The notes beneath the pieces are model-generated. The model saw nothing but the letters and a program-made list of their open reading frames with translations. It had not been told where the DNA came from and searched no databases. Positions 1 to 64,000 of a stretch of DNA of 64,000 nucleotides are shown here, piece after piece (position 1 is the first letter of the stretch; the number at the start of each line of letters is the position of its first letter). The position numbers and the translations under genes are program-made. Location of the stretch: NCBI GenBank assembly GCA_963675185.2, contig CAXXOH010000003.1, positions 74,517 through 138,516 of the forward strand, written 5' to 3'. Source of the stretch: an uncultured Ilyobacter sp. (GTDB lineage: Bacteria > Fusobacteriota > Fusobacteriia > Fusobacteriales > Fusobacteriaceae).

Positions 1-1010
1 ATTATGGCAGGTATATTCGCATAGGTTTCCACATTGTTTACATTTGTCGGTTTTTCCCAGTAGCCTGCTTCTGCTGGGAAAGGAGGTTTTAGGGTAGGTT
101 CTCCCCTCTTCCCTTCCATCGAGTGAATAAGCGCCGTCTCCTCTCCGCACACAAAAGCTCCTGCACCGTATTTAAGCCTTATCTTAAAATTGAACCCTGT
201 CCCGAATATGTTTTCACCCAAAAGTCCGTACTCTTTTGCCTGAGCTATTGCTTTTTCCAATCTTTCTATAGCTAGTGGATATTCCGCCCTTATATATATG
301 ATCCCCTCATCGGAACCGATGGCATATCCGCAGATAGCCATTGCTTCAAGTACAGAATGTGGGTCCCCCTCAAGTACCGACCTGTCCATGAAAGCCCCAG
401 GATCTCCTTCGTCTGCGTTACACACTACATATTTTTTATCCGAATCATAGTTATACGCAAATTTCCATTTCATACCTGTAGAGAATCCTCCGCCTCCTCT
501 ACCTCTAAGGCCGGAATCCGTCACTTCTTTTATGACATCCTCTCTGCTCATTCCTGTCAACACTTTATGAAGTGCATAGTAAGCATCATGTGATATGGCA
601 TCATTTATATTTTCAGGGTCTATAAAACCACAATTCCTAAGGACTATCTTCTCCAGTTTATCACTGACAAACACATCAGTTTTATGGGTTTTCTTATATT
701 TTATATCTTTTAATATTTTTTCAGCTTTTTTCAGATCCACTTCGCCGTATATTTCACCTTTTCCACCCGGAAGTCTAACTTCTATGGTTGGTTCAGAGTG
801 GCAGAGGCCCATACAGCCTGTGGATACCAGCTCTATGTCATCCTTGCCTTCCCTGTCTAGCTCTTCTTTAAAAAAATCATATACACTGTCCGCTCCAGCT
901 GTTATTCCACAAGTGGACATGGAAACTTTTATAAGGGTTTTTCTCTCCCCCTCTGCCGATATTTTTTCTTTTATAGCATTCAAATCATTTATAGTATTTA
1001 CCACCTTCAT
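1..1010 (-). CDS. NuoF/HydB-like NADH-binding flavoprotein subunit (5' part; 3' end runs off the window)
   Basis: Absent from ORF track because it is open at the window edge. Manual translation from ATG (rc of 1008-1010; GTG at 1004 is an alternative start) gives MKVVNTINDL...GLRGRGGGGFSTGMKW...CNADEGDPGAFMDR...GAGAFVCGEETAL, the NuoF-type FMN/NADH motifs. Lies immediately downstream of the NuoE-like gene. Confidence 0.9.
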   Translation of the reverse strand, partial: MKVVNTINDLNAIKEKISAEGERKTLIKVSMSTCGITAGADSVYDFFKEELDREGKDDIELVSTGCMGLCHSEPTIEVRLPGGKGEIYGEVDLKKAEKILKDIKYKKTHKTDVFVSDKLEKIVLRNCGFIDPENINDAISHDAYYALHKVLTGMSREDVIKEVTDSGLRGRGGGGFSTGMKWKFAYNYDSDKKYVVCNADEGDPGAFMDRSVLEGDPHSVLEAMAICGYAIGSDEGIIYIRAEYPLAIERLEKAIAQAKEYGLLGENIFGTGFNFKIRLKYGAGAFVCGEETALIHSMEGKRGEPTLKPPFPAEAGYWEKPTNVNNVETYANIPAI

Positions 1011-1018
1011 CCCCCCAA

Positions 1019-1651
1019 TTATTGATATTCTTTTAAAATATTTTTTACCTCATCTGGCTCTACTCTTCCATACACCTTTTTGCCGATGGTGACCACAGGA
1101 GCCATGCCGCACGCTCCTACACATCTCAATACATCAAGGGAAAACTTACCATCACCTGTTGTTTCTCCTACTCTTATACCCAACTCTCTCTTGAATTCTG
1201 TGAGTATGGTCTCTGCGCCGTTTACATAACATGCAGTCCCCATACATACAGAAATAGGATGTTCTCCTTTTGGGGTGGTGGTGAAAAACGAGTAGAATGT
1301 TATAACTCCATAAATTTCCGAAAGTGGTATATTCATTTTTTCTTCAACGAAACTCTGCACTTCCACCGGCAGATAACCGAAAATATCCTGAGCCTTGTGA
1401 AGCACTGTTATAAGTTCGCCTTTTTGGGTTTCAAGCGAATTTATAAAATCTTCTAATTCCTGAAAACATTTTTCTTTAGTTCTATTTGTGCACTCCAAAT
1501 CCATCCCTCCCATTTTTGGTATTTCATTATCAATATTACTTGAACAAATCTTAAAAATCAATTTTTTAACCTTATTTAGGTCAAAAAATATACTTTCCTG
1601 CTTTTGTACAAATTCAAGTTTTAGCCAACATATTAAGTTTTGAATATTCAT
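1019..1651 (-). CDS. NuoE/HydC-like thioredoxin-fold [2Fe-2S] subunit
   Basis: ORF track. ELITVLHKAQDIFGYLP...CMGTACYVNG...LRCVGACGMAPV (4-Cys NuoE signature). No RBS at 1651, so the true start may be an internal Met (1513 or 1504). Confidence 0.85.
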   Translation of the reverse strand: MNIQNLICWLKLEFVQKQESIFFDLNKVKKLIFKICSSNIDNEIPKMGGMDLECTNRTKEKCFQELEDFINSLETQKGELITVLHKAQDIFGYLPVEVQSFVEEKMNIPLSEIYGVITFYSFFTTTPKGEHPISVCMGTACYVNGAETILTEFKRELGIRVGETTGDGKFSLDVLRCVGACGMAPVVTIGKKVYGRVEPDEVKNILKEYQ

Positions 1652-1743
1652 CTAGGCTTATAATCTATATTTTTTTTTACAATATTCCCATAAAACCAAC
1701 TCAAATATAATATTTTTTTTATAATTGATTTGTTGTGCCTACA

Positions 1744-1780
1744 AAATAAAAAACCTCCTTTGAAAAACTCAAAGGAGGTT
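1744..1780 (-). terminator. intrinsic terminator after the ABC importer operon
   Basis: 12-bp stem AACCTCCTTTGA/TCAAAGGAGGTT (1752-1763/1769-1780) followed on the minus strand by a T-run (plus-strand A-run 1744-1753). Confidence 0.8.
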
Positions 1781-1806
1781 TTATTAATCCAATATTAAAT
1801 TATATT

Positions 1807-2598
1807 TTAACTAAAAAGTTCTGTGTCTTTAAATTCCAGGTTGTCTTTTTGCGAGAATATTTTGAGCAGTTTTTCCACACTTAAATCCTGCTTTTCATTT
1901 CCGCTGACATCAAGTATTATCTGCCCTTTATGGAACATGATAAGTCTGTCTCCATATTTTATGGCATCACTTAAGTTATGGGTGATCATAAGGGTGGTTA
2001 CCTCATTTTTCCTTACTATTTCATCTGTTTTTCCCATTATCATCTTAGAAGTTTTCGGATCAAGGGCAGCAGTGTGTTCATCTAAAAGCAGCAGATCAGG
2101 TTTTTTCAAAGTTGCCATGATTAATGAGAGCGCCTGCCTCTGCCCACCTGAAAGCAGCCCCACAGGTGTGTAAAGTTGATTTTCCAAGTTTAGATTAAGA
2201 CCTTTTAAAAGTTCTTTATATTTAGATTCCGACTTTTTATTTAAGCCAAACCCTAAACCAAATTTTTTCCCCTTATTCTCAGCCATAGAAAGGTTTTCCA
2301 TTATTGTCATAGATGGAGCTGTCCCCAAAGTTGGGTTCTGAAACACTTTTGATATATAGGTGCTTCTTTTAAATTTAGGTAGATTTTTAAGGGATTTCCC
2401 TTCTAAAACTACATCTCCACTATCAAGTTCTGCAGTCCCAGAAATAAGATTTAAAAATGTAGATTTTCCAGCACCGTTACTACCAATTATACTTATAAAT
2501 TCTCCTTTTTCTATGTAAAAACTAAACTCGTCAAAAACTACTTTTTCTTGAGGAGTCCCAGCGTTAAATTTTTTGCTTATTTTATCTATTTTAAGCAT
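1807..2598 (-). CDS. ABC transporter ATP-binding protein
   Basis: Walker A GSNGAGKST, signature LSGGQRQ, Walker B LLLLDEHTAALD. Confidence 0.9.
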   Translation of the reverse strand: MLKIDKISKKFNAGTPQEKVVFDEFSFYIEKGEFISIIGSNGAGKSTFLNLISGTAELDSGDVVLEGKSLKNLPKFKRSTYISKVFQNPTLGTAPSMTIMENLSMAENKGKKFGLGFGLNKKSESKYKELLKGLNLNLENQLYTPVGLLSGGQRQALSLIMATLKKPDLLLLDEHTAALDPKTSKMIMGKTDEIVRKNEVTTLMITHNLSDAIKYGDRLIMFHKGQIILDVSGNEKQDLSVEKLLKIFSQKDNLEFKDTELFS

Positions 2599-3499
2599 TC
2601 AACTCCCCTTCCTTTCCAGCTTCTGCAAGCTTTTGATCCTTACGATGTTTTCTTGCAAGTACGCTAGGTATGAAATCAATTTTTCCATGCTTCAAGGCAA
2701 GTATCAATATTACTATAAGTGACGTTATCAGCTTAAGGTCACTTGCAGCAAGCCCCATCCTTAGGGTAAAAGCCGTGACAAGCTTATAGATCAAGCTCCC
2801 TACTATCACGATAGTCGTCATGGCAAACTTCGTCCTTTTAAGAAGGCTTTCCCCGACAATTATGGAAGCGAGTCCGGTTACGATTATACCTGTACCCATT
2901 CCCACATCTGCAAACCCCTGATATTGAGCCAGTATACCTCCTGAAAAAGCCACTAAAGAATTTGAAATAGCTAGTCCTAATATTTTTAAGGTTTTTTCAT
3001 TCACACCCAAAAAACTTACCAGAGTCTCATTGTCCCCAAGTGCTCTCAAGACAAATCCAAACTTAGTTTTCAAAAGGAAATCCAAAGTGAATTTTGCCAA
3101 AGCAAGAAGTATAAGAATTATATATATCGCTTTGCCAGTTCCGCCATTAAAAAGATGCTCTATGTTGAAAAGGTGTATGTTTGACTTTCCCATCACCCTG
3201 AGGTTAACTGAATAAAGCGCCGTCATGGTAAGTATACCTGCCAAAAGGTTACTTATATTGAATCTTGTGTGGATAAATCCAGTAAAAGCTCCGGCCAAAG
3301 CCCCGCCAATTAGTGCAAAACCAAGACTGACAAAAGGCGAATGCCCTGCAACCAAAGATGCTCCGACTATACTTGCCCCCAAAGGAAAGGTACCGTCTAC
3401 CGAAAGATCCGGAAAGTCAAGTATCTTATATGATATGTAAACCCCGAGACTCATTATTGCAAATATAAGTCCCTGCTCTAAACTACCCAATAAAAACAA
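2591..3499 (-). CDS. ABC transporter permease
   Basis: Polytopic hydrophobic protein; overlaps the ATPase gene by 8 nt and abuts the binding-protein gene. Confidence 0.85.
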   Translation of the reverse strand: MFLLGSLEQGLIFAIMSLGVYISYKILDFPDLSVDGTFPLGASIVGASLVAGHSPFVSLGFALIGGALAGAFTGFIHTRFNISNLLAGILTMTALYSVNLRVMGKSNIHLFNIEHLFNGGTGKAIYIILILLALAKFTLDFLLKTKFGFVLRALGDNETLVSFLGVNEKTLKILGLAISNSLVAFSGGILAQYQGFADVGMGTGIIVTGLASIIVGESLLKRTKFAMTTIVIVGSLIYKLVTAFTLRMGLAASDLKLITSLIVILILALKHGKIDFIPSVLARKHRKDQKLAEAGKEGELNA

Positions 3500-3500
3500 C

Positions 3501-4484
3501 TTAATTACCCCCTATCAAAATTACGTCCTCTCTCTTCAAAGATTCCGGAATGTCTATTCCTAATTTCTCAGCTGTATCAAGGTTTATTACAAGCTGAGTA
3601 TTTTCCAAAGTATGAACTCCTAATTCAGATATTTCTTTTCCTCTTAGTAGTTCTAACGCCATCTCTCCAGTTTGTCTCCCTAGTTTGTAGTAGTCTATAC
3701 CCTCTGTTGCAAGAGCTCCAGATTCTACATGAGCTTTTTCCGATCCTATCACAGGAACTTTCTTTTCCATGGATTTGGATATGATTAGAGGCATACTAGA
3801 TACTACCAAATTGTCCGTAGGTGTGTACAGTACATCTACTTTATCAAGCAGAGAATCTAAGGCGCTTGCCATCTCATTTATATTTGTTATCCCTACCTTT
3901 TCCAACTGGATTCCCTTTTCCTTGCACAGTTTTTCCCAATGAACAACCTGGATTTCTGAATTTTGTTCGCTGGTATTGTAGATTACCCCTACTCTTTTAA
4001 CCGCCGGCAAGAGAGTCTTCATAAGCTCCATCTGCTTGTCCATAGGGCTGGCGTCACTCGTCCCTGCAACGTTGGTTCCTGTATTTTCATACCCCTCGAC
4101 AAGACCTGCTGCTTTAGGGTCAGTAACAGCTGTTATAAGTATAGGAATCTCTTTAGTTGTGTTGTAAGCCGCTTGTGCCGTTGGAGTAGCTATTGCCAGA
4201 ATCAAATCCTTCTTATCTTCTACAAACGATTTCGCAATATTTTGGGCTATACTCATATCACCCTGTGCACTTTGAGTTTCTATATTCAACCTTTCTTTAA
4301 ATTCCGATTCATTCAGCACATCCTCGAATCCGTTTCTGGCTGCATCAAGAGCCGGATGTTCTATTATCTGGCTAATCCCAATTTTTATCGCCTTTTCTTT
4401 TTCGGATTCTTTTTTCCCACATCCTGCAAATAATAAAAGTGTTAAGAGTGCTGTGATCATAAATTTCAAATTTTTCGCTACCAT
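3501..4484 (-). CDS. ABC transporter substrate-binding lipoprotein
   Basis: Lipoprotein signal MITALLTLLLFAGC. Periplasmic-binding-protein-like sequence, first gene of a 3-gene importer operon; RBS AGGAGG upstream. Confidence 0.85.
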   Translation of the reverse strand: MVAKNLKFMITALLTLLLFAGCGKKESEKEKAIKIGISQIIEHPALDAARNGFEDVLNESEFKERLNIETQSAQGDMSIAQNIAKSFVEDKKDLILAIATPTAQAAYNTTKEIPILITAVTDPKAAGLVEGYENTGTNVAGTSDASPMDKQMELMKTLLPAVKRVGVIYNTSEQNSEIQVVHWEKLCKEKGIQLEKVGITNINEMASALDSLLDKVDVLYTPTDNLVVSSMPLIISKSMEKKVPVIGSEKAHVESGALATEGIDYYKLGRQTGEMALELLRGKEISELGVHTLENTQLVINLDTAEKLGIDIPESLKREDVILIGGN

Positions 4485-4738
4485 ACTACCTATCTTCCTC
4501 CTTTTTTTTGTTTAAAAAAATCTCCGCAAAAACGGAGATAGATAAATTAAACACCCCTGTATTAAAATTAGGTTAAAATCAAAAAATACAGACGGACTGT
4601 TTTTAGATTTATCTTTGTCTACCGCAACTATCCGCCAAAACAACTACTTTTGCTGCAAATAGCAAGATTGTGTGCACTACAGCTACTACTTTAATATTAA
4701 AATAATGATATCAATTTTTAATTTTTTTGTCAAGAATT
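4485..4738 (-). promoter_or_regulatory. leader of the ABC importer: promoter, UAG-triplet clusters, attenuator
   Basis: Minus strand: TTGACA (4733-4728), 17 nt, TATCAT (4710-4705). UAG triplets at 4688-4686, 4685-4683, 4679-4677 (cluster I) and 4646-4644, 4630-4628, 4621-4619 (cluster II). Then hairpin + U-run at 4539-4513 just before the RBS. Confidence 0.6.
4513..4539 (-). terminator. intrinsic terminator/attenuator inside the importer leader
   Basis: ATCTCCG-loop-CGGAGAT (4539-4520 on the minus strand) followed by UUUUUUU. Located between the promoter and the start codon at 4484. Confidence 0.75.
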
Positions 4739-5176
4739 TTAAGACTCCTCGCCTTCCAATATAGGTATAGACCTGTGGGATAGAGCTATGACTACCTCAT
4801 TTAAATGGAGTAAGCCTATGTTGAAAAATACGGCCACACTTATATGCTCCCCTTTCCTTGATATGCCTATCTTCCCGCCGATGCTTAAGCCGTTTGCTTT
4901 ATTTTGAAGCTGTTCGAGAGCCTCCCTTACAGCCCCTGCAACAGCTCCATCATGCACATGGCAGTCCAATATTAACCCCTTTCTCTTGGACGCCACCAGG
5001 GTATTCTCGATTATCTTAGGTACTATCCCAGGGAACTGCCCCCCTATATCCACTGCCGTGGACTTGAAACCTAGCTTCTTGTAGCTGTCGATTAGTCCCA
5101 TTTCCTCCTTTCTGTCTGATAGAGCCAGTTTTGCCGCTATTTTCGAGACTTCATTGCTCTCTTTCACCATTTCCAA
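4739..5176 (-). CDS. HutP-family protein (putative RNA-binding antiterminator)
   Basis: 145 aa. C-terminal ...SVAVFFNIGLLHLNEVVIALSHRSI resembles the B. subtilis HutP end ...SLYGTIGAPIKGLEHETFGVGINHI. The central CHVHDGAVAGAVREAL resembles SHALYHATMEAL. Size and position (before a terminator-containing leader) match hutP. Confidence 0.5.
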   Translation of the reverse strand: MEMVKESNEVSKIAAKLALSDRKEEMGLIDSYKKLGFKSTAVDIGGQFPGIVPKIIENTLVASKRKGLILDCHVHDGAVAGAVREALEQLQNKANGLSIGGKIGISRKGEHISVAVFFNIGLLHLNEVVIALSHRSIPILEGEES

Positions 5177-5213
5177 AATACCCCCTCAACTTTCTATAGA
5201 AATTCTATAATCT

Positions 5214-5618
5214 TCAAAAAAACAGTTCCATTATAACGTAAGATTTACCGCCTTTTTCAAAACACTTATCTGTTTTGTATAGCCCAAACTTTTTGTAAAA
5301 TTCAACTTTAGAACTTCTAGCATTGCACCATATCCTTTTCACACCAAGCGCTTTCATCTCATCTAACGCTGCTTTTAGAAGGCTTGTCCCATACCCTTTG
5401 CCCTGCTCAGATTTCTTGGTGGCAAACTTTCTAAACTGCGCAGATTCCCCTTCAACGAAAAGTGATATTACCGAAACCATGCTGTCTCCTACAAACAGTC
5501 CAAAATGCATCCCCTTATTATCATCCTCTAACTTTACATACTCAATATCCCTATCAGGCCACATCACCTCATGCCTCAAATCCCACGTCTGTTCGACACA
5601 GACCCTCTTTATCTCCAT
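5214..5618 (-). CDS. GNAT family N-acetyltransferase
   Basis: 134 aa; acetyl-CoA motif QGKGYGTSLLKAAL. Confidence 0.8.
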   Translation of the reverse strand: MEIKRVCVEQTWDLRHEVMWPDRDIEYVKLEDDNKGMHFGLFVGDSMVSVISLFVEGESAQFRKFATKKSEQGKGYGTSLLKAALDEMKALGVKRIWCNARSSKVEFYKKFGLYKTDKCFEKGGKSYVIMELFF

Positions 5619-5679
5619 TCACAAAACTCCTTTCAAAACAATTCCTCAATCTAAAAAGAAGCAGGATGACCCGCTTCTT

Positions 5680-5883
5680 TTAAAAAATTTCTTCTTCCAC
5701 AGGAAATACACTTGCAATGCACCAGTTACCAGCTGTGCCTTGCCATACTATCTCGAATATCTTATAGGCATCCCTATCTTCCATGTCGCTGTAGAAACTT
5801 TTCGCCTCTTCTAGGGAGTCAAAAACCTCCACGGTATACTTCCCCCTGTGATCACTTATGCAATACTCCACTTTTGTTTCCAA
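5680..5883 (-). CDS. hypothetical small protein
   Basis: 67-aa ORF with protein-like composition; no recognisable motif. Confidence 0.4.
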   Translation of the reverse strand: METKVEYCISDHRGKYTVEVFDSLEEAKSFYSDMEDRDAYKIFEIVWQGTAGNWCIASVFPVEEEIF

Positions 5884-5920
5884 TAAAAAACACCGCCCTG
5901 TATAAAATATTATTATAAAA

Positions 5921-6298
5921 CTACCATGTGCCTAAAAAAGCAAAAAGTGCTATCAATGTGAAATACATCCAGTCACTCATAAAAACTAAGGCCCTCTTTA
6001 TATCGGAAGTAAAGGCCAACTGGAGCTCCCAAACTGAAAACATCAGGTAGTTTAATGATATAAACTTAATCAATATTATCCCATCTTTAAAACCACCAAA
6101 TCCGAACATCAGCAAAAACAAAGTCGAAAATATCAAAAATATCATGTTGTATGAAAAAAAACTCTGTATATTCTTTTTTATTACTTCTTCTAAACTCGGG
6201 TCTCCCAACACCTTTAAAACATTTTTTCTGTCCTGGGTGATGAACTTCAATGTGGTTACAAGAGCAATAATACCTGAAATAAGTGCAAAAATATTCAT
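5921..6298 (-). CDS. hypothetical membrane protein
   Basis: About 4 hydrophobic helices. Start moved to the Met at 6298, which is preceded by AAGGAGG (the ORF track extends to 6346). Confidence 0.55.
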   Translation of the reverse strand: MNIFALISGIIALVTTLKFITQDRKNVLKVLGDPSLEEVIKKNIQSFFSYNMIFLIFSTLFLLMFGFGGFKDGIILIKFISLNYLMFSVWELQLAFTSDIKRALVFMSDWMYFTLIALFAFLGTW

Positions 6299-6628
6299 CT
6301 GTCTCCTCCTTGAATGATTTTCCCTGCAGTAAAAAACGCTCACCAAAATTACTTTACAGAAAATCTATACATTTTGTCAAGTCTTGTGAAAATATTTTAA
6401 GCGGCTTCAACCTTTAAATGACTTAAATTTTTATTTTGTCCGTACTACTCTTCTTCAGTAAGAGCATAAATATTCCTCCAATATTTCACGCTGTTTTTCC
6501 TCAAATATCCAGCTCCACTTTTATTGTGTCGGCTAAGCATCTTCCAGATTTAGCTGCTGCACAAAAATTTGAAAAAATTCCTATTCATCTGATATAATAG
6601 GTTAAAATCTATTTTTGAAAGGTGAATC

Positions 6629-6832
6629 ATGGAAAAATATCTCATAACAACGGAAGAAAAAAAAGAATTTTTGGAAAGACTCCCGGTTCTGGCGTGCGTC
6701 AACTCCATAGGGATAGATTATGATGACGGAGAATACTTTTCCGTAAAATGTAAACTGCTAACTGGTTCATGTACCTATGCAAGGTATGTAGATAAAGCAT
6801 TTGAAGACTGTATGGTAAAAAAGAGAAAGTAG
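6629..6832 (+). CDS. hypothetical small protein
   Basis: 67-aa ORF, RBS AAAGGTGA upstream; a terminator hairpin overlaps the stop. Confidence 0.45.
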   Translation: MEKYLITTEEKKEFLERLPVLACVNSIGIDYDDGEYFSVKCKLLTGSCTYARYVDKAFEDCMVKKRK

Positions 6833-6870
6833 AGCGGGTTTCCTCGTTTACTTTCTCTTTTTATTTTTTA
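6822..6870 (+). terminator. intrinsic terminator
   Basis: AGAGAAAGTA (6822-6831) / TACTTTCTCT (6849-6858) followed by TTTTTATTTTTT. Confidence 0.7.
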
Positions 6871-6967
6871 TCTCTATACTTGCTAAAATTTAATATAAGC
6901 AACGTTGCTATTTAAAATTTTCGATTAATTAACTCAAGTTGCTACTCAATTAAATAAGCAATTAATT

Positions 6968-7250
6968 ACTGAATTTATCTACAAAATCTTTTTTGGCCAC
7001 AGAGTTCCACAGAGCTGGCAAACATGAGCCGCACAGAGAAAACATATTAAAAATAATTTTTTTCACTAATCTTCACGGATCACACGAATTAATTGAAACT
7101 CTTATAAAATACTTTATTTCTGCATATTTATAAATTTTCTTACTCTGCGAAACTCTCTTTATTTTTTCGTGCAGCTCTGTGTCCAAAATATAATTTTATT
7201 TTTTATTCGTGTCCATTCGTGTGATTAGCGACCAAATAAAAATATTCAGT
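6968..7250 (+). repeat. structured intergenic repeat, copy 1 (full length)
   Basis: Modules: CCACAGAG..CACAGAG..CACAGAGAAAAC; TCACTAATCTTCACGGATCACACGAAT; variable centre; CTCTGCGAAAC..CAGCTCTGTGTCCAAAATA; ATTCGTGTCCATTCGTGTGATTAGCGAC. Outer ACTGAAT / ATTCAGT ends. Homologous to 9346-9600, 26268-26501, 39813-40010. Confidence 0.85.
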
Positions 7251-7310
7251 GATATATAAACACTAAGATGGTAGATAGCAAAGTTTCACAGCTCGTAGTT
7301 TATATCTGTA

Positions 7311-7682
7311 TCAGTTCTTCTCCTGTATAAACTCAATTACTACACCATCCGGGTCTTCTACGAACAAGAGCTTTGTCCCATTGTGAGTCTCAAAAGGCCC
7401 ATTTTTTATAGGCACCTTGTTTGCCTTGAGAAGCCCGACTACCTCCTCCATATCTTCTACGAATACCCCCATTGCAACGTTAGATGTACCGCTCCCCCTC
7501 TCACCGTGAGCACCGTCGTCCACCAGTTCCACAGTGATTTCTCCTTCATTTTTCATGAAAACCAAGTGTAGATTTTCATTCGGCCTGAGCTCCCTTACTA
7601 CCTCCATGCCAAAAACCTTTTTATAAAACCCTATGGATTTCAACATATCTGAAACGTGTATTGTAAAAAGGTTTATCCTCAT
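7311..7682 (-). CDS. VOC/glyoxalase-family protein
   Basis: 123 aa; the HVSDMLKSIGFYKKVFGM start and ...VEDPDGVVIEF end are typical of the glyoxalase/bleomycin-resistance fold. Confidence 0.75.
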   Translation of the reverse strand: MRINLFTIHVSDMLKSIGFYKKVFGMEVVRELRPNENLHLVFMKNEGEITVELVDDGAHGERGSGTSNVAMGVFVEDMEEVVGLLKANKVPIKNGPFETHNGTKLLFVEDPDGVVIEFIQEKN

Positions 7683-7711
7683 AAGACACCCCCATTAAAA
7701 CTTTTCTAATT

Positions 7712-8215
7712 TCACTTCAACTCTGATACGAATTTCTCTATTTTCGCTATAGCATCCTCCCTGTTTTTAAGAGGAGCCTTAAAATCAGCTTCTGCCAAAA
7801 ATTTATTCCGCTTCATGGCCATTTCCATCTCTTTTAACGTATTTCCCATTCCACCTTCGTGGCAGCAAAACACCACAACGTTTTTACCCTCAATGTCGTT
7901 TTCGTTGAGAAACGTCCTTAGCGGTGGGGAATATGTCCACGCCCATACCGGGCTGCCTATTATAAACGTATCATAGGCATCTATATCCAAATCATACTCT
8001 TTAAGAGCCGGAGTCTTCTTCATAAAAGCCTGTCTGCCACCCCAAACATACTTCATGAAACCGTGACTCCTTATCTCCTGTGCCGGCTCTATCCTTAACA
8101 TGTCGCAGCCCAACCTAGCAGCAATTTCGGTAGCCACAAAATGGGTATTCCCTTCAAAAGAATAGTATATTAAAATAGTTTTCCCAAGTTCCACTACTTC
8201 ATCCCTCCTTTTCAT
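7712..8215 (-). CDS. flavodoxin-family protein
   Basis: ILIYYSFEGNT N-terminal FMN-loop-like motif; ~165 aa. Confidence 0.7.
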   Translation of the reverse strand: MKRRDEVVELGKTILIYYSFEGNTHFVATEIAARLGCDMLRIEPAQEIRSHGFMKYVWGGRQAFMKKTPALKEYDLDIDAYDTFIIGSPVWAWTYSPPLRTFLNENDIEGKNVVVFCCHEGGMGNTLKEMEMAMKRNKFLAEADFKAPLKNREDAIAKIEKFVSELK

Positions 8216-8435
8216 ATCCTTCTAACATAATAAATTACTCCTTTGAAATGAAAATCCTACATTTTAAAAATTTTATTTTATTTTTCCATGAAATTAGACT
8301 TTTTTTTCATAATCCAAGTCAAATACTTGGAATTGATAAAATACTGATATTTTTTTGCTCAAAATTTTGGAAAATATAGACAAAAATGCTAAAATTAATA
8401 TGAGGAAAATAAAAAACTTGAAGCGAGGTCATACT

Positions 8436-9290
8436 ATGAAGAACATTAAAAAGATTATTATATTTTCTTTTATTGCTTTAGCTACAAGCGTATCTGCAAG
8501 CAATTTTAACACTGTAAAAGTAAACGCAGACGTCCTAAACGTTAGGGCTTCTGACAATATTGATTCTAAAATAATCGGAAAATCCATAAAAGACTCCGTG
8601 CTTTATACTGTAGGCGAGAGCGACAATTGGTTCAAAATTGATTTTGGAAAAAATACCGGCTGGGTAAGCAAAGATTACTTAGATATCTTAAGCGAATCCG
8701 TTCCGGTAAATGTAAACGCATCTGTACTAAATATGAGGGAGAGCCCGGATAAAGACGGGAATCTGCTCATGAAGCTTACCGAAGGGACGGACCTTGAAAT
8801 ACTCGACAAATCCGGAGACTGGTATGAGGTGGAACATAACGGTGTCACAGGATATGTTTTTGAAAAATATGTAAGCATAAGTGACGAAGGTGTAATTCCA
8901 TCAAAATTACCGAGAGAGGATATAGCTGCGGTTATAGAGTTTGCCAAGGAAAAACTTGGATCGGAATACGTGTGGGGGGCAAACGGCCCAACCCAGTTTG
9001 ACTGCTCAGGGTATGTAAAATACGTATTTGAAAACACTATAGGGGTAGAGCTTCCGAGGACCTCATATCTGCAAAGTAGATTGGACAACAAACTGGATTT
9101 CTCAGAATTAGAGACTGGGGACCTTGTGTTTTTTGATACCTCAAAGCAGGGAAGGGTAAACCATGTTGGGATCTATTTAGGAGACGGCAAGTTCATACAC
9201 GCTTCTTCGGCTAGGAGTAAGAAAAGGGTTACTATATCGGACCTTTCAAAATTTTATAAAAACGCCTTTAAATGGGGTGTCAGAATATAA
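8436..9290 (+). CDS. SH3b-domain NlpC/P60 peptidoglycan hydrolase
   Basis: Start moved to MKNIKK (RBS GAGGT). Signal peptide, two SH3b-like repeats (DNWFKIDFGKNTGWVSKDYL; GDWYEVEHNGVTGYVFEKYV), and the NlpC/P60 catalytic FDCSGYV...HVGIYLGDGKFIHA. Confidence 0.85.
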   Translation: MKNIKKIIIFSFIALATSVSASNFNTVKVNADVLNVRASDNIDSKIIGKSIKDSVLYTVGESDNWFKIDFGKNTGWVSKDYLDILSESVPVNVNASVLNMRESPDKDGNLLMKLTEGTDLEILDKSGDWYEVEHNGVTGYVFEKYVSISDEGVIPSKLPREDIAAVIEFAKEKLGSEYVWGANGPTQFDCSGYVKYVFENTIGVELPRTSYLQSRLDNKLDFSELETGDLVFFDTSKQGRVNHVGIYLGDGKFIHASSARSKKRVTISDLSKFYKNAFKWGVRI

Positions 9291-9291
9291 G

Positions 9292-9320
9292 AGGATCGGT
9301 TTAGCCGGTCCTTTTTTATT
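9292..9320 (+). terminator. intrinsic terminator
   Basis: AGGATCGG/CCGGTCCT hairpin followed by TTTTTTATTTT. Confidence 0.65.
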
Positions 9321-9345
9321 TTACTTAAGATTTTACTAATAAAAT

Positions 9346-9600
9346 ACTGAATTTATTTGAAAACCTTCTTTAGACACAGAGTTTCAAAGAGATTTAAAAC
9401 ATGAGGCGCACAGAGAAAACCTTTTAAAAATAATTTTTTGTCACGAATTTTCACGGATCACACGAATCGATTAAAATCTCTAGGCTATGCTTTACTTACA
9501 TATCTTTGTTTATTTTTTCTCTGCGAAACTCTTTATTCTCCTCCGTGTCACTCTGTGTCCAAAATATTTTTTATTAGTGTCCATTCGTGCGATTAGTGAC
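9346..9600 (+). repeat. structured intergenic repeat, copy 2
   Basis: Same module order as copy 1, starts with ACTGAATTTAT. GTCACGAATTTTCACGGATCACACGAATCG ... TTAGTGTCCATTCGTGCGATTAGTGAC. Confidence 0.85.
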
Positions 9601-9781
9601 TAAAACAGATATTTTTCATTTCTATGACTTTAAATCAACTCAATACTCTACATTAAGTTTCCTGCAACACCATAACGAAACCAATTAAAATTTTCTAGTA
9701 AACAAATTTTTATAAAGGATTTAGGGGCATAATTTTAATATCTTATAATATAGAGAAATTTGGAAATCGAGGGTGGATAAC

Positions 9782-10765
9782 ATGCGAAATTTTTTTCTTC
9801 TAATATTTATCTTGATCACGGCTACAAATATTTTTTCAGCGGAGTTCTGGGGTGAAGTGAAATCAGAATACCGTATTGAAAACTTAGAGGAAAGCAGGTT
9901 CCCTCTAGAGGCGAAACTTGGGACAGAGTTTTCGGAGGATGATTTCTATTCGCAGTTCGCCATAATAGGGGAGAGCACCGAATCGGAGGAGGGCGTGGAC
10001 GTCTATAGGGCTCACGTAGAGCTCTACAAAGACAACCTAACGCTTTCCATTGGTAGGCAAAAGCTGGTGTGGGGATCGGCTTTTATATTTAACTTGACAG
10101 ACGTTTTCAACCCTGTAGACATAGAAGACCCCAGGTCCGAAAAGGTAGGCACTGATTCCATCAGGCTAAAATACAATACCACAGCAATGTCCCGTCTCGA
10201 AGCTGTGGCTTTTAAAAATGACTTATCAAATAACAATTTCGGTTCGAGGTACACGTTTTTGTCTGGGGATTTCGAGTTCATGTTAAACTATCTGAACTAT
10301 AAGCAGTCGGTTTTCGACAGTGAAGAAACCCGTAGAAACGACCTTATATTCGAGTTCAAGGGCGATGTCGAAGTAGGATTGTGGGCCCAGTTGGAGCAGT
10401 ACTGGGAGGATTCGGACAGCGGCACTACCGCTGTAATTGGAACCGACTATACCTTCGATGTCATGCAAAAGACACTCTATACCCTGGCAGAAGGGGTGTA
10501 TGATTTCGGTGAAAAGGCGGCGGCAGTATACCTTATGTACAAATATGATTTCAGCGACTTGGCTTCATTCAATCAGAGTGCACTGATAAATCCAAAGGGT
10601 GGATCATTTTTTATAAGCAGCTATATCAGCTACATATTCAACGACTATGTCACCACAAAGACCGGTGTTAATTTTTATAACGATATGGAGCAGTTTGGGT
10701 TTGAGACGAGCGAGGGAAAACAGCTAGACAACGAGCTGTTCTTGGAAATGAAGTTATTCTTTTGA
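9782..10765 (+). CDS. predicted beta-barrel outer-membrane protein
   Basis: Start moved to ATG 9782 (GAGGG 8 nt upstream). Signal peptide ...ATNIFSAE, an IGRQKLVWGSAF motif, alternating beta-strand-like pattern, C-terminal ...EMKLFF (terminal Phe typical of OMPs). Confidence 0.6.
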   Translation: MRNFFLLIFILITATNIFSAEFWGEVKSEYRIENLEESRFPLEAKLGTEFSEDDFYSQFAIIGESTESEEGVDVYRAHVELYKDNLTLSIGRQKLVWGSAFIFNLTDVFNPVDIEDPRSEKVGTDSIRLKYNTTAMSRLEAVAFKNDLSNNNFGSRYTFLSGDFEFMLNYLNYKQSVFDSEETRRNDLIFEFKGDVEVGLWAQLEQYWEDSDSGTTAVIGTDYTFDVMQKTLYTLAEGVYDFGEKAAAVYLMYKYDFSDLASFNQSALINPKGGSFFISSYISYIFNDYVTTKTGVNFYNDMEQFGFETSEGKQLDNELFLEMKLFF

Positions 10766-10780
10766 TCGGAGGGGGATCAC

Positions 10781-11455
10781 ATGGCAATCGTGGAGTTGAA
10801 TGATTTAAAAAAAGATTATATAAATGGAAAGGTAACGGTAAAAGCATTAAAGGGCATAACTCTTTCTATAGAAAAGGGGGAGTTTACAGTTTTTGCAGGT
10901 CCTTCAGGTTCCGGTAAGACAACCCTTCTAAACATAATAGGCGCCATGGATACTGCAAGCAGCGGGAGAGTGGTCGTTGCAGGCCATGATATATCCCAAC
11001 TCAGCAGAAAAGAAGCCTCTAATTTCAGGAAAGAAAAAATCGGTTTTATCTTTCAAAACTACAACCTGATACCAGTTTTGACGGTCTATGAAAACATAAT
11101 TTTTTCACTGGATTTGATGAAAAGACATGATAAATCTCATAAAAAGAAGCTTGTAGAAGAAATAATGGCAGACCTTGGGATTTCCGAGCTGAGAAATAGG
11201 AAGCCATCAGAGATATCCGGCGGACAGCAGCAGAGGGTGGCCATAGCCAGGGCCCTTGTGAAAAGACCGGACATAATATTGGCGGACGAACCAACTGCAA
11301 ATCTCGACACCCAGACCGGAGAAAGTATAATAGATCTGATGAAAAAGCTGAACCAGGAAAAAAATATCACCTTTATTTTTTCCTCCCACGACCACATGAT
11401 AATAGAGAGGGCTAACAGGGTGATTGACTTAAGAGACGGCAAATTAGAAAGGTAG
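10781..11455 (+). CDS. MacB/LolD-type ABC transporter ATP-binding protein
   Basis: GPSGSGKTT, ISGGQQQRVAIARAL, ILADEPTANLD. Confidence 0.9.
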   Translation: MAIVELNDLKKDYINGKVTVKALKGITLSIEKGEFTVFAGPSGSGKTTLLNIIGAMDTASSGRVVVAGHDISQLSRKEASNFRKEKIGFIFQNYNLIPVLTVYENIIFSLDLMKRHDKSHKKKLVEEIMADLGISELRNRKPSEISGGQQQRVAIARALVKRPDIILADEPTANLDTQTGESIIDLMKKLNQEKNITFIFSSHDHMIIERANRVIDLRDGKLER

Positions 11456-11461
11456 ATTACT

Positions 11462-12652
11462 ATGATACTTAAAATGGCATTCAGAAACATTTTTCGTCAC
11501 AGAATAAGAACAGCCCTTACCATGGTGACTATGATCGTAGGGATATTCTTGGCCTTATTAGGGGAGGGTATAAACAGCGGGTTAGAAGTGCAGGTAAAGG
11601 ACATCTATATAAATACAGAGACGGCAAACTACAAACTGTATGCAAACGGATTTTACGACGATAAGGAAGATAACGATCAACTTGAATTCCCGATAAAGAA
11701 ATCGGACTCCATTGCGGGATTGTTAAAGGAGAATAAATTTTCCCCGAGAATAAGCTTTAAGGGAAGCATTACAAACGGTTTAGAAGAACTGTCGGTTGAC
11801 ATACTCGGTGTAGATAAAGATATGGAAAATTCAGTATTCAATCGTAACGGGTATATGGATTCCGGTACCTTTCTGAACAAGCCGGAAGGGGTAGTGATAG
11901 GCAGTGACCTATTCCAGCTTCTTAACCTAAAACTGGGCGATGGGGTAACTCTTATAGCCAGAACCTCTAAAAACAGTATAAATGCATATGATCTGTCGGT
12001 GGAGGGGGTCATTAAGACCGGCAACCCACTTTTGGACAGTAGGCTTGTATTTATCAACATGGACTTGGCTGAAAAATTTGCAGACACAGAGTCAATAAAC
12101 GATATCGCCATAAAAGGAGAGCTGAGTCCTTTACAGATAAGCGAGCTGAAAAAACTTGGTGTAGATGTGTTAAGCTGGCACGATGAGGTAAAAGGAATTT
12201 TGGAGATAGCTCGAATCAGGAGAAAGGCTTTTGCTATAATAAGTTTTACTATACTTCTTATGGCAGGAGTTGGGATAGCCAATACAATGATAATGGCCAT
12301 GCTGGAAAGGCAAAAAGAGATAGGGATAATGATGGCAAACGGTATGTCTAGAAAGGATATACTGCTTCTTTTTTTAGGTGAAGGCACAATAGTTGGAACT
12401 ATCGGCAGTTTTCTAGGGTTTGTCCTCGGTACAATTTTTGTTCTATACTATCAGAAAAACGGTATAGCTGTAGATCTGGACACCGCTGATCTGGGTATGA
12501 GCATTCCTATTTCTGAAAAATTGTACACATATTTTGATTTAAGCAAGTCTATAGTCTTCATGCTTATCGGAATCTTGATATCCATTCTGGCTATATTATA
12601 TCCCTCGATAAAATCAACAAGGTTAAATCCTATCGAAGTCATAAGGGACTAG
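11462..12652 (+). CDS. FtsX/MacB-type ABC permease
   Basis: N-terminal TM (MAFRNIFRHRIRT...), large extracytoplasmic domain, three C-terminal TMs. Confidence 0.85.
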   Translation: MILKMAFRNIFRHRIRTALTMVTMIVGIFLALLGEGINSGLEVQVKDIYINTETANYKLYANGFYDDKEDNDQLEFPIKKSDSIAGLLKENKFSPRISFKGSITNGLEELSVDILGVDKDMENSVFNRNGYMDSGTFLNKPEGVVIGSDLFQLLNLKLGDGVTLIARTSKNSINAYDLSVEGVIKTGNPLLDSRLVFINMDLAEKFADTESINDIAIKGELSPLQISELKKLGVDVLSWHDEVKGILEIARIRRKAFAIISFTILLMAGVGIANTMIMAMLERQKEIGIMMANGMSRKDILLLFLGEGTIVGTIGSFLGFVLGTIFVLYYQKNGIAVDLDTADLGMSIPISEKLYTYFDLSKSIVFMLIGILISILAILYPSIKSTRLNPIEVIRD

Positions 12653-12661
12653 GTGAATTGT

Positions 12662-13873
12662 ATGTTAAAAATGGCGTTAAGAAACATATTCAGAAACAAA
12701 AAACGTAGCTTTCTCACAACCCTTATAGTCATTATCGGTATAGCAGGTATGACCGTTGGGCAAGGATGGTTTACAGGGGCAGAATCCATGTTTACAGACG
12801 AAGGCAAACGGATAACTGGAGATATCCGGATAACCGCTCGAGATTTCGAGATAAAGGAAAAGTCACTCGACGTTTCATCTAATATAGACTATATCCCCAT
12901 CAGAGAAAAAATAAACAGCATTAGTGACGGCGTAAGGGATGTTGCCAGGATAAAATTCGGTGCCGCCATGTTTTACGGCGACGAGGATGAAAAGGGGCTA
13001 GGATTTGGCATAGAAGAGGCCGACTACAGCATAATCGGATTTGAGCATTTTATATATGAAGGTAGATTTTTGGATTTCAATTCTCAAAGTGAAATACTGG
13101 TGGGGGAAAAATTAAAAAGAAAATTAAACCTAAAATTAGGTGACGAAGTCACACTTTTGACCGCTACTCAAAATGGTTCCATCTCAGCGTTTAATTATGC
13201 AGTAGTAGGGTTTTATAAAATGGATAACAGCAGACTGAACCGCAGCTTTTATATTACTATATCCGATGCCCAATACCTACTTGATTTAGAACAAAACTGC
13301 ACAGAATATCTAATTTTTTTAGACAACCCTGATTTAGCAGAAAAAACATTGCAATTATTGAAGGATAACTACGGGGATGCCTTTTTAATAAAAAGCTGGG
13401 ATGAAATAGGAATAAATAAGTATATTTCAGCTGTTGTTCCAATTGTGAGAAATATTTTTATAAGCATATTGGCAATACTCTGCGCTGTCGGCATATCCAA
13501 CACCATGATCATGGTAGTCTTTGAAAGGAGAAAGGAAATCGGTATACTAAAATCAATGGGTATGAAAACTCAGGAAATTAGAAGTCTATTTTGTATAGAG
13601 GGCGGCGTAATCGGGTTGATGGGCTCATTTTTAGGAATGCTTATAGGTGGAGGCATCGTTTACTACTATTCAATTACAGGGGTAAATCTTGGTTCAGTCC
13701 TTGAGAATATTTCAGATGAAATAAACGTAAAGAGTATAATATATATGGGGTTTTCTTTTAAAATACTACTAAGATCTTTTACAGTAGGGTTTACAGCTAC
13801 TGTTTTATCCACACTGTTATCCGTGAATCCAGAACTTAAAAAATCTGCTGTTGAAAATCTTAGAAATGAATAG
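12662..13873 (+). CDS. FtsX/MacB-type ABC permease (second copy)
   Basis: Start moved to ATG 12662 (MLKMALRNIF, parallel to the MILKMAFRNIF of the preceding gene; AGGTGA RBS). Confidence 0.85.
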   Translation: MLKMALRNIFRNKKRSFLTTLIVIIGIAGMTVGQGWFTGAESMFTDEGKRITGDIRITARDFEIKEKSLDVSSNIDYIPIREKINSISDGVRDVARIKFGAAMFYGDEDEKGLGFGIEEADYSIIGFEHFIYEGRFLDFNSQSEILVGEKLKRKLNLKLGDEVTLLTATQNGSISAFNYAVVGFYKMDNSRLNRSFYITISDAQYLLDLEQNCTEYLIFLDNPDLAEKTLQLLKDNYGDAFLIKSWDEIGINKYISAVVPIVRNIFISILAILCAVGISNTMIMVVFERRKEIGILKSMGMKTQEIRSLFCIEGGVIGLMGSFLGMLIGGGIVYYYSITGVNLGSVLENISDEINVKSIIYMGFSFKILLRSFTVGFTATVLSTLLSVNPELKKSAVENLRNE

Positions 13874-13882
13874 GGTGATTTT

Positions 13883-14608
13883 ATGAAAAATCTGATTTTT
13901 TTCCTATTTTTTTTAATCTGTACAAGCAGCTACCCGGAAACAGCTACCGAGATTTTAGACAAGGTAGACTATAATATGACACCTGACAAGGTAGTTTATG
14001 ACGGAGAGATGATCATCAATAAAAAAGATAAAGTTTACCATAAGGAGATGAAGATACAGGCTATAGGAGCTGAAAAGGCTTTTATAGAATTTACTTCTCC
14101 ACCCAGAGACAAGGGAACTCGCTACCTGAGAAACGACGAAAACCTTTGGATGTATTTCCCTAAAGCCAACAGAACTATAAAAATATCCGGCCATATGCTA
14201 AGGCAAAGCATGATGGGGAGCGATATCTCCTATGAGGATCAAACCGACAGGAACAAACTAAACGAACTATATGACTCCTCAATACTTTCAGAAACAGATG
14301 AAATATATACCCTTGAACTTTTGGCTAAAGAGGGGATTGAGACCTCTTATTATAGGAGGGTGATCGACATAGCAAAGGATACCTATACCATAAAAAACTC
14401 CAGTATGTACGCCAACTCTGGAAAACTGCTGAAGGTTCTGACAGTAGAAGAGATTGAGAAGATAGGGGATAGATACTATATAACAAGTTTTTTAATGGAA
14501 GACAAGATAAGGCTGGATTCTTACACGAGGTTGATCTTGAAAAACATAAAAATAGATGTAGACATCTCCGAAGATGCCTTTACACTTAAAAATCTAGAGA
14601 GAAGATAA
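13883..14608 (+). CDS. LolA-like outer-membrane lipoprotein-sorting family protein
   Basis: Signal peptide. ...AFIEFTSPPRDKGTRYLRNDENLWMYFPKANRTIKISGHMLRQSMMGSDISYED is typical of the LolA-like family that accompanies MacB-type ABC systems. Confidence 0.6.
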   Translation: MKNLIFFLFFLICTSSYPETATEILDKVDYNMTPDKVVYDGEMIINKKDKVYHKEMKIQAIGAEKAFIEFTSPPRDKGTRYLRNDENLWMYFPKANRTIKISGHMLRQSMMGSDISYEDQTDRNKLNELYDSSILSETDEIYTLELLAKEGIETSYYRRVIDIAKDTYTIKNSSMYANSGKLLKVLTVEEIEKIGDRYYITSFLMEDKIRLDSYTRLILKNIKIDVDISEDAFTLKNLERR

Positions 14609-14609
14609 A

Positions 14610-14645
14610 GAGGCTGTTGATTTTCAACAGCCTCCCTTATTTAAT
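14610..14645. terminator. bidirectional terminator
   Basis: GAGGCTGTTGA ttt TCAACAGCCTC (14610-14634) between convergent genes. Confidence 0.75.
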
Positions 14646-14649
14646 AATT

Positions 14650-16041
14650 TTATTTTTTATCACTTAACTTTTCATGTATGGCGGCAGCAGCCTTCTTGCC
14701 TGCTCCCATAGCCAGTATTACAGTTGCGGCTCCGCTTACTACGTCTCCTCCTGCATACACATCCTCTTTTGTGGTCTCCATAGTCTCTTCGTTTACCACT
14801 ATCCCACCCCATTTGTGGGTATCCATATCTGAGGTTGTCTGCTTTATCAGCGGGTTAGGGGTCTGGCCTATAGACATGATAACAGTGTCCACGTCTATCA
14901 GGTATTCGCTTCCCTCTTTCACAACCGGCCTTCTTCTACCTGAAGCATCAGGCTCACCTAGCTCCATTTCAACGCATTTCAAGCTATCCACCCAGCCTTC
15001 TTTCCCAACTATCTCAACAGGGTTTGTAAGAAGTTTGAACTGTATCCCCTCTTCTTTTGCGTGGTGCACCTCTTCCAGCCTTGCAGGAAGCTCGCTTTCA
15101 CTTCTCCTGTAGACGATGTACACATTCTCAGCCCCAAGCCTAAGCGCCGTCCTAGCAGCATCCATTGCCACGTTTCCGCCGCCCACTACAGCCACGTTTT
15201 TCCCTACAGATACAGGGGTCACTGCATTTTCCTTATAGGCCTTCATCAGGTTTACCCTTGTAAGGAACTCGTTTGCCGAGTATACCCCGTTTAGGTTTTC
15301 ACCAGGTATCTCCATGAACTTAGGCAGCCCTGCACCGCTTCCTATGAATATAGCGTCGAACTCTTCCTTCAGCTCGTCTACAGTTATGGATTTACCCACA
15401 ATTACGTTCGTTTTTAGTTCCACACCGAGTTTTTTTATCTTTTCTATCTCGAACTGAACTATATCTTTCGGAAGACGGAATTCAGGTATACCGTAAGTAA
15501 GCACCCCCCCGGATTTGTGAAGGGCTTCAAATATGCTTACTTCATAACCCAATTTAGCCAGCTCTCCAGCGCAGCTTAGCCCTGCAGGTCCGCTCCCTAT
15601 AACAGCAACTTTTTTGCCGTTTTTCTCTATCTCTACCTCTTTTTCTGTCTTGTTTTCCCTCATATAGTCGGCTACAAACCTCTCAAGTCTACCTATGGCG
15701 ACAGCCTCACCCTTAAGGGCCCTTACGCACACGCTTTCGCATTGGCTCTCTTGAGGACAGACCCTACCGCATATAGCAGGAAGGTTGTTTGAATCCATTA
15801 TCACATCATAAGCCTTTTCGAAGTTCCCCTCTGCAACCTCTTTTATGAACTCAGGTATGTTAACCCCAACAGGGCACTTAACCACACATTTAGGATTTTT
15901 ACACTGGAGGCATCTTTTAGCCTCCTCCATAGCCTGCTCTTTTGTATACCCCGTGGCCACCTCTTTGAAGTTTTTTCCTCTTTCCTTAGGGTCCCTCTCA
16001 GGCATCTTTACTTTTTCAGTACTCATATTAAATTTGCTCAT
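14650..16041 (-). CDS. nfnB: NfnB / glutamate-synthase-small-chain-like NADPH oxidoreductase
   Basis: Start moved to Met 16041 (AGGGGGAG RBS). Cys clusters CLQCKNPKCVVKCP and CGRVCPQESQCESVC; dinucleotide motifs GSGPAGL and VVGGGNVAMD. Confidence 0.85.
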   Translation of the reverse strand: MSKFNMSTEKVKMPERDPKERGKNFKEVATGYTKEQAMEEAKRCLQCKNPKCVVKCPVGVNIPEFIKEVAEGNFEKAYDVIMDSNNLPAICGRVCPQESQCESVCVRALKGEAVAIGRLERFVADYMRENKTEKEVEIEKNGKKVAVIGSGPAGLSCAGELAKLGYEVSIFEALHKSGGVLTYGIPEFRLPKDIVQFEIEKIKKLGVELKTNVIVGKSITVDELKEEFDAIFIGSGAGLPKFMEIPGENLNGVYSANEFLTRVNLMKAYKENAVTPVSVGKNVAVVGGGNVAMDAARTALRLGAENVYIVYRRSESELPARLEEVHHAKEEGIQFKLLTNPVEIVGKEGWVDSLKCVEMELGEPDASGRRRPVVKEGSEYLIDVDTVIMSIGQTPNPLIKQTTSDMDTHKWGGIVVNEETMETTKEDVYAGGDVVSGAATVILAMGAGKKAAAAIHEKLSDKK

Positions 16042-16105
16042 TATTCTCCCCCTAAAAACCACTTTCTTAATTATTACCTAAAATTCCTGTCTATAAATTA
16101 CTTCA

Positions 16106-16939
16106 TTATTTTTTTATCTGTTGGTCCAGCCTGCAGATATGCTCTTCTTCTTTCTTCTTGTACATCCCCTGTCTAGCTATCAGCTCGTCGAAATCTACCA
16201 AGAACCCGTCAAAGTCAGGTCCGTCAACGCAGGCGAACTTGGTCTCGTCCCCGTAAGTGAGTCTGCACCCTCCGCACATACCGGTACCGTCTATCATTAT
16301 AGGGTTTAGAGAAACCGATGTCCTTATGTTGTGCTCCTTTGTTATATCCACTACGGCCTTCATCATTCTAAGAGGCCCTATAGAGATAACCTCGTCTATC
16401 TCGTCATCTTGAGCTATGAGTTCCTTCAGCATATCAGTAACAAACCCTTTTCTACCCAGAGATCCGTCGTCTGTGCATATATAGAAGTTATCCACAACTT
16501 TTTCCAGCTCTTCTTTTAATATTATATAGTCTTTGTTTCTTGCACCGAGTATAAGATCAACTTGGAACCCTAACTCCTTGTACTCCTTAAGCTGAGGGTA
16601 TATAGGCGCTGCCCCTACTCCTCCGGCGACTCCGACTATTCTCTTGCCTTTTATATGTTTTATGGCTTTTCCAAGCGGTCCAGCAACAGCAAAGATGCTG
16701 TCTCCTACGTTTTTCTGACCCAGAAGCTTGGTCGAGTACCCTACTTTCTGATATATAATGGTGATGCTCTCTTTTTCCCTATCATAATCAGCTATGGTCA
16801 AAGGGACTCTTTCTCCCTCTTCGTCCACCATTACAATTATGAACTGTCCCGCCCTGCATTTTTTTGCAACGAAGGGAGCGTGTATCTCCATTTTTTCTAC
16901 GTCGTTATTCAAAATCTTTTTATCAAGTATCTTATACAT
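16106..16939 (-). CDS. nfnA: NfnA / PyrK-SudB-like FAD + [2Fe-2S] subunit
   Basis: 277 aa; GVAGGVGAAP NAD-binding motif and the C-terminal GTGMCGGCRL...FACVDGP cluster. Paired with the GltD-like gene. Confidence 0.8.
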   Translation of the reverse strand: MYKILDKKILNNDVEKMEIHAPFVAKKCRAGQFIIVMVDEEGERVPLTIADYDREKESITIIYQKVGYSTKLLGQKNVGDSIFAVAGPLGKAIKHIKGKRIVGVAGGVGAAPIYPQLKEYKELGFQVDLILGARNKDYIILKEELEKVVDNFYICTDDGSLGRKGFVTDMLKELIAQDDEIDEVISIGPLRMMKAVVDITKEHNIRTSVSLNPIMIDGTGMCGGCRLTYGDETKFACVDGPDFDGFLVDFDELIARQGMYKKKEEEHICRLDQQIKK

Positions 16940-16977
16940 CTAGCACCTCCGACAACTTATTATCTCATTATATCTTA

Positions 16978-17007
16978 TTCATTACGTCATTGTTCATTAC
17001 GTCATTG
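16978..17007. repeat. perfect tandem direct repeat (2 x 15 bp)
   Basis: TTCATTACGTCATTG TTCATTACGTCATTG, 39-68 bp upstream of the nfnA start (minus strand). Confidence 0.9.
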
Positions 17008-17175
17008 TACATCTTTTCTTTTTTTTTTTCAATTCCTAATTTTCTGACAAATTAACCGTATGCCCGCTATCTTTACGAAAATAATATGAATATAAATATT
17101 TTAAAACTTTAACTCTAAAATTTCATAGGGTGTATTTTAAATTTTTTTTTTATAAATTACAATGTATGTCAACCT

Positions 17176-17207
17176 AAACTTAATTGTGCTGCCGCACAAT
17201 TAAGTTT
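17176..17207. repeat. perfect 14-bp-arm palindrome
   Basis: AAACTTAATTGTGC tgcc GCACAATTAAGTTT in the nfnA-msrA divergent intergenic region. Confidence 0.9.
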
Positions 17208-17393
17208 TTCAAATTCAAAGTTTTTATCCTTAAAAAATCAAATCTGCTTAATAATTTAAAAAGTTAAAAAAAAGGGACTTTTAATGAATTTCAGCAAATA
17301 ATTCTTAGATATTTTTATAAATTCAAGCAGGAGTTTTTATGCATTCCCGAGTATATTAATTTTGGAAGCTTTTTATCAAAAAATATTCTATCA

Positions 17394-18011
17394 ATGAAAG
17401 GATTGAAGCTTATGCTAATATTTTACAAAAAAATAATTTTTATACTGGCATTTACGCTGTTTTTTAACTTTGCTTACAGTGACGAGATACTAGAAAAGGC
17501 AACTTTCGCCGGCGGATGCTTTTGGTGTATGGAACCTCCATTTGAAAAACTGGATGGTGTAAAAGAGGTTATATCAGGTTATACAGGTGGAAATATAGCT
17601 AACCCTACTTACAAACAGGTTTCAGCCGGAAAGACCGGGCATTTGGAATCCGTGCAGATAACTTATGATCCGAAAAAAATTTCCTATAATGAACTCCTGG
17701 ATGTATTTTGGAGGCAGATAAACCCAACAGATGCCGGAGGACAGTTTGTAGACAGGGGAGAACAATACAGAAGTGCTATCTTCTACCACAATGAAAAACA
17801 GAAACAACTGGCCGAGCTATCTAAAAATACTCTGGAAAACCTGAATATCTTTGGTTCGCCCATAGTGACTGAAATACTTCCTGCTTCGGAATTTTACCCT
17901 GCCGAAGATTATCATCAAGATTACTATAAAAAAAGGCCTTTCAGGTATAAATTCTATCGTCGGGGTTCTGGCAGGGACAAATTTCTTCAAAAAATCTGGG
18001 GGGAAAAGTAA
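17394..18011 (+). CDS. msrA: peptide-methionine (S)-S-oxide reductase with signal peptide
   Basis: GGCFWCMEPPF active-site motif; hydrophobic N-terminal leader. Confidence 0.9.
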   Translation: MKGLKLMLIFYKKIIFILAFTLFFNFAYSDEILEKATFAGGCFWCMEPPFEKLDGVKEVISGYTGGNIANPTYKQVSAGKTGHLESVQITYDPKKISYNELLDVFWRQINPTDAGGQFVDRGEQYRSAIFYHNEKQKQLAELSKNTLENLNIFGSPIVTEILPASEFYPAEDYHQDYYKKRPFRYKFYRRGSGRDKFLQKIWGEK

Positions 18012-18201
18012 CCCCCTTTTTTTTGCTTAAGTATTTTTGTTAAAAAAATTTAATTTTTTTGTAATAATTATTCAGCCACATCTGTGATAAAATTCCATAA
18101 CTTTTGAATAACTCACGTCAAATATCGGTTTTCTTTTACAATATGTTATGTAAAGAGAAAATATATTAACATGATATATTAAAACCTTTAAGTAATTTTA
18201 A

Positions 18202-18230
18202 TTGACTTTTTAAGAAACTGTCTATATAAT
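18202..18230 (+). promoter_or_regulatory. sigma-70-like promoter of the thr operon
   Basis: TTGACT (18202-18207), 17 nt, TATAAT (18225-18230). Confidence 0.6.
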
Positions 18231-18314
18231 AAGGACAATTGCCCACTCACAGAGGACAGAGTTAATTTAGACTGGATAAAGTTAAAATATATTTTAAATA
18301 AATGGGAGGACAAA

Positions 18315-19802
18315 ATGGATTTACTTTACAAAAGTACGCGTAGTAAAAGCGTGAAGATAGAGGCCTCTAAGGCTATAGTTAAAGGTTTGGCTGACGATGG
18401 CGGGCTTTATGTTCCTACAAGTTTTCCAAAGCTGGACAAGGATTTCAAAGAGATCTCAGCAATGGGATATAAACAGGTAGCATACTACGTAATGAACAAA
18501 TTTTTAAAAGATTTCACAGAAGAAGAGTTGAAAAATTGTATAGAGAAAGCTTATGATGAAAAGTTCGATACTGAACTTATTGCGCCTATAGTGAAAAAAG
18601 AGGACGTGTACTTTCTGGAGCTTTTCCACGGTGCTACCCTTGCATTCAAGGACATGGCTCTTTCAATACTGCCTCACCTTCTGAAAACTTCAATTAAAAA
18701 ACAAAATATAGATAAAGAGGTAGTAATCCTCACAGCGACTTCCGGAGATACTGGAAAAGCGGCTCTTGAAGGTTTCGACAGTGTCGATGGTACCAGCATA
18801 ATCGTCTTCTTCCCTGAAAACGGGGTAAGCGAGGTTCAAAAAAGACAGATGGTTACCCAAGCAGGAGAAAATACCCACGTCGTTGGGATACACGGTAACT
18901 TCGATGATGCTCAAACAGCTATAAAAGATGTACTAAACGACACTGAATTCAAAAAACTGCTGGACGAAAACAACTACATGTTTTCATCAGCTAACTCTAT
19001 AAATATAGGTAGATTGATCCCTCAAGTTGTATACTACGTAAACACCTATGCTAAATTATTGAAAGACGGAGAGATCCAGGACGGAGAAAAGATAAACGTG
19101 GTAGTCCCTACTGGTAACTTCGGTAATATCCTGGCTGCATACTACGCTAAAAAAATGGGTACGCCTATCGGCAAACTTATCTGCGCGTCAAACCAAAACA
19201 ATGTGCTGACTGATTTTATAAACACCGGAGTATACGACAGAAGAAGAGAGTTCCTTACAACTATATCTCCTTCTATGGACATACTTGTGTCAAGCAACCT
19301 TGAAAGACTTCTTTTTGAACTAAGCGGATCTAAAGAGGAGGCTGTAAAAGAGATGATGGACAGCCTAAAAGAAAAAGGGGTATACGAGATAAGCGCTGAC
19401 ATGAAAAAGAGCTTAGAAGATTTCTACGGCGGATATGCCGATGACGAGGATACCTTAAAAGCTATAGAGTCTTTCTATGAAAAGACAAAATATGTAATGG
19501 ACACACACACGGCTGTGGCTTACTCTGTATATGAAAAATACAAAGCTGAAACTGGGGATACGACTAAATCGATCATTGCATCTACTGCAAGCCCATTTAA
19601 GTTCCCAAAAAGCGTAAACGATGCTTTAAATTTCGGGGACAATAACATGAACGACTTCGAACTTATTGAAAAGTTAGCACAGTTTGCGGGAATAGAAGTA
19701 CCTAGTGGTGCAAAAGACCTAGATAAAAAAGAGATCAAACACACAAAAGTATGCCAAAAAGATGAAATCAAAAAGACTATCTCTGAGATATTAGGTGTAT
19801 AG
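18315..19802 (+). CDS. thrC: threonine synthase
   Basis: 495 aa; PLP-lysine motif [20 protein letters not shown]. Confidence 0.9.
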
Positions 19803-19804
19803 AT

Positions 19805-20698
19805 ATGGAAATAGACATGATAAAAGTTATGGTACCAGCTACAAGTGCCAACATTGGCCCGGGGTTTGACTGCCTAGGAATTGCGCTTAACATGTACAAC
19901 ACTTTTTACTTTGCAGAAATAGACAGCGGACTTGTTATAGAGGGTGGCGACGAAAGCTACCAAAACGAGAACAACCTGATCTATGTGGCAATGAAAAAAT
20001 GCTTCGACAAGATAGGATACACCCCAAAAGGAATAAAAATAATCACTCACACTGACGTGCCTATGTCGCGTGGGCTCGGAAGCAGTGCTACCTGTATCGT
20101 TGCAGGTCTTGTTGGTGCAAACGAGATCGCAGGAGGAAAACTTTCCAAAGACGAGATCCTGCTTTTGGCTACAGAGATGGAAGGGCATCCCGACAACGTG
20201 GCTCCAGCTATATTTGGAGGTATGGTGGCTGCCATATATGAGGAAGATCAAGTGTACTACTCCAATATAAATGTAGCTGACGGACTTAAGTTCTGCGCAC
20301 TTATACCGAACTTCAAGCTGTCTACAGAAAAAGCAAGATCTGTACTGCCAAAAGAGGTGTCTTACAAGGATGCGGTCTACAATGTAGGCAGGGTATCGCT
20401 TATGGTTACGGCGCTTTCTACAGGTAAATTCGACCTGCTGAAGGTAGCTTGCCAAGACAAGCTGCACCAAGATTACAGGGGCGGACTTATAAACAACTAC
20501 TTTGATATAATCAAAAAATGCGAAGAGTACGGCAGCCTGGGAGCTTTCCTGAGCGGTGCAGGACCTACTATAATGCTCATGCTAGAGGAGAACAACTCTG
20601 AGTTCATAAGTAATATAAAAAATTACCTTGATTCTTTAGAAGATGAATGGGAAGTAATAGAACTTGAGATGGACTTTGCAGGAGTAAACGTAAAATAA
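19805..20698 (+). CDS. thrB: homoserine kinase
   Basis: [15 protein letters not shown] and [12 protein letters not shown] (GHMP kinase motifs). Confidence 0.9.
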
Positions 20699-20744
20699 CG
20701 CTACTATTTAATTTATTGTTTTTAATTTTATTATAGATAACGAG

Positions 20745-22073
20745 GTGTATGGTTTTAAAATGAGGAAAGTTGTAACAAAATTCGGAGGAACTTCATTAGC
20801 AAACAGTGACCAGTTTCTCAAAGTAAAATCTATCATAACAGCAGATGAAAATAGAAAATTCGTAGTCCCTTCAGCTCCAGGAAAAAGAGATCCTAAGGAC
20901 TTTAAAATAACAGATATTCTTTACCTTTGCAGCGAACATGTAAAGCAAGGAATAGCATTTGATGAAGTTTTCAAGCTTGTCGAAAACAGATATATTGACT
21001 TAAAAAATGACTTAGGGATAAACGTGGATATAGAATCACATCTTCAGCAGGTAAAAGAGGAACTATTAGAGAAAAAATCATCTGATTTTGCCGCAAGTCG
21101 TGGGGAGTACCTAAACGGAATCCTGCTTGCAGATTTCCTAGGATACAAGTTTATTGATTCGGCTGAAGTTATAAAGTTCAACAACTACGGAAGAATCGAC
21201 CTGATTGAGACAGAAAAAAAATTCAAAGAAAAGATAAATGAAAATGAAAGATATGTAATCCCAGGATTCTACGGTTCTATGCCAAACGGAGACATCAAGA
21301 CTTTCTCACGTGGCGGGTCGGATATGACAGGTTCTATCATAGCAAGATGCGTCATGGCAGACCTTTATGAGAACTGGACTGATGTGTCAGGTTTCCTTAT
21401 GGCTGACCCTAGAATAGTGGAGAACCCAAAACCTATCGATAAGATAACTTACAAAGAGCTACGTGAACTTTCTTATATGGGGGCTACTGTACTTCACGAA
21501 GACTGCATCTTCCCTCTAAAAGATGTTGGCATCCCGATAAACATCAAAAATACAAACAAGCCGGAAGACGAGGGTACATTAATAATCTCTGACATGGAGC
21601 CTGTAGTGCATATGGGTAATATAACAGGGATAGCAGGCAAAAAAGATTTTACAGTAGTTACAATTCAAAAAACCCTTATGAACGCAGAGCACGGGTACTG
21701 CAGAAAACTTCTTTCTATCCTTGAAACAAACGGAATTTCATTTGAAAGTATGCCTGCAGGGATCGATTCAGTTTCCCTTGTAATAGCTGACTCAGAATTA
21801 GGAGATAAACTGGACACAATAATAAGAGAGATAGAAAACCTTTGCTCACCTGACTCAATCGAAGTGCTCCCTAACATGGCACTTGTTGCAACAGTAGGAA
21901 ACGGCATGAGCAAATCTGTAGGAGTTTCTTCTAAAGTATTCACTGGCCTGGCAACAGAAAAGATCAACATAAGAATGATAAACCAAGGTTCTAGCGAAAT
22001 GAACATAATAGTCGGTGTGGAAAACGAAGATTTTGAAAATGCAATAAAAGCTATATACAAAGCTTTCCAATAA
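20745..22073 (+). CDS. lysC: aspartate kinase
   Basis: KFGGTSL N-terminal motif, C-terminal ACT-like region. The start could instead be the Met at 20760. Confidence 0.85.
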   Translation: MYGFKMRKVVTKFGGTSLANSDQFLKVKSIITADENRKFVVPSAPGKRDPKDFKITDILYLCSEHVKQGIAFDEVFKLVENRYIDLKNDLGINVDIESHLQQVKEELLEKKSSDFAASRGEYLNGILLADFLGYKFIDSAEVIKFNNYGRIDLIETEKKFKEKINENERYVIPGFYGSMPNGDIKTFSRGGSDMTGSIIARCVMADLYENWTDVSGFLMADPRIVENPKPIDKITYKELRELSYMGATVLHEDCIFPLKDVGIPINIKNTNKPEDEGTLIISDMEPVVHMGNITGIAGKKDFTVVTIQKTLMNAEHGYCRKLLSILETNGISFESMPAGIDSVSLVIADSELGDKLDTIIREIENLCSPDSIEVLPNMALVATVGNGMSKSVGVSSKVFTGLATEKINIRMINQGSSEMNIIVGVENEDFENAIKAIYKAFQ

Positions 22074-22080
22074 TTAATAA

Positions 22081-22112
22081 CAAGAGACCCTCTAAATTTA
22101 GAGGGTCTCTTG
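22081..22112. terminator. bidirectional terminator
   Basis: Perfect palindrome CAAGAGACCCTCTAAA/TTTAGAGGGTCTCTTG between convergent lysC and sbcC. Confidence 0.85.
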
Positions 22113-22117
22113 TTTGC

Positions 22118-24994
22118 TTAGTTTTTATCGATCTCAATTACATTTTGAGCCATTTCCCTAAAGGTATCGTCGTGCGTCACTATGATATTCTGCCTGCAAC
22201 CTTTCAAAATCTTATCCATGGAGTCTGCAAGCGCAAGCTTTCTCTCCATATCCAGGTTGTTTGTAGGTTCATCGAAAATTGAAAAGTTTGCGTCACTCAT
22301 AAGAGTTGCCATGGCCGCCCTTATGGAAAGAGCAACAGCCACCTGTTCTCCGCCTGAGAGAATGGTGAACTTCCTCTCCATGCCTTTCCCATCTGTGAGG
22401 TACACTGCAAAACTCTCCTTCTCGTTGTTTATCCAATCTATCTGCTCAGGCCTACCTGTGATATCTCTAAAGTTTTCCGTAGCCTTGAGTGCTATATTTT
22501 TTATCCAGCTGTCTGCAACCATTTTCCCCATGGTGTTTATGTTCCCACGGAATTTATCCGTCAAAGCTATTTTTTTGTTGAGCTTGGATATCTGCTGGGA
22601 TATCTCTTTGAGCCTCTTGGAGTCCTCTTTGTGCTTGGACTTCTTTTTCTTCAGCTCTTCTAATGCCGACTCGCTCTCACCGATCTTCTTGTGTATCCCC
22701 TTTTCGGTTTCCCTTAGCTCCGCTATGCTCCCTGCTATCTCTTCATACAGGTCCTTGTCGAAAATCGAGGTTTTCTCCTGGTGGGATTTTTTATGCTGTC
22801 CCAGCTCTTCGGCCACCTTTTCTATACCGGACTCCAGGCTTTTCTGTTTTTCCTGGTAAGCCCCGAGTTTCTCCGATGCACTGAGGTTCTGCATGTAGAT
22901 GTTGTGTCCCTCTTCATAGGATGCCATACTCTCCTTTACGCCTGCTATCTCGGCCTTCAGCTCGTCCATACCAACCAGTTTTCCTGAAAGCTCCTCTTGC
23001 CTGCTCTCAAGCCCGCCTTTTTCGTCTTTTAGGTTTTCCAGAGTGGCAAGCTTCACAGAAAGTTCCTCTCGCTTGGCTTCTACACCATTTTGTATGCTTA
23101 CTATCTTGTCCCTTGTCCCCGCTAGCTCCGACTCCAGTTCGCCTATCTTGAAGGCCCCCTCCTGCTGAACGAGTACACCTTCTTCTATTTCCAGCTTCTT
23201 GAAAGTCTCGTCAAAGTTATCCCCTTTTACAGGCGCGCCCTCTGATATCTTTTCCATAAGCTTTTCAAGTGAGGCAATCACTTCGTCTTGGAGCTTCAGA
23301 TTTTCAAGTTTTACTGCAAGATCGCTACTTTTATCCTTTTGGTCTTTTTTTCTATCTTCGAGCCTGGCTTTTTCCGATACGATCCCCTGTTTATCCCCGT
23401 CTAAGTCACCGTATCCAGTCAATTTTATGCTGAGCTCGTCTATCTTCTCTTTTAGCTCTGCTTCCCTCTGGCTGAAAAATGTGGCTGGATCAAGGTTTGA
23501 GCTCGCCAGGTTCTGGCACCTGTCGTTGAAGTAAGGGCAGATGGAGTCGCTCAGCTTCTCCTTTGCCATTGTGTTGTTTTCCAGCATGGCTTCGAGCTTT
23601 GACCTCTCCTCCATGAAGGCTGCCTTTTCAGCAAGCTTACCGTCAAGTCTGGAGATGCTGCTGTCTATTACCCTCTCTTCTTCCTCTATGGAATCCAGGT
23701 CGTATTTGGCTAGCTCACCCTCCAGGTTTTTTATTGTTTTGGCTAGGTCTCTCCTGGCCTCCTGCTTTTCCCACAGCTTGTCCAGCTCGGTTTTGTACTC
23801 TATCTTAAAGACTCTTAACTTTTCCAGTTTTTCTGATACTGCCTTTTTCTCAAGCTTTATTTTTTCAAGTTTTTCTTCCAGCCCTGCCAGAGTATCTTTG
23901 TTCTCCGAAAGTTTAGCCGTGTCGGCTTCTATGCCGCTTTCGGCTATCTTTATCTCAGCCCCGATATCCCCTATGGCCTTTTGCTTCCCCATTATCCCTT
24001 TTTCCAGCTCTAGCTTCGCTTCTTTTACGGTCTCGAACTCACGCATCCTGGCTTCCAGGGGTGTCAGCTTTTCTTTGCATTCCCTGTAGTTATCGTGGTT
24101 TTCCCTGTTTTCACTGCACAGCCTAGAGGCTTCCTCGGCGGTTTCTACGCTCTTTATGGCACCGTCTAGCTCTTCCTTCTTGGAACTTAAAAGTTTTTCA
24201 GAGCTCTCTATCTTTCCCGCCAGTAGGTCTATCTCCTTTTCGAGCTTTCTGCCGTCTTCCAGCCTGCTTTCCTGGGACTCCATCGCCTTTTTTATTTCAG
24301 CCAGCTTCCCGTTGTGCTCGGCTATTACCGCCTCGAATGCGGCTATGCCGGTCTTTATTTCCTCTATGTCCCCCATGTTTTCCTTTACGAGCTCTTTCTC
24401 ACCAGATAGCCTGTCCACGCCGTTCTTGTACCTCTCCATGGATTTCTGCGAGAATTTTGAGTAGATCTCCCTGTATATCTCGGTGTCGAATATCTTGTTG
24501 AACACATCTTCTATCTCCGGCCTCTGCCCCTTCCTGGCGGCGACGGTGTTTTTGGTGAATATCCCCACTATCTGGTTCTGCCCGGCGGTGACCACGTTGT
24601 CGTATATGTTCTCCGACTCTATCCCGCAGAGCACTCCCACCTTCTCGCCTATCTCCTTTATCCCGCTGGTGGAGTTTACAGGGTTGTCCTTTTCGTATAG
24701 CTCCGCCGAGCTGGTGGAGCCTATACCCCTTTTGAGCACGTAGACTATGCCGTCGTTCCCCTCGAACTCTATCTCGATGCTCCCGCGCTTTTTCCCCAGT
24801 GTCACAGCGTCCTGCAGCTTACCGGTCCTGGTGTTTGCCCCGAACATGGCGAGCCCTATGGCTTCCAGTATGGAGGATTTCCCTGATCCGTTTTTACCTA
24901 TGAGGAGGTTTATCCCGTCGGTGAACTCAACCCTTTCGTCCTCGTGCTTCCTGTAGTTTTTCAGGTGTACGCTATTTATCTTCAAGGTCTGCAC
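22118..24994 (-). CDS. sbcC: SbcC/Rad50-family ATPase
   Basis: Walker A GKNGSGKSS, ~700-aa coiled coil, signature LSGGEQVAVALSIR, Walker B FSIFDEPTNNLD. Confidence 0.9.
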   Translation of the reverse strand: MQTLKINSVHLKNYRKHEDERVEFTDGINLLIGKNGSGKSSILEAIGLAMFGANTRTGKLQDAVTLGKKRGSIEIEFEGNDGIVYVLKRGIGSTSSAELYEKDNPVNSTSGIKEIGEKVGVLCGIESENIYDNVVTAGQNQIVGIFTKNTVAARKGQRPEIEDVFNKIFDTEIYREIYSKFSQKSMERYKNGVDRLSGEKELVKENMGDIEEIKTGIAAFEAVIAEHNGKLAEIKKAMESQESRLEDGRKLEKEIDLLAGKIESSEKLLSSKKEELDGAIKSVETAEEASRLCSENRENHDNYRECKEKLTPLEARMREFETVKEAKLELEKGIMGKQKAIGDIGAEIKIAESGIEADTAKLSENKDTLAGLEEKLEKIKLEKKAVSEKLEKLRVFKIEYKTELDKLWEKQEARRDLAKTIKNLEGELAKYDLDSIEEEERVIDSSISRLDGKLAEKAAFMEERSKLEAMLENNTMAKEKLSDSICPYFNDRCQNLASSNLDPATFFSQREAELKEKIDELSIKLTGYGDLDGDKQGIVSEKARLEDRKKDQKDKSSDLAVKLENLKLQDEVIASLEKLMEKISEGAPVKGDNFDETFKKLEIEEGVLVQQEGAFKIGELESELAGTRDKIVSIQNGVEAKREELSVKLATLENLKDEKGGLESRQEELSGKLVGMDELKAEIAGVKESMASYEEGHNIYMQNLSASEKLGAYQEKQKSLESGIEKVAEELGQHKKSHQEKTSIFDKDLYEEIAGSIAELRETEKGIHKKIGESESALEELKKKKSKHKEDSKRLKEISQQISKLNKKIALTDKFRGNINTMGKMVADSWIKNIALKATENFRDITGRPEQIDWINNEKESFAVYLTDGKGMERKFTILSGGEQVAVALSIRAAMATLMSDANFSIFDEPTNNLDMERKLALADSMDKILKGCRQNIIVTHDDTFREMAQNVIEIDKN

Positions 24995-26189
24995 CCCCTT
25001 CCAGAATCTCTTCCAGCATGTTGTCGAACTCGTTGAAGAAGAGCTCCTCTTCCCCTTCCGTCTGGTACCTTTTCAGGTGCTGCAGAAGCATCGTTACCTT
25101 TTCCGTGTGGGATGAAAAGTTCTCCCAGCCGCTTATTATCCCCTTCTCTATCTCCTCCAAAGGGAGCTTGTCAAGGGAATCTATGCTGCCGTACATGGAT
25201 GAGGTGTACCTCGGCTTTACGAATACCTTGAAGAAGCCGAGCTCCTCTAGCTCCTCCTCCACCTTCTGGTAGTCAACTATGATGGAGTCCCCCATTACGA
25301 GCTCCACCATTAGTATCGCCGACTCGTCTGGAGTAAGACCCTCCTTGTAATTGGAGATCACAGACTCTACTTCCTCCTTCTCGCACTTTGAGAGGTCCAC
25401 GCTTGTGTTTATAACAAGCCTTTTTTTGTTCTCTATGAAGCTGTGCTCACAGGTCTCCGTGTCGAACAGTATGAACCCCTTCTGCGAGCCCTTTTTCCTT
25501 TCGTTCAGTATGTTCCAGTACTCGGAAGACCCGGGCAGGAAAAAGTACGGGTTCTCGATTGGGTAGGAGTAGTAGTTGTGCAGGTGACCCCCGGCCATGT
25601 AGAGGACTTTCCCTGCGAAACCGTCTATCACCTCTTTGCCCACAGTCCCGGACACGAACTCCTCGCCTCCGGCTATTGCCGTGTGTGCCAGCACCACGTT
25701 GTTTCCGCCGTTTTTGCCATCCAAAAACTCGGACAGCGACAGTAGCACCTTTTCCGTGAAGGCGCCGTTGAACCCAACTCCGTAGAAGTCCACCCCGTCT
25801 ATGCTGTGAGGCTGGAATATGTACGCCCCGTCCTCGTAGTTCGTCAGGTAGGATAGCTTCTTCAGATAGCCGCCACCCTCAAGGTAGCCTATCCATGAGT
25901 TCTCCTCGGCATGAGACTTGTCATGGTTCCCCTCGCATATGAGGACGCTCACGTCATTGGCTTTGAGTTTTTTCAGTATCCCCTCGGTCTTGTGCAGGGT
26001 GAGCGGGTTTATCTCCTTCTTGTCGAAGAAGTCCCCGGCTACCAAAAACACCTCCACAGAGTTTTCCACAGCGTAGTCCACTATGTTTTCAAAGGCGGTG
26101 AAGTAGTCTTCGTACCTCTGGTTTGAGAAGTCGGCAGTACCCGCCGGCCTCTTCCCCAAGTGTATATCTGAACAATGCAATATCTTCAT
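24972..26189 (-). CDS. sbcD: SbcD/Mre11-family nuclease
   Basis: Start moved to MKILHCSDIHLG (GGAGG RBS). Metallophosphoesterase motifs DIHLG, GDFFD, GNHD. Confidence 0.9.
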   Translation of the reverse strand: MKILHCSDIHLGKRPAGTADFSNQRYEDYFTAFENIVDYAVENSVEVFLVAGDFFDKKEINPLTLHKTEGILKKLKANDVSVLICEGNHDKSHAEENSWIGYLEGGGYLKKLSYLTNYEDGAYIFQPHSIDGVDFYGVGFNGAFTEKVLLSLSEFLDGKNGGNNVVLAHTAIAGGEEFVSGTVGKEVIDGFAGKVLYMAGGHLHNYYSYPIENPYFFLPGSSEYWNILNERKKGSQKGFILFDTETCEHSFIENKKRLVINTSVDLSKCEKEEVESVISNYKEGLTPDESAILMVELVMGDSIIVDYQKVEEELEELGFFKVFVKPRYTSSMYGSIDSLDKLPLEEIEKGIISGWENFSSHTEKVTMLLQHLKRYQTEGEEELFFNEFDNMLEEILEGGADLEDK

Positions 26190-26267
26190 TGTATTCCTCC
26201 AAAATAACATTATACCTAGATTATATGATATTTCTGGTTAAATTTGAAGGGAAGATATTTGTATAAA

Positions 26268-26501
26268 CCTTTTTTGCCAACGGAGTCACACAGAAATTTT
26301 GAACATGGGCCGTACAGAGAAAACACTTTAAAATAATTTTTGTCGCGAATCTTCACTAATCACACGAATTAATTAAAAGTTTTAAGTAAACTTTTAAATA
26401 CCTACCCTCTGTGAAACTCTTTATTTCCTCAGCGCAGCTCTGTGTTCAAAATGTTTTCTGTATTATTTTTTCCATTTGAGTCAATTCGTGTGATACGTGA
26501 C
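26268..26501 (+). repeat. structured intergenic repeat, copy 3
   Basis: GTCACACAGAA...CGTACAGAGAAAAC...GTCGCGAATCTTCACTAATCACACGAAT...CTCTGTGAAAC...CAGCTCTGTGTTCAAAATG...AATTCGTGTGATACGTGAC. Confidence 0.8.
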
Positions 26502-26611
26502 AAAAAGAGGGTTTTTTATGTTTAATTTTAGATTTTAATTTTTTATCGATATATGATAGAATAAGAGATGTTATGATTGAATCCGATAAAGAAAAAACAG
26601 GAGGGATAAAG

Positions 26612-26911
26612 TTGATCAAGCACATAGTTTTCTTCAACTTCAAAGACGAGGCACTTGGAAAAACAAAAAAGGAGAACATGGAAAAGGTGAAAAAAGACCT
26701 TGAGGCACTTGCCGACATCGAGCAGATAAAGGCGCTTGAAGTGGGGATAGACATCAACGGTTCTGAGAGGGCATACGACCTGTCTCTTTACACAGAGTTC
26801 GAGACAATGGCGGACCTTGATTTCTACCAAGACTACGGGCCGCACGTGGATATAAAGCATTTTGTAAGGGAGGTCTGCATAGGGACAGCTGTAGTGGACT
26901 ACGAGGTGTAG
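26612..26911 (+). CDS. Dabb (stress-responsive alpha-beta barrel) family protein
   Basis: LIKHIVFFNFKD... ...FYQDYGPHVDIKHFV. TTG start at 26612 follows GGAGGG; the ORF-track start at 26573 has no RBS. Confidence 0.7.
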   Translation: MIKHIVFFNFKDEALGKTKKENMEKVKKDLEALADIEQIKALEVGIDINGSERAYDLSLYTEFETMADLDFYQDYGPHVDIKHFVREVCIGTAVVDYEV

Positions 26912-26945
26912 AAGACGGCAAACGCCGTCTTCTTTTATTTTTTGA
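26911..26945 (+). terminator. intrinsic terminator
   Basis: GAAGACGGC aaac GCCGTCTTC followed by TTTTATTTTTT. Confidence 0.85.
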
Positions 26946-26962
26946 AAATTTTATTGCTCTGT

Positions 26963-26990
26963 TTGAAAAAGTATAAAATTGTTATATAAT
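26963..26990 (+). promoter_or_regulatory. sigma-70-like promoter upstream of the recombinase
   Basis: TTGAAA (26963-26968), 16 nt, TATAAT (26985-26990). Confidence 0.5.
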
Positions 26991-27061
26991 TTATTATGTA
27001 ATATTCAAAACAAAAGATTAAATTAATTTAATTTAAAAAAAGAAATACAAGGAATATCGAT

Positions 27062-28120
27062 ATGGATAAGAGGATCAGCGTAAAAAAGACAACTATAAAC
27101 AACAAAAAACGGCTCATTATAAAGTTCCAGTATGATGAGTCCATTATCAGTTTCATAAAATCCATTCCAGAGAGAAAATGGGATGCGAAACAAAAATACT
27201 GGCACATTCCCGACACCCCTGAAAACATGGAGATTTTAAAAAAATCCCTATCTATTCTTAACCTTTCAATAGAAGGAGATAAAGATAGATCAAATCCTTT
27301 CAAAGAGTATGAAGAATTTCTACATGCAAAGCGTTACAGTGATAAAACTATCACTTCATACATGAAACACGTCCGTACTTTCTTCCGATTTTTAAATAAT
27401 CCAAGACCAGAAGATGTAACCATAAAAGACATTTATAGATATATAAATGACAATATCGTCGAAAGGAAGCTATCGGAGTCATATCAAAACCAATCGATCA
27501 ACTCTATAAAAGGGTTTTATAAGATCGTATACAACAAAAACTTTAAAATTGAGGAGATACAAAGACCTAAAAAATCTAAAAAGCTCCCCATAGTTTTGTC
27601 AAAGGAAGAGGTCAAAAAACTATTTGACCATATAAAAAATTTAAAGCACAGGACTATACTCATGCTTATCTATTCTGGAGGACTTCGTATAAGTGAAGTC
27701 ATAAACCTCAAGCTGGTCGATATAGATAAAGACAGAAAGATAATCCGTATTGTTGGGGCAAAAGGTAAAAAAGACCGTATCGTCGGACTGTCGGAGAAGA
27801 TACTTCTCAATCTGCGCGAATACTACAAGGTTTACCGACCAACTGTATACCTCTTTGAAAGTACAGAGGAGGGTAAAAAATACTCCGCCAGAAGCATACA
27901 GAATGTATTTAACAGGGCTAAGTATGAGGCAGGCATAAATCAGAATGCCACAGTACATACACTGAGGCACAGTTATGCTACACATCTTCTGGAAGCAGGA
28001 GTTGACCTACGTATTATACAGGAATTACTGGGACACAAATCATCAAAAACCACAGAGATTTATACTCACGTCAGCACACGCACTATTCAAAGTGTAAAAA
28101 GTCCGTTTGATGATTTATAG
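27062..28120 (+). CDS. tyrosine recombinase/integrase (Xer-like core, extra N-terminal domain)
   Basis: Box I YSGGLRISE, GAKGKKDR, box II HTLRHSYATHLLEAGVDLRIIQELLGHKSSKTTEIYTHV (R-K-H-R-H-Y catalytic set), C-terminal SVKSPFDDL. An ~80-aa N-terminal domain (KRLIIKFQYDESIISFIKSIPERKWDAKQKYWHIP). Only ~93 aa between Arg I and Arg II. Confidence 0.9.
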   Translation: MDKRISVKKTTINNKKRLIIKFQYDESIISFIKSIPERKWDAKQKYWHIPDTPENMEILKKSLSILNLSIEGDKDRSNPFKEYEEFLHAKRYSDKTITSYMKHVRTFFRFLNNPRPEDVTIKDIYRYINDNIVERKLSESYQNQSINSIKGFYKIVYNKNFKIEEIQRPKKSKKLPIVLSKEEVKKLFDHIKNLKHRTILMLIYSGGLRISEVINLKLVDIDKDRKIIRIVGAKGKKDRIVGLSEKILLNLREYYKVYRPTVYLFESTEEGKKYSARSIQNVFNRAKYEAGINQNATVHTLRHSYATHLLEAGVDLRIIQELLGHKSSKTTEIYTHVSTRTIQSVKSPFDDL

Positions 28121-28129
28121 TGCGAAACA

Positions 28130-28200
28130 ACAATTGCGTCTATACTTCCAATTAGGGCGTATAGGCGTATATTTTATGCGTATATAGACGAGTTATAAAA
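28130..28200 (+). promoter_or_regulatory. attI-like site: clustered recombinase-binding-type repeats
   Basis: GCGTCTATAC (28136-28145), GCGTATAG (28157-28164), GCGTATAT (28165-28172), GCGTATATAGACG (28178-28190), then GTTATAA (28192-28198). CGTCTATA/TATAGACG form an inverted pair. Confidence 0.5.
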
Positions 28201-28244
28201 AATTGTAAACTGCGAACTACTATTAACAATAAATACATAGAATT

Positions 28245-29408
28245 ATGAAAAATTTAATTTTAACTTTATTATTCATTGCATTTTTGAATAATTGTTATTC
28301 TCAGTCTTTGATTACTAGTAGCATTACAAGTAAATCAAAGATTAATGCATTAATTCCTGAGAACGATTTTGATATCGAAGATTTCTTAGGATTTAAGTTT
28401 GATAAAATTAAAGCTGGACCAATTCAGCTTTCTGGTAAAAATAATTCATTAATATTTGATTTACCTGGTTTGAAAACCGAAATGGGATTTAATGGTTTGG
28501 GTAGTATTGAAGCTGATTTAATTATTGTCGGAATTGAAATTAAAGCTGACGAAGACTACACATATTCTATTCTCAAATTCAATGGTGGTATTTATAATAT
28601 TGCTTTTAGTGTTGGGAAACCGACAGGAAGTAATATGATAACATCAGCGATGACATTAAATCATATTCCCGCAATGCCATATTCATTAACAATAACAAAC
28701 ACTAAAAGCGGCATAGAGCATTCTTTGAAAGGGGAAACCGAAGCATGGACAAAATCTCAAATTCCGACTTATGGATTAATAGCATATTATCCATTTACGG
28801 GTAATGCAAATGATGAAAGTGGTAATAATAGAAATGGTACTGTACATGGAGCTCAATTGATAAAGGATAGATTTGGCAACCCAAATAACGCATATTTTTT
28901 TGATGGGTTAAAGGACTTCATCGACATTCCTGAACCATATAGTGAAACTTTTACTATCAACTTATGGGTTAATGTTAAATCTTTACCAAATCCTAGTAAT
29001 CCAAGTGTTTGGCAATTCACTCTTTTTGATGGTGGTGAGAATCACAATTCAAACGATGGTTTTTATATTGGGCTCGTAAATAATACAAGTCCATCCTATT
29101 TTTCATTACAAAATTTCAATTCTGAAGATGGTCTTACTAAAATTGATTGGAATAACAACGGGAATGGAATAAATACTAACCAATGGTATATGGTGACTAG
29201 TGTTATTTCGAAGGGCTCATGCAAATTATATATTAATGGACAATTAAGAGGGGAGAAATATACACATAGAGGAGCAGAATCAGGCTCCAGAAACTGGAGG
29301 ATTGGGGCACATGATATTGGGATTCAATATACTCACGGAATAATTGATGAAGTAAGAATTTATAATCGAGCATTAAGTCAAGATGAGATAACTTCATTAC
29401 TGGACTAA
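28245..29408 (+). CDS. secreted/lipoprotein LamG (concanavalin-A-like lectin) domain protein - cassette 1
   Basis: Signal peptide ending LNNC. YYPFTGNANDESGNNRNGTVHGAQL...DRFGNPNNAYFFDG ... IDEVRIYNRALSQDEI (LamG-type signature). Confidence 0.8.
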   Translation: MKNLILTLLFIAFLNNCYSQSLITSSITSKSKINALIPENDFDIEDFLGFKFDKIKAGPIQLSGKNNSLIFDLPGLKTEMGFNGLGSIEADLIIVGIEIKADEDYTYSILKFNGGIYNIAFSVGKPTGSNMITSAMTLNHIPAMPYSLTITNTKSGIEHSLKGETEAWTKSQIPTYGLIAYYPFTGNANDESGNNRNGTVHGAQLIKDRFGNPNNAYFFDGLKDFIDIPEPYSETFTINLWVNVKSLPNPSNPSVWQFTLFDGGENHNSNDGFYIGLVNNTSPSYFSLQNFNSEDGLTKIDWNNNGNGINTNQWYMVTSVISKGSCKLYINGQLRGEKYTHRGAESGSRNWRIGAHDIGIQYTHGIIDEVRIYNRALSQDEITSLLD

Positions 29409-29415
29409 CAACTTT

Positions 29416-29547
29416 TTATAACATTTTGTATATGATCATGGCAGTTTTAGTGCAAACTCCAACAGTCAATCCCGCGCCAACACCAGTGGATACGCGGACA
29501 GGAAAGTACACGCACTCTGCCACGCCACATACAATTTTCCGTTATCA
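29416..29547 (+). repeat. attC-like site 1 (long type)
   Basis: TATAAC (29417-29422) ... GTTATCA (29541-29547). Internal pairing TGGCAG/CTGCCA, AGTGC/GCACT, CCGCG/CGCGG. GC-rich within AT-rich flanks. Confidence 0.6.
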
Positions 29548-29564
29548 GAAACTAAGCAACAATT

Positions 29565-29689
29565 TAGGGCACATTACCTTTTTAAGGTAGATTATACTTT
29601 TGTATAATATTTTATTATCTAATCAATAAAACATAGTTTTTTTACTTTTGACTCAATGAGTGATTTATTTGCAATCAATATGTGCCCTA
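29565..29689 (+). ncRNA. candidate structured ncRNA upstream of the RT (inverted-repeat bounded)
   Basis: Perfect 10-nt inverted repeat TAGGGCACAT (29565-29574) / ATGTGCCCTA (29680-29689), ending 20 nt before the RT start. Internal hairpins TACCTT-ttt-AAGGTA (29575-29589) and ATTATAC-tttt-GTATAAT (29591-29608). Confidence 0.4.
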
Positions 29690-29708
29690 TTTTTTTAAGG
29701 AGAAACTA

Positions 29709-31040
29709 ATGAAAGAAAATTTAGCCGATATATTCAGTGAAGAAAATCTTAAAGATGTATTTATAAACAGAACTAGATATTCCTCTTCAGTTGGTTTAGA
29801 TAGAATTACAAGTAAAAACTTCGAAAATAAGTTATCAACTAATATATCATTTATTAGAAAAAAAATTTTTAACTACACATATAAATTCACTCCATATAAA
29901 GAAGCTTTAATTTTAAAAGGTCGTAATCAAAATCCGAGGGTAATTTCTATTCCAACAATTAAAGACCAGTTAGTTATTAAGCTTCTAAGCATTTTTCTTC
30001 AAAACCATTATGATAGTTTTAATAAGTTTAAATTATCTCAAACTTTGATATCTGAAATAATTAAACAAAAGAATAGTGGTAAATATAATTATTATATTAA
30101 GTTAGATATTTCAAACTTTTTCGGAACTATTAACCATGAAATTCTGTTTTATATTTTAAAAGAAAACAAAATCGATAAAAAAATTATTAAATTTATTAAT
30201 ACTATTATAACAACACCAACTGTCGATTTTAATTTACCTAAGCATAGTAGAGAAACATTTAATTTAAGAGGTGTTCCACAAGGATTAAGTATCAGTAATA
30301 TTCTTGCTTCATACTACTTATTAAGTTTTGATAAGAAGTATCAAAATAATGAAAATTTCTTTTATACCCGATATGTTGACGATATTTTAATCTTCTGTTC
30401 ACAAAAACATGCTGAAAAGCTTAATTCCCAAATTAAAAATTCATTATCTGATTTAAAGTTGGAAATAAACTCAAAAAAAAATGATTCAGGAGTTTTAAAT
30501 CAATCTTTTAAATTTTTAGGTTATGAGTTTAGTGAACAGTTTATTTCTCCAAGAATCGAAGCTATGAGGCGTGTTGAAAATTCACTAGAGAATTTTATTA
30601 AAAATTTTTCAAAACATAAAGATAAAAACTATAAATTATTTCTATGGTCTATTAATCTCAAAATTACAGGTACTATTTGTGATAACAAGAAGTATGGATG
30701 GCTTTTTTATTTTTCTCAGATTACTAATAAGAAAGTTCTATTCCATTTAGATTGGTTTATAAATAAAATGTTTAAAAGATTTGGAATTAATTTGAAAATT
30801 ATTGATGATATTCGTCTAAAAAAATTTGTTCGAGCTTACAACGAAATTACGTTAAATTTAAATCATACAAAGTATATTCCACATTTAGACAAATTTACTT
30901 TTGAAGATAAAAAAAAATTTTTATCAGATATTGCTAATTTTGAACCAGGATTAACTGAAGATGAAACAAATAATAAATTTAAACAAATCATTTTTAAACA
31001 ATTAGCAACACTTGAAAAAGATATACAAAATTTTTCATAG
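29709..31040 (+). CDS. reverse transcriptase (non-retron, UG/Abi/group-II-like) - cassette 2
   Basis: Start moved to ATG 29709 (AAGGAG 6 nt upstream). RT motifs PRVISIPTIKDQLV, IKLDISNFFGTI, LRGVPQGLSISNIL, FYTRYVDDILIF (YxDD), KFLGYEF, plus a ~170-aa helical C-terminal extension. Confidence 0.85.
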   Translation: MKENLADIFSEENLKDVFINRTRYSSSVGLDRITSKNFENKLSTNISFIRKKIFNYTYKFTPYKEALILKGRNQNPRVISIPTIKDQLVIKLLSIFLQNHYDSFNKFKLSQTLISEIIKQKNSGKYNYYIKLDISNFFGTINHEILFYILKENKIDKKIIKFINTIITTPTVDFNLPKHSRETFNLRGVPQGLSISNILASYYLLSFDKKYQNNENFFYTRYVDDILIFCSQKHAEKLNSQIKNSLSDLKLEINSKKNDSGVLNQSFKFLGYEFSEQFISPRIEAMRRVENSLENFIKNFSKHKDKNYKLFLWSINLKITGTICDNKKYGWLFYFSQITNKKVLFHLDWFINKMFKRFGINLKIIDDIRLKKFVRAYNEITLNLNHTKYIPHLDKFTFEDKKKFLSDIANFEPGLTEDETNNKFKQIIFKQLATLEKDIQNFS

Positions 31041-31049
31041 GAGGAACAT

Positions 31050-31637
31050 ATGACAGAATCAAATATTAAAGAATCACAAAAGAGTTTAAGTAATAAAATT
31101 TATAAAACTAGAAAAGCTAGAATTATTTTTTCGGATGAATTAAAAAGCCAACATTCCTTTTATGAAGGACTCATGACTTATTACACTGTTATGATAATTG
31201 TTTTTTCATTACTTGAAAGTGTAATATCCATCGAAAATTTTTCACTATATATCCTTATTCTATCAATAGCTTTAGGTTTTTTCACTCTATTTATTCAGTC
31301 ACAAAAATTTTTAGAAAGACATTTGGATTTAAAAAAACACTATATTGATTTGGAAAATATTTATTTTAATTTAAATGTAATAGAGACTCCAACAAAGGAT
31401 GCAATAGAAAAAATAAATAGAGAGTATACCGATGCATTGAATAGCCATGAAAATCATTCCTCAATCCACTATTTAAAAGCTCAATATAATATTTCTGATA
31501 TTAGCTTTCCTGATAAAATTAAAGTATGGTTTTATAATTTAAAAAGTTATTTATTTAGATTTGCTTTAATTATCTTTCCATTTTTTGTTCCAAAACTAAT
31601 TATTTGGGTAAAGCTTATCTTTATTGAAAAATCTTAA
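31050..31637 (+). CDS. small membrane protein, SLATT-like 2TM effector candidate
   Basis: 195 aa. N-terminal helix IYKTRKARIIFSDELK, TM pair LMTYYTVMIIVFSLLESVISI / FSLYILILSIALGFFTLFI, helical region, C-terminal hydrophobic segment. GGAGG RBS 9 nt after the RT stop. Confidence 0.55.
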   Translation: MTESNIKESQKSLSNKIYKTRKARIIFSDELKSQHSFYEGLMTYYTVMIIVFSLLESVISIENFSLYILILSIALGFFTLFIQSQKFLERHLDLKKHYIDLENIYFNLNVIETPTKDAIEKINREYTDALNSHENHSSIHYLKAQYNISDISFPDKIKVWFYNLKSYLFRFALIIFPFFVPKLIIWVKLIFIEKS

Positions 31638-31643
31638 AGCATC

Positions 31644-31703
31644 TGATAACAAACGGCAGATTCCATGAAAATCGCACGGCATCTGTCCATCAGACCGTTA
31701 GGT
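31644..31703 (+). repeat. attC-like site 2 (short type)
   Basis: TGATAAC (31644-31650) AAACGGCAGAT...ATCTG...CCGTTAGGT; R' box GTTAGGT (31697-31703) followed by GACATTA. 60 bp. Confidence 0.65.
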
Positions 31704-31807
31704 GACATTATGGTAAGTGTATATAGAGTTGGTAGATTTTCTCGTTAACATCTCCTAACTCCATATAGACGACATAAAAGGTAACATTCTCTAGGGAGGT
31801 AAGTGTT

Positions 31808-32007
31808 TTGAAAAAAACATATAAAGAATATATAAGAGAATTTTTTCTCGAAATAACTGACGAAGACTTCGATATTTTTTTGAAGAACAGGAAGCAATTA
31901 GGGAAAAATTCGAAGAGGAAATGTTTGGAGAAACTCCTCTTGAGAAATATATGAATGACGTTAGAAGAATTATTAATCAAGATATAGAAGATGATTGTCC
32001 ATTTTAA
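31808..32007 (+). pseudogene. small acidic ORF interrupted by a frameshift in a T7 tract
   Basis: TTG start 8 nt after AGGGAGG gives MKKTYKEYIREFFLEITDEDFDIF. After the T-run 31875-31881, a different frame (the one a T8 tract would restore) reads EEQEAIREKFEEEMFGETPLEKYMNDVRRIINQDIEDDCPF*. The 200-nt span needs one extra T to be in frame. Confidence 0.4.
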
Positions 32008-32030
32008 AAATAAAAAATTAGGAGGTCTAA

Positions 32031-32798
32031 ATGAAAGAAAATGATTTTATTGCTTTTGATAATTCTGATAGAATATTTATTAATACTTTCCTAGGATGTT
32101 ATTCAAAATGTTCGTATTGCTATTTACCAAGTCTAAATATTCAAACATATAGTCATAAATCTGTTGAATCAATTATTGATGAATTAAATGAGATTCCCGA
32201 GTTTATTAAAGGAAAAAATGGAACTATTATTTCAATTGGGTGCTATTCAGAGTGCTGGGATGTTTTTAATAGAAAAAATACCATTAATTTAATAAATTTA
32301 CTTTTAGAATATGAAAATCCTATTCAGCTTGCTACAAAACAATACATAAACATTAAGCATATTGAGGAAATAGCTTCAAAGATTAAATGGAAAGGTCAAA
32401 TAACAATATATACTAGTTGCTCTACCATTACTGATTGGGAAAAATATGAAAACAAAACCACCAATCCTAAAAAAAGATTCCAAAATTTCCTTATAAAAAA
32501 ACATTTGGATATTCCAGTTATTTTGTATATAAAACCAGTAATAAAAGGTGTCACTATTAGAGATATTTCTCATTTTATTAATCTGATTGAAGAATATAAA
32601 GTAAAAGTGATTGTTGGCAGTCTATTTGTTCCAAATAAAATATGCTCAGAAGAAAAATCTCCAATTAGTACCTTGTTAACATATAAAAAAAATTCTGAAG
32701 AAGATGTTTTAAAAACAGAATTAAAAAAATACGCTGATGTTTTTGAATTTAGCACTGAAATTGTAGAATACTACAGAAAGGAGAATTACAATGGATAA
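32031..32798 (+). CDS. radical SAM protein (SPL/DNA-photolyase-like subgroup) - cassette 3
   Basis: CxxxCxxC cluster motif in FLGCYSKCSYCYLPS near the N-terminus; 255 aa; GGAGG RBS. Confidence 0.7.
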   Translation: MKENDFIAFDNSDRIFINTFLGCYSKCSYCYLPSLNIQTYSHKSVESIIDELNEIPEFIKGKNGTIISIGCYSECWDVFNRKNTINLINLLLEYENPIQLATKQYINIKHIEEIASKIKWKGQITIYTSCSTITDWEKYENKTTNPKKRFQNFLIKKHLDIPVILYIKPVIKGVTIRDISHFINLIEEYKVKVIVGSLFVPNKICSEEKSPISTLLTYKKNSEEDVLKTELKKYADVFEFSTEIVEYYRKENYNG

Positions 32799-33582
32799 TA
32801 TAGTTATTTATACTTTTATTGTTGTTTCAGCTATTGGAACTATTATTTCTTTATTCGATACATTTTTATTTCTTCCAAAAAAACTAAAAGATAAAATTGT
32901 CAAGAACAGACTTCAAGAATCTATTGAAATACTAAAAGAATTTGGAATCAAGCCTGAAATATACACAAAAACAAATATTGCTTCTAAAATTGATGCGGAG
33001 GTAACTGGGGATTTAAGAGCACAAGTTAATACTACCTTGAATAATTTTAAAGAAGATATACCTGTTAATATCGGTAAAATAAACTCTAAGCCTCTTAAAT
33101 ACTATATAGATTTAATCGGAGCATCAACAAATCCAAAAAATTCAGAACTCTTTGCCAGATATCTTACAACATTTTGGAGAGAAACTGTTACATCAAATAC
33201 TTCTGTTAAAAATCTTGAATTTGATTTTGTGGTAACACCAAAACAGGGAAGTCCAATTATTGGATATGAATTTGCTAGAAAAATGGAAAAACCTTTCATT
33301 ATTTATTCTAGGGAAGAAAAATTTAGTACAGCAGATGATAACTTTAAAAAACACTTTGATTGTGAGGAGATTCCTCCAAAAGGTAAAACTGCCATAATTG
33401 TCGATGATAGCACAACAGGAGGAAGAATGATGAAAGAAGTTATAAAAGCTCTTAAGTCAAATGGCTATACTATTACAGAATGTTTAGTAATATTTGAACC
33501 AACTGTAAAAGATGCTAGAGGTATTCTTCAAGGGTTAGGTGTTAATTTACATTCAATTGTTAAAATAAATAATCACGAATAG
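32791..33582 (+). CDS. membrane-anchored phosphoribosyltransferase-domain protein
   Basis: N-terminal TM IVIYTFIVVSAIGTIISLF. OPRT-like C-terminal half with PRPP loop AIIVDDSTTGGRMMKEV. Overlaps the rSAM gene by 8 nt (ATGGATAA). Confidence 0.75.
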   Translation: MDNIVIYTFIVVSAIGTIISLFDTFLFLPKKLKDKIVKNRLQESIEILKEFGIKPEIYTKTNIASKIDAEVTGDLRAQVNTTLNNFKEDIPVNIGKINSKPLKYYIDLIGASTNPKNSELFARYLTTFWRETVTSNTSVKNLEFDFVVTPKQGSPIIGYEFARKMEKPFIIYSREEKFSTADDNFKKHFDCEEIPPKGKTAIIVDDSTTGGRMMKEVIKALKSNGYTITECLVIFEPTVKDARGILQGLGVNLHSIVKINNHE

Positions 33583-33590
33583 GAGATAAC

Positions 33591-34070
33591 ATGAAGATAG
33601 AAAAAAACTACGTTGTTTCTGGTATTATCTTTTATGCTAATAAGGTTCTATTAATTAAACATAAAAAATTTAACAAATGGCTTTATCCAGGTGGGCATAT
33701 TGAAAAAAATGAAACTCCAGAAGAGGCTTTAAAAAGAGAAATATTTGAAGAAGTTGGATTGAAAGTATCTATAATCGATTCTTCTAACTATAAATACTTA
33801 GCTCATGCAAATGTAAGAACACTTAAAACTCCTTTTACCATTGTAGAAGAAGTCCTTATTAAAACTCAAAAAAAGGAAGTTTACAATATTGATTTAATCT
33901 ATGTTTGTAAAAGTGATAAAACTGAACCTTTGATTATTAATGAAAAAGAAGTTTCAGAAGTACATTGGTTTTCAATAAATGAAATTGATAATTTAGATTC
34001 TTTTCCAGAATTGGTTCCTTTAATTAATGAAGCTTATGACATCTATATTAAAAATATAAAAATCACCTAA
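33591..34070 (+). CDS. Nudix hydrolase
   Basis: Nudix box GGHIEKNETPEEALKREIFEEVGL. Confidence 0.85.
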   Translation: MKIEKNYVVSGIIFYANKVLLIKHKKFNKWLYPGGHIEKNETPEEALKREIFEEVGLKVSIIDSSNYKYLAHANVRTLKTPFTIVEEVLIKTQKKEVYNIDLIYVCKSDKTEPLIINEKEVSEVHWFSINEIDNLDSFPELVPLINEAYDIYIKNIKIT

Positions 34071-34128
34071 CACGGCGACAACCAACATGCAAAAACCGCA
34101 CGTCGGTTTGGTCGCGAATCCGTTAGAA
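34065..34128 (+). repeat. attC-like site 3 (short type)
   Basis: ACCTAAC (34065-34071, contains the Nudix stop codon) ...GGCGACAACC...GGTTTGGTCGC... GTTAGAA (34122-34128) GACAT. Centre CATGCAAAAACCGCACG resembles the site 2 centre CATGAAAATCGCACG. Confidence 0.65.
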
Positions 34129-34160
34129 GACATATTAATCTATATAGAGGAGAAATTTAT

Positions 34161-34862
34161 ATGAAGAGTAACACTGAAAGATTAAGAGAATTTATAATTG
34201 AATGTGGTGCTACTGAAGTTGGTTTTGCAAATTTAAGTTGTACTTTACCCGAAGAACGATATAATTTAGAGTATGGGATTTCAATAGTAAAGTCTCTTAA
34301 TCCTAATATTATTCGTAATATAGTTGATGGGCCTACTTTAGAATATTATGAAGAATATAAGCGTGTTAATGAGATACTAAATAGAATTGCAAAGTCTACA
34401 GCTGAATATATTAATGATTTAGGTTTTGAAGCATATGCACAGCCTGCAACTGTGTCAGTAGTAGATAAGAACAATAGAACTGCTTTTCTACCACATAAAA
34501 CAGTAGCAACTTTAAGTGGGTTAGGTTGGATAGGTAAGTCAGCGTTGTTAGTTACAGAAGAATATGGTTCTGCATTAAGACTAACAACTGTATTTACTAA
34601 TTTAATACTAGAAGTAGGAAAGCCAAAAACATATTCTGAATGTAGGAATTGCAAGGTATGTGTTGAATCATGTCCTGGCCAAGCAATAACAGGCAATAAC
34701 TGGGAACCAAGCGTAGAAAGAAGTTATATATATGATGCAGATAAGTGTAAAGCAGAAGCTTTAAGAAGAAGTAGTAGAGTAGGAATAAATAACACTATAT
34801 GTGGGATTTGTATAAATGTATGTCCGTATACACAGAAATATCTCAAGGGAAATGGCAGTTAA
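34161..34862 (+). CDS. 4Fe-4S protein, epoxyqueuosine-reductase (QueG)-like - cassette 4
   Basis: Cys clusters CRNCKVCVESCP and CGICINVCP. The central LPHKTVATLSGLGWIGKSALL is typical of QueG/reductive-dehalogenase relatives. Confidence 0.6.
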   Translation: MKSNTERLREFIIECGATEVGFANLSCTLPEERYNLEYGISIVKSLNPNIIRNIVDGPTLEYYEEYKRVNEILNRIAKSTAEYINDLGFEAYAQPATVSVVDKNNRTAFLPHKTVATLSGLGWIGKSALLVTEEYGSALRLTTVFTNLILEVGKPKTYSECRNCKVCVESCPGQAITGNNWEPSVERSYIYDADKCKAEALRRSSRVGINNTICGICINVCPYTQKYLKGNGS

Positions 34863-34875
34863 CGATTACTACTTC

Positions 34876-35002
34876 TTCTAACAATATGTTTCCGACGCCC
34901 ACTTCACTAACCAGAGTCACCCTTGCATAAGGTGTTCGCAGGCTCACAACCATGAGCAAGGGTTGTAACCTCAGTGGCGTCGGCAACACATAAACGTTAT
35001 TC
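34876..35002 (+). repeat. attC-like site 4 (long type)
   Basis: TTCTAAC (34876-34882) ... GTTATTC (34996-35002). Long arms CCGACGCC..ACT..CCCTTGC / GCAAGGG..AGTGGCGTCGG. Confidence 0.65.
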
Positions 35003-35035
35003 TGAGAACTCATCGATAAGGAGATTTAAATAGAA

Positions 35036-35626
35036 ATGGATAAAAAAACCAATAAACAAGACATTGTAAAAAGATTTGCCTCCAAAGGGGTATTTCCTTA
35101 TCAAATGGCATTTACCTTATTGATACCATTGAGGAATATATTTCTTTCTCCAAAGCAATTGATAAAGAGACTTGAACTAAAGGAAGACTCAAATGTATTA
35201 GAAGTTGGTCCAGGCCCGGGATATTTTAGCATAAAGATTGGGAAAACCTTGAGCCGAGGCAGATTGGTTTTAGCAGATATTCAGCAGGAGATGCTTGATT
35301 ACGCCCGAAAACGAATCGACAAAAAAGGTATTATGAATGTAGATTATTACTTATGCAATGGAATAGAATTTGAATTCCCTGATAATTACTTTGATAGAAT
35401 ATTTATGGTAACTGTAATTGGAGAGATTGAAAACAAAGCGGTATATATCAGTGAATTCAATCGAATAATTAAGTCAGGTGGCATTCTATCAATCACAGAA
35501 CTTGCAGGAGATCCTGATAAATTAACTATTAAGGAAGTTAAAGAATTAGTACAGGATTTAGGTTTTGAATTTTATAGGATTTTTGGGAATGATAGAAATT
35601 ATACGATAAATTTTAAAAAGAAATAA
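35036..35626 (+). CDS. class I SAM-dependent methyltransferase - cassette 5
   Basis: Motif I VLEVGPGPGYFS. Confidence 0.8.
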   Translation: MDKKTNKQDIVKRFASKGVFPYQMAFTLLIPLRNIFLSPKQLIKRLELKEDSNVLEVGPGPGYFSIKIGKTLSRGRLVLADIQQEMLDYARKRIDKKGIMNVDYYLCNGIEFEFPDNYFDRIFMVTVIGEIENKAVYISEFNRIIKSGGILSITELAGDPDKLTIKEVKELVQDLGFEFYRIFGNDRNYTINFKKK

Positions 35627-35630
35627 CGGC

Positions 35631-35704
35631 ACCTAACAGCGTATTTCCAACACAACGAGAAAGCCGCTAGGGTTGTTTCGTCGTAAACACGCAGAACCTT
35701 ATCT
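35631..35704 (+). repeat. attC-like site 5 (R' box degenerate)
   Basis: ACCTAAC (35631-35637) AGCGTA...ACAACGAGAAA/TTGTTTCGTCGT...ACGC, then CTTATCT (35698-35704) where GTT is expected. Confidence 0.5.
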
Positions 35705-35753
35705 GATATAAGTATCGGTGCAATATGAATGTTTCTATAATGCAGGAGGAAAA

Positions 35754-36023
35754 GTGAAAGAATCTTTAAAAGAGTTACAAAAGATACCTGGCATTGGAAA
35801 AAAAATATCAAAAGATTTATATAATATTGGAATTCACACAGTATCAGAGTTAAAGGGGCAGAATCCTGAAGAACTGTACGAAAAATTATGCCTCTATCAA
35901 GGGCAAAAAGTTGACAGATGTGTGCTGTATGTTTTAAGATGTGCTGTATATTTTGCTAATGAAAAGAATCATGAGCCAGAAAAGCTCAAATGGTGGAATT
36001 GGAAAGATGGAAATAAAAAATGA
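35754..36023 (+). CDS. helix-hairpin-helix small protein - cassette 6
   Basis: GTG start after AGGAGG. IPGIGKKISKDLYNIGIHTVSEL HhH motif; C-terminal KLKWWNWKD. Confidence 0.55.
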   Translation: MKESLKELQKIPGIGKKISKDLYNIGIHTVSELKGQNPEELYEKLCLYQGQKVDRCVLYVLRCAVYFANEKNHEPEKLKWWNWKDGNKK

Positions 36024-36116
36024 GAAAAAGGATGTCAAATATACATGTGTAAGTCGCATGTTTACAAGGTACTATTGAATTATAATGGAGTAATTAAAGT
36101 AAAGGTTGACGTTATG

Positions 36117-36183
36117 CCATAAGGGTGCGTATAGCTGGTCGGCAGTTAGATACTTTTGGGAAGAGCCGGCGCCTCCGTTATTT
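36117..36183 (+). repeat. attC-like site 6
   Basis: CATAAG (36118-36123) GGTGCGTATAGCTGGTCGGC...GCCGGCGCCTCC GTTATTT (36177-36183) GACATT. The R'' box is degenerate. Confidence 0.45.
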
Positions 36184-36258
36184 GACATTGGTTAACTCAT
36201 TACGTCGGATTCCTCTTGGGCCATTATACAATACTAAAGAATTATGGAGGTATACTCA

Positions 36259-36912
36259 ATGCTTTATAAGCTGGTAATATTTGATTTAGACGGTACACTT
36301 GTTGATTCTATTGAAGGAATCAAATTTTCAATGAACAGAGTACTAGATAGGTTTAACTTTCCTAACCATGATACCGAAACGTACAAGAATCTCGTTGGAA
36401 ATGGGCTAAGAAATCTTGTGAGGAAGGCGCTTCCCCCTGATTTTAGTGATTCTGACATGGTGGAAAAATGCTACGAGTTGATGTTGGAAGAGTATGGGAA
36501 AAACTGGGATAGGGGAATGAAGTTATACGACGGCATAGAAGCGGTGCTGGATGAACTGTCCAAAAAAAATATACAGTTTGCCATCAATACAAACAAGAAT
36601 CAGGAGATGACAGATGAAATTGTCGAGCAGTATCTATCCAAGTGGGATTTTATCCGTGTTATCGGCTTTAACCATGATTTACCCAAAAAACCGGATCCGT
36701 ACGGCGTGGATCAGATCATGAAAGAGGCAGCTATAACAGCTGAGGAATGCCTGTACATAGGTGATTCTGAAGTGGATATTCAGACGGCAGTTAATGCGGG
36801 GATTAACTATGTGAGCGTATCGTGGGGGTTTAGGAGTAAAGAACAGCTTGAAAGGTATAGCCCTAAAACTATTATTGATAACCCTACAGAATTGCTTGAC
36901 ATAGTTATTTAG
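36259..36912 (+). CDS. HAD-family phosphatase (phosphoglycolate-phosphatase-like) - cassette 7
   Basis: Start moved to ATG 36259 (GGAGG 8 nt upstream). VIFDLDGTLVDS, GDSEVDIQTA. Confidence 0.8.
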   Translation: MLYKLVIFDLDGTLVDSIEGIKFSMNRVLDRFNFPNHDTETYKNLVGNGLRNLVRKALPPDFSDSDMVEKCYELMLEEYGKNWDRGMKLYDGIEAVLDELSKKNIQFAINTNKNQEMTDEIVEQYLSKWDFIRVIGFNHDLPKKPDPYGVDQIMKEAAITAEECLYIGDSEVDIQTAVNAGINYVSVSWGFRSKEQLERYSPKTIIDNPTELLDIVI

Positions 36913-36940
36913 AGTAAAGCGTCGAAGCGAGCCGATGCTG

Positions 36941-36996
36941 TCTAATAGCGTACAATATGACCAGGAGTCAGAAAAATATCACATTGTATAAACAGA
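36941..36996 (+). repeat. attC-like site 7 (degenerate)
   Basis: TCTAATAGCGTA (compare CCTAACAGCGTA of site 5). Stem TACAATATGA/TCACATTGTA. The 3' end ATAAACAGAAAC resembles the site 1 end GTTATCAGAAAC. Confidence 0.35.
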
Positions 36997-37205
36997 AACT
37001 CTATTGATAATCTCCATTTTATATTGTATAAATAATATATAAGCCTACGATCGCTAATATATGTGATTCTTCTGTTTATTTGCCGAATTCAAGTTAAATA
37101 ACCTAAAAATGCAAGTCAGAAAGTAGAATTAATTATAGAAATAAAAAATAAATCAAGCTGAAATATAGTTGTTTTTGTCTATACTTCAGTATACAAGGAG
37201 GAAAT

Positions 37206-37490
37206 ATGTACAAATTTTTGATCACAATCAAGCTAAAACCTGGTTCACTGGAAAAAATCCTTGAAAAAGCACCGGAGGCTCAAAAAAAGACGCGTGAAGA
37301 AGAAGGATGTATTTCATATGATTTTTTCACATGTACTGACGATCCGAACAAACTGGTATTTATCGAAGTTTTTAAATCCAAAGAAGCGCATGAATGGCAT
37401 TGCGAACAAGATTACACAAAAGAGTTTATTGCCTTCCATGAGCAGTTCCACGAGTCACTTGTATTTGAGACAGTAAATATAGCTCAATAA
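37206..37490 (+). CDS. antibiotic-biosynthesis-monooxygenase (ABM)-like small protein
   Basis: 94 aa; CISYDFF...LVFIEVFKSKEAHEWH pattern; AAGGAGG RBS. Confidence 0.65.
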   Translation: MYKFLITIKLKPGSLEKILEKAPEAQKKTREEEGCISYDFFTCTDDPNKLVFIEVFKSKEAHEWHCEQDYTKEFIAFHEQFHESLVFETVNIAQ

Positions 37491-37535
37491 AAGGTATCCT
37501 CTTAATTGATAAGACTGCGAGGATACCTTTGTTGA
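37491..37535 (+). terminator. hairpin terminator (weak T-run)
   Basis: AAGGTATCCTC (37491-37501) / GAGGATACCTT (37519-37529). Confidence 0.55.
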
Positions 37536-37869
37536 ATTTAATAAAGTTTATCTAACAAGATAATAAACGGAGAATACTTTGTAAGTTTTTAGAGCATACG
37601 TCAGAGAGTTTTTTGGTATACTATCTATTGAGGGGAATTGAATGAGGGAAATAAATAACAGATGATATTTTATTGGTATACTGGGTTAATAATGAGGTCT
37701 GCATTGGGTTTCCGTATGCACCATCAAGCCTAAATAGATAAAGTGCTTATAGAAAAATAATTATTTTAGTTTATAAAATAACTTGAAATCTTTATTGCCC
37801 CTTAGCCAGTTTGGACTCTTGCGCGAATTAATATATAATATATTTAAATCAATATTAAGGAGCAAAGAG

Positions 37870-38145
37870 ATGACTAGAAGAAGATACTCTATGGAAGAAA
37901 AAGAAAGAATATTAGAAGAAGTTAAACTAGCTAAGAATAGAAGAGCCGTGGCAGCTAAGTATAATCTGGCTGAAAGTACCATCAGAGGGTGGGAAAAAAA
38001 GCTTTCTCAGAAAGAATCGGGTCAACATAAGGATTTAAGTAAAATTAATAAAACCCTTGAGGCTGAAAATAAAGCTCTGAAAGAAATTTCTGCTGAAAAA
38101 GATCTTGAAATCAAGATTTTGAAGGATATGTTAAAAAAGATGTAA
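37870..38145 (+). CDS. IS3 transposase OrfA (HTH + leucine zipper)
   Basis: MTRRRYSMEEKERILEE...; start moved to the Met preceded by AAGGAG. Confidence 0.85.
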   Translation: MTRRRYSMEEKERILEEVKLAKNRRAVAAKYNLAESTIRGWEKKLSQKESGQHKDLSKINKTLEAENKALKEISAEKDLEIKILKDMLKKM

Positions 38146-39089
38146 CCACTATTTTTAAATATCAAGTAGCAAAATATTGGATTGATGAAGGGAATAAACC
38201 TTCCTTAGTCCTGAGGATAGTGGGGTTACCTAAGTCTACTTACTACTATTACAAAGATAAACAGAAAGAATATAAAATAGTAAAACCTAAAAGAGCAGGC
38301 GCGAAGCCTAAAGGATATAGCTTTAATTTTAAAAATGAAAAAGTTTCAGATGATAAGATCAAAGAATTTTTAAAAAGTTATGATGAAACAAGAGAATGTG
38401 CATATGGATATCGAAAGAGAGCTCATGCAGTTAAAAGAGATTGGGGAATAATTCTTAATCATAAGAAGTCTTATCGGTTATGTAAAGAATTAAAGCTTCT
38501 CCGAAAATATCTACCTCAACCAAAAGAAAAAAAGGTTTTAGCTACAAATAAAAAAGTCCAATCATCAAATAAATTATGGGAAATAGATGTGAAATATGGA
38601 TATATCTATGGAATCGAAAGGGTATTTTATGTTTGTGAAATTATCGATGTTTTTGATAGAAGTATAATTGATTACCATATCGGATTCTCTTGTACTGCAG
38701 AAGATGTTTGCAACTCTTTAATTAGAGCTGTGTACAAGAGATCAGAACTCATGCCTGAGAAACTCTATATTAGAAGTGACAACGGGTCCCAGTTTACCAG
38801 CAAATTGTTTTCAGAAACTTGCAGAGCTCTAGGAATAAATCATGAAAGAATCCCCAATGCTACCCCTAATAAGAATGCTCATATAGAGTCATTTCATAGT
38901 ATTTTAGAGCGGGAAGTCTTTGGTTATAAGTATTTTGAAAGTTTTCAAGAAGCCTATGAAGAGATGCAGGAATTTATAGATTTCTATAATACAAAAAGAA
39001 TTCATGGAAGTTTAAAATATATGACTCCCCAGGAATTCTATGAGAAATATAAAGGAAAAGAATCAGAGGAATTTAAAGTAGCAGCGTAA
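38133..39089 (+). CDS. IS3 transposase OrfB (DDE; expressed as OrfAB by -1 frameshift)
   Basis: The OrfB frame is open from the AAAAAAG motif (38133-38139). DDE region ...WEIDVKYGY..., IRSDNGSQFTS, NKNAHIESFH. Confidence 0.8.
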   Translation, partial: KKDVTTIFKYQVAKYWIDEGNKPSLVLRIVGLPKSTYYYYKDKQKEYKIVKPKRAGAKPKGYSFNFKNEKVSDDKIKEFLKSYDETRECAYGYRKRAHAVKRDWGIILNHKKSYRLCKELKLLRKYLPQPKEKKVLATNKKVQSSNKLWEIDVKYGYIYGIERVFYVCEIIDVFDRSIIDYHIGFSCTAEDVCNSLIRAVYKRSELMPEKLYIRSDNGSQFTSKLFSETCRALGINHERIPNATPNKNAHIESFHSILEREVFGYKYFESFQEAYEEMQEFIDFYNTKRIHGSLKYMTPQEFYEKYKGKESEEFKVAA

Positions 39090-39159
39090 AACGCGCAAAA
39101 TAAGGAAATAAGTCCAAGAATTAAGGGGTCAAACCGAAATTAAGAAAGGGAGGAATAAA

Positions 39160-39579
39160 ATGATTGATCAGAACTGTGCATATTGTGCAGAAGGGGAATT
39201 ACTCGCAAAATTTGGTATTAAAATTTGTGAATTGGATGCATCAAAAGTTTATCTGTTTAAAGAACAAAGTCATCCAGGTAGATGTATAGTAGCTCCTAAA
39301 AAACACGTAGGGGATATGACTCTACTGACTGCAGAAGAAAGAAGCGCATATTTTGAAGACGTAGCAAAAGTAGCTAGTGCAATAATGGCTGCATATCATC
39401 CTGACAAAATAAATTACGGGGCATATGGTGATACAGGACATCATTTACATTTTCATCTTATACCAAAATATAAAGATGGATTTGAATGGGGAGGAATCTT
39501 TGCAATGAACCCTGATCTGAAGTACCTTTCAGAAGAGGAATATGCAGAGATGATTTCAAAAATAAAAGCAAATTTATAA
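39160..39579 (+). CDS. HIT (histidine triad) family protein
   Basis: GHHLHFHLIPK triad motif. The IS3 right end lies 28 nt upstream of the start. Confidence 0.8.
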   Translation: MIDQNCAYCAEGELLAKFGIKICELDASKVYLFKEQSHPGRCIVAPKKHVGDMTLLTAEERSAYFEDVAKVASAIMAAYHPDKINYGAYGDTGHHLHFHLIPKYKDGFEWGGIFAMNPDLKYLSEEEYAEMISKIKANL

Positions 39580-39670
39580 AAAATAAGAATTCATAATTTG
39601 CTTAAGAATATTTATTCTAAAAATTTGGATTGATTAGTATTTATACAAGGCATCAAAATACTGTATACTT

Positions 39671-39701
39671 AAAAACCAGTTTAAATATAGCTGGTTTTTT
39701 T
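39671..39701 (+). terminator. intrinsic terminator
   Basis: AAAAACCAG...CTGGTTTTTTT. Confidence 0.6.
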
Positions 39702-39812
39702 AATACTATCTTCTACATTTATTTTTAATGGTATTCAAATAATTTTTAGAAATTATTTTATCTGAAAAATAGTTATCCAGCAATAACTTTGTGTAATAAA
39801 GTGATTGGAGAA

Positions 39813-40010
39813 GACAGAGAAAACACTTTAAAATAAAAATAATTTTTGTCACGAATTTTCACGGATCACACGAATCGATTAAAATTTTTGAGCAACGCCT
39901 TCTTTATGTATCCCTATTAATTCCACTTCTCTGTGAAGCTCTTTATTTTTCTCTGTGTCATTCTGTGACCAAAATATCTTTTATTCGTGTCCATTCGTGT
40001 GATTCGTGAC
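39813..40010 (+). repeat. structured intergenic repeat, copy 4 (left arm truncated)
   Basis: GACAGAGAAAAC...GTCACGAATTTTCACGGATCACACGAATCG...CTCTGTGAAGC...CTCTGTGTCATTCTGTGACCAAAATA...ATTCGTGTCCATTCGTGTGATTCGTGAC. Confidence 0.85.
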
Positions 40011-40226
40011 AAAAAAATGCTTTTCATTATCGACTTTAGATCAATTCAATGCTTTAATTAAAAATTATATACAGGTAGCAACTTAGGTTAATTAGGAGAC
40101 GCTAAATTAAATTTAAGGGATTTAAATATAATTACTCCTATATTTTCTAATGGTGGTGTGTCATGCCAAGCGCACCACCTTATAATAAACATATAGAAAA
40201 CTTCACTTTAAGCTAAGGAGGAAAAT

Positions 40227-41399
40227 ATGAATAATTTTGTTTACAATCTAAGTACTAAAATATTTTTCGGGAAAGGACAAATTTCTAATTTACCATCGGA
40301 AATAAAAAAATATGGTAAAAAAGTACTATTTCTCTACGGTAAATCAAGCATTAAAAGAATGGGGTTATATGATGAAGTAGTCAATCTGCTAAATGATAAC
40401 AATATAGAGTTTGTAGAATTACCCGGTGTTGACCCGAATCCAAGATTATCTACAGTGAAAGAAGGAAGCAGATTGTGCAGAGAACATGATCTTGACTTTA
40501 TACTTGCTGTGGGGGGAGGTTCTACTATAGACTGTGCAAAAGCTATTGCAGTAGACAGGTTCTATGAAGGTGATACATGGGTAGATCTTTACAGAAATGG
40601 AAAAGCCGATACAATAAAAAAAGCTCTGCCTTTAGGGTCAATACTTACTCTCGCTGCGACAGGATCTGAAATGAATAAAAACACGGTTATTACTAATGAA
40701 GAAACAGAAGAAAAATACGGACTCGGTGCTGAGATAATAAAACCTAAATTTTCTATTCTTGATCCTGTGTACACATTTACAGTACCAAAATATCAAACGG
40801 CAGCAGGATGTGCCGACATCCTATCGCATTTGTTTGAACAATATTTTTCGCCAGTAAAAAAAGCTTATGTATCTGCAAGAATCGGCGAGGCTATTATGAA
40901 GACGGTTATTGAATATGCTCCAATAGCATTAAAAGAACCTGATAACTATGAAGCTAGAGCTAACCTTATGTGGGCAGGAACTGTGGCATTAAACGGTACT
41001 GCCTCAGCAGGAAAGCCGGGAGACTGGTCAGTACACGGTATAGAGCATGAACTTAGTGCAAAATATGATATTACCCATGGTGTAGGGCTGGCTATACTTA
41101 CACCGAGATGGATGGAATATGTAATGACTGATGAGAATGTTTTCAGACTGGCTGATTATGCAAGAAATGTATGGAATATTCAAGAAGATGATGATTATAA
41201 AGCTGCTAAAGAGGGTATTGCAAAAACAAAAGAATTCTTCCTATCTCTTGATATACCAATGACACTGCCTGAAGTAGGAATAAATGAAGACAGACTGGAA
41301 GAGATGGCAAAAGATGCTACGAAATTTAGAAAAATCGGTGCAATGAAAAGTATGGATTGGAAAGATGTATATAATATCTATAAAATGTGTTTGAAATAA
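40227..41399 (+). CDS. iron-containing alcohol dehydrogenase (butanol-dehydrogenase/YqhD-like)
   Basis: GGGSTIDCAKAIA, HGIEHELSAKYDITHGVGLA. Confidence 0.9.
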   Translation: MNNFVYNLSTKIFFGKGQISNLPSEIKKYGKKVLFLYGKSSIKRMGLYDEVVNLLNDNNIEFVELPGVDPNPRLSTVKEGSRLCREHDLDFILAVGGGSTIDCAKAIAVDRFYEGDTWVDLYRNGKADTIKKALPLGSILTLAATGSEMNKNTVITNEETEEKYGLGAEIIKPKFSILDPVYTFTVPKYQTAAGCADILSHLFEQYFSPVKKAYVSARIGEAIMKTVIEYAPIALKEPDNYEARANLMWAGTVALNGTASAGKPGDWSVHGIEHELSAKYDITHGVGLAILTPRWMEYVMTDENVFRLADYARNVWNIQEDDDYKAAKEGIAKTKEFFLSLDIPMTLPEVGINEDRLEEMAKDATKFRKIGAMKSMDWKDVYNIYKMCLK

Positions 41400-41444
41400 A
41401 AATAAATTTTTTTATTATTTATTAGAAAATAACTTTATCTAGTA

Positions 41445-41475
41445 AAACATCCTGTAAATGCAGGATGTTTTATTA
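41445..41475 (+). terminator. intrinsic terminator
   Basis: AAACATCCTG taaatg CAGGATGTTT followed by TATT. Confidence 0.75.
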
Positions 41476-41585
41476 GATTATTTTGTTAATAGTTATGAAA
41501 AAAAGTATAATATTAGTATATATAATTTCTGTAAAGCATAATTTGATTTTTTGAAATCATTTTTTATTCTAATGGGAGGCAGAAA

Positions 41586-41936
41586 GTGATTATTAAGAAT
41601 TTTTTTGATTCACAAGGAGTTAAGCGAAGCATTCATAACGGAAAAGGGCTTGCAAAAAGTGTTAAGATTTTTGGAGAAAATGATTTCGAAACTAATTTAA
41701 AATATGTTTCCTTTACCAGTTTACCGCCTGGAACTTCAATTGGATTCCACGATCATAATGATAAACGAGAAAAAGTTTATACAATTTTAAATGAAACAGG
41801 TATATTTACATTAAATAAAGAAGAAAAAAAAGTTAAAAGCGGAGATGTAATTTTAACAAAACCAGGGTTTTCTCATGGACTTAAAAATAATTCTTCAGAA
41901 GCACTGGATGTTTTTATTTTTTGGGTAAAAAAGTAA
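41586..41936 (+). CDS. cupin-domain protein
   Basis: GTG start after GGGAGG; GFHDHNDKREKVYTIL ... GFSHGLKN cupin motifs. Confidence 0.7.
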   Translation: MIIKNFFDSQGVKRSIHNGKGLAKSVKIFGENDFETNLKYVSFTSLPPGTSIGFHDHNDKREKVYTILNETGIFTLNKEEKKVKSGDVILTKPGFSHGLKNNSSEALDVFIFWVKK

Positions 41937-41963
41937 TAGTTCCTTTGCAGAACGAAACGGGTT

Positions 41964-42064
41964 CGCTAACCTCCTCTTGGTAAGTGAGCGACTAGATCTC
42001 GAGAACGACTGTAAGACTCCACCGCTTCGTCTATTCAGGAAAACCCTTTAGCCGGTATTTAGGT
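41964..42064 (+). repeat. attC-like site (degenerate, homologous to 43985-44079)
   Basis: GCTAACC...TAAGTGAGCGACTAG...GAAAACCCTTTAG...TATTTAGGTGGCAT. Compare ACTAACC...AAGTGAGCAACTAG...GAAAACCGTTAGATGACAT; the GTT of the R' box is mutated to TTT. Confidence 0.45.
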
Positions 42065-42102
42065 GGCATAACCTTTCAGACATATAAAAAGCAGAAGAGA
42101 AA

Positions 42103-43017
42103 TCATATCTCTTCTGCTTCTATTATATCTTTATTTTTAAGTTTTTTGTTGGTAGATCCCAGGTATATAGCGCCTAGAGATAGGACAAAACCTATAAGAT
42201 CAATTATACTTGTGGGGCGTTTAAAAAATAGCATATCCCATATCATAGACAGTGTCGGCTGCATAAGCAGTATTAATCCTGCTGTGGATACGGGTATACT
42301 TGACATAGATGAGGATATAAATATCCAGCCCAAACACTGGCAGAATATGCCGTAAGCTAATAAAACAATCAGGTTTTTAGCCGAAATCAGATTAAAACTT
42401 TCACCAGAGAATTTTGAAATAGTTCCGAGTACAATAGCCGAAGATACGCATGCCCAGAATATATTACTGCTTGGAGAAAATTTATTTTTTAATTTGGATG
42501 AAAAATTTAGAGTTAATATATATCCTGTATAAAATACAGCTGTAGTCAGACCTAAAATAACACCTAATTTATAGTTGGGTGTATTGCCCTTCCAATTGAC
42601 ACCGCACAAAAGAAATATCCCTATAAGTGCTAAAATAATCGACAGATAAAATTTCCAGTTGATCTTCTCTTTAAATATCAAAAAACTTATAACAGCTATA
42701 AAAACCACCTGGAAATTTCCAAGTACTGTAGCAAGACCCGGACCTATATAGTGAATACTTCTGTGCCATACAAAAAGATCAAAAGCAAAAAACAATCCTG
42801 CAAGTGCTGAGTATAGAAAAGCAGTAATACCGACCCATAATTTTTCTTTTTTTATCAGACAGAATACGAGTAGGAATACCGCTCCAAATGCTACTCTGTA
42901 AAAGGCTGAAATACTGGGGCTTACGGTAGTCATTCTGGTAAATACAGCGGAAAAGCTTATAATGGAAGAACCTGCTATAAGCAGCCCCATATCTTTATTT
43001 TTTAAAACATTGTTCAT
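42103..43017 (-). CDS. DMT/EamA-family transporter (opposite strand to the cassette array)
   Basis: 304 aa, ~10 TM helices, two EamA-like halves. Confidence 0.8.
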   Translation of the reverse strand: MNNVLKNKDMGLLIAGSSIISFSAVFTRMTTVSPSISAFYRVAFGAVFLLVFCLIKKEKLWVGITAFLYSALAGLFFAFDLFVWHRSIHYIGPGLATVLGNFQVVFIAVISFLIFKEKINWKFYLSIILALIGIFLLCGVNWKGNTPNYKLGVILGLTTAVFYTGYILTLNFSSKLKNKFSPSSNIFWACVSSAIVLGTISKFSGESFNLISAKNLIVLLAYGIFCQCLGWIFISSSMSSIPVSTAGLILLMQPTLSMIWDMLFFKRPTSIIDLIGFVLSLGAIYLGSTNKKLKNKDIIEAEEI

Positions 43018-43156
43018 AAATAATCCCTCATTGTAAAATTTTATATGAACAGATTATAGCATGTATAGTATAATAAAGGAATAAAATATTTTGAACACAA
43101 AAAAGAATTAAAAGTTATTTAGTTCTATTAATACATATATGCAAAGTATTCCTATC

Positions 43157-43374
43157 AGCTAACACTGTGCAGACTAAGCAGCTTCCTCTTGTATGGAGTA
43201 GTTCTATCTATGATAAGGATATGAATCAATAGACAAATCGTAGAATTCGTAATTAAATTAAGCTGGTATGAGATTGGTAGAAGGATATTTTGGGCGAGAT
43301 TAATAAATTATCATTAATAACAGGAAGATTTATATAGCTGAACGACAAATAGACCCCATGGCACAGCGTTAGAC
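43157..43374 (+). repeat. attC-like site with unusually long (~190 nt) centre
   Basis: AGCTAAC ACTGTGC (43157-43170) pairs with GCACAGC GTTAGAC (43361-43374). The R' box lies 32 nt before the next start codon. Confidence 0.45.
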
Positions 43375-43405
43375 GGCTTGCTAAAAACTGAGAAGGATGA
43401 TATAG

Positions 43406-43847
43406 ATGGATTATATAAAATATATTAGAGAAAAAGTCGGGCACCAAGAAATAAACTTAACAGGTGTAAATGTGTTGATAATAAATGAAAAAGAAGAAAT
43501 TCTATTGCAGAAAAGGGGGACTGATAGGCGGGGTTATAGATTTGGGGGAATCACTAGAAGAAACGGCTATAAGGGAGGCTAAGGAAGAAAGCTGACTGGA
43601 TGTGTCCGAGCTTAAACTTCTGGGGACAACTTCCGGAAAAGACTGCTTAGTACACTTCCCCAACAACGATAAAGCTTATTTTATTACCATACCATACTAC
43701 ACCAATAACTTTAAAGGCAGCATGCTTATCGATGAAAATGAAACTATGGATTTACAGTTTTTCAGTTACGAGTCATTACCAGACAATATTCCTAAAACAC
43801 ATAGAAAAATGATAGACAGCTACCATAAACTTGGTAAAAAAAAATGA
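43406..43847 (+). pseudogene. Nudix hydrolase, disrupted (frameshift/deletion + in-frame TGA)
   Basis: ATG 43406 gives MDYIKYIREKVGHQEINLTGVNVLIINEKEEILLQKRGTD. The frame then breaks. The next frame reads IGGVIDLGESLEETAIREAKEES-TGA-LDVSELKLLG... (Nudix box with TGA where Gly is expected) and continues to 43847. Confidence 0.75.
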
Positions 43848-43984
43848 TAACCAAAGTAAAAAGTCTAATATGTGATATAATATATATTACGGCTGGGTCA
43901 AAGGATATGAAATCTATCTTAACTTATTAAAAAGTGGACAATCATTTTATCGTGAGAAAAAACACTGTACAGATGCCACGGTTC

Positions 43985-44079
43985 CACTAACCGAAACGTG
44001 ACCTTTTCACCAAGTGAGCAACTAGGGTTTTAAGACAAAGTTAAGCTCACACGCTGCATCTACACGAAAACCGTTAGAT
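43985..44079 (+). repeat. attC-like site (long type)
   Basis: ACTAAC (43986-43991) ... GTGAGC/GCTCAC, GATGC/GCATC pairing ... GTTAGAT (44073-44079) GACATTA. Confidence 0.6.
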
Positions 44080-44109
44080 GACATTAATGCTAAAAAAATG
44101 GAGGACAAA

Positions 44110-44859
44110 ATGAGAGATATTGAAGAAGTTAAAAAAATAGCAGTACTTATAGATGCAGATAATGCACAAAGAAGTAAAATGAAATTTATACTAGAGGAAA
44201 TATCAACTCACGGACATATTATTACAAAGCGAGCTTATGGAGATTGGTCTAGTGAAGGATTAAAAAATTGGAAAAATGATTTAAATGAATTAGCAATACA
44301 GCCCATCCAACAGTTTGCTTATACAACAGGGAAAAACGCTACAGACTCTGCAATGATAATTGATGCGATGGACTTACTTTATACTAAAAAATATGATGCC
44401 TTCGTTATAATTTCTAGTGATAGTGATTTTACAAAACTTGCAACGAGGTTGAAAGAGTCTCAAATCTTTGTATTTGGGGTCGGAGAATCAAAAACACCAT
44501 TATCTTTTAGAAATGCTTGCGATGATTTTATACTCAGTGAGAACTTGGGAGAATCTAAAGAAGTGAAGATCAAAGAAGACAGTTTAAAGACGAAAAAAGT
44601 CGAAGCTGATATGGCTTTATCTGAAATAGTTACACTGTTAATGAAGGCTTATGAAAAATATGAGGATGAAGAAGGTTGGGTTAATATCAGCTCCGCAGGA
44701 CAGTTTATTAAAAGAGTAAAACCCGATTTTGATGTGAGAACTTTTGGAGTCACTAAACTATCTGAGTTGCTTAAACAACTAAATAATACATTTGAAATGA
44801 GAAAAAATAAAGGAAAAGGAAGGGGTCATATCATAGCTTATAAACCTAAAAATTTATAA
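44110..44859 (+). CDS. NYN-domain nuclease with C-terminal OST-HTH/LOTUS-like domain
   Basis: Start moved to ATG 44110 (GGAGG 5 nt upstream). VLIDADNA...ISSDSDFTKLATRLKE..VFGVG (NYN/LabA-like); C-terminal GWVNISSAGQFIKRVKPDFDVRTFGVTKLSELLK. Confidence 0.75.
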   Translation: MRDIEEVKKIAVLIDADNAQRSKMKFILEEISTHGHIITKRAYGDWSSEGLKNWKNDLNELAIQPIQQFAYTTGKNATDSAMIIDAMDLLYTKKYDAFVIISSDSDFTKLATRLKESQIFVFGVGESKTPLSFRNACDDFILSENLGESKEVKIKEDSLKTKKVEADMALSEIVTLLMKAYEKYEDEEGWVNISSAGQFIKRVKPDFDVRTFGVTKLSELLKQLNNTFEMRKNKGKGRGHIIAYKPKNL

Positions 44860-44863
44860 TTCT

Positions 44864-44918
44864 ACGTTAGCTGACATAGGTGCAGGTCGCAACAGATTCG
44901 GCTTGCCGTCTCGCTAAG
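44864..44918 (+). repeat. orphan R'-type box plus imperfect hairpin
   Basis: CGTTAGCTGACATAGG (matches the conserved CGTTAGNTGACAT 3' box) lies immediately after the NYN stop with no convincing upstream R''. It is followed by GTGCAGGTCGCAAC...GGCTTGCCGTCTCGCTAAG. Confidence 0.3.
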
Positions 44919-44960
44919 AATATCCCCGAATATAGGAAGGATTGAATCTGGAGGCACATT

Positions 44961-53406: not shown

Positions 53407-53781
53407 TTGATTAAGTGTGATAAGACCAATTCTTCACATTTAATGTTTTTAGCTTTAGCATTTAATGAGAAGATAAATCAACGAGATTTAGAAGGACTAT
53501 CTGATTTAATGACTGACGATCATACTTTTATCGACAGTGCCGGGAAGATAAGTACAGGAAAAGCTGAAATGACTAAAGGATGGCGAATTTTTTTTGATTC
53601 CTACCCTGATTACCAGAATATATTTACCAGCATTTCCGTTAATGATAGTATCGTTATTATGCACGGCTACTCTACGTGTTCTAATGAACCTAAGCTCAAT
53701 GTCCCTAGTATTTGGACCGCTAAAATAAAGGATGAAAAAATTTTTGAATGGAGAGTTTACTGGATCGACTCTAATAGATAG
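53407..53781 (+). CDS. NTF2/SnoaL-like (DUF4440-like) protein
   Basis: TTG start 6 nt after GGGGAGGGG. ...LMTDDHTFIDSAGK...WTAKIKDEKIFEWRVY. Confidence 0.55.
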   Translation: MIKCDKTNSSHLMFLALAFNEKINQRDLEGLSDLMTDDHTFIDSAGKISTGKAEMTKGWRIFFDSYPDYQNIFTSISVNDSIVIMHGYSTCSNEPKLNVPSIWTAKIKDEKIFEWRVYWIDSNR

Positions 53782-53822
53782 CGTTTCTCCCATTGTAAAA
53801 AGATAGATTCAATGAATTATGA

Positions 53823-53858
53823 AGCATAAAAAAACGGCATATGCCGTTTTTTTATGCT
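53823..53858. terminator. bidirectional terminator
   Basis: Perfect palindrome AGCATAAAAAAACGGCAT/ATGCCGTTTTTTTATGCT. Confidence 0.85.
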
Positions 53859-53866
53859 TTAAGGGT

Positions 53867-54661
53867 TTAGTTTTCACCCCTCATCTGAGCTAATATCTGC
53901 TCCAGTGCCTCTTGGTTCGGAGCTACAAAAGGAGCCGAACTAGGGACCTTCGCAAGCAGCTCCAAAAGCTGCTTGTTCTTTCCTTGTACAGGCGGCAAGT
54001 GTGACGAGAGGATTATTTTTGGGTCCATTTTTCGAATACTGTCCAGAGCTTGGCTGAGTGCTTCGGGCTTATTCATATAAATCCATGGGTTGTCTGCACC
54101 TGCCCAGCTAATCATGCCTTGAGACAATTCTTCATCTTTAAGCTCCTCGACATTCTGCACAGGTGACGGAACAATGGCACCAAAGCAATCGGCAGAGAAA
54201 AAGGCTTTCGATTTGTCATCATATATGCCTATAGTCGTCGGGTTGTCAAATAAGGGGGGTCTAACGGCGGTCAGCTTACGGTCACCAACATCAATACTTT
54301 CTCCTGGATTTAGCCAGTACACCCGATCCATCGGTACCGGCCAAGCTGTACTCATCCTAAGTACCGCCAATGAGTTCGCCACAAGCCTTGCGTTAGGTGC
54401 TGCTTCAAAAACCTCTTTAAGGCTGCCGGTGTGATCCGCATCGTCGTGGGTTATCCACACCCACTTCAAATCTTTAGGATCGATGAGCGACTTCAGAGCC
54501 TCCATAAACTCCCTGCTTTCAATACCCATTCCAGTATCTACCAAGACCGGCTCTTTAGCCTTGATGATAAAGGCATTAACTGCAAGAAATCCTGTGTTTG
54601 GTATGGGGAAATACGAAGAGATGATCTCTATATCCGGCATCACTTGATATGCTTTTGCCAT
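53867..54661 (-). CDS. MBL-fold metallo-hydrolase/di-iron protein
   Basis: VLVDTGMG...WVWITHDDADHTGSL (variant HxHxDH region). Confidence 0.7.
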   Translation of the reverse strand: MAKAYQVMPDIEIISSYFPIPNTGFLAVNAFIIKAKEPVLVDTGMGIESREFMEALKSLIDPKDLKWVWITHDDADHTGSLKEVFEAAPNARLVANSLAVLRMSTAWPVPMDRVYWLNPGESIDVGDRKLTAVRPPLFDNPTTIGIYDDKSKAFFSADCFGAIVPSPVQNVEELKDEELSQGMISWAGADNPWIYMNKPEALSQALDSIRKMDPKIILSSHLPPVQGKNKQLLELLAKVPSSAPFVAPNQEALEQILAQMRGEN

Positions 54662-54880
54662 TGGGAATTCCTCCTTTTTTCAATTCAGATTTCTCTGGTA
54701 TTATGATAACCTTCTACACTTTGTTATTAGGATTCACCTACACCCATTACATAAAAAAATAAAATGACTGTTAAATATCACCAGTTTTTTATTTATCAAA
54801 CTCCACTGAAAAAACAAAAGTTTATATTTATACTATACGGCATCAGTTATCTTTAGCCTTTGATTTTGTTTGCCCTTTTA

Positions 54881-54935
54881 AGCTGAAAAAAGGAAAATTC
54901 TATAAATATTATATAATCTAATGGGAAATCACATA
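54881..54935 (+). promoter_or_regulatory. conserved promoter/leader module, copy M4
   Basis: GCTGAAAAAAGGAAAATTCTATAAATATTATATAATCTAATGGGAAATCACATATGAAAT. Confidence 0.55.
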
Positions 54936-55044
54936 TGAAATTTAACAGTTTTTATATTAATGATCCCTTGAAAAATCAAACGTATGAAGGGTAGATCAAA
55001 AAAAGATGGGGCACCAAAAGTTTACACGAATTGGGGGTAGTAGG

Positions 55045-55680
55045 ATGAAAATTACCATTATCTACGATAATGAGGTATGGAAGGAAGGTCTAAGGGCAGA
55101 CTGGGGTTTCTCATGTCTCATAGAAGCATCCGGCAAAAAAATACTTTTTGATACTGGTTCAAACGGATTTATACTGCTGGATAATATGAGAAATTTGGAT
55201 ATAGACCCTACTGAAATTGATGCTGTCTTTATTTCTCATTTTCACTGGGACCATTTCGGCGGACTCACAGATTTCCTCAGGATAAATCCTGCGAAAGTTT
55301 ATATCCCGCTTTCCTGCGATGAACCGCATGGAGCTGGAGAAGTGATTAAAGTAAAGGAACCAGTCAAAATCTGTGAAAATATATTTTCAACAGGTAAGCT
55401 TGACGATATAGAGCAGTCACTTGTGATTAAAACAGTAGATGGGCTTGTTGTGATAGTTGGTTGCTCGCATCCTGGGGTTAAAAACATTTTAAAGGCGGCC
55501 TCGAAGCTAGGAAAAGTCTATGCACTTATAGGCGGGCTACACGGGTTCCGAGACTTTGACCTGCTTAAGGATTTAGAGCTTGTGTGCCCCACTCACTGCA
55601 CCCAATTCATACTTGAAATAAAATTGCGCTATCCTAATAAATACGTTAGGGGGGGCGCAGGCAAAGTCATAGAGATATAG
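55045..55680 (+). CDS. MBL-fold metallo-hydrolase
   Basis: Start moved to MKITIIYDNE. ISHFHWDHFGG (HxHxDH) and GCSHPG. Confidence 0.8.
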   Translation: MKITIIYDNEVWKEGLRADWGFSCLIEASGKKILFDTGSNGFILLDNMRNLDIDPTEIDAVFISHFHWDHFGGLTDFLRINPAKVYIPLSCDEPHGAGEVIKVKEPVKICENIFSTGKLDDIEQSLVIKTVDGLVVIVGCSHPGVKNILKAASKLGKVYALIGGLHGFRDFDLLKDLELVCPTHCTQFILEIKLRYPNKYVRGGAGKVIEI

Positions 55681-56226
55681 TCTGTACCCTTGTGTAAAAT
55701 TCTTAGGAGCGCAACTAGCTAAAAACTTACCACTTGTTTTAAGTCTTGCTTAACCACGGCTATTACACACACTCTTTTGTGTTCGGGGCTTGTTTCATTT
55801 AATACTCCTTGAAAAAAGGCTATCTTTATAAAGAATTAGATAGATTTTATAGTTTTTTGTTCAAGTCGTAAAGGTGCAAAAGCAGGCGATACCTATTTCA
55901 TGGGGTATAAAACTAAAAAAGGCACGTATGCGGTCGTTGCATAAATTTACGTATGAAAGTTTTATATTTACATATACCTTTAAAATGTAGATTGCTGACC
56001 ACAAATAGAGGTGCATGAAATAATATAGCGAACAATTCTATATAAATAAAAATACTTTTTTAGAACTCTTAATCCCATTATTTCTTAGAAAAATAGTAAG
56101 GCAGGTTAAAACATATCTTAAAACATTCAAAAAATTGGTTGAACAAAAAGGGACTAATTTTGATGGACAGCTTGAATGCAATACTTAGCAGTTGATATTT
56201 GGATCAATTTGTAACAGGGGGCCGTT

Positions 56227-57258
56227 ATGGATAAAAAGGATTTGTTGAACAAAGAAATAAGGCACATAGATATAACCAGCTTTGATTCAAAACAGATAAT
56301 AGAAGCCTTTGAGGAGACGGCTTTTCAAGCAAGAAATCTTGCAAGGGCAGCAAAGATATATGATAAAATGCTTTCCGACAAAAGCTGCGCAGTCATACTC
56401 TGTCTGGCCGGATCACTCTTCAGCGCTGGTCTTAAGGATGTAGTCTATGAAATGGTCAAAAACAACATGGTAGATGCAATTGTATCAACTGGGGCAATAA
56501 TTGTAGACCAAGATTTCTTTGAGGCTATGGGATTTAAACATTACAAGGGTACCCCTTTTATAGACAACAAGATGCTCAGAAAAATAATGATAGATAGGAT
56601 ATACGACACCTTTATAGATGAAAATGATCTGAGGGAATGTGACATGACAGTTGCAAAAATAGCAGAAAATTTACTGCCACGCCCTTACTCTTCCAGGGAA
56701 TTTATAGATGAAATGGGGCGCTTCCTGGTTAAAAACGGAAAGAATCCTAAATCGGTTGTTTTAGAATGTCATAAAAAAGGGGTGCCTATTTTTGTGCCTG
56801 CCTTCTCAGATTGTAGTGCGGGTTTCGGGCTTGCCTACCACCAGTACAATAAGGTTTCTAACCCTAAGCTTACAATAGATAGTACAAAGGATTTTCTAGA
56901 ATTGACCAGAGTTAAGATCAACGCAGAGGATACCGGTCTTATTATGATAGGCGGCGGCGTACCAAAAAACTTTGCACAGGATGTTACAGTAGCTGCAGAT
57001 ATTCTAGGAGCCGATGTCAGAATGCATAAATACGCCATCCAGATAACCGTAGCCGACGAGAGGGACGGAGGGCTCTCTGGCTCCACACTTAAAGAGGCTC
57101 ATTCCTGGGCCAAGGTAGACACTGACTTTGAACAGATGGTGTACTGCGAAGCCACCATCGCCCTTCCACTGCTTGCGAGCTACGCATACCACCGGATGAA
57201 TTGGAAAACCCGAAATTCTAAAAATTACAATAATATCCTAGGGGAGGTGGAAAAATGA
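56227..57258 (+). CDS. deoxyhypusine-synthase-like protein (probable homospermidine-synthase-type enzyme)
   Basis: 343 aa; DHS-family features (LAGSLFSAGL..., GGGVPKNF, ...EAHSWAKV). Confidence 0.75.
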   Translation: MDKKDLLNKEIRHIDITSFDSKQIIEAFEETAFQARNLARAAKIYDKMLSDKSCAVILCLAGSLFSAGLKDVVYEMVKNNMVDAIVSTGAIIVDQDFFEAMGFKHYKGTPFIDNKMLRKIMIDRIYDTFIDENDLRECDMTVAKIAENLLPRPYSSREFIDEMGRFLVKNGKNPKSVVLECHKKGVPIFVPAFSDCSAGFGLAYHQYNKVSNPKLTIDSTKDFLELTRVKINAEDTGLIMIGGGVPKNFAQDVTVAADILGADVRMHKYAIQITVADERDGGLSGSTLKEAHSWAKVDTDFEQMVYCEATIALPLLASYAYHRMNWKTRNSKNYNNILGEVEK

Positions 57259-57797
57259 TACCTACAAAGGCGTTTTTTGTAAAAGGTATAGGCGTACATA
57301 AAGATCAGCTGACCTCTTTTGAAACTGCCCTCAGAAAAGCAGAGATAGAAAAATACAATATCGTTAATGTTTCCAGTATCCTGCCGCCTGGATGTGAGGT
57401 AATATCAAAACAAGATGGATTAAAACTTTTAAAGCCTGGCCAGATAATCCACGCCGTTATGGCCAAAAATCAGACCAACGAACCAAACCGCCTTGTATCT
57501 GCTGCGATAGGCCTCGCAGTTCCCAACGATAAAGAGGGATACGGCTACATTTCAGAGCACACCGCCTTTGGTGAGACAGGAAAAAATTCAGGCGAGTACG
57601 CGGAGGACCTGGCTGCCACAATGCTTGCTACCAGGCTAGGGATAGAGTTCGATCCGGAAACCGCTTGGGATGAGAGAAAGCAGATTTACAGGGCAAGCGG
57701 CAGGATATTTAAAACTACACAGATACACCAATCTGCTGAAGGCAGTAGAGATAACCTTTGGACCACTGTAGTTGCTGCAATAGTTTTTATAATATAA
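57255..57797 (+). CDS. pdaD: pyruvoyl-dependent arginine decarboxylase
   Basis: MIPTKAFFVKGIGVH...NIVNVSSILPPG (Ser-Ser self-cleavage site). Overlaps the DHS-like gene by 4 nt (ATGA). Confidence 0.85.
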   Translation: MIPTKAFFVKGIGVHKDQLTSFETALRKAEIEKYNIVNVSSILPPGCEVISKQDGLKLLKPGQIIHAVMAKNQTNEPNRLVSAAIGLAVPNDKEGYGYISEHTAFGETGKNSGEYAEDLAATMLATRLGIEFDPETAWDERKQIYRASGRIFKTTQIHQSAEGSRDNLWTTVVAAIVFII

Positions 57798-57859
57798 TTG
57801 GGAAAAAAAATATAAACCGTTTAGCAGTAGCAAGAATAGTATGGGCAGGGGGAATTTTA

Positions 57860-58525
57860 ATGCTGGAAGCAGTAATTTTCGATATGGATGGTGTGATAAT
57901 TGATAGTGAACCAATACACTTTGAAGTGGACAAGATGATGTTAAAAAATTGTGGCGTCAATATCTTGGCCGAAGAACTGCATGAGTATGTTGGCATGACA
58001 AGTCCTGAAATGTGGACTAGATTAAAAGAGAAGTATAAGATCAAACTTTCGGTTGAAGAGTTGATGAGGCTACAACTGGATACGAAGTTGAATGCCATTG
58101 AGAAGATGGATGAAAAACCTATAAGCGGCGTTTTGAGTTTATTGAAGTCATTAAGGGAGAATAGCATAAAAATTGCATTGGCATCATCAGCACCGAGACA
58201 ACTCATAATGGCGGTATTGAAAAAGTTCGATATTGAAAATTATTTTCATATAGTACTCAGTGGCGAGAAAGTCGAAAAGGGTAAACCGAAACCGGATATT
58301 TTTGAAGAAATTTCAAGGATATTGAATATAGCTCCTGAAAACTGTCTGGTTATAGAGGATTCACAAAACGGCGTAAAGGCCGAAAAATGCGCAGGGATGA
58401 AATGCATAGGATTTATAAATGAAAACTCTGGGATGCAGGATCTGTCTCTAGCAGATTTAGTTATCGATAGTTTGGAAAAAGTTAACCTATCGTTGATAAG
58501 GAATCTTTATGAAATAGGAGTTTAG
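57860..58525 (+). CDS. HAD-family hydrolase (beta-phosphoglucomutase-like)
   Basis: Start moved to MLEAVIFDMDGVIIDSE (AGGGGGA RBS). ...KGKPKPDIF..., IEDSQNGVKA. Confidence 0.85.
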   Translation: MLEAVIFDMDGVIIDSEPIHFEVDKMMLKNCGVNILAEELHEYVGMTSPEMWTRLKEKYKIKLSVEELMRLQLDTKLNAIEKMDEKPISGVLSLLKSLRENSIKIALASSAPRQLIMAVLKKFDIENYFHIVLSGEKVEKGKPKPDIFEEISRILNIAPENCLVIEDSQNGVKAEKCAGMKCIGFINENSGMQDLSLADLVIDSLEKVNLSLIRNLYEIGV

Positions 58526-58808
58526 CCAGCTTGAAAAATATCTGGTGAAATGATGGGTATTTGAAGAGAGAATACCTGACAAGCAGTATTCAATAATAAA
58601 ATCTACACTTTTAATAGTTCTTGGTTTAATTTTTTGATTTTTGATGGTAAATTAATAGTATTATGATTTAGTACGAATTACACATGTACCCTGGAGACTT
58701 CTACGGTTTTGACTTAGCTGTGCCAAATGCATTGATATCTAAAATTTATTTACAATAACTATTGAATCATTTATCAATATCAGAAAAAACATAAGGTGGG
58801 GATAAAAA

Positions 58809-59333
58809 ATGAGCACTGACAAAGGAGTAGGGTTTATTAAGCAGTTCAAAGATTTCATTGTTTTTCTCCAAAGTTTATGGGGCCTTTTGGCGGGAGTATC
58901 TGTATTTTTTCCTCTTTCTAATGTGCTCTCAAGGGTTATCCCTATAGGAAATTTCTATGATGAACCCCCTGGTTCGGGTTCATTTGAATACTTTTCTCCT
59001 GAGATGGTCACGGCAATAGCTACGCTTATTTCCTTATTTGTTGTATTCTCGACATTCATTCGACGGTATAAATTTAAGGTGCAGAAAGTAACCCTGATAC
59101 AGGGAAAAGCTTCGATTTCCTTTGCTGTTGGGCTAATATCCCTAATTCTCTATTTAGTGTTAAATTTTGGAATATATGAGCTCTTCTACGGGTCTTTTGA
59201 GATATGGGGTGGGGATCCTAGGAGGTTGATCGGCGATGTCATGTTGCTGCTTACCTATAGCATTTTCTTTTCTCTAATGACCAGAGCATTTATGCTCTTG
59301 GGTATGATAGGATTTTTTGGGTGTGAAGGCTGA
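58809..59333 (+). CDS. hypothetical membrane protein
   Basis: 4 predicted TM helices; GGTGGGG RBS. Confidence 0.5.
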   Translation: MSTDKGVGFIKQFKDFIVFLQSLWGLLAGVSVFFPLSNVLSRVIPIGNFYDEPPGSGSFEYFSPEMVTAIATLISLFVVFSTFIRRYKFKVQKVTLIQGKASISFAVGLISLILYLVLNFGIYELFYGSFEIWGGDPRRLIGDVMLLLTYSIFFSLMTRAFMLLGMIGFFGCEG

Positions 59334-59404
59334 CAACTCATACTGCTGCTTCACTTATTACAAACTTTGGACTTCTACAAAAAGAATCGGAGGTTTTTAC
59401 AGCG

Positions 59405-61176
59405 ATGAAAAAGAAGATACTGAAATTGTCATTAAAAATATTTTTTATCTTATTTGTAATTAGCAGTGCCATACTCTGGCATATGTACGATTTAACTTAT
59501 AAATCGGAAATCAGCAAGATAAGATCAAGGGAAATAAACGATTTAAATGATCGGAATGCTATAGTTGTGAGGATTATGGACTCTTTAACCTCTGATGTTT
59601 TATTCTTGTCAAGACTCCCAGATTTAAAAACATATAGAGAGCCAGAACACATTGCGGAATTGTTTTTGGAATTTTCTTTAGCAAAAAAAGTTTACGATCA
59701 GGTTAGATTTATTGACAGTAGCGGGAAAGAACAGATAAGGATCAACTGGGATAATGGCAGTCCGAAAATTGTGGAAAGAGATGGACTACAAAGCAAAAAA
59801 GGGAGATATTACTTTGACGATACTTTCAAACTCGATAAAGAACAGATATTTATATCCCCATTGGATTTAAATATTGAGCATGGGAAGGTAGAAGAAGCGT
59901 TAAAGTCCATGCTGAGAATAGGGACGCCATTTTATGATGCTTATAATAATAAAAAGGGAATAGTCCTGCTCAATTATTGTGGAAAAGACCTAATTGATGA
60001 ATTAAGGAAAAATATAAAGAGTAAATACAGTGAGCTTTATTTCTTGAATCAGGATGGCTATTGGTTGTATTCTGATAAAAAGGAAAATGAATGGGGGATT
60101 CATGTTTTCTGAAAAGGAAAATACGGTTTTTAAAAATAAATTTTCTGATAAACTATGGGCGGAAATTAATAACAATAGGGATGGCCAAATACAAAATAGA
60201 CTGGAAAAACTATAAATGGAAATTGATCTCTTATATTTCAACTGAAAAATTAGAAGCTATTGGGAAACCGATAAAAATAAATTATTTAACTTTATGGCTT
60301 ATATTTTCAGTGTTCAACGGTTTGGTTTCTTTTGTTTTGGCAAGGTCTATCACTTCGCAAAAACAAGCAAATTTAGATAAATTAGCTGCTGAAAAAAGAT
60401 ACCGTATTCTATTTGAGCGTGCAGGGGAGAGTATAATAGTTACAAAACAGGATGAACCCCTTATGGTAAACATGAGAACAACTAATCTATTTGAATACAG
60501 ACAAGAAGAAATCCTGTCGATGCCCATAAAAGCTTTAATCCATGAGCGGGATAGGGAAAAAGTTGTTGAAAACCGGGATAAGCAATTTAAAGAAAATATA
60601 GAATCATTAGTTTTCGAATCAAAAATAGTAACAAAATCAGGAAAAGAAAAATGTGCAGAAATCCGTTCCACAAAAATAGAATTTGGAGAGGATAAGGCAT
60701 TGCTATACTTTTTTCTTGACATAACAGAAAGAAAAAAATGGAAATGAAATTAAAGGAGCTTGCAACCACTGATCCGTTGACAAACTGCTTTAACCGTCGA
60801 TTTGGATTATTTCAAAAAAATCAACGATACCTATGGGCATGATGTTGGAGATTTGGTATTAAAAAAATTTGTGGAAATAACAAAGCTGGATATTAAAAAT
60901 ATCGATGCTGTTGGCAGGTTAGGCGGAGAAGAATTTGTAATTATACTTCCAAATTGTTCGAAGAAAGATGGCATTAATTGTGCCGAAAGAATTCGAGCAT
61001 CCATTGAAGAATTCAGATTAAAAATTAACGGTATTAATGAAGATATCCGTTTTACCAGTAGTTTTGGGGTGACGGAGACAAAAGAAGATGATAGCATAGA
61101 AACTATGCTGAAAAGAGCAGACAATGCCTTGTATGCAGCTAAAAAAGAGGGGCGGAATAAGACTGTAGCAATTTAG
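59405..61176 (+). pseudogene. sensor PAS-GGDEF diguanylate cyclase, multiply disrupted
   Basis: Three ORF-track pieces (59405-60112, 60091-60747, 60802-61176). They cover an N-terminal TM + sensor, a TM + PAS (..FERAGESIIVTKQD..LDITERKK) and a GGDEF domain (GRLGGEEFVIIL). Frameshifts near 60093-60097 (G5) and ~60200. About 30 aa are missing between DPLTNCFNRR and LDYFKKINDTYGHDVGD. Confidence 0.75.
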
Positions 61177-61293
61177 TGGAAAAAATTGAAGATAGAGGTA
61201 CGCATTTTGGGTAGATGTGATGGAGTACCTGCTTGGGTAAAGCGTTTTGACTGTATATTATCTGTTATTTTAGAATGAAAGGGTTGGTTTAGG

Positions 61294-61743
61294 ATGAAAT
61301 GTGCAGTAGTTTGTGTTTCCGTTCATCACCACAATACCGAGAAAATTGCGGCTGCTATCTCCGAAGTGCTTGGAGCAGACTTGCTGCAAATAAGCGATGT
61401 AAATTCAGGTTTATTAGAGCAGTATGATATGATCGGCTTTGGATCGGGTATTTACTTTGGGAAACACCACAAAAAGTTGTTTGAGCTTATTGCTGGCATA
61501 GATTTGAATGGTAAAAATGTTTTTGTTTTTTCCACAAGCGGAACCGGCAGCATAAAGTACAATAAGAAACTAATTGATGCCCTCATTTCCAGAGGCGCCG
61601 ATGTCAAAGGAAGCTTTTCATGTAAAGGGTATGACACCTATGGGGTGCTAAAGTGGATAGGGGGTATGGCAAAAGGTAGGCCAAACAGCAGGGATATAGA
61701 AGATGCAAAAGATTTTGTTACTACCCTTAAAATGTTAAAGTAG
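61294..61743 (+). CDS. flavodoxin-family protein
   Basis: 149 aa; flavodoxin-like layout (MKCAVVCVSVHHHNTEKIA..., VFVFSTSGTGS). Confidence 0.6.
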   Translation: MKCAVVCVSVHHHNTEKIAAAISEVLGADLLQISDVNSGLLEQYDMIGFGSGIYFGKHHKKLFELIAGIDLNGKNVFVFSTSGTGSIKYNKKLIDALISRGADVKGSFSCKGYDTYGVLKWIGGMAKGRPNSRDIEDAKDFVTTLKMLK

Positions 61744-61814
61744 TTATACTTTATTATCGTGATGGCGTTGACAGAAGTAGAGAGTAGTTAACTATATTAA
61801 AAATTGGGGTGTTA

Positions 61815-62294
61815 ATGATGAAAAAATTATTATTAATACTTTTAGTGATCTTTTTGTTAATGGGGTGTTCTAATTCTGAATTTAAAAATAAACATGAGAT
61901 AGGTAATAGGTTTAATGAAAATGAAAAGCTTAATGAGTATGTAAAATCTATGGGTGATGTTTTATTCTATATCCATAAATTAAAAGATGAAGATTTTACA
62001 TCTACTTATGGAGATGGAGAAAATATAAAAATATGGTATATTGCTGCAGAAGAATTAGGACAAATTGGAAAGCCTGCAATTCCTTTTCTAATAAAAAATC
62101 TTGATACAAAAAATGATTACGAGATAACATTAACTCTTTATGCATTGCTGCTTTCTTCTCAGCATGAAAACGTAAAGGAATTTACAAATGGTGACTATAT
62201 CAAAGTTAACTTAGATTTTAATCCAAAAACTCACCAAGAGTACATTAAAATTGCAAAGTCATGGTGGGAAAAATACAAAGATAACTGGGAATAA
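61815..62294 (+). CDS. hypothetical lipoprotein
   Basis: Signal + lipobox LLMGC; no recognisable catalytic motif. Confidence 0.5.
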   Translation: MMKKLLLILLVIFLLMGCSNSEFKNKHEIGNRFNENEKLNEYVKSMGDVLFYIHKLKDEDFTSTYGDGENIKIWYIAAEELGQIGKPAIPFLIKNLDTKNDYEITLTLYALLLSSQHENVKEFTNGDYIKVNLDFNPKTHQEYIKIAKSWWEKYKDNWE

Positions 62295-62362
62295 TTATCA
62301 TACACAAAATTTATGAAGTGACTTTAGAGGCAGTTTCACCACCTTGTATAGGAAGGGAAAAG

Positions 62363-63045
62363 ATGAATAGGAGCCTATCCCAACTTAAGAAAAAAGTAAT
62401 TATTCGCCTGGCTATGTTCCCAATTTTTTTAAGCATATTTGTTTTTTACCTGCTGGTTCTTTCAGGTTTTGGAAAGCTTGGGCTTATTTTATAACCCTTT
62501 TTGCACCAATGACTTTTGCAATAAGCTATTTTCTAAAAAATTCTCCAGAGCTTTTGGAGCGTCGTCTTAAGTGGAAAGAAAGAGAAAGAGAACAAAAAAT
62601 TATAACAGCTATTTCAACGCTCATCCTTTTAGGAGGCTTTATAATTTCTGGCTTGGATTATCGGCTTAGCTGGTCGGAAGTACAAACATATCTTGTGGTG
62701 GTAGCGGATATTTTTGTTTTTTTAGGCTATCTTATAGTACTTTTTGCCTTGAAGGTAAATGTATATGCTTCTCGTGTTGTTGAAGTCGCTAATGGCCAGA
62801 AGCTTATATCTACGGGACCTTACGCAATAGTCCGCCATCCGATGTATTCAGGGGTGGTATTGATGTTTTTATGGACTCCCCTTGCATTGGGGTCATTTTG
62901 GGCTATAATTTCCTTTTTTTCGTTTCCAGTTGTAATCGTGTTTAGAATATTAAATGAAGAGAAGATTTTACTAAAAGATTTTCCGGGGTACCAGGAGTAC
63001 TATAGGAAGGTTCGTTATCAGCTAATTCCATTTTTGTGGCAGTAG
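62363..63045 (+). pseudogene. ICMT/phospholipid-methyltransferase-family membrane protein with a homopolymer frameshift
   Basis: ATG 62363 gives MNRSLSQLKKKVIIRLAMFPIFLSIFVF. After the T6 run (62442-62447) the protein continues in another frame LPAGSFRFWKAWAYFITLFAPMTFAISYF... to 63045 (VRHPMYSG motif). One extra T would restore the frame, so this could be a sequencing error. Confidence 0.6.
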
Positions 63046-63100
63046 ATTGATTGAAATATTAACTCAACCATGCTCAGTTATCAGGATAAAGGAGGTCAAA

Positions 63101-63802
63101 ATGAATGAAATTAAATGCGATATCTGCCAAAAGAAATATGTTGAAACAGATCTAATAACCGGGCACGGTATTCCAAATGAGATAGAGAAATTAATCATAA
63201 GGGATTTCCCGGATTGGAACGACAATAAACGGATATGCAAGGATGACCTCAACATTTATAGAATGAAATACATATCCTCGCTAATTGAAGATGAGGAAGG
63301 GAAAATAAAAGAACTGGAAAAAACGGTCATCACCAGCATAAAGCAGAATGAGATAATAGCATCAAACATAAACATAGCAGTGAGAGAAAAGTATAAAATT
63401 GCAGATATAATATCCGATAAAATAGCTGTATTTGGCGGGAGCTGGACATTTATAATAATATTTTTCATTCTCCTTCTTAGTTGGATGGTGCTGAATAGCT
63501 ATTTTTTAATCAGTAGGCCCTTTGACCCGTTTCCTTATATATTATTGAATTTGGTTTTGTCGTGTATTGCTGCGATACAGGCGCCAATAATCATGATGAG
63601 CCAAAACCGCCAGGAAATGAAAGACAGGATGAGGTCAGAGAACGATTATAAGGTAGATCTCAAGTCGGAGATAGAGATTAGGACTCTTCATGAGAAAGTC
63701 GACCACCTGCTGCTGGATCAATGGTCAAAGATGATGAAAATCCAGGAGATGCAAATCGAGATACTTGAAGAGATAAAGAAAAAAACTGATACGTTGGGGT
63801 AA
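63101..63802 (+). CDS. DUF1003-family membrane protein
   Basis: Start moved to MNEIKCDIC (AAGGAGG RBS). FGGSWTFIIIFF...PFPYILLNLVLSCIAAIQAPIIMMSQNRQ. Confidence 0.7.
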   Translation: MNEIKCDICQKKYVETDLITGHGIPNEIEKLIIRDFPDWNDNKRICKDDLNIYRMKYISSLIEDEEGKIKELEKTVITSIKQNEIIASNINIAVREKYKIADIISDKIAVFGGSWTFIIIFFILLLSWMVLNSYFLISRPFDPFPYILLNLVLSCIAAIQAPIIMMSQNRQEMKDRMRSENDYKVDLKSEIEIRTLHEKVDHLLLDQWSKMMKIQEMQIEILEEIKKKTDTLG

Positions 63803-63859
63803 GCACTTGACTTTGACCGGCACTCAATAAAATAAAAAATTATGAGGAAGTGTAAAAAA

Positions 63860-64000
63860 ATGGAACATAGAGAACATTCTTTGGCAATTTGGCTTTCTGA
63901 AAAAGTTATTGCTTGTAAAATTGAAAGATATTCATATGAGATAAGTGATTTCAGTGCGGTAAGTTATTTTCTCTACTTTAATCCGGAAGGTGAAATTGTA
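63860..64000 (+). CDS. hypothetical protein (5' part, runs off window end)
   Basis: ATG 63860 gives MEHREHSLAIWLSEKVIACKIERYSYEISDF..., open to the window end. Confidence 0.3.
   Translation, partial: MEHREHSLAIWLSEKVIACKIERYSYEISDFSAVSYFLYFNPEGEIV

Follow-up and report, generated by a model that had tools for sequence, protein, structure and literature searches.

What does a HutP-like protein regulate in a bacterium that has no hut genes? HutP is the textbook regulator of one operon. In the hut RNA of Bacillus subtilis, NAG triplets come in two groups of three, with about 4 nt between neighbors, and they flank the terminator stem or lie within it. According to a 2025 review, HutP is known only from Bacillus hut operons (PMC12591593). 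We analyzed a window of 64,000 nt from an uncultured Ilyobacter sp. (GCA_963675185.2, contig CAXXOH010000003.1; all coordinates are positions in this window), in which a HutP-like gene precedes a leader with a terminator and the genes of an ABC importer. An earlier note on this DNA had listed the HutP-like ORF, promoter, UAG clusters, terminator, and importer operon, all of them with the right coordinates and on the minus strand (Table 1), and had proposed that hut-style antitermination controls the importer. We found no published description of this HutP-like/importer system. Our analysis points to an undescribed protein-RNA switch at the importer that more likely represses than activates, a reading to which we give a probability of about 0.55.

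Table 1. Features of the hutP-like/importer locus, in window positions
Feature	Position	Strand	Remarks
hutP-like gene, presumed RNA-binding regulator	4739..5176	-	Pfam PF09021, AF2/Foldseek
Sigma-70-type promoter of leader and importer operon	4705..4733	-	TTGACA, 17 nt, TG-n-TATCAT
UAG cluster 1, UAGUAGCUGUAG	4677..4688	-	About 10 nt from predicted transcription start
UAG cluster 2, GUAGUUGUUUUGGCGGAUAGUUGCGGUAGA	4618..4647	-	3' part GCGG-U-AGA (4625-4618) is the predicted antiterminator 5' strand
Predicted central hairpin	4540..4614	-	Base AGAUAAAU (4614-4607) pairs with AUUUAUCU (4547-4540)
Intrinsic terminator, AUCUCCGU-UUUU-GCGGAGAU, then U tract	4513..4539	-	-11.0 kcal/mol
Translation-initiation region with third UAG cluster, GGAGGAAGA-UAG-G-UAG-U-AUG-G-UAG	4478..4501	-	SD 4501-4497, start codon 4484-4482
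Lipoprotein SBP (PF04392), predicted tyrosine specific	3501..4484	-	Pfam, 284 bits; lipobox LFAGC
ABC permease (BPD_transp_2)	2591..3499	-	Pfam
ABC ATPase	1807..2598	-	Pfam
Strong operon-end terminator	1750..1782	-	15-bp stem and U tract

The HutP-like protein and the neighboring importer

The HutP-like ORF matches the Pfam HutP family over the whole profile (score, 134.9 bits; cut-off, 25 bits; positions 1 to 128 of 128), which bears out the family to which it had been assigned. It encodes 145 aa if read from TTG at 5176 and 143 aa from ATG at 5170; the ATG is probably the start, because homologues begin with MVKESNEV. When the AF2 model (pLDDT 91.3) was compared with the PDB by Foldseek, the 11 best matches were all HutP chains (TM 0.65 to 0.77, E down to 1e-7), and the matches below them had TM values of <0.5. 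The resemblance in fold (TM 0.75) goes with an identity to HutP of just 17 to 19%. A phmmer search of the PDB sequences gave no match, HutP included, and hence the tie to HutP is one of profile and fold comparison only; a profile search connects the branch to the HutP structure 4OK9 at only E=0.0025. The protein is thus a HutP-family, HutP-fold member of a very distant branch, the reference being HutP of B. subtilis and Geobacillus with hut terminator RNA (PDB 1WPV, 1WMQ, 3BOY, and 4OK9). The profile of this branch matches 298 clusters at 50% identity. Databases name the branch proteins "Hut operon positive regulatory protein."

Further features shared with HutP are the small size (143 to 148 aa), a gene placed immediately ahead of a leader with a terminator, an RNA with clusters of UAG (NAG) triplets, and an expected amino acid ligand. 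A homo-oligomer interface is also predicted. The homodimer model had an ipSAE of 0.56 against 0.23 for the best of three controls; 20 of 30 proteins with same-chain pairs in their solved structures attain this mark, but only 1 of 23 with single-chain structures does. At least 96% of the contacts agreed between runs, with a partner pLDDT of at least 86. This pass may reflect likeness, because HutP oligomers are already solved, and the modeling covered the dimer alone, the known form of HutP being a hexamer of three dimers. We take the L-histidine/Mg2+ pocket of HutP to consist of His73, His77, and His138, with His73 and His77 as the metal-binding pair. In the alignment to 4OK9, the HALYH histidines lie opposite Gly75 and Gly79, which are invariant in the HutP-like branch, and HutP Glu81 lies opposite the branch-invariant Glu83. 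A HutP-type histidine/Mg2+ pocket is absent from the branch on this alignment, whose weakness makes the result provisional, and the replacement of the metal histidines by glycine suggests that the ligand chemistry of the branch differs from that of HutP.

The gene is the sole HutP homologue in its genome, in which (at 97% completeness) a search for hutH (PF00221) found none, and the locus is therefore not a hut system. It is supported that the HutP-like gene is not tied to hut genes; the genes downstream of it are those of an ABC importer, not of histidine utilization. Each of the three genes of the SBP/permease/ATPase operon previously placed at 4484-1807 has a family match. Among solved chains, the SBP is closest to C. 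difficile CD0873 (6HNI; E=1e-88), with which it shares the family and the three-gene operon type. Glu263 of CD0873 sets tyrosine specificity and Tyr279 excludes tryptophan (PMC6816091), and the SBP retains the equivalents of both residues in the alignment to 6HNI (GSEKA...GIDY). The aromatic amino acid-binding proteins of PF04392 include CD0873, VC_1101, and SP1069; the same two positions are occupied by Ala/Tyr in 3LKV and by Ala/Gln in 3LFT, in agreement with PMC6816091. We conclude that the importer is probably a tyrosine importer, and most members of the large HutP branch adjoin an importer of this type. PMC6816091 makes no mention of HutP-type control of CD0873. TrpX, the streptococcal homologue, is controlled by a T-box according to PMC9382623 and not by a protein.

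From this context, tyrosine or a different aromatic amino acid is the likeliest ligand of the HutP-like protein, because the SBP keeps the tyrosine determinants of CD0873 and because the hutP-like gene of Leptotrichiaceae is placed after aroK-aroQ; an amino acid-like ligand, as supposed before, is plausible given the tyrosine-type SBP. No UAG leaders were seen upstream of the Leptotrichiaceae aroK-aroQ-hutP genes, where the region looks coding. Chorismate synthase and prephenate dehydrogenase were not found in the Ilyobacter genome, nor was a lyase of the size of tyrosine phenol-lyase (TPL), which suggests that tyrosine is imported for biosynthesis and would fit feedback repression.

UAG repeats in the leader and at the translation start

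The promoter lies where the earlier note had placed it, directly after the HutP-like ORF, and begins 5 nt past the stop codon. With 11 of 12 matches and a TG extension it is the best promoter-like site within 1500-6500. It is identical base for base in three Ilyobacter species, and Clostridium loci have TTGACA-type promoters at the equivalent position. A separate promoter between regulator gene and leader is a difference from hut. A scan of positions 1-12000 of the window against Rfam matched no family at E≤1, and the leader is therefore not a known riboswitch or T-box.

The two clusters of three UAG triplets are present as described, with the triplets of cluster 1 at 4688-4686, 4685-4683, and 4679-4677 (gaps of 0 and 3 nt) and those of cluster 2 at 4646-4644, 4630-4628, and 4621-4619 (gaps of 13 and 6 nt). 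All six sit 80 to 150 nt upstream of the terminator hairpin, and none is inside it. A third cluster, absent from the earlier note, occupies 4492-4478 and overlaps the stretch between the SD and codon 2 of the SBP gene, with UAGs at 4492-4490, 4488-4486, and 4480-4478 around the AUG. The count alone is weak evidence. There are 9 UAGs in the 223 nt of leader plus start region, where about 3.5 would be expected from the density in the genome (Poisson P of about 0.01) and 6.6 from dinucleotide-preserving shuffles (P=0.14). A genome scan found 296 places with at least 6 UAGs within 75 nt, and we abandoned the search for a regulon by UAG-dense windows as too unspecific.

The significance of the UAG leader comes instead from its conservation across genomes: in dozens of genera, a hutP-like gene has a UAG-rich leader after it. 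AGUAG, UGUAG, GGUAGA, and GGUAGnAUGGUAGCGAAAA are invariant across the three Ilyobacter leaders, and the UAG density is 0.041 per nt in 56 leaders versus 0.016 in the Ilyobacter genome. Center to center, the modal spacing in related leaders is 8 nt, spacings of 3 and 5 nt occur as well, and the 7 nt of hut is rare; the geometry thus departs from hut, as had been remarked before. A leader peptide (GGAGAUAU..AUG) in Clostridium leaders was rejected on reading the sequences by eye, because the short frame is not conserved.

The terminator of the leader consists of an 8-bp hairpin (4539-4520) followed by U6, or 7 T if one of the stem is counted, and 52 of 55 related leaders have an equivalent hairpin and U tract. 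In the MFE fold of a leader that ends before the terminator 3' arm, GCGG(U)AGA pairs with UCU-CCGU of the 5' arm; the best duplex, between GGCGGA..GGUAGA and UCUAUCUCCGUU, has -10.6 kcal/mol. The GCGG-U-AGA strand contains the 3'-most UAG of the leader, in GGUAGA. The central hairpin, which MFE folding predicts for the full leader and for the shortened one alike, would set cluster 2 beside the terminator 5' arm. An alternative pairing of the kind that the earlier note had envisaged is thus predicted, but it is less stable than the terminator state, the difference being 10.4 kcal/mol for the leader in the window and having a median of 4.2 kcal/mol across 53 leaders.

The upstream sequence that pairs best with the terminator 5' arm includes a UAG in 50 of 53 leaders (expected, 32), a count of structure predictions with little covariation. 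In most cases this partner is the conserved GUAGGAGAU, the complement of UCUCCUA, and it tracks the terminator class (UAGGGA with UCCCUA; GUAGC with GCUAU). As an antiterminator strand, GUAGGAGAU is >90% invariant and hence offers little true covariation. Two upstream copies of the terminator 3'-arm sequence in the window, GCGGAUAG and GCGGUAGA, each carry a UAG, while the real 3' arm and the terminator as a whole have none.

At the start of the SBP gene, 54 of 80 related loci share a near-invariant element, GGAGGAUGGUAGUAUGGUAG, which is kept at the nucleotide level although the SBPs are only about 50% identical. The window has this element at 4501-4478, where the earlier note had overlooked it. 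Its 13-mer GGTAGTATGGTAG occurs once in the 2.7-Mb Ilyobacter genome, where searches with the 13-mer (up to 2 mismatches) and with GUAG-repeat patterns found no convincing further target beyond this locus. Five Clostridia have 1 or 2 copies of the element per genome, and 6 of the 7 matches are at hutP-like loci. The second match in C. carboxidivorans was set aside: it consists of an inverted repeat, CTACCAT..ATGGTAG, that precedes a gene which we interpret as coding for a GntR-type regulator, and is probably a DNA operator and not an RNA site. The 13-mer is present in 73 of 151 Clostridiaceae genomes, and a reversed-pattern control gives fewer matches.

Conservation of the arrangement across genomes

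The comparison set comprised 80 related loci, mostly from Clostridium. The order of hutP-like gene, UAG-rich leader, and PF04392 SBP gene is found in 61 of them, in two phyla (Clostridium, Hathewaya, Romboutsia, Terrisporobacter, Ilyobacter, and others), and this layout is common to dozens of Clostridium and Fusobacteria genomes. The link of the hutP-like gene to UAG leader, terminator, and importer is kept in Ilyobacter, other Fusobacteriaceae, Clostridium, Peptostreptococcaceae, and others. The comparison of leaders next to HutP homologues that the earlier note had suggested thus finds UAG motifs conserved in the three Ilyobacter leaders and UAG-rich leaders in these 61 loci.

The motifs co-occur with the gene. 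In Fusobacteriaceae genomes L115, L116, and L118 the hutP-like gene is located elsewhere, and the leader of the SBP orthologue is still built alike, with promoter, UAG cluster, terminator, and start-region UAGs. Four genomes of two genera without a hutP-like gene have no UAG leader before the SBP gene. Sebaldella-type loci (L015, L099, and L104) have no terminator and only UAGUAGGAUAGUAGGAGG on the SD, and one other genus of Fusobacteriaceae (L014, L019, and L022) shows no start-region UAG and no clear antiterminator.

Direction of regulation

How could the protein control the importer? We hypothesize that the 143-aa HutP-like protein binds RNA and in this way regulates the neighboring ABC importer. 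Its operator would consist of single-stranded UAG triplets, many of them within GUAG or GGUAG and with 8 nt as the commonest distance, at two places: the leader upstream of the terminator and the translation-initiation region. At high levels of the ligand, the oligomeric protein would bind the leader repeats and mask the antiterminator strand, the terminator would form, and transcription would stop. On transcripts that escape, the protein would cover the SD-AUG region and block the ribosome. Scarcity of the amino acid would make the protein come off the RNA, and the importer would be produced. RNA binding by the protein, the sign of the regulation, and the ligand are the parts of this model that we infer.

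Such a combination of attenuation and translational block would amount to the logic of TRAP on a HutP-fold protein. TRAP (MtrB) controls trpEDCFBA, trpG, trpP, and ycbK in B. subtilis. Common to both in the proposed logic are an amino acid-activated oligomer on single-stranded (G/U)AG repeats, a masked antiterminator, and a terminator that forms; on transporter mRNAs, binding across the SD and the start codon blocks translation, and the target class is an aromatic amino acid transporter. Triplets that cover the translation start of a transporter gene (SD and start codon), as known for TRAP, are present here and conserved in 54 of 80 loci. The fold, however, is unrelated, the repeats are fewer (6+3), differently spaced, and less regular, and the ligand is probably tyrosine and not tryptophan. 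The TRAP/MtrB profile PF02081 had no match in the Ilyobacter genome; hence, the protein is not a member of the TRAP family, and only the logic is compared.

We favor repression because of the start-region UAGs, the Sebaldella loci with a site on the SD only, and the UAG in the predicted antiterminator strand. Sites on the SD and AUG, in particular, could hardly act except by blocking initiation. Other points count against repression. A leader that terminates by default better suits an activating, antiterminating protein, and many clostridia ferment aromatic amino acids, for which induction by the substrate would make sense.

These points would fit the mechanism proposed in the earlier note, in which a ligand-activated HutP-like hexamer on the UAG clusters prevents the terminator and thereby turns on the importer in the presence of its substrate. 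Two clusters of three UAGs do resemble hut sites I and II, read-through may need help in view of the favored terminator state, and the pairing of cluster 2 with the stretch just past cluster 1, seen in the full-length MFE fold, could be an anti-antiterminator that the protein opens. About 20 of 53 related terminators also have a UAG in their loop or 3' arm, which recalls hut site II, and the only known activity of HutP is antitermination (PMC2425495, PMC12591593). We nevertheless regard antitermination as unlikely. The hut arrangement of two NAG triplet sets with spacers of about 4 nt that flank or enter the terminator stem was not found: the window clusters are far upstream, the window terminator carries no UAG, and the UAG-bearing strand is the complement of the terminator 5' arm. 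The SD-AUG cluster and the terminator-less loci imply repression, so that antitermination would require opposite effects at two sites, and in a genome with no shikimate pathway, TyrA, or TPL-size lyase the import would be anabolic. What holds of the earlier proposal is the HutP family of the ORF and its link, here found conserved, to UAG leader, terminator, and importer; the direction is not supported.

Repression could also work with a ligand of opposite effect, so that the protein represses in its free form and is released by the amino acid, or with a ligand that is not an aromatic amino acid. The direction of ligand action is not fixed by sequence, and the glycines at the positions of the HutP metal histidines, as far as the weak alignment goes, would allow a different ligand chemistry. 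However, both HutP and TRAP gain RNA binding from their amino acid (PMC12591593, PMC2425495), and the tyrosine-type SBP and the aroK-aroQ neighbors point to aromatic amino acids; we consider these variants a little less probable than antitermination. Very improbable, in our view, is the absence of any dedicated switch, with UAGs due to chance or composition, a hairpin that is leaky or otherwise controlled (by a riboswitch, CsrA, or TRAP), and a hutP-like gene that is a mere neighbor. The outcome of the dinucleotide shuffles and the abundance of UAG-dense windows would be expected on this account. Against it stand the synteny and UAG-rich leaders conserved in two phyla, a start-region 20-mer that is unique or nearly so within genomes, the finding of UAG leaders, among the genomes compared, only in those with a hutP-like gene, the empty Rfam scan, and the missing TRAP gene.

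We return to repression by the HutP-like protein and its wider meaning. The branch has a sharply conserved RNA signature, and its proteins probably repress rather than activate. We see an even chance that they form a second HutP-fold class in Clostridia and Fusobacteria, made up of repressors, probably tyrosine sensing, that act through UAGs about 8 nt apart on the antiterminator and the SD-AUG region of an importer homologous to CD0873. If confirmed, the widespread annotation as "Hut operon positive regulatory protein" would have to be corrected, and the branch would provide a new amino acid-sensing riboregulator with an easily tested operator (the 20-nt start-region element and the 220-nt leader). 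TRAP and HutP, with unrelated folds, would then have converged on attenuation by triplet repeats. CD0873 is a colonization factor of C. difficile. The model, if true, would add a new regulator by which numerous anaerobes, the C. botulinum/sporogenes group included, control aromatic amino acid uptake, and would explain the control of tyrosine uptake in such bacteria, among them relatives of pathogens whose homologous importer affects gut colonization.

A HutP homologue beside an importer operon

Everything that the earlier note had observed at this locus is correct: an HMM check places the ORF in the HutP family, and the promoter right behind it, two clusters of three UAGs in the leader, a strong terminator and a binding-protein/permease/ATPase operon were all found again. 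The note overlooked a third UAG cluster at the start of the gene for the substrate-binding protein (SBP).

Features of the importer locus, in window coordinates
Feature	Position	Strand	Remarks
hutP-like ORF	5176-4739	-	TTG-initiated; matches Pfam HutP across the whole profile, 134.9 bits (cut-off 25)
Promoter TTGACA-17-(TG)n-TATCAT	4733-4705	-	11/12 matches; begins 5 bases past the hutP-like stop codon
UAG cluster 1 of the leader	4688, 4685, 4679	-	Triplet positions
UAG cluster 2 of the leader	4646, 4630, 4621	-	Triplet positions
Leader terminator, 8-bp hairpin then U tract	4539-4520	-	-11 kcal/mol
Third UAG cluster, GGAGGAAGA-UAG-G-UAG-U-AUG-G-UAG	4501-4478	-	3 UAGs, Shine-Dalgarno to SBP codon 3
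PF04392 lipoprotein SBP	4484-3501	-	Operon gene 1
Permease	3499-2591	-	Operon gene 2
ATPase	2598-1807	-	Operon gene 3
Strong terminator, end of operon	1782-1750	-	

An ATG at 5170 agrees with the N-termini of HutP-like homologues, unlike the TTG. The nearest public loci are in Ilyobacter MAGs (94% and 83% protein identity), which places the window in Ilyobacter (Fusobacteriaceae). Among 1.8 billion proteins, the hutP-like profile finds 298 clusters (50% identity); such proteins carry by transfer names such as "HutP family protein" and "Hut operon positive regulatory protein." A phmmer search of PDB chains with the protein gave no match, and a 21-sequence profile found Geobacillus HutP (4OK9) only at an E-value of 0.0025, over half its length. 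The confident AF2 model (pLDDT 91) matched HutP structures exclusively (11 hits, TM 0.65 to 0.77, identity 17 to 19%). In the profile alignment (E-value of 0.0025), HutP Glu81 is kept as the invariant Glu83, and the histidines of the HutP HALYH motif, the Mg2+/His ligands His73 and His77, fall on the invariant Gly75 and Gly79, which provisionally points to a rebuilt ligand site. The homodimer model (ipSAE of 0.56 versus 0.23 for the best control; contact agreement of at least 96%, pLDDT of at least 86) passes a mark reached by 20 of 30 solved same-chain pairs and 1 of 23 single chains, a pass that indicates likeness rather than proof because HutP oligomers have already been solved. Since the Ilyobacter genome (97% complete) holds a single HutP homologue and a search for hutH found none, the protein is not a hut regulator.

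Several neighboring features were also seen. Between the hutP-like gene and a GNAT gene (5618-5214), with no terminator separating the two, a perfect 7-bp inverted repeat, TATAGAA-T-TTCTATA (5191-5212, minus strand), immediately precedes the ribosome-binding site of hutP-like; it may control hutP-like expression as an operator or as a small hairpin. The importer operon is followed (3-1651, minus strand) by genes for thioredoxin-like [2Fe-2S] ferredoxin and NuoF-like (Complex1_51K) proteins, which resemble subunits of a hydrogenase or NADH-dehydrogenase module and are unrelated to the regulator.

UAG repeats in leaders and at the SBP start codon

By count alone, the UAGs of the window barely exceed chance: leader and start region hold 9 in 223 nt, with about 3.5 predicted from genome density and 6.6 in dinucleotide-preserving shuffles (P=0.14), and the genome has 296 places with at least six UAGs inside 75 nt. 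We take the weight beyond chance to come from other genomes. Three Ilyobacter species share an identical promoter along with AGUAG, UGUAG, GGUAGA, and GGUAGnAUGGUAGCGAAAA, and they drift apart in the stretches between. A profile scan with one genome per species gave 245 hutP-like loci; 61 of the best 80 have a PF04392 SBP gene downstream, no more than 1.6 kb away and on the same strand. These loci are mostly from Clostridium, with others from Hathewaya, Romboutsia, Terrisporobacter, Fonticella, and Epulopiscium-like MAGs; their intergenic leaders (190 to 970 nt) contain 6 to 41 UAGs. Density is 0.041 UAG per nt across 56 leaders versus 0.016 in the Ilyobacter genome. The earlier note's remark that the spacing is unlike that of hut also holds, as the commonest center-to-center distances are 8 (n=139), 3 (n=122), and 5 (n=73), whereas the hut-type distance of 7 is rare (n=28).

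The third cluster belongs to a conserved element. In 54 of the best 80 of the 245 loci, the SBP gene starts within a near-invariant GGAGGAUGGUAGUAUGGUAG, the AUG of which is the start codon; the SBP proteins share only about 50% identity. Such nucleotide conservation across Shine-Dalgarno (SD) sequence, spacer, and first codons marks a putative cis-acting RNA site. In the 2.7-Mb genome, the SBP start codon is the sole site of the 13-mer GGTAGTATGGTAG, which occurs once or twice in each of five complete Clostridia, where 6 of 7 hits are at the hutP-like locus. The start-region unit GUAGUAUGGUAG is found again within many leaders. Three Sebaldella-type loci lack a terminator altogether and have just a short 5' UTR, in which UAGUAGGAUAGUAGGAGG leads directly into the SD sequence. 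In Fusobacteriaceae with hutP-like elsewhere in the genome (L115, L116, and L118), promoter, UAG cluster, terminator, and UAG-bearing start region precede the SBP orthologue; in four genomes without hutP-like, none of these does. Together with the 13-mer distribution, these cases appear to tie the RNA to the HutP-like protein.

In a Leptotrichiaceae locus (L016:1920-1976), five UAGs in about 35 nt (UAGGAAAUAGAAUAGGAAAUAG and one more) follow hutP-like and directly precede a gene whose N-terminus resembles HAD-family hydrolases, so that this branch may have targets besides the importer. In Clostridium carboxidivorans (L147:1490-1545), a gene resembling GntR-family regulators has upstream of it a tandem repeat, CATGGTAG CATGGTAG CATGG, with the inverse CTACCAT in front; for all its likeness to the start-region motif, this repeat has the look of a DNA operator.

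A predicted tyrosine importer

The solved chain nearest to the window SBP is Clostridioides difficile CD0873 (6HNI; E-value of 1e-88), which binds tyrosine; its specificity is attributed to Glu263, which bonds the tyrosine hydroxyl, and Tyr279, which keeps out tryptophan (PMC6816091). The window SBP has Glu and Tyr at these positions, whereas phenylalanine-binding 3LKV has Ala/Tyr and tryptophan-binding 3LFT Ala/Gln, in agreement with that study; hence, tyrosine is the predicted substrate of the importer. Chorismate synthase and prephenate dehydrogenase are absent from the Ilyobacter genome and present in 14 of 14 control genomes, and its best beta-eliminating lyase match, a 361-aa frame, is below tyrosine phenol-lyase size, which suggests that imported tyrosine is needed for protein synthesis.

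Two further PF04392 paralogues in the genome, C3:156831-157745 (58% identity) and C3:714150-715079 (52%), lack UAG leaders. The first is preceded by (C)GAACAA ... TTGTTATCTAC, a motif conserved before SBP genes of relatives without and with hutP-like (L119, L120, and L123 to L130) that resembles an operator for a DNA-binding regulator. In Leptotrichiaceae (L011 to L013 and L015 to L029), genes labeled by eye from N-terminal sequences as aroK (shikimate kinase)-like and aroQ (type II 3-dehydroquinase)-like precede hutP-like in conserved order, which would tie the regulator to aromatic amino acid metabolism, though the Ilyobacter genome lacks chorismate synthase and TyrA.

Direction of the switch

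In the Bacillus hut leader, the NAG sites lie beside the terminator stem and extend into it, and the stem melts on binding (PMC2425495). The window UAGs lie well upstream of the terminator, a geometry that makes hut-style antitermination, the earlier note's reading, unlikely. Its protein family, non-hut target, and amino acid importer stand; "same mechanism" and the activating direction probably do not, so that the interpretation is partly supported.

We favor TRAP-like repression, at a probability of roughly 0.55. The HutP-like protein would grip single-stranded UAGs and remove a competitor strand, so that the terminator forms, while sites on SD and AUG would add a translational operator that represses the importer. 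The best upstream partner of the terminator 5' arm carries a UAG in 50 of 53 leaders (32 expected). Usually it is a conserved GUAGGAGAU, complementary to UCUCCUA in the equally conserved terminator AACUCUCCUAUnGGAGAGUUUUUU, and it varies with the terminator (UAGGGA with UCCCUA; GUAGC with GCUAU). An alternative to the window hairpin, as the earlier note envisaged, is predicted when folding ends before the 3' arm: GCGG-U-AGA (4625-4618) pairs with UCU-CCGU (4538-4532), and the helix stacks on a central hairpin formed by 4614-4607 and 4547-4540; an equivalent pairing is predicted in a second Ilyobacter species. The leader has two UAG-bearing look-alikes of the 3' arm, GCGGAUAG and GCGGUAGA; the actual arm, GCGGAGAU, has no UAG. 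Competitor-strand removal, sites on SD and AUG, and the anabolic need for tyrosine favor repression. Against it, folding energies favor the terminator state (by 10.4 kcal/mol in the window; median of 4.2 over the leader set), the antiterminator strand is too invariant for real covariation, about 20 of 53 terminators have a UAG of their own, in the loop or the 3' arm, and the L014, L019, and L022 leaders, from one other Fusobacteriaceae genus, fit poorly. The remaining probability is shared between a ligand effect that is reversed or of another kind and the absence of any switch.

An Rfam scan of window positions 1-12000 (E-value of at most 1) matched no family, and a conserved leader peptide was rejected, as none was seen in Clostridium leaders read by eye. 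A weak 4-bp hairpin within the leader (ACAG-UCCGU-CUGU, then AUUUUUU; 4577-4600, minus strand), with a hairpin and U run at the matching position in a second Ilyobacter species (L033), may serve as a pause site or as a first, weak terminator.

The proposed logic resembles that of TRAP, which masks an antiterminator by binding (G/U)AG repeats, so that a terminator forms, and on transporter genes covers SD and start codon; a search of the genome found no TRAP gene. A 2025 review of RNA-binding antiterminators covers HutP in Bacillus hut operons only (PMC12591593), and our full-text literature search found no paper in which a HutP homologue is connected with a transporter or with tyrosine. Judged from sequence, this HutP-fold regulator would act on a new target through a rebuilt ligand site, read repeats of a different geometry, use an additional operator at the level of translation, and probably work with the opposite sign.

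Follow-up and report, generated by a model that had tools for sequence, protein, structure and literature searches.

What kind of system is formed by the reverse transcriptase (RT) gene, the membrane-protein gene that follows it, and the inverted-repeat-bounded segment that precedes it in a 64-kb window of DNA from an uncultured Ilyobacter sp.? Perhaps, as had been proposed from the letters of the window alone (the sequence-only reading), they form a defense unit of RT, noncoding RNA (ncRNA), and SLATT-like membrane effector that belongs to no assigned subtype? Profile matches from Pfam, PADLOC, and NCBIfam uphold the unit. The claim of an unassigned subtype fails: the RT is a full-length UG17 protein, and its partner is an RT-associated SLATT_5 protein. 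UG17, SLATT, and an ncRNA together constitute DRT10, which was characterized in preprints of 2025-26 (PMC12632851; bioRxiv 10.64898/2026.04.29.721553). The module is a divergent copy of this already described anti-virus system. Hence, it is no new kind of system, and the locus instead adds to known DRT10 biology. Particular to it are its tightly coupled gene order, its position between attC-like sites, and a linker that resembles the template loop. We regard it as very probable that the three parts, in the order ncRNA-RT-SLATT, make up a complete anti-phage system of the DRT10 (UG17) type, with a mechanism that can be read from homology. Its features are collected in Table 1.

Table 1. Features of the DRT10 cassette and of its borders, in window positions.
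Feature	Position	Strand	Basis or remark
attC-like site ending the preceding LamG-type cassette	29416..29547	+	R'' TTATAAC 29416-29422, R' GTTATCA 29541-29547
DRT10-type ncRNA, 129 nt	29563..29691	+	covariance-model match
P1 basal stem, 5' arm TAGGGCACAT	29565..29574	+	pairs with 29680-29689
SL2 (UACCUU-UUU-AAGGUA)	29575..29589	+	100% paired, 4/4 modelled pairs covary
SL3 (AUUAUAC-UUUU-GUAUAAU)	29591..29608	+	93.7% paired, 7/7 pairs covary
Linker J3/4, single-stranded, with family-wide motif CUAAUCAAU	29609..29627	+	motif at 29619-29627
SL4 (AUAAAAC-AUA-GUUUUUU), one U.U mismatch	29626..29642	+	covariation
SL5 (ACUC-AAU-GAGU)	29651..29661	+	relatives: GACUC-NNNN-GAGU
Predicted template loop GAUUUAUUUGCAAUCAAU	29662..29679	+	between SL5 and P1 3' arm, as in published DRT10 ncRNAs
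P1, 3' arm ATGTGCCCTA	29680..29689	+	exact reverse complement of 5' arm
U7 tract, then Shine-Dalgarno AAGGAG	29690-29696, 29697-29702	+	sequence
UG17 (DRT10) reverse transcriptase, 443 aa	29709..31040	+	PADLOC RT_UG17, Pfam RVT_1
SLATT_5 transmembrane effector, 195 aa	31050..31637	+	Pfam, NCBIfam, PADLOC
attC-like site closing the DRT10 cassette	31644..31703	+	R'' TGATAAC 31644-31650, R' GTTAGGT 31697-31703

The RT is a member of UG17. Residues 3-443 align with positions 5-429 of the 429-position PADLOC RT_UG17 profile (E 8.8e-142, 471 bits), while the next best PADLOC family reaches 142 bits. The gene is intact, with the motifs IKLDISNFF, LRGVPQGLSISNIL, YTRYVDDILIF, and KFLGYEF all present as first described; YVDD occupies residues 222-225 (nt 30372-30383). 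Its start codon aligns with those of homologues, a set to which the UG17 loci listed in Tang et al. Table S1 contribute proteins. The RT is closest to Bacillota-type UG17 RTs (about 40% identity) and shares ~35% identity with proteobacterial homologues among the loci compared. The alignment also shows an invariant K/R-I-T-G at residues 318-321, which makes the supposed absence of a VTG-like motif debatable. An AlphaFold2 model of the protein is confident (pLDDT 94.4), with the last 3-4 residues flexible. These residues include Ser443, the last of the sequence ...DIQNFS (codon 31035-31037). Of 150 RT homologues, 112 end in Ser, and all but one (149/150) carry Ser or Tyr within the last 7 residues. 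This pattern is consistent with the priming residues published for DRT10, Y444 of Eco1DRT10 and S456, with which the 456-aa Eco3DRT10 ends (PMC12632851). Searching for annotated relatives by tblastn returned zero matches against phages and 8 against plasmids, at identities of at most 35% and all annotated merely as reverse transcriptase; it yielded no E. coli locus.

The second ORF is a member of SLATT_5. The suspected SLATT similarity was found by Pfam SLATT_5 (5e-22, full length), NCBIfam SLATT_5 (4.7e-28, 97.9 bits against a cutoff of 60), and PADLOC RTasSLATT (2.8e-32). The ORF lies where the sequence-only reading had placed it, co-oriented with the RT gene across a 9-nt gap and with its own GGAGG, which overlaps the RT stop codon. 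Among solved structures, we found neither a DRT10 structure nor a homologue of the SLATT protein.

Does the upstream segment encode an RNA? The perfect 10-nt inverted repeat closing this 125-nt segment is real, its 3' arm separated from the RT ATG by 19 nt. Taken alone, the repeat is modestly unusual (one of at least 10 nt arises in 2.7% of dinucleotide-preserving shuffles of 29541-29708), and it is the comparative support that is decisive. The RNA of 29555-29700 folds at -30.6 kcal/mol (z = -3.9), a stability equalled by 0 of 200 shuffles. The segment had been credited with two hairpins; it contains four. Its layout of basal stem, four stem-loops, conserved CUAAUCAAU linker, and 3' template loop is the one published for DRT10. 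Across 16 sequences, P1 is fully paired (100%), and a single position shows as many as 5 pair types. The final two bases of CUAAUCAAU open SL4, and the motif recurs in 11 of 17 RT-SLATT loci and in alignment rows; a related ACUAAU lies in J3/4 of a published DRT10 ncRNA (Tang Table S2; PMC12632851). Relative to close relatives, SL4 carries a compensatory change from AAGAC/GUCUU to AAAAC/GUUUU. SL5 is likely the 5' template-boundary hairpin, judging from SL5 of Eco3DRT10 (PMC12632851). The template loop offers two candidate A-B-A' units, AUUU-AUUU (29663-29670) and CAAU-CAAU (29672-29679). Because the loop is AU-rich and a 4-nt pattern appears by chance in 26% of shuffled loops (two 4-nt patterns in 7%, a 3-nt pattern in 78%), such a pattern is weak evidence.

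Comparison of homologous loci supports the suggestion that the inverted repeat bounds a conserved structured RNA. We built covariance models (R1-R3) from the upstream element, and the ncRNA is their sole convincing match in the window (R1 99 bits, R2 88 bits, R3 83 bits, E 3.7e-12). In a close set of 5 sequences, 96% of positions are paired, with 4 compensatory pairs. In a diverse set of 16 RNAs, 94.6% of positions are paired, compared with 40-48% in slid controls. All 31 of 31 pairs in this 16-sequence alignment show compensatory double changes, and the covariation score is 0.95 versus at most 0.20 in controls; since the alignment was fitted to the model structure, the pair counts are biased towards the model. 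All 17 RT-SLATT-type loci have an uninterrupted long-range helix of 9-19 bp, differing in sequence and ending 7-42 nt before the RT start. Model R3 yielded 80 matches at E up to 1 in 166 loci: in SLATT-RT loci, 63 directly precede SLATT; in RT-SLATT loci, 10 directly precede RT; and 2 fall between SLATT and RT. Of the rest, 3 represent the opposite strand of this element and 2 lie elsewhere. By these models, the same RNA adjoins UG17 genes in 75 other loci, and the models cross-detect RNAs upstream of SLATT in loci such as those of Cohnella, Paenibacillus, and Clostridia. We conclude that the element before the RT is a conserved, structured member of the RNA family that adjoins UG17 genes elsewhere.

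The covariance models are clade specific, and gammaproteobacterial (E. coli-type) ncRNAs are not scored by them. R2 found no match at the published Microbulbifer ncRNA (locus L054), nor in loci from genera including Pseudomonas, Vibrio, and Morganella. Such clade specificity of ncRNA models has likewise been reported in the literature. Hence, what links the element to the validated RNAs is shared topology, position, and the CUAAU motif. In the published description of the DRT10 ncRNA, stem-loops branch from a basal stem, and the last of them is followed by the template loop (PMC12632851). We located the published, predicted Eco1-like ncRNA in L054 at 2249-2382, where it ends 11 nt before SLATT; its topology equals that of the ncRNA studied here. 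The DRT10 ncRNA is apparently absent from Rfam 15.

We wondered how the gene order compares with the published UG17 subtypes, of which B has RT, about 200 bp, and SLATT, and C, from Bacillota, has SLATT-RT (bioRxiv 10.64898/2026.04.29.721553). The locus shares with subtype B an RT that precedes SLATT. It shares with Bacillota-type loci the greatest RT similarity, and its ncRNA models detect RNAs upstream of their SLATT. However, for subtypes B and C the published text describes neither tight RT-SLATT coupling nor an ncRNA upstream of RT. A neighbor-joining tree places RT-SLATT-order loci in three neighboring groups, among which a few SLATT-RT loci are interspersed, and does not establish their monophyly. 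Two Paenibacillus loci of the tight RT-SLATT type, UG17_locus_357 and 499, are recorded as "SLATT associated TRUE, ncRNA associated FALSE" (Tang et al. Table S1; PMC12632851). Directly upstream of RT in both, we obtained clade-specific model matches of 19.1 and 16.2 bits (E 0.7-2.3). These putative ncRNAs are weak matches, resting mainly on position and the long-range stem. Since all three gene orders seen have an ncRNA directly before the first gene or before the RT, DRT10 may have this three-part architecture almost universally.

The pair had also been described as packaged in one integron-type cassette. This description holds: the unit lies between attC-like sites and adjoins a tyrosine recombinase, with a degenerate upstream flank. 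We read attC sites directly in intergenic regions and with an extended R' box search; two home-made attC scanners (one using fold energy, one anchored end alignment) missed even obvious sites and were dropped. The cassette begins at the TT of the upstream R' (GTTATCA), which is degenerate; each of the four closest relatives has an R' box of the GTTAGCTGAMAT type 25-30 nt before its ncRNA. In the bottom strand of this upstream attC, TAAC and GTTA pair at the termini, and the fold spans the whole site (-17.9 kcal/mol, z = -2.1). The fold of the downstream site is less canonical than those of other sites. Its R' box, GTTAGGTGACAT, belongs to a set of five GTTRNNWGAMAT boxes, every one of them intergenic and on the + strand, where 2.0 are expected on both strands. 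Further attC-like sites occur at 34065-34128 and elsewhere. The unit is bounded by attC sites, as an integron cassette should be, and because the whole 2.15 kb (29542-31697) lies between them, it is presumably movable as one integron cassette. With 238 bits versus a cutoff of 220, the recombinase (27062-28120) passes NF040815 "tyrosine recombinase/integron integrase"; it falls under the TIGR02249 IntI cutoff (225 bits versus 265, in two stretches), and is oriented the same way as the cassettes. Neighboring cassette proteins gave weak or partial PADLOC matches only. As a guide to the host taxon, gltA matched best, among named sequences, that of Hypnocyclicus thermotrophus (Fusobacteriota) at 76% identity, with Clostridia at 72-74%. 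The word "integron" occurs neither in the main texts of the two DRT10 papers nor in the searched supplements of Tang et al.

How would such a system work? The steps proposed here are drawn from experiments on E. coli homologues, which are about 35% identical. The RT would bind the ncRNA and prime DNA synthesis with the hydroxyl of Ser443, the residue at its own C terminus. It would copy a few nucleotides from the loop that separates SL5 from the basal stem, whereupon the nascent cDNA would slip back onto a second copy of the template start that lies further downstream (the A-B-A' pattern). Repetition of this cycle would give a long single-stranded tandem-repeat DNA, predicted here to be (AAAT)n from AUUU-AUUU or (ATTG)n from CAAU-CAAU. 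A host 3'-5' exonuclease would determine the level or state of this cDNA, which an SSB-like protein of the phage would perturb. The SLATT membrane protein would be under the control of the cDNA and, once activated, would arrest or kill the infected cell. By homology, then, the locus should make protein-primed tandem-repeat cDNA from the template loop via Ser443 and control SLATT with it.

Perhaps the locus is instead a relative of DRT10 in which the RNA follows another logic than in the E. coli paradigm, with J3/4 and the template loop acting as direct repeats and P1 and the U tract as an attenuator? Within the window, J3/4 (AUUUUAUUAUCUAAUCAAUA) does resemble the template loop (GAUUUAUUUGCAAUCAAUA). 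Across 16 loci, J3/4-loop similarity is greater within a locus than between loci (mean 12.8 versus 10.6, permutation p = 0.0002), a small effect that locus-specific base composition or an old internal duplication could explain. If the two segments are direct repeats, nascent cDNA could re-anneal, giving a ~55-nt repeat unit or an RNA-based anchor for the product. In Eco3DRT10, however, 20-nt B segments abolished repeat synthesis (PMC12632851). The U7 tract directly abuts P1, and a U4-7 tract between P1 and the Shine-Dalgarno sequence is likewise placed in the four closest relatives, where it might conceivably serve as an attenuator or terminator. If P1 and the U tract attenuate in this way, the RT-SLATT mRNA would carry the ncRNA as its 5' leader, and the two would not be transcribed separately. 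Relatives outside cassettes have a -10 box 3-10 nt before P1, as judged by eye. Against a leader stands the UG17-A ncRNA, which is independently transcribed and acts in trans (bioRxiv 10.64898/2026.04.29.721553). Overall, we consider this different RNA logic quite unlikely. Its fullest form we hold to be simply unlikely: an operon leader in which the U tract and P1 would apportion transcripts to free ncRNA or read-through mRNA, J3/4, covarying with the template loop, could be an RNA anchor or alternative alignment site for cDNA, and the locus would be a distinct mobile subtype. If true, a second cDNA-binding site would alter repeat length or processivity relative to the E. coli systems and, integron packaging included, would define a distinct, self-regulating, mobile DRT10 subtype.

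A complete DRT10 system could still be a silent or decaying cassette, its genes intact yet unexpressed in the host. No sigma-70-like promoter was found before the ncRNA in the window, so expression may depend on read-through from the array, and the upstream R' and -10 region are more degenerate than in relatives. Integron cassettes often lack a promoter. Absence of its own promoter and second place in a large array could thus leave the cassette unexpressed. However, the second cassette after a recombinase is usually still transcribed, both ORFs are full length with all invariant family residues kept, and all five RNA helices are intact. We therefore think silence improbable.

The sequence-only reading had also compared the inverted repeat with the a1/a2 repeats of retrons, a geometry that fits, though the stem proves to be the basal helix (P1/SL1) of a DRT10 ncRNA. 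Might the pair nonetheless bound an msr-msd whose branched msDNA restrains the membrane effector? A structured RNA within an inverted repeat directly upstream of an RT with a 2TM-type effector would suit this, as would weak retron RT matches (NCBIfam retron_St85, 58 bits; PADLOC RT_II-A, 52 bits). But 58 bits is far under the retron_St85 cutoff of 235 and compares with 471 for UG17; an Rfam scan of 27000-34000 at E up to 1 found no family, no retron msr, and no group II intron RNA; the upstream element is of the RNA family adjoining UG17 RTs; and DRT10 homologues prime from protein, not from an RNA 2'-OH (PMC12632851). We give retron identity almost no credence and reject it. We likewise reject, as having scarcely any chance of being right, a group II intron-type RT/maturase or domesticated G2L RT without a defense role, its hairpins intron or terminator remnants: group II intron and G2L4 RTs are the best solved-structure relatives of the RT by sequence and fold (TM 0.64-0.68), but this similarity reflects the common RT core, DRT9 and DRT2 match too, group_II_RT_mat (TIGR04416, NCBIfam) scores 149 bits against a cutoff of 300, no flanking intron RNA was found, and the RT matches the UG17 profile and has an obligate SLATT partner. 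In keeping with the sequence-only reading, the RT is neither a retron RT nor a group II intron maturase.

Compared with other known systems, the DRT10 locus resembles retrons, of which type IV has a 2TM effector, in the inverted repeat around a structured RNA directly upstream of the RT, in the membrane effector, and in abortive infection logic. It differs in RT clade, in priming that would by homology be from protein and not from a branch guanosine, and in an expected tandem-repeat product where retrons make msDNA of defined length. With DRT9 (UG28) and DRT2 (UG2), it shares a structured ncRNA adjoining a UG-family RT, the expected synthesis of repetitive cDNA (protein primed in DRT9), and predicted RT fold (TM 0.58-0.61 to DRT9, 0.50 to DRT2). 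However, the Drt2 profile scores far lower on this RT, at about 70 bits, and no UG28 model is among the 25 PADLOC families listed for it; the DRT9 product is poly-dA from a U-tract, and DRT2 makes a concatemeric gene and has no SLATT effector.

Like other integron-borne defense systems (bioRxiv 10.1101/2024.07.02.601719), the locus is a compact, self-contained unit between attC sites downstream of a tyrosine recombinase; unlike them, its cargo is a noncoding RNA gene plus two proteins, and the recombinase is below the curated IntI cutoff and oriented as the cassettes are. A defense unit that includes a noncoding RNA gene can thus presumably travel as a single integron cassette. The locus also adds an ncRNA in a clade whose two Paenibacillus genomes the published covariance models recorded without one. 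Its very AU-rich template loop, two competing 4-nt repeat units, and template-mimicking linker make simple test cases for template-boundary and alignment-site choice in DRT10, a proposed telomerase relative.

The closest known systems are the E. coli DRT10s: Eco1-3DRT10 (Tang et al. 2025, PMC12632851) and UG17-A of Escherichia sp. E3659 (Sanchez-Nieto et al. 2026, bioRxiv 10.64898/2026.04.29.721553). They share with the locus a UG17 RT with YVDD and C-terminal Ser, a SLATT_5 partner, and an ncRNA of about 125-145 nt that ends 10-30 nt before the first gene. In this ncRNA, a basal stem bears several stem-loops, the linker includes CUAAU, and the template loop at the 3' side has short direct repeats, which in the present locus are candidates. 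In proteobacterial DRT10s, the RT is only about 35% identical and the ncRNAs are not scored by our models. The order is ncRNA-SLATT-RT in E. coli but ncRNA-RT-SLATT with a 9-nt gap here, and where the E. coli systems reside in a prophage, PICI, or defense island, this one resides in an integron cassette.

Across 29300-31900, the sequence bears out the sequence-only reading of a reverse transcriptase (RT) gene, an open reading frame (ORF) for a SLATT-like protein and an inverted repeat. The RT ORF has an AAGGAG Shine-Dalgarno sequence 6 nt 5' of its ATG (29709) and a complete palm motif set, with YVDD at residues 222-225. In PADLOC, RT_UG17 covers the whole RT (E 8.8e-142, 471 bits), with a generic RT profile in second place (142 bits); no database relative exceeds 52% identity. 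Could it be a group II intron RT or a retron RT? The respective models score 149 bits against a curated cutoff of 300 and 58 bits against a curated cutoff of 235, and both identities were rejected. SLATT_5 accounts for the full length of the downstream protein (Pfam 5e-22; NCBIfam 97.9 bits versus a cutoff of 60), which also matches PADLOC "RTasSLATT" (2.8e-32).

The AlphaFold2 model of the RT (pLDDT 94.4) is confident save for the final three or four residues. The model's likeness to group II-intron-like RTs (TM 0.64-0.68) and to DRT9 (TM 0.58-0.61) extends along its entire length, so what had been described as a "helical C-terminal extension" is probably the thumb and C-terminal domain common to these enzymes. 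The claim that the "VTG" thumb motif of retron and group II RTs is absent needs qualifying: K-I-T-G at residues 318-321 (window 30660-30671) resembles it. N316, I319, T320 and G321 are invariant in a 13-sequence RT alignment, and N316, I319 and G321 are still at least 90% conserved among 114 RT homologues. In a search of solved structures, none existed for DRT10 and the SLATT protein had no homologue.

Features of the locus, its array and two related loci (window coordinates unless a locus is named)
Feature	Coordinates	Strand	Remarks
attC-like R' box	29541-47	+	GTTATCA; unit begins 18 nt past box
Upstream RNA, in order	P1 (basal stem) 29565-74 / 29680-89; 18-nt loop 29662-29679		P1, SL2, SL3, linker with CUAAUCAAU, SL4, SL5, loop (SL, stem-loop)
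RT ORF	29709-31040	+	ATG start at 29709; 443 aa
SLATT ORF	31050-31637	+	195 aa; 9 nt past RT stop codon; GGAGG in front
attC-like site closing unit	31644-31703	+	R' = GTTAGGT
attC-like hairpins between array genes	29416-29547, 31644-31703, 34065-34128, about 34880-35010
R' boxes in array	36177, 44073, 44866
Radical-SAM protein	32031-32798		cassette 31704-34128
Phosphoribosyltransferase-like protein	32791-33582		cassette 31704-34128
NUDIX hydrolase	33591-34070		cassette 31704-34128; PADLOC candidate PDC-S07, 4.6e-18
ncRNA in SLATT-ncRNA-RT locus L005	2815-2960		R2 E 1e-10
ncRNA in SLATT-ncRNA-RT locus L008	715-859		R2 E 3e-6

Upstream of the RT, TAGGGCACAT (29565-29574) is the exact reverse complement of ATGTGCCCTA (29680-29689). 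Folding the segment gives a basal stem around four small hairpins at -30.6 kcal/mol (z = -3.9), an energy that 0/200 shuffles reach. A 10-nt inverted repeat is by itself no rarity, arising in 2.7% of sequences when the intergenic region is dinucleotide-shuffled; hence, the case for an RNA depends on comparison across loci. The window element aligns with the 125 nt that precede the RT in each of the four closest relatives. Compensatory changes in the basal stem among close relatives (GGGCACAU/AUGUGCCC, GGGUGCAU/AUGCACCC and GGGCGCAU/AUGCGCCC) accompany pairing at 96% of positions overall.

We built covariance models successively from 5 (R1), 9 (R2) and 16 (R3) sequences, and these pick up the same RNA far beyond the close relatives. 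R3 returned 80 matches with E up to 1. SLATT-RT loci account for 63 of them, on the gene strand directly 5' of SLATT, and RT-SLATT loci for 10, directly 5' of the RT. Another 2 fall in the SLATT/RT gap (Balneola and a Paceibacterota genome), 3 correspond to the same element read on the other strand, and only 2 lie elsewhere. In the 16-sequence alignment, which was fitted to the model and so favors the structure, 94.6% of positions are paired; sliding the partners by 1-3 columns brings this down to 40-48%. Both sides have changed in each of the 31 pairs, and P1 forms in 16/16 sequences. A model-independent search found an uninterrupted long-range helix of 9-19 bp in 17/17 RT-SLATT-type loci; these helices have unrelated sequences and end 7-42 nt 5' of the RT start. 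Within the 64-kb window, 29563-29691 is the sole convincing ncRNA match. We conclude that it is a DRT10 ncRNA, and all three DRT10 parts (ncRNA, RT and SLATT) are present and intact at the locus.

A U4-7 tract follows the GC-rich basal stem directly, ahead of the RT Shine-Dalgarno sequence (29690-29702), and recurs at the same relative position in four related loci (L002, L004, L165 and L166). Stem and tract together resemble an attenuator or intrinsic terminator. A clear -10 box is found 3-10 nt ahead of P1 in those RT-SLATT relatives that are not in cassettes; none is present in the region upstream of the window ncRNA. Where a -35 box would be expected, relatives in cassettes have the attC R' core (TTAGCT/TTAACT).

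The combination of UG17 and SLATT has been characterized as DRT10 (PMC12632851; bioRxiv 10.64898/2026.04.29.721553). Three E. coli systems each require a ~137-nt ncRNA, a central stem bearing stem-loops, together with SLATT and RT for defence (PMC12632851). In these systems the RT itself supplies the priming residue, a C-terminal Ser (S456, at the very end of the protein) or Tyr. The template is a short A-B segment of the loop that follows SL5; once A-B is copied, synthesis re-aligns onto a downstream A' repeat, and kilobase-long tandem-repeat single-stranded DNA results (PMC12632851). The system is controlled by host ExoI (SbcB) and triggered by a phage SSB-like protein (bioRxiv 10.64898/2026.04.29.721553). 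For the control of SLATT by cDNA in the E. coli systems there are two competing proposals, neutralisation by cDNA and activation upon cDNA accumulation (PMC12632851; bioRxiv 10.64898/2026.04.29.721553).

By homology, the window RT would bind the ncRNA, prime from Ser443, copy the start of the template loop past SL5 and then re-align on the repeat. The RT ends in ...LEKDIQNFS, and Ser is terminal in 112/150 homologues. The predicted template loop, GAUUUAUUUGCAAUCAAU, holds two 4-nt units, AUUU|AUUU and CAAU|CAAU, although 4-nt repeats also occur in 26% of shuffled loops; the predicted products would be (AAAT)n and (ATTG)n, respectively. Since AUUUAUUU is replaced by CAUCAU or CAUCACAUCA in close relatives, our guess would slightly favor the 5' unit as template. 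The linker between SL3 and SL4 (J3/4, 29609-29627) and the template loop are mutual direct repeats (AUUUUAUUAUCUAAUCAAUA versus GAUUUAUUUGCAAUCAAUA). In a permutation test over the window and 15 other loci in the RNA alignment, linker and loop resemble each other more within a locus than between loci (p = 0.0002). The conserved motif of the linker has an AAU-C-AAU pattern of its own.

The unit lies in a large integron-like + strand array (27062 to ~45500), in which a tyrosine recombinase (27062-28120) is co-oriented with a long run of short genes. The recombinase passes a "tyrosine recombinase/integron integrase" model and fails the stricter IntI model. An extended box, GTTRNNWGAMAT, occurs in five copies, all intergenic and on the + strand. 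The four closest relatives start 25-30 nt past a GTTAGCTGAMAT-type box, and one, L004, is a small array in its own right. Flanking genes are chromosomal housekeeping genes; the array is placed on the chromosome because thrC, aspartate kinase and gltA are found upstream. Defence systems in integron cassettes have been documented (bioRxiv 10.1101/2024.07.02.601719), and the DRT10 cassette is one more example, with no new principle.

Other features of the region were also noted. Cassette 31704-34128 combines a small ORF with three genes that overlap or abut, and might encode a nucleotide-modifying or defence module that has yet to be characterised. A ~30-nt imperfect inverted repeat at 39850-40080 (GTCACGAATTTTCACGGATCACACGAATCG ... 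ATTCGTGTCCATTCGTGTGATTCGTGAC), inside an intergenic region of 647 nt, may represent a regulatory site or a small mobile element. A NUDIX-like frame with interrupting stop codons (~43100-43700) may be a decayed cassette; the surrounding 2.1 kb has no + strand gene listed and a 304-aa ORF on the - strand (42103-43017). Directly upstream of the recombinase, an SbcC/SbcD-like pair on the - strand (22118-26210; a 958-aa SMC-type ATPase and a 412-aa Mre11-type nuclease) gives only generic ATPase matches in PADLOC.

We conclude that the locus is a divergent DRT10/UG17 member with a variant gene order in an integron-type cassette. The earlier interpretation was right about the kind of system and wrong about its novelty: with UG17 plus SLATT characterized as DRT10, the supposed "unassigned subtype" is an assigned and mechanistically studied family. 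The value is incremental, in that the ncRNA is extended to a clade in which it had been missed, and the rules of template choice could be probed in this variant, which is compact, mobile and AU-rich.

How does the locus compare with published DRT10 systems? Our covariance models gave no scoring matches in gammaproteobacterial loci, which agrees with reports that DRT10 models are clade-specific; published UG17 models are subtype-specific (bioRxiv 10.64898/2026.04.29.721553). The predicted Microbulbifer ncRNA (Tang Table S2, PMC12632851) was located in one collected locus (L054, 2249-2382), its 3' end 11 nt before SLATT. In its published structure, P1, SL2 and SL3 are followed by a 12-nt linker "CAACUAAUAUUG", SL4, one more stem-loop and SL5, and a 23-nt template loop then leads into the 3' arm of P1 (PMC12632851); the window RNA shares this topology. 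A CUAAU string is frequent in the portion of that table that was analysed.

Among 168 loci encoding relatives of the RT, 141 have the order SLATT-RT and a few have SLATT, ~200 nt, RT; in one Balneola genome and one Paceibacterota genome the ncRNA sits in this gap, directly 5' of the RT. The RT-SLATT order occurs in 17 loci (gaps of -29 to +30 nt), including all the closest relatives of the window. Two Paenibacillus loci with the tight RT-SLATT order are listed as "SLATT associated TRUE, ncRNA associated FALSE" (Tang Table S1, PMC12632851). Unfiltered R2 matches, weak alone, lie directly 5' of the RT in both (L059, 19.1 bits, E 0.72; L081, 16.2 bits, E 2.3); what argues for them is their position and the long-range stem. 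[quoted passage not shown] Set against both DRT10 papers (PMC12632851; bioRxiv 10.64898/2026.04.29.721553), the window presents a tight ncRNA-RT-SLATT order that the text of neither describes.
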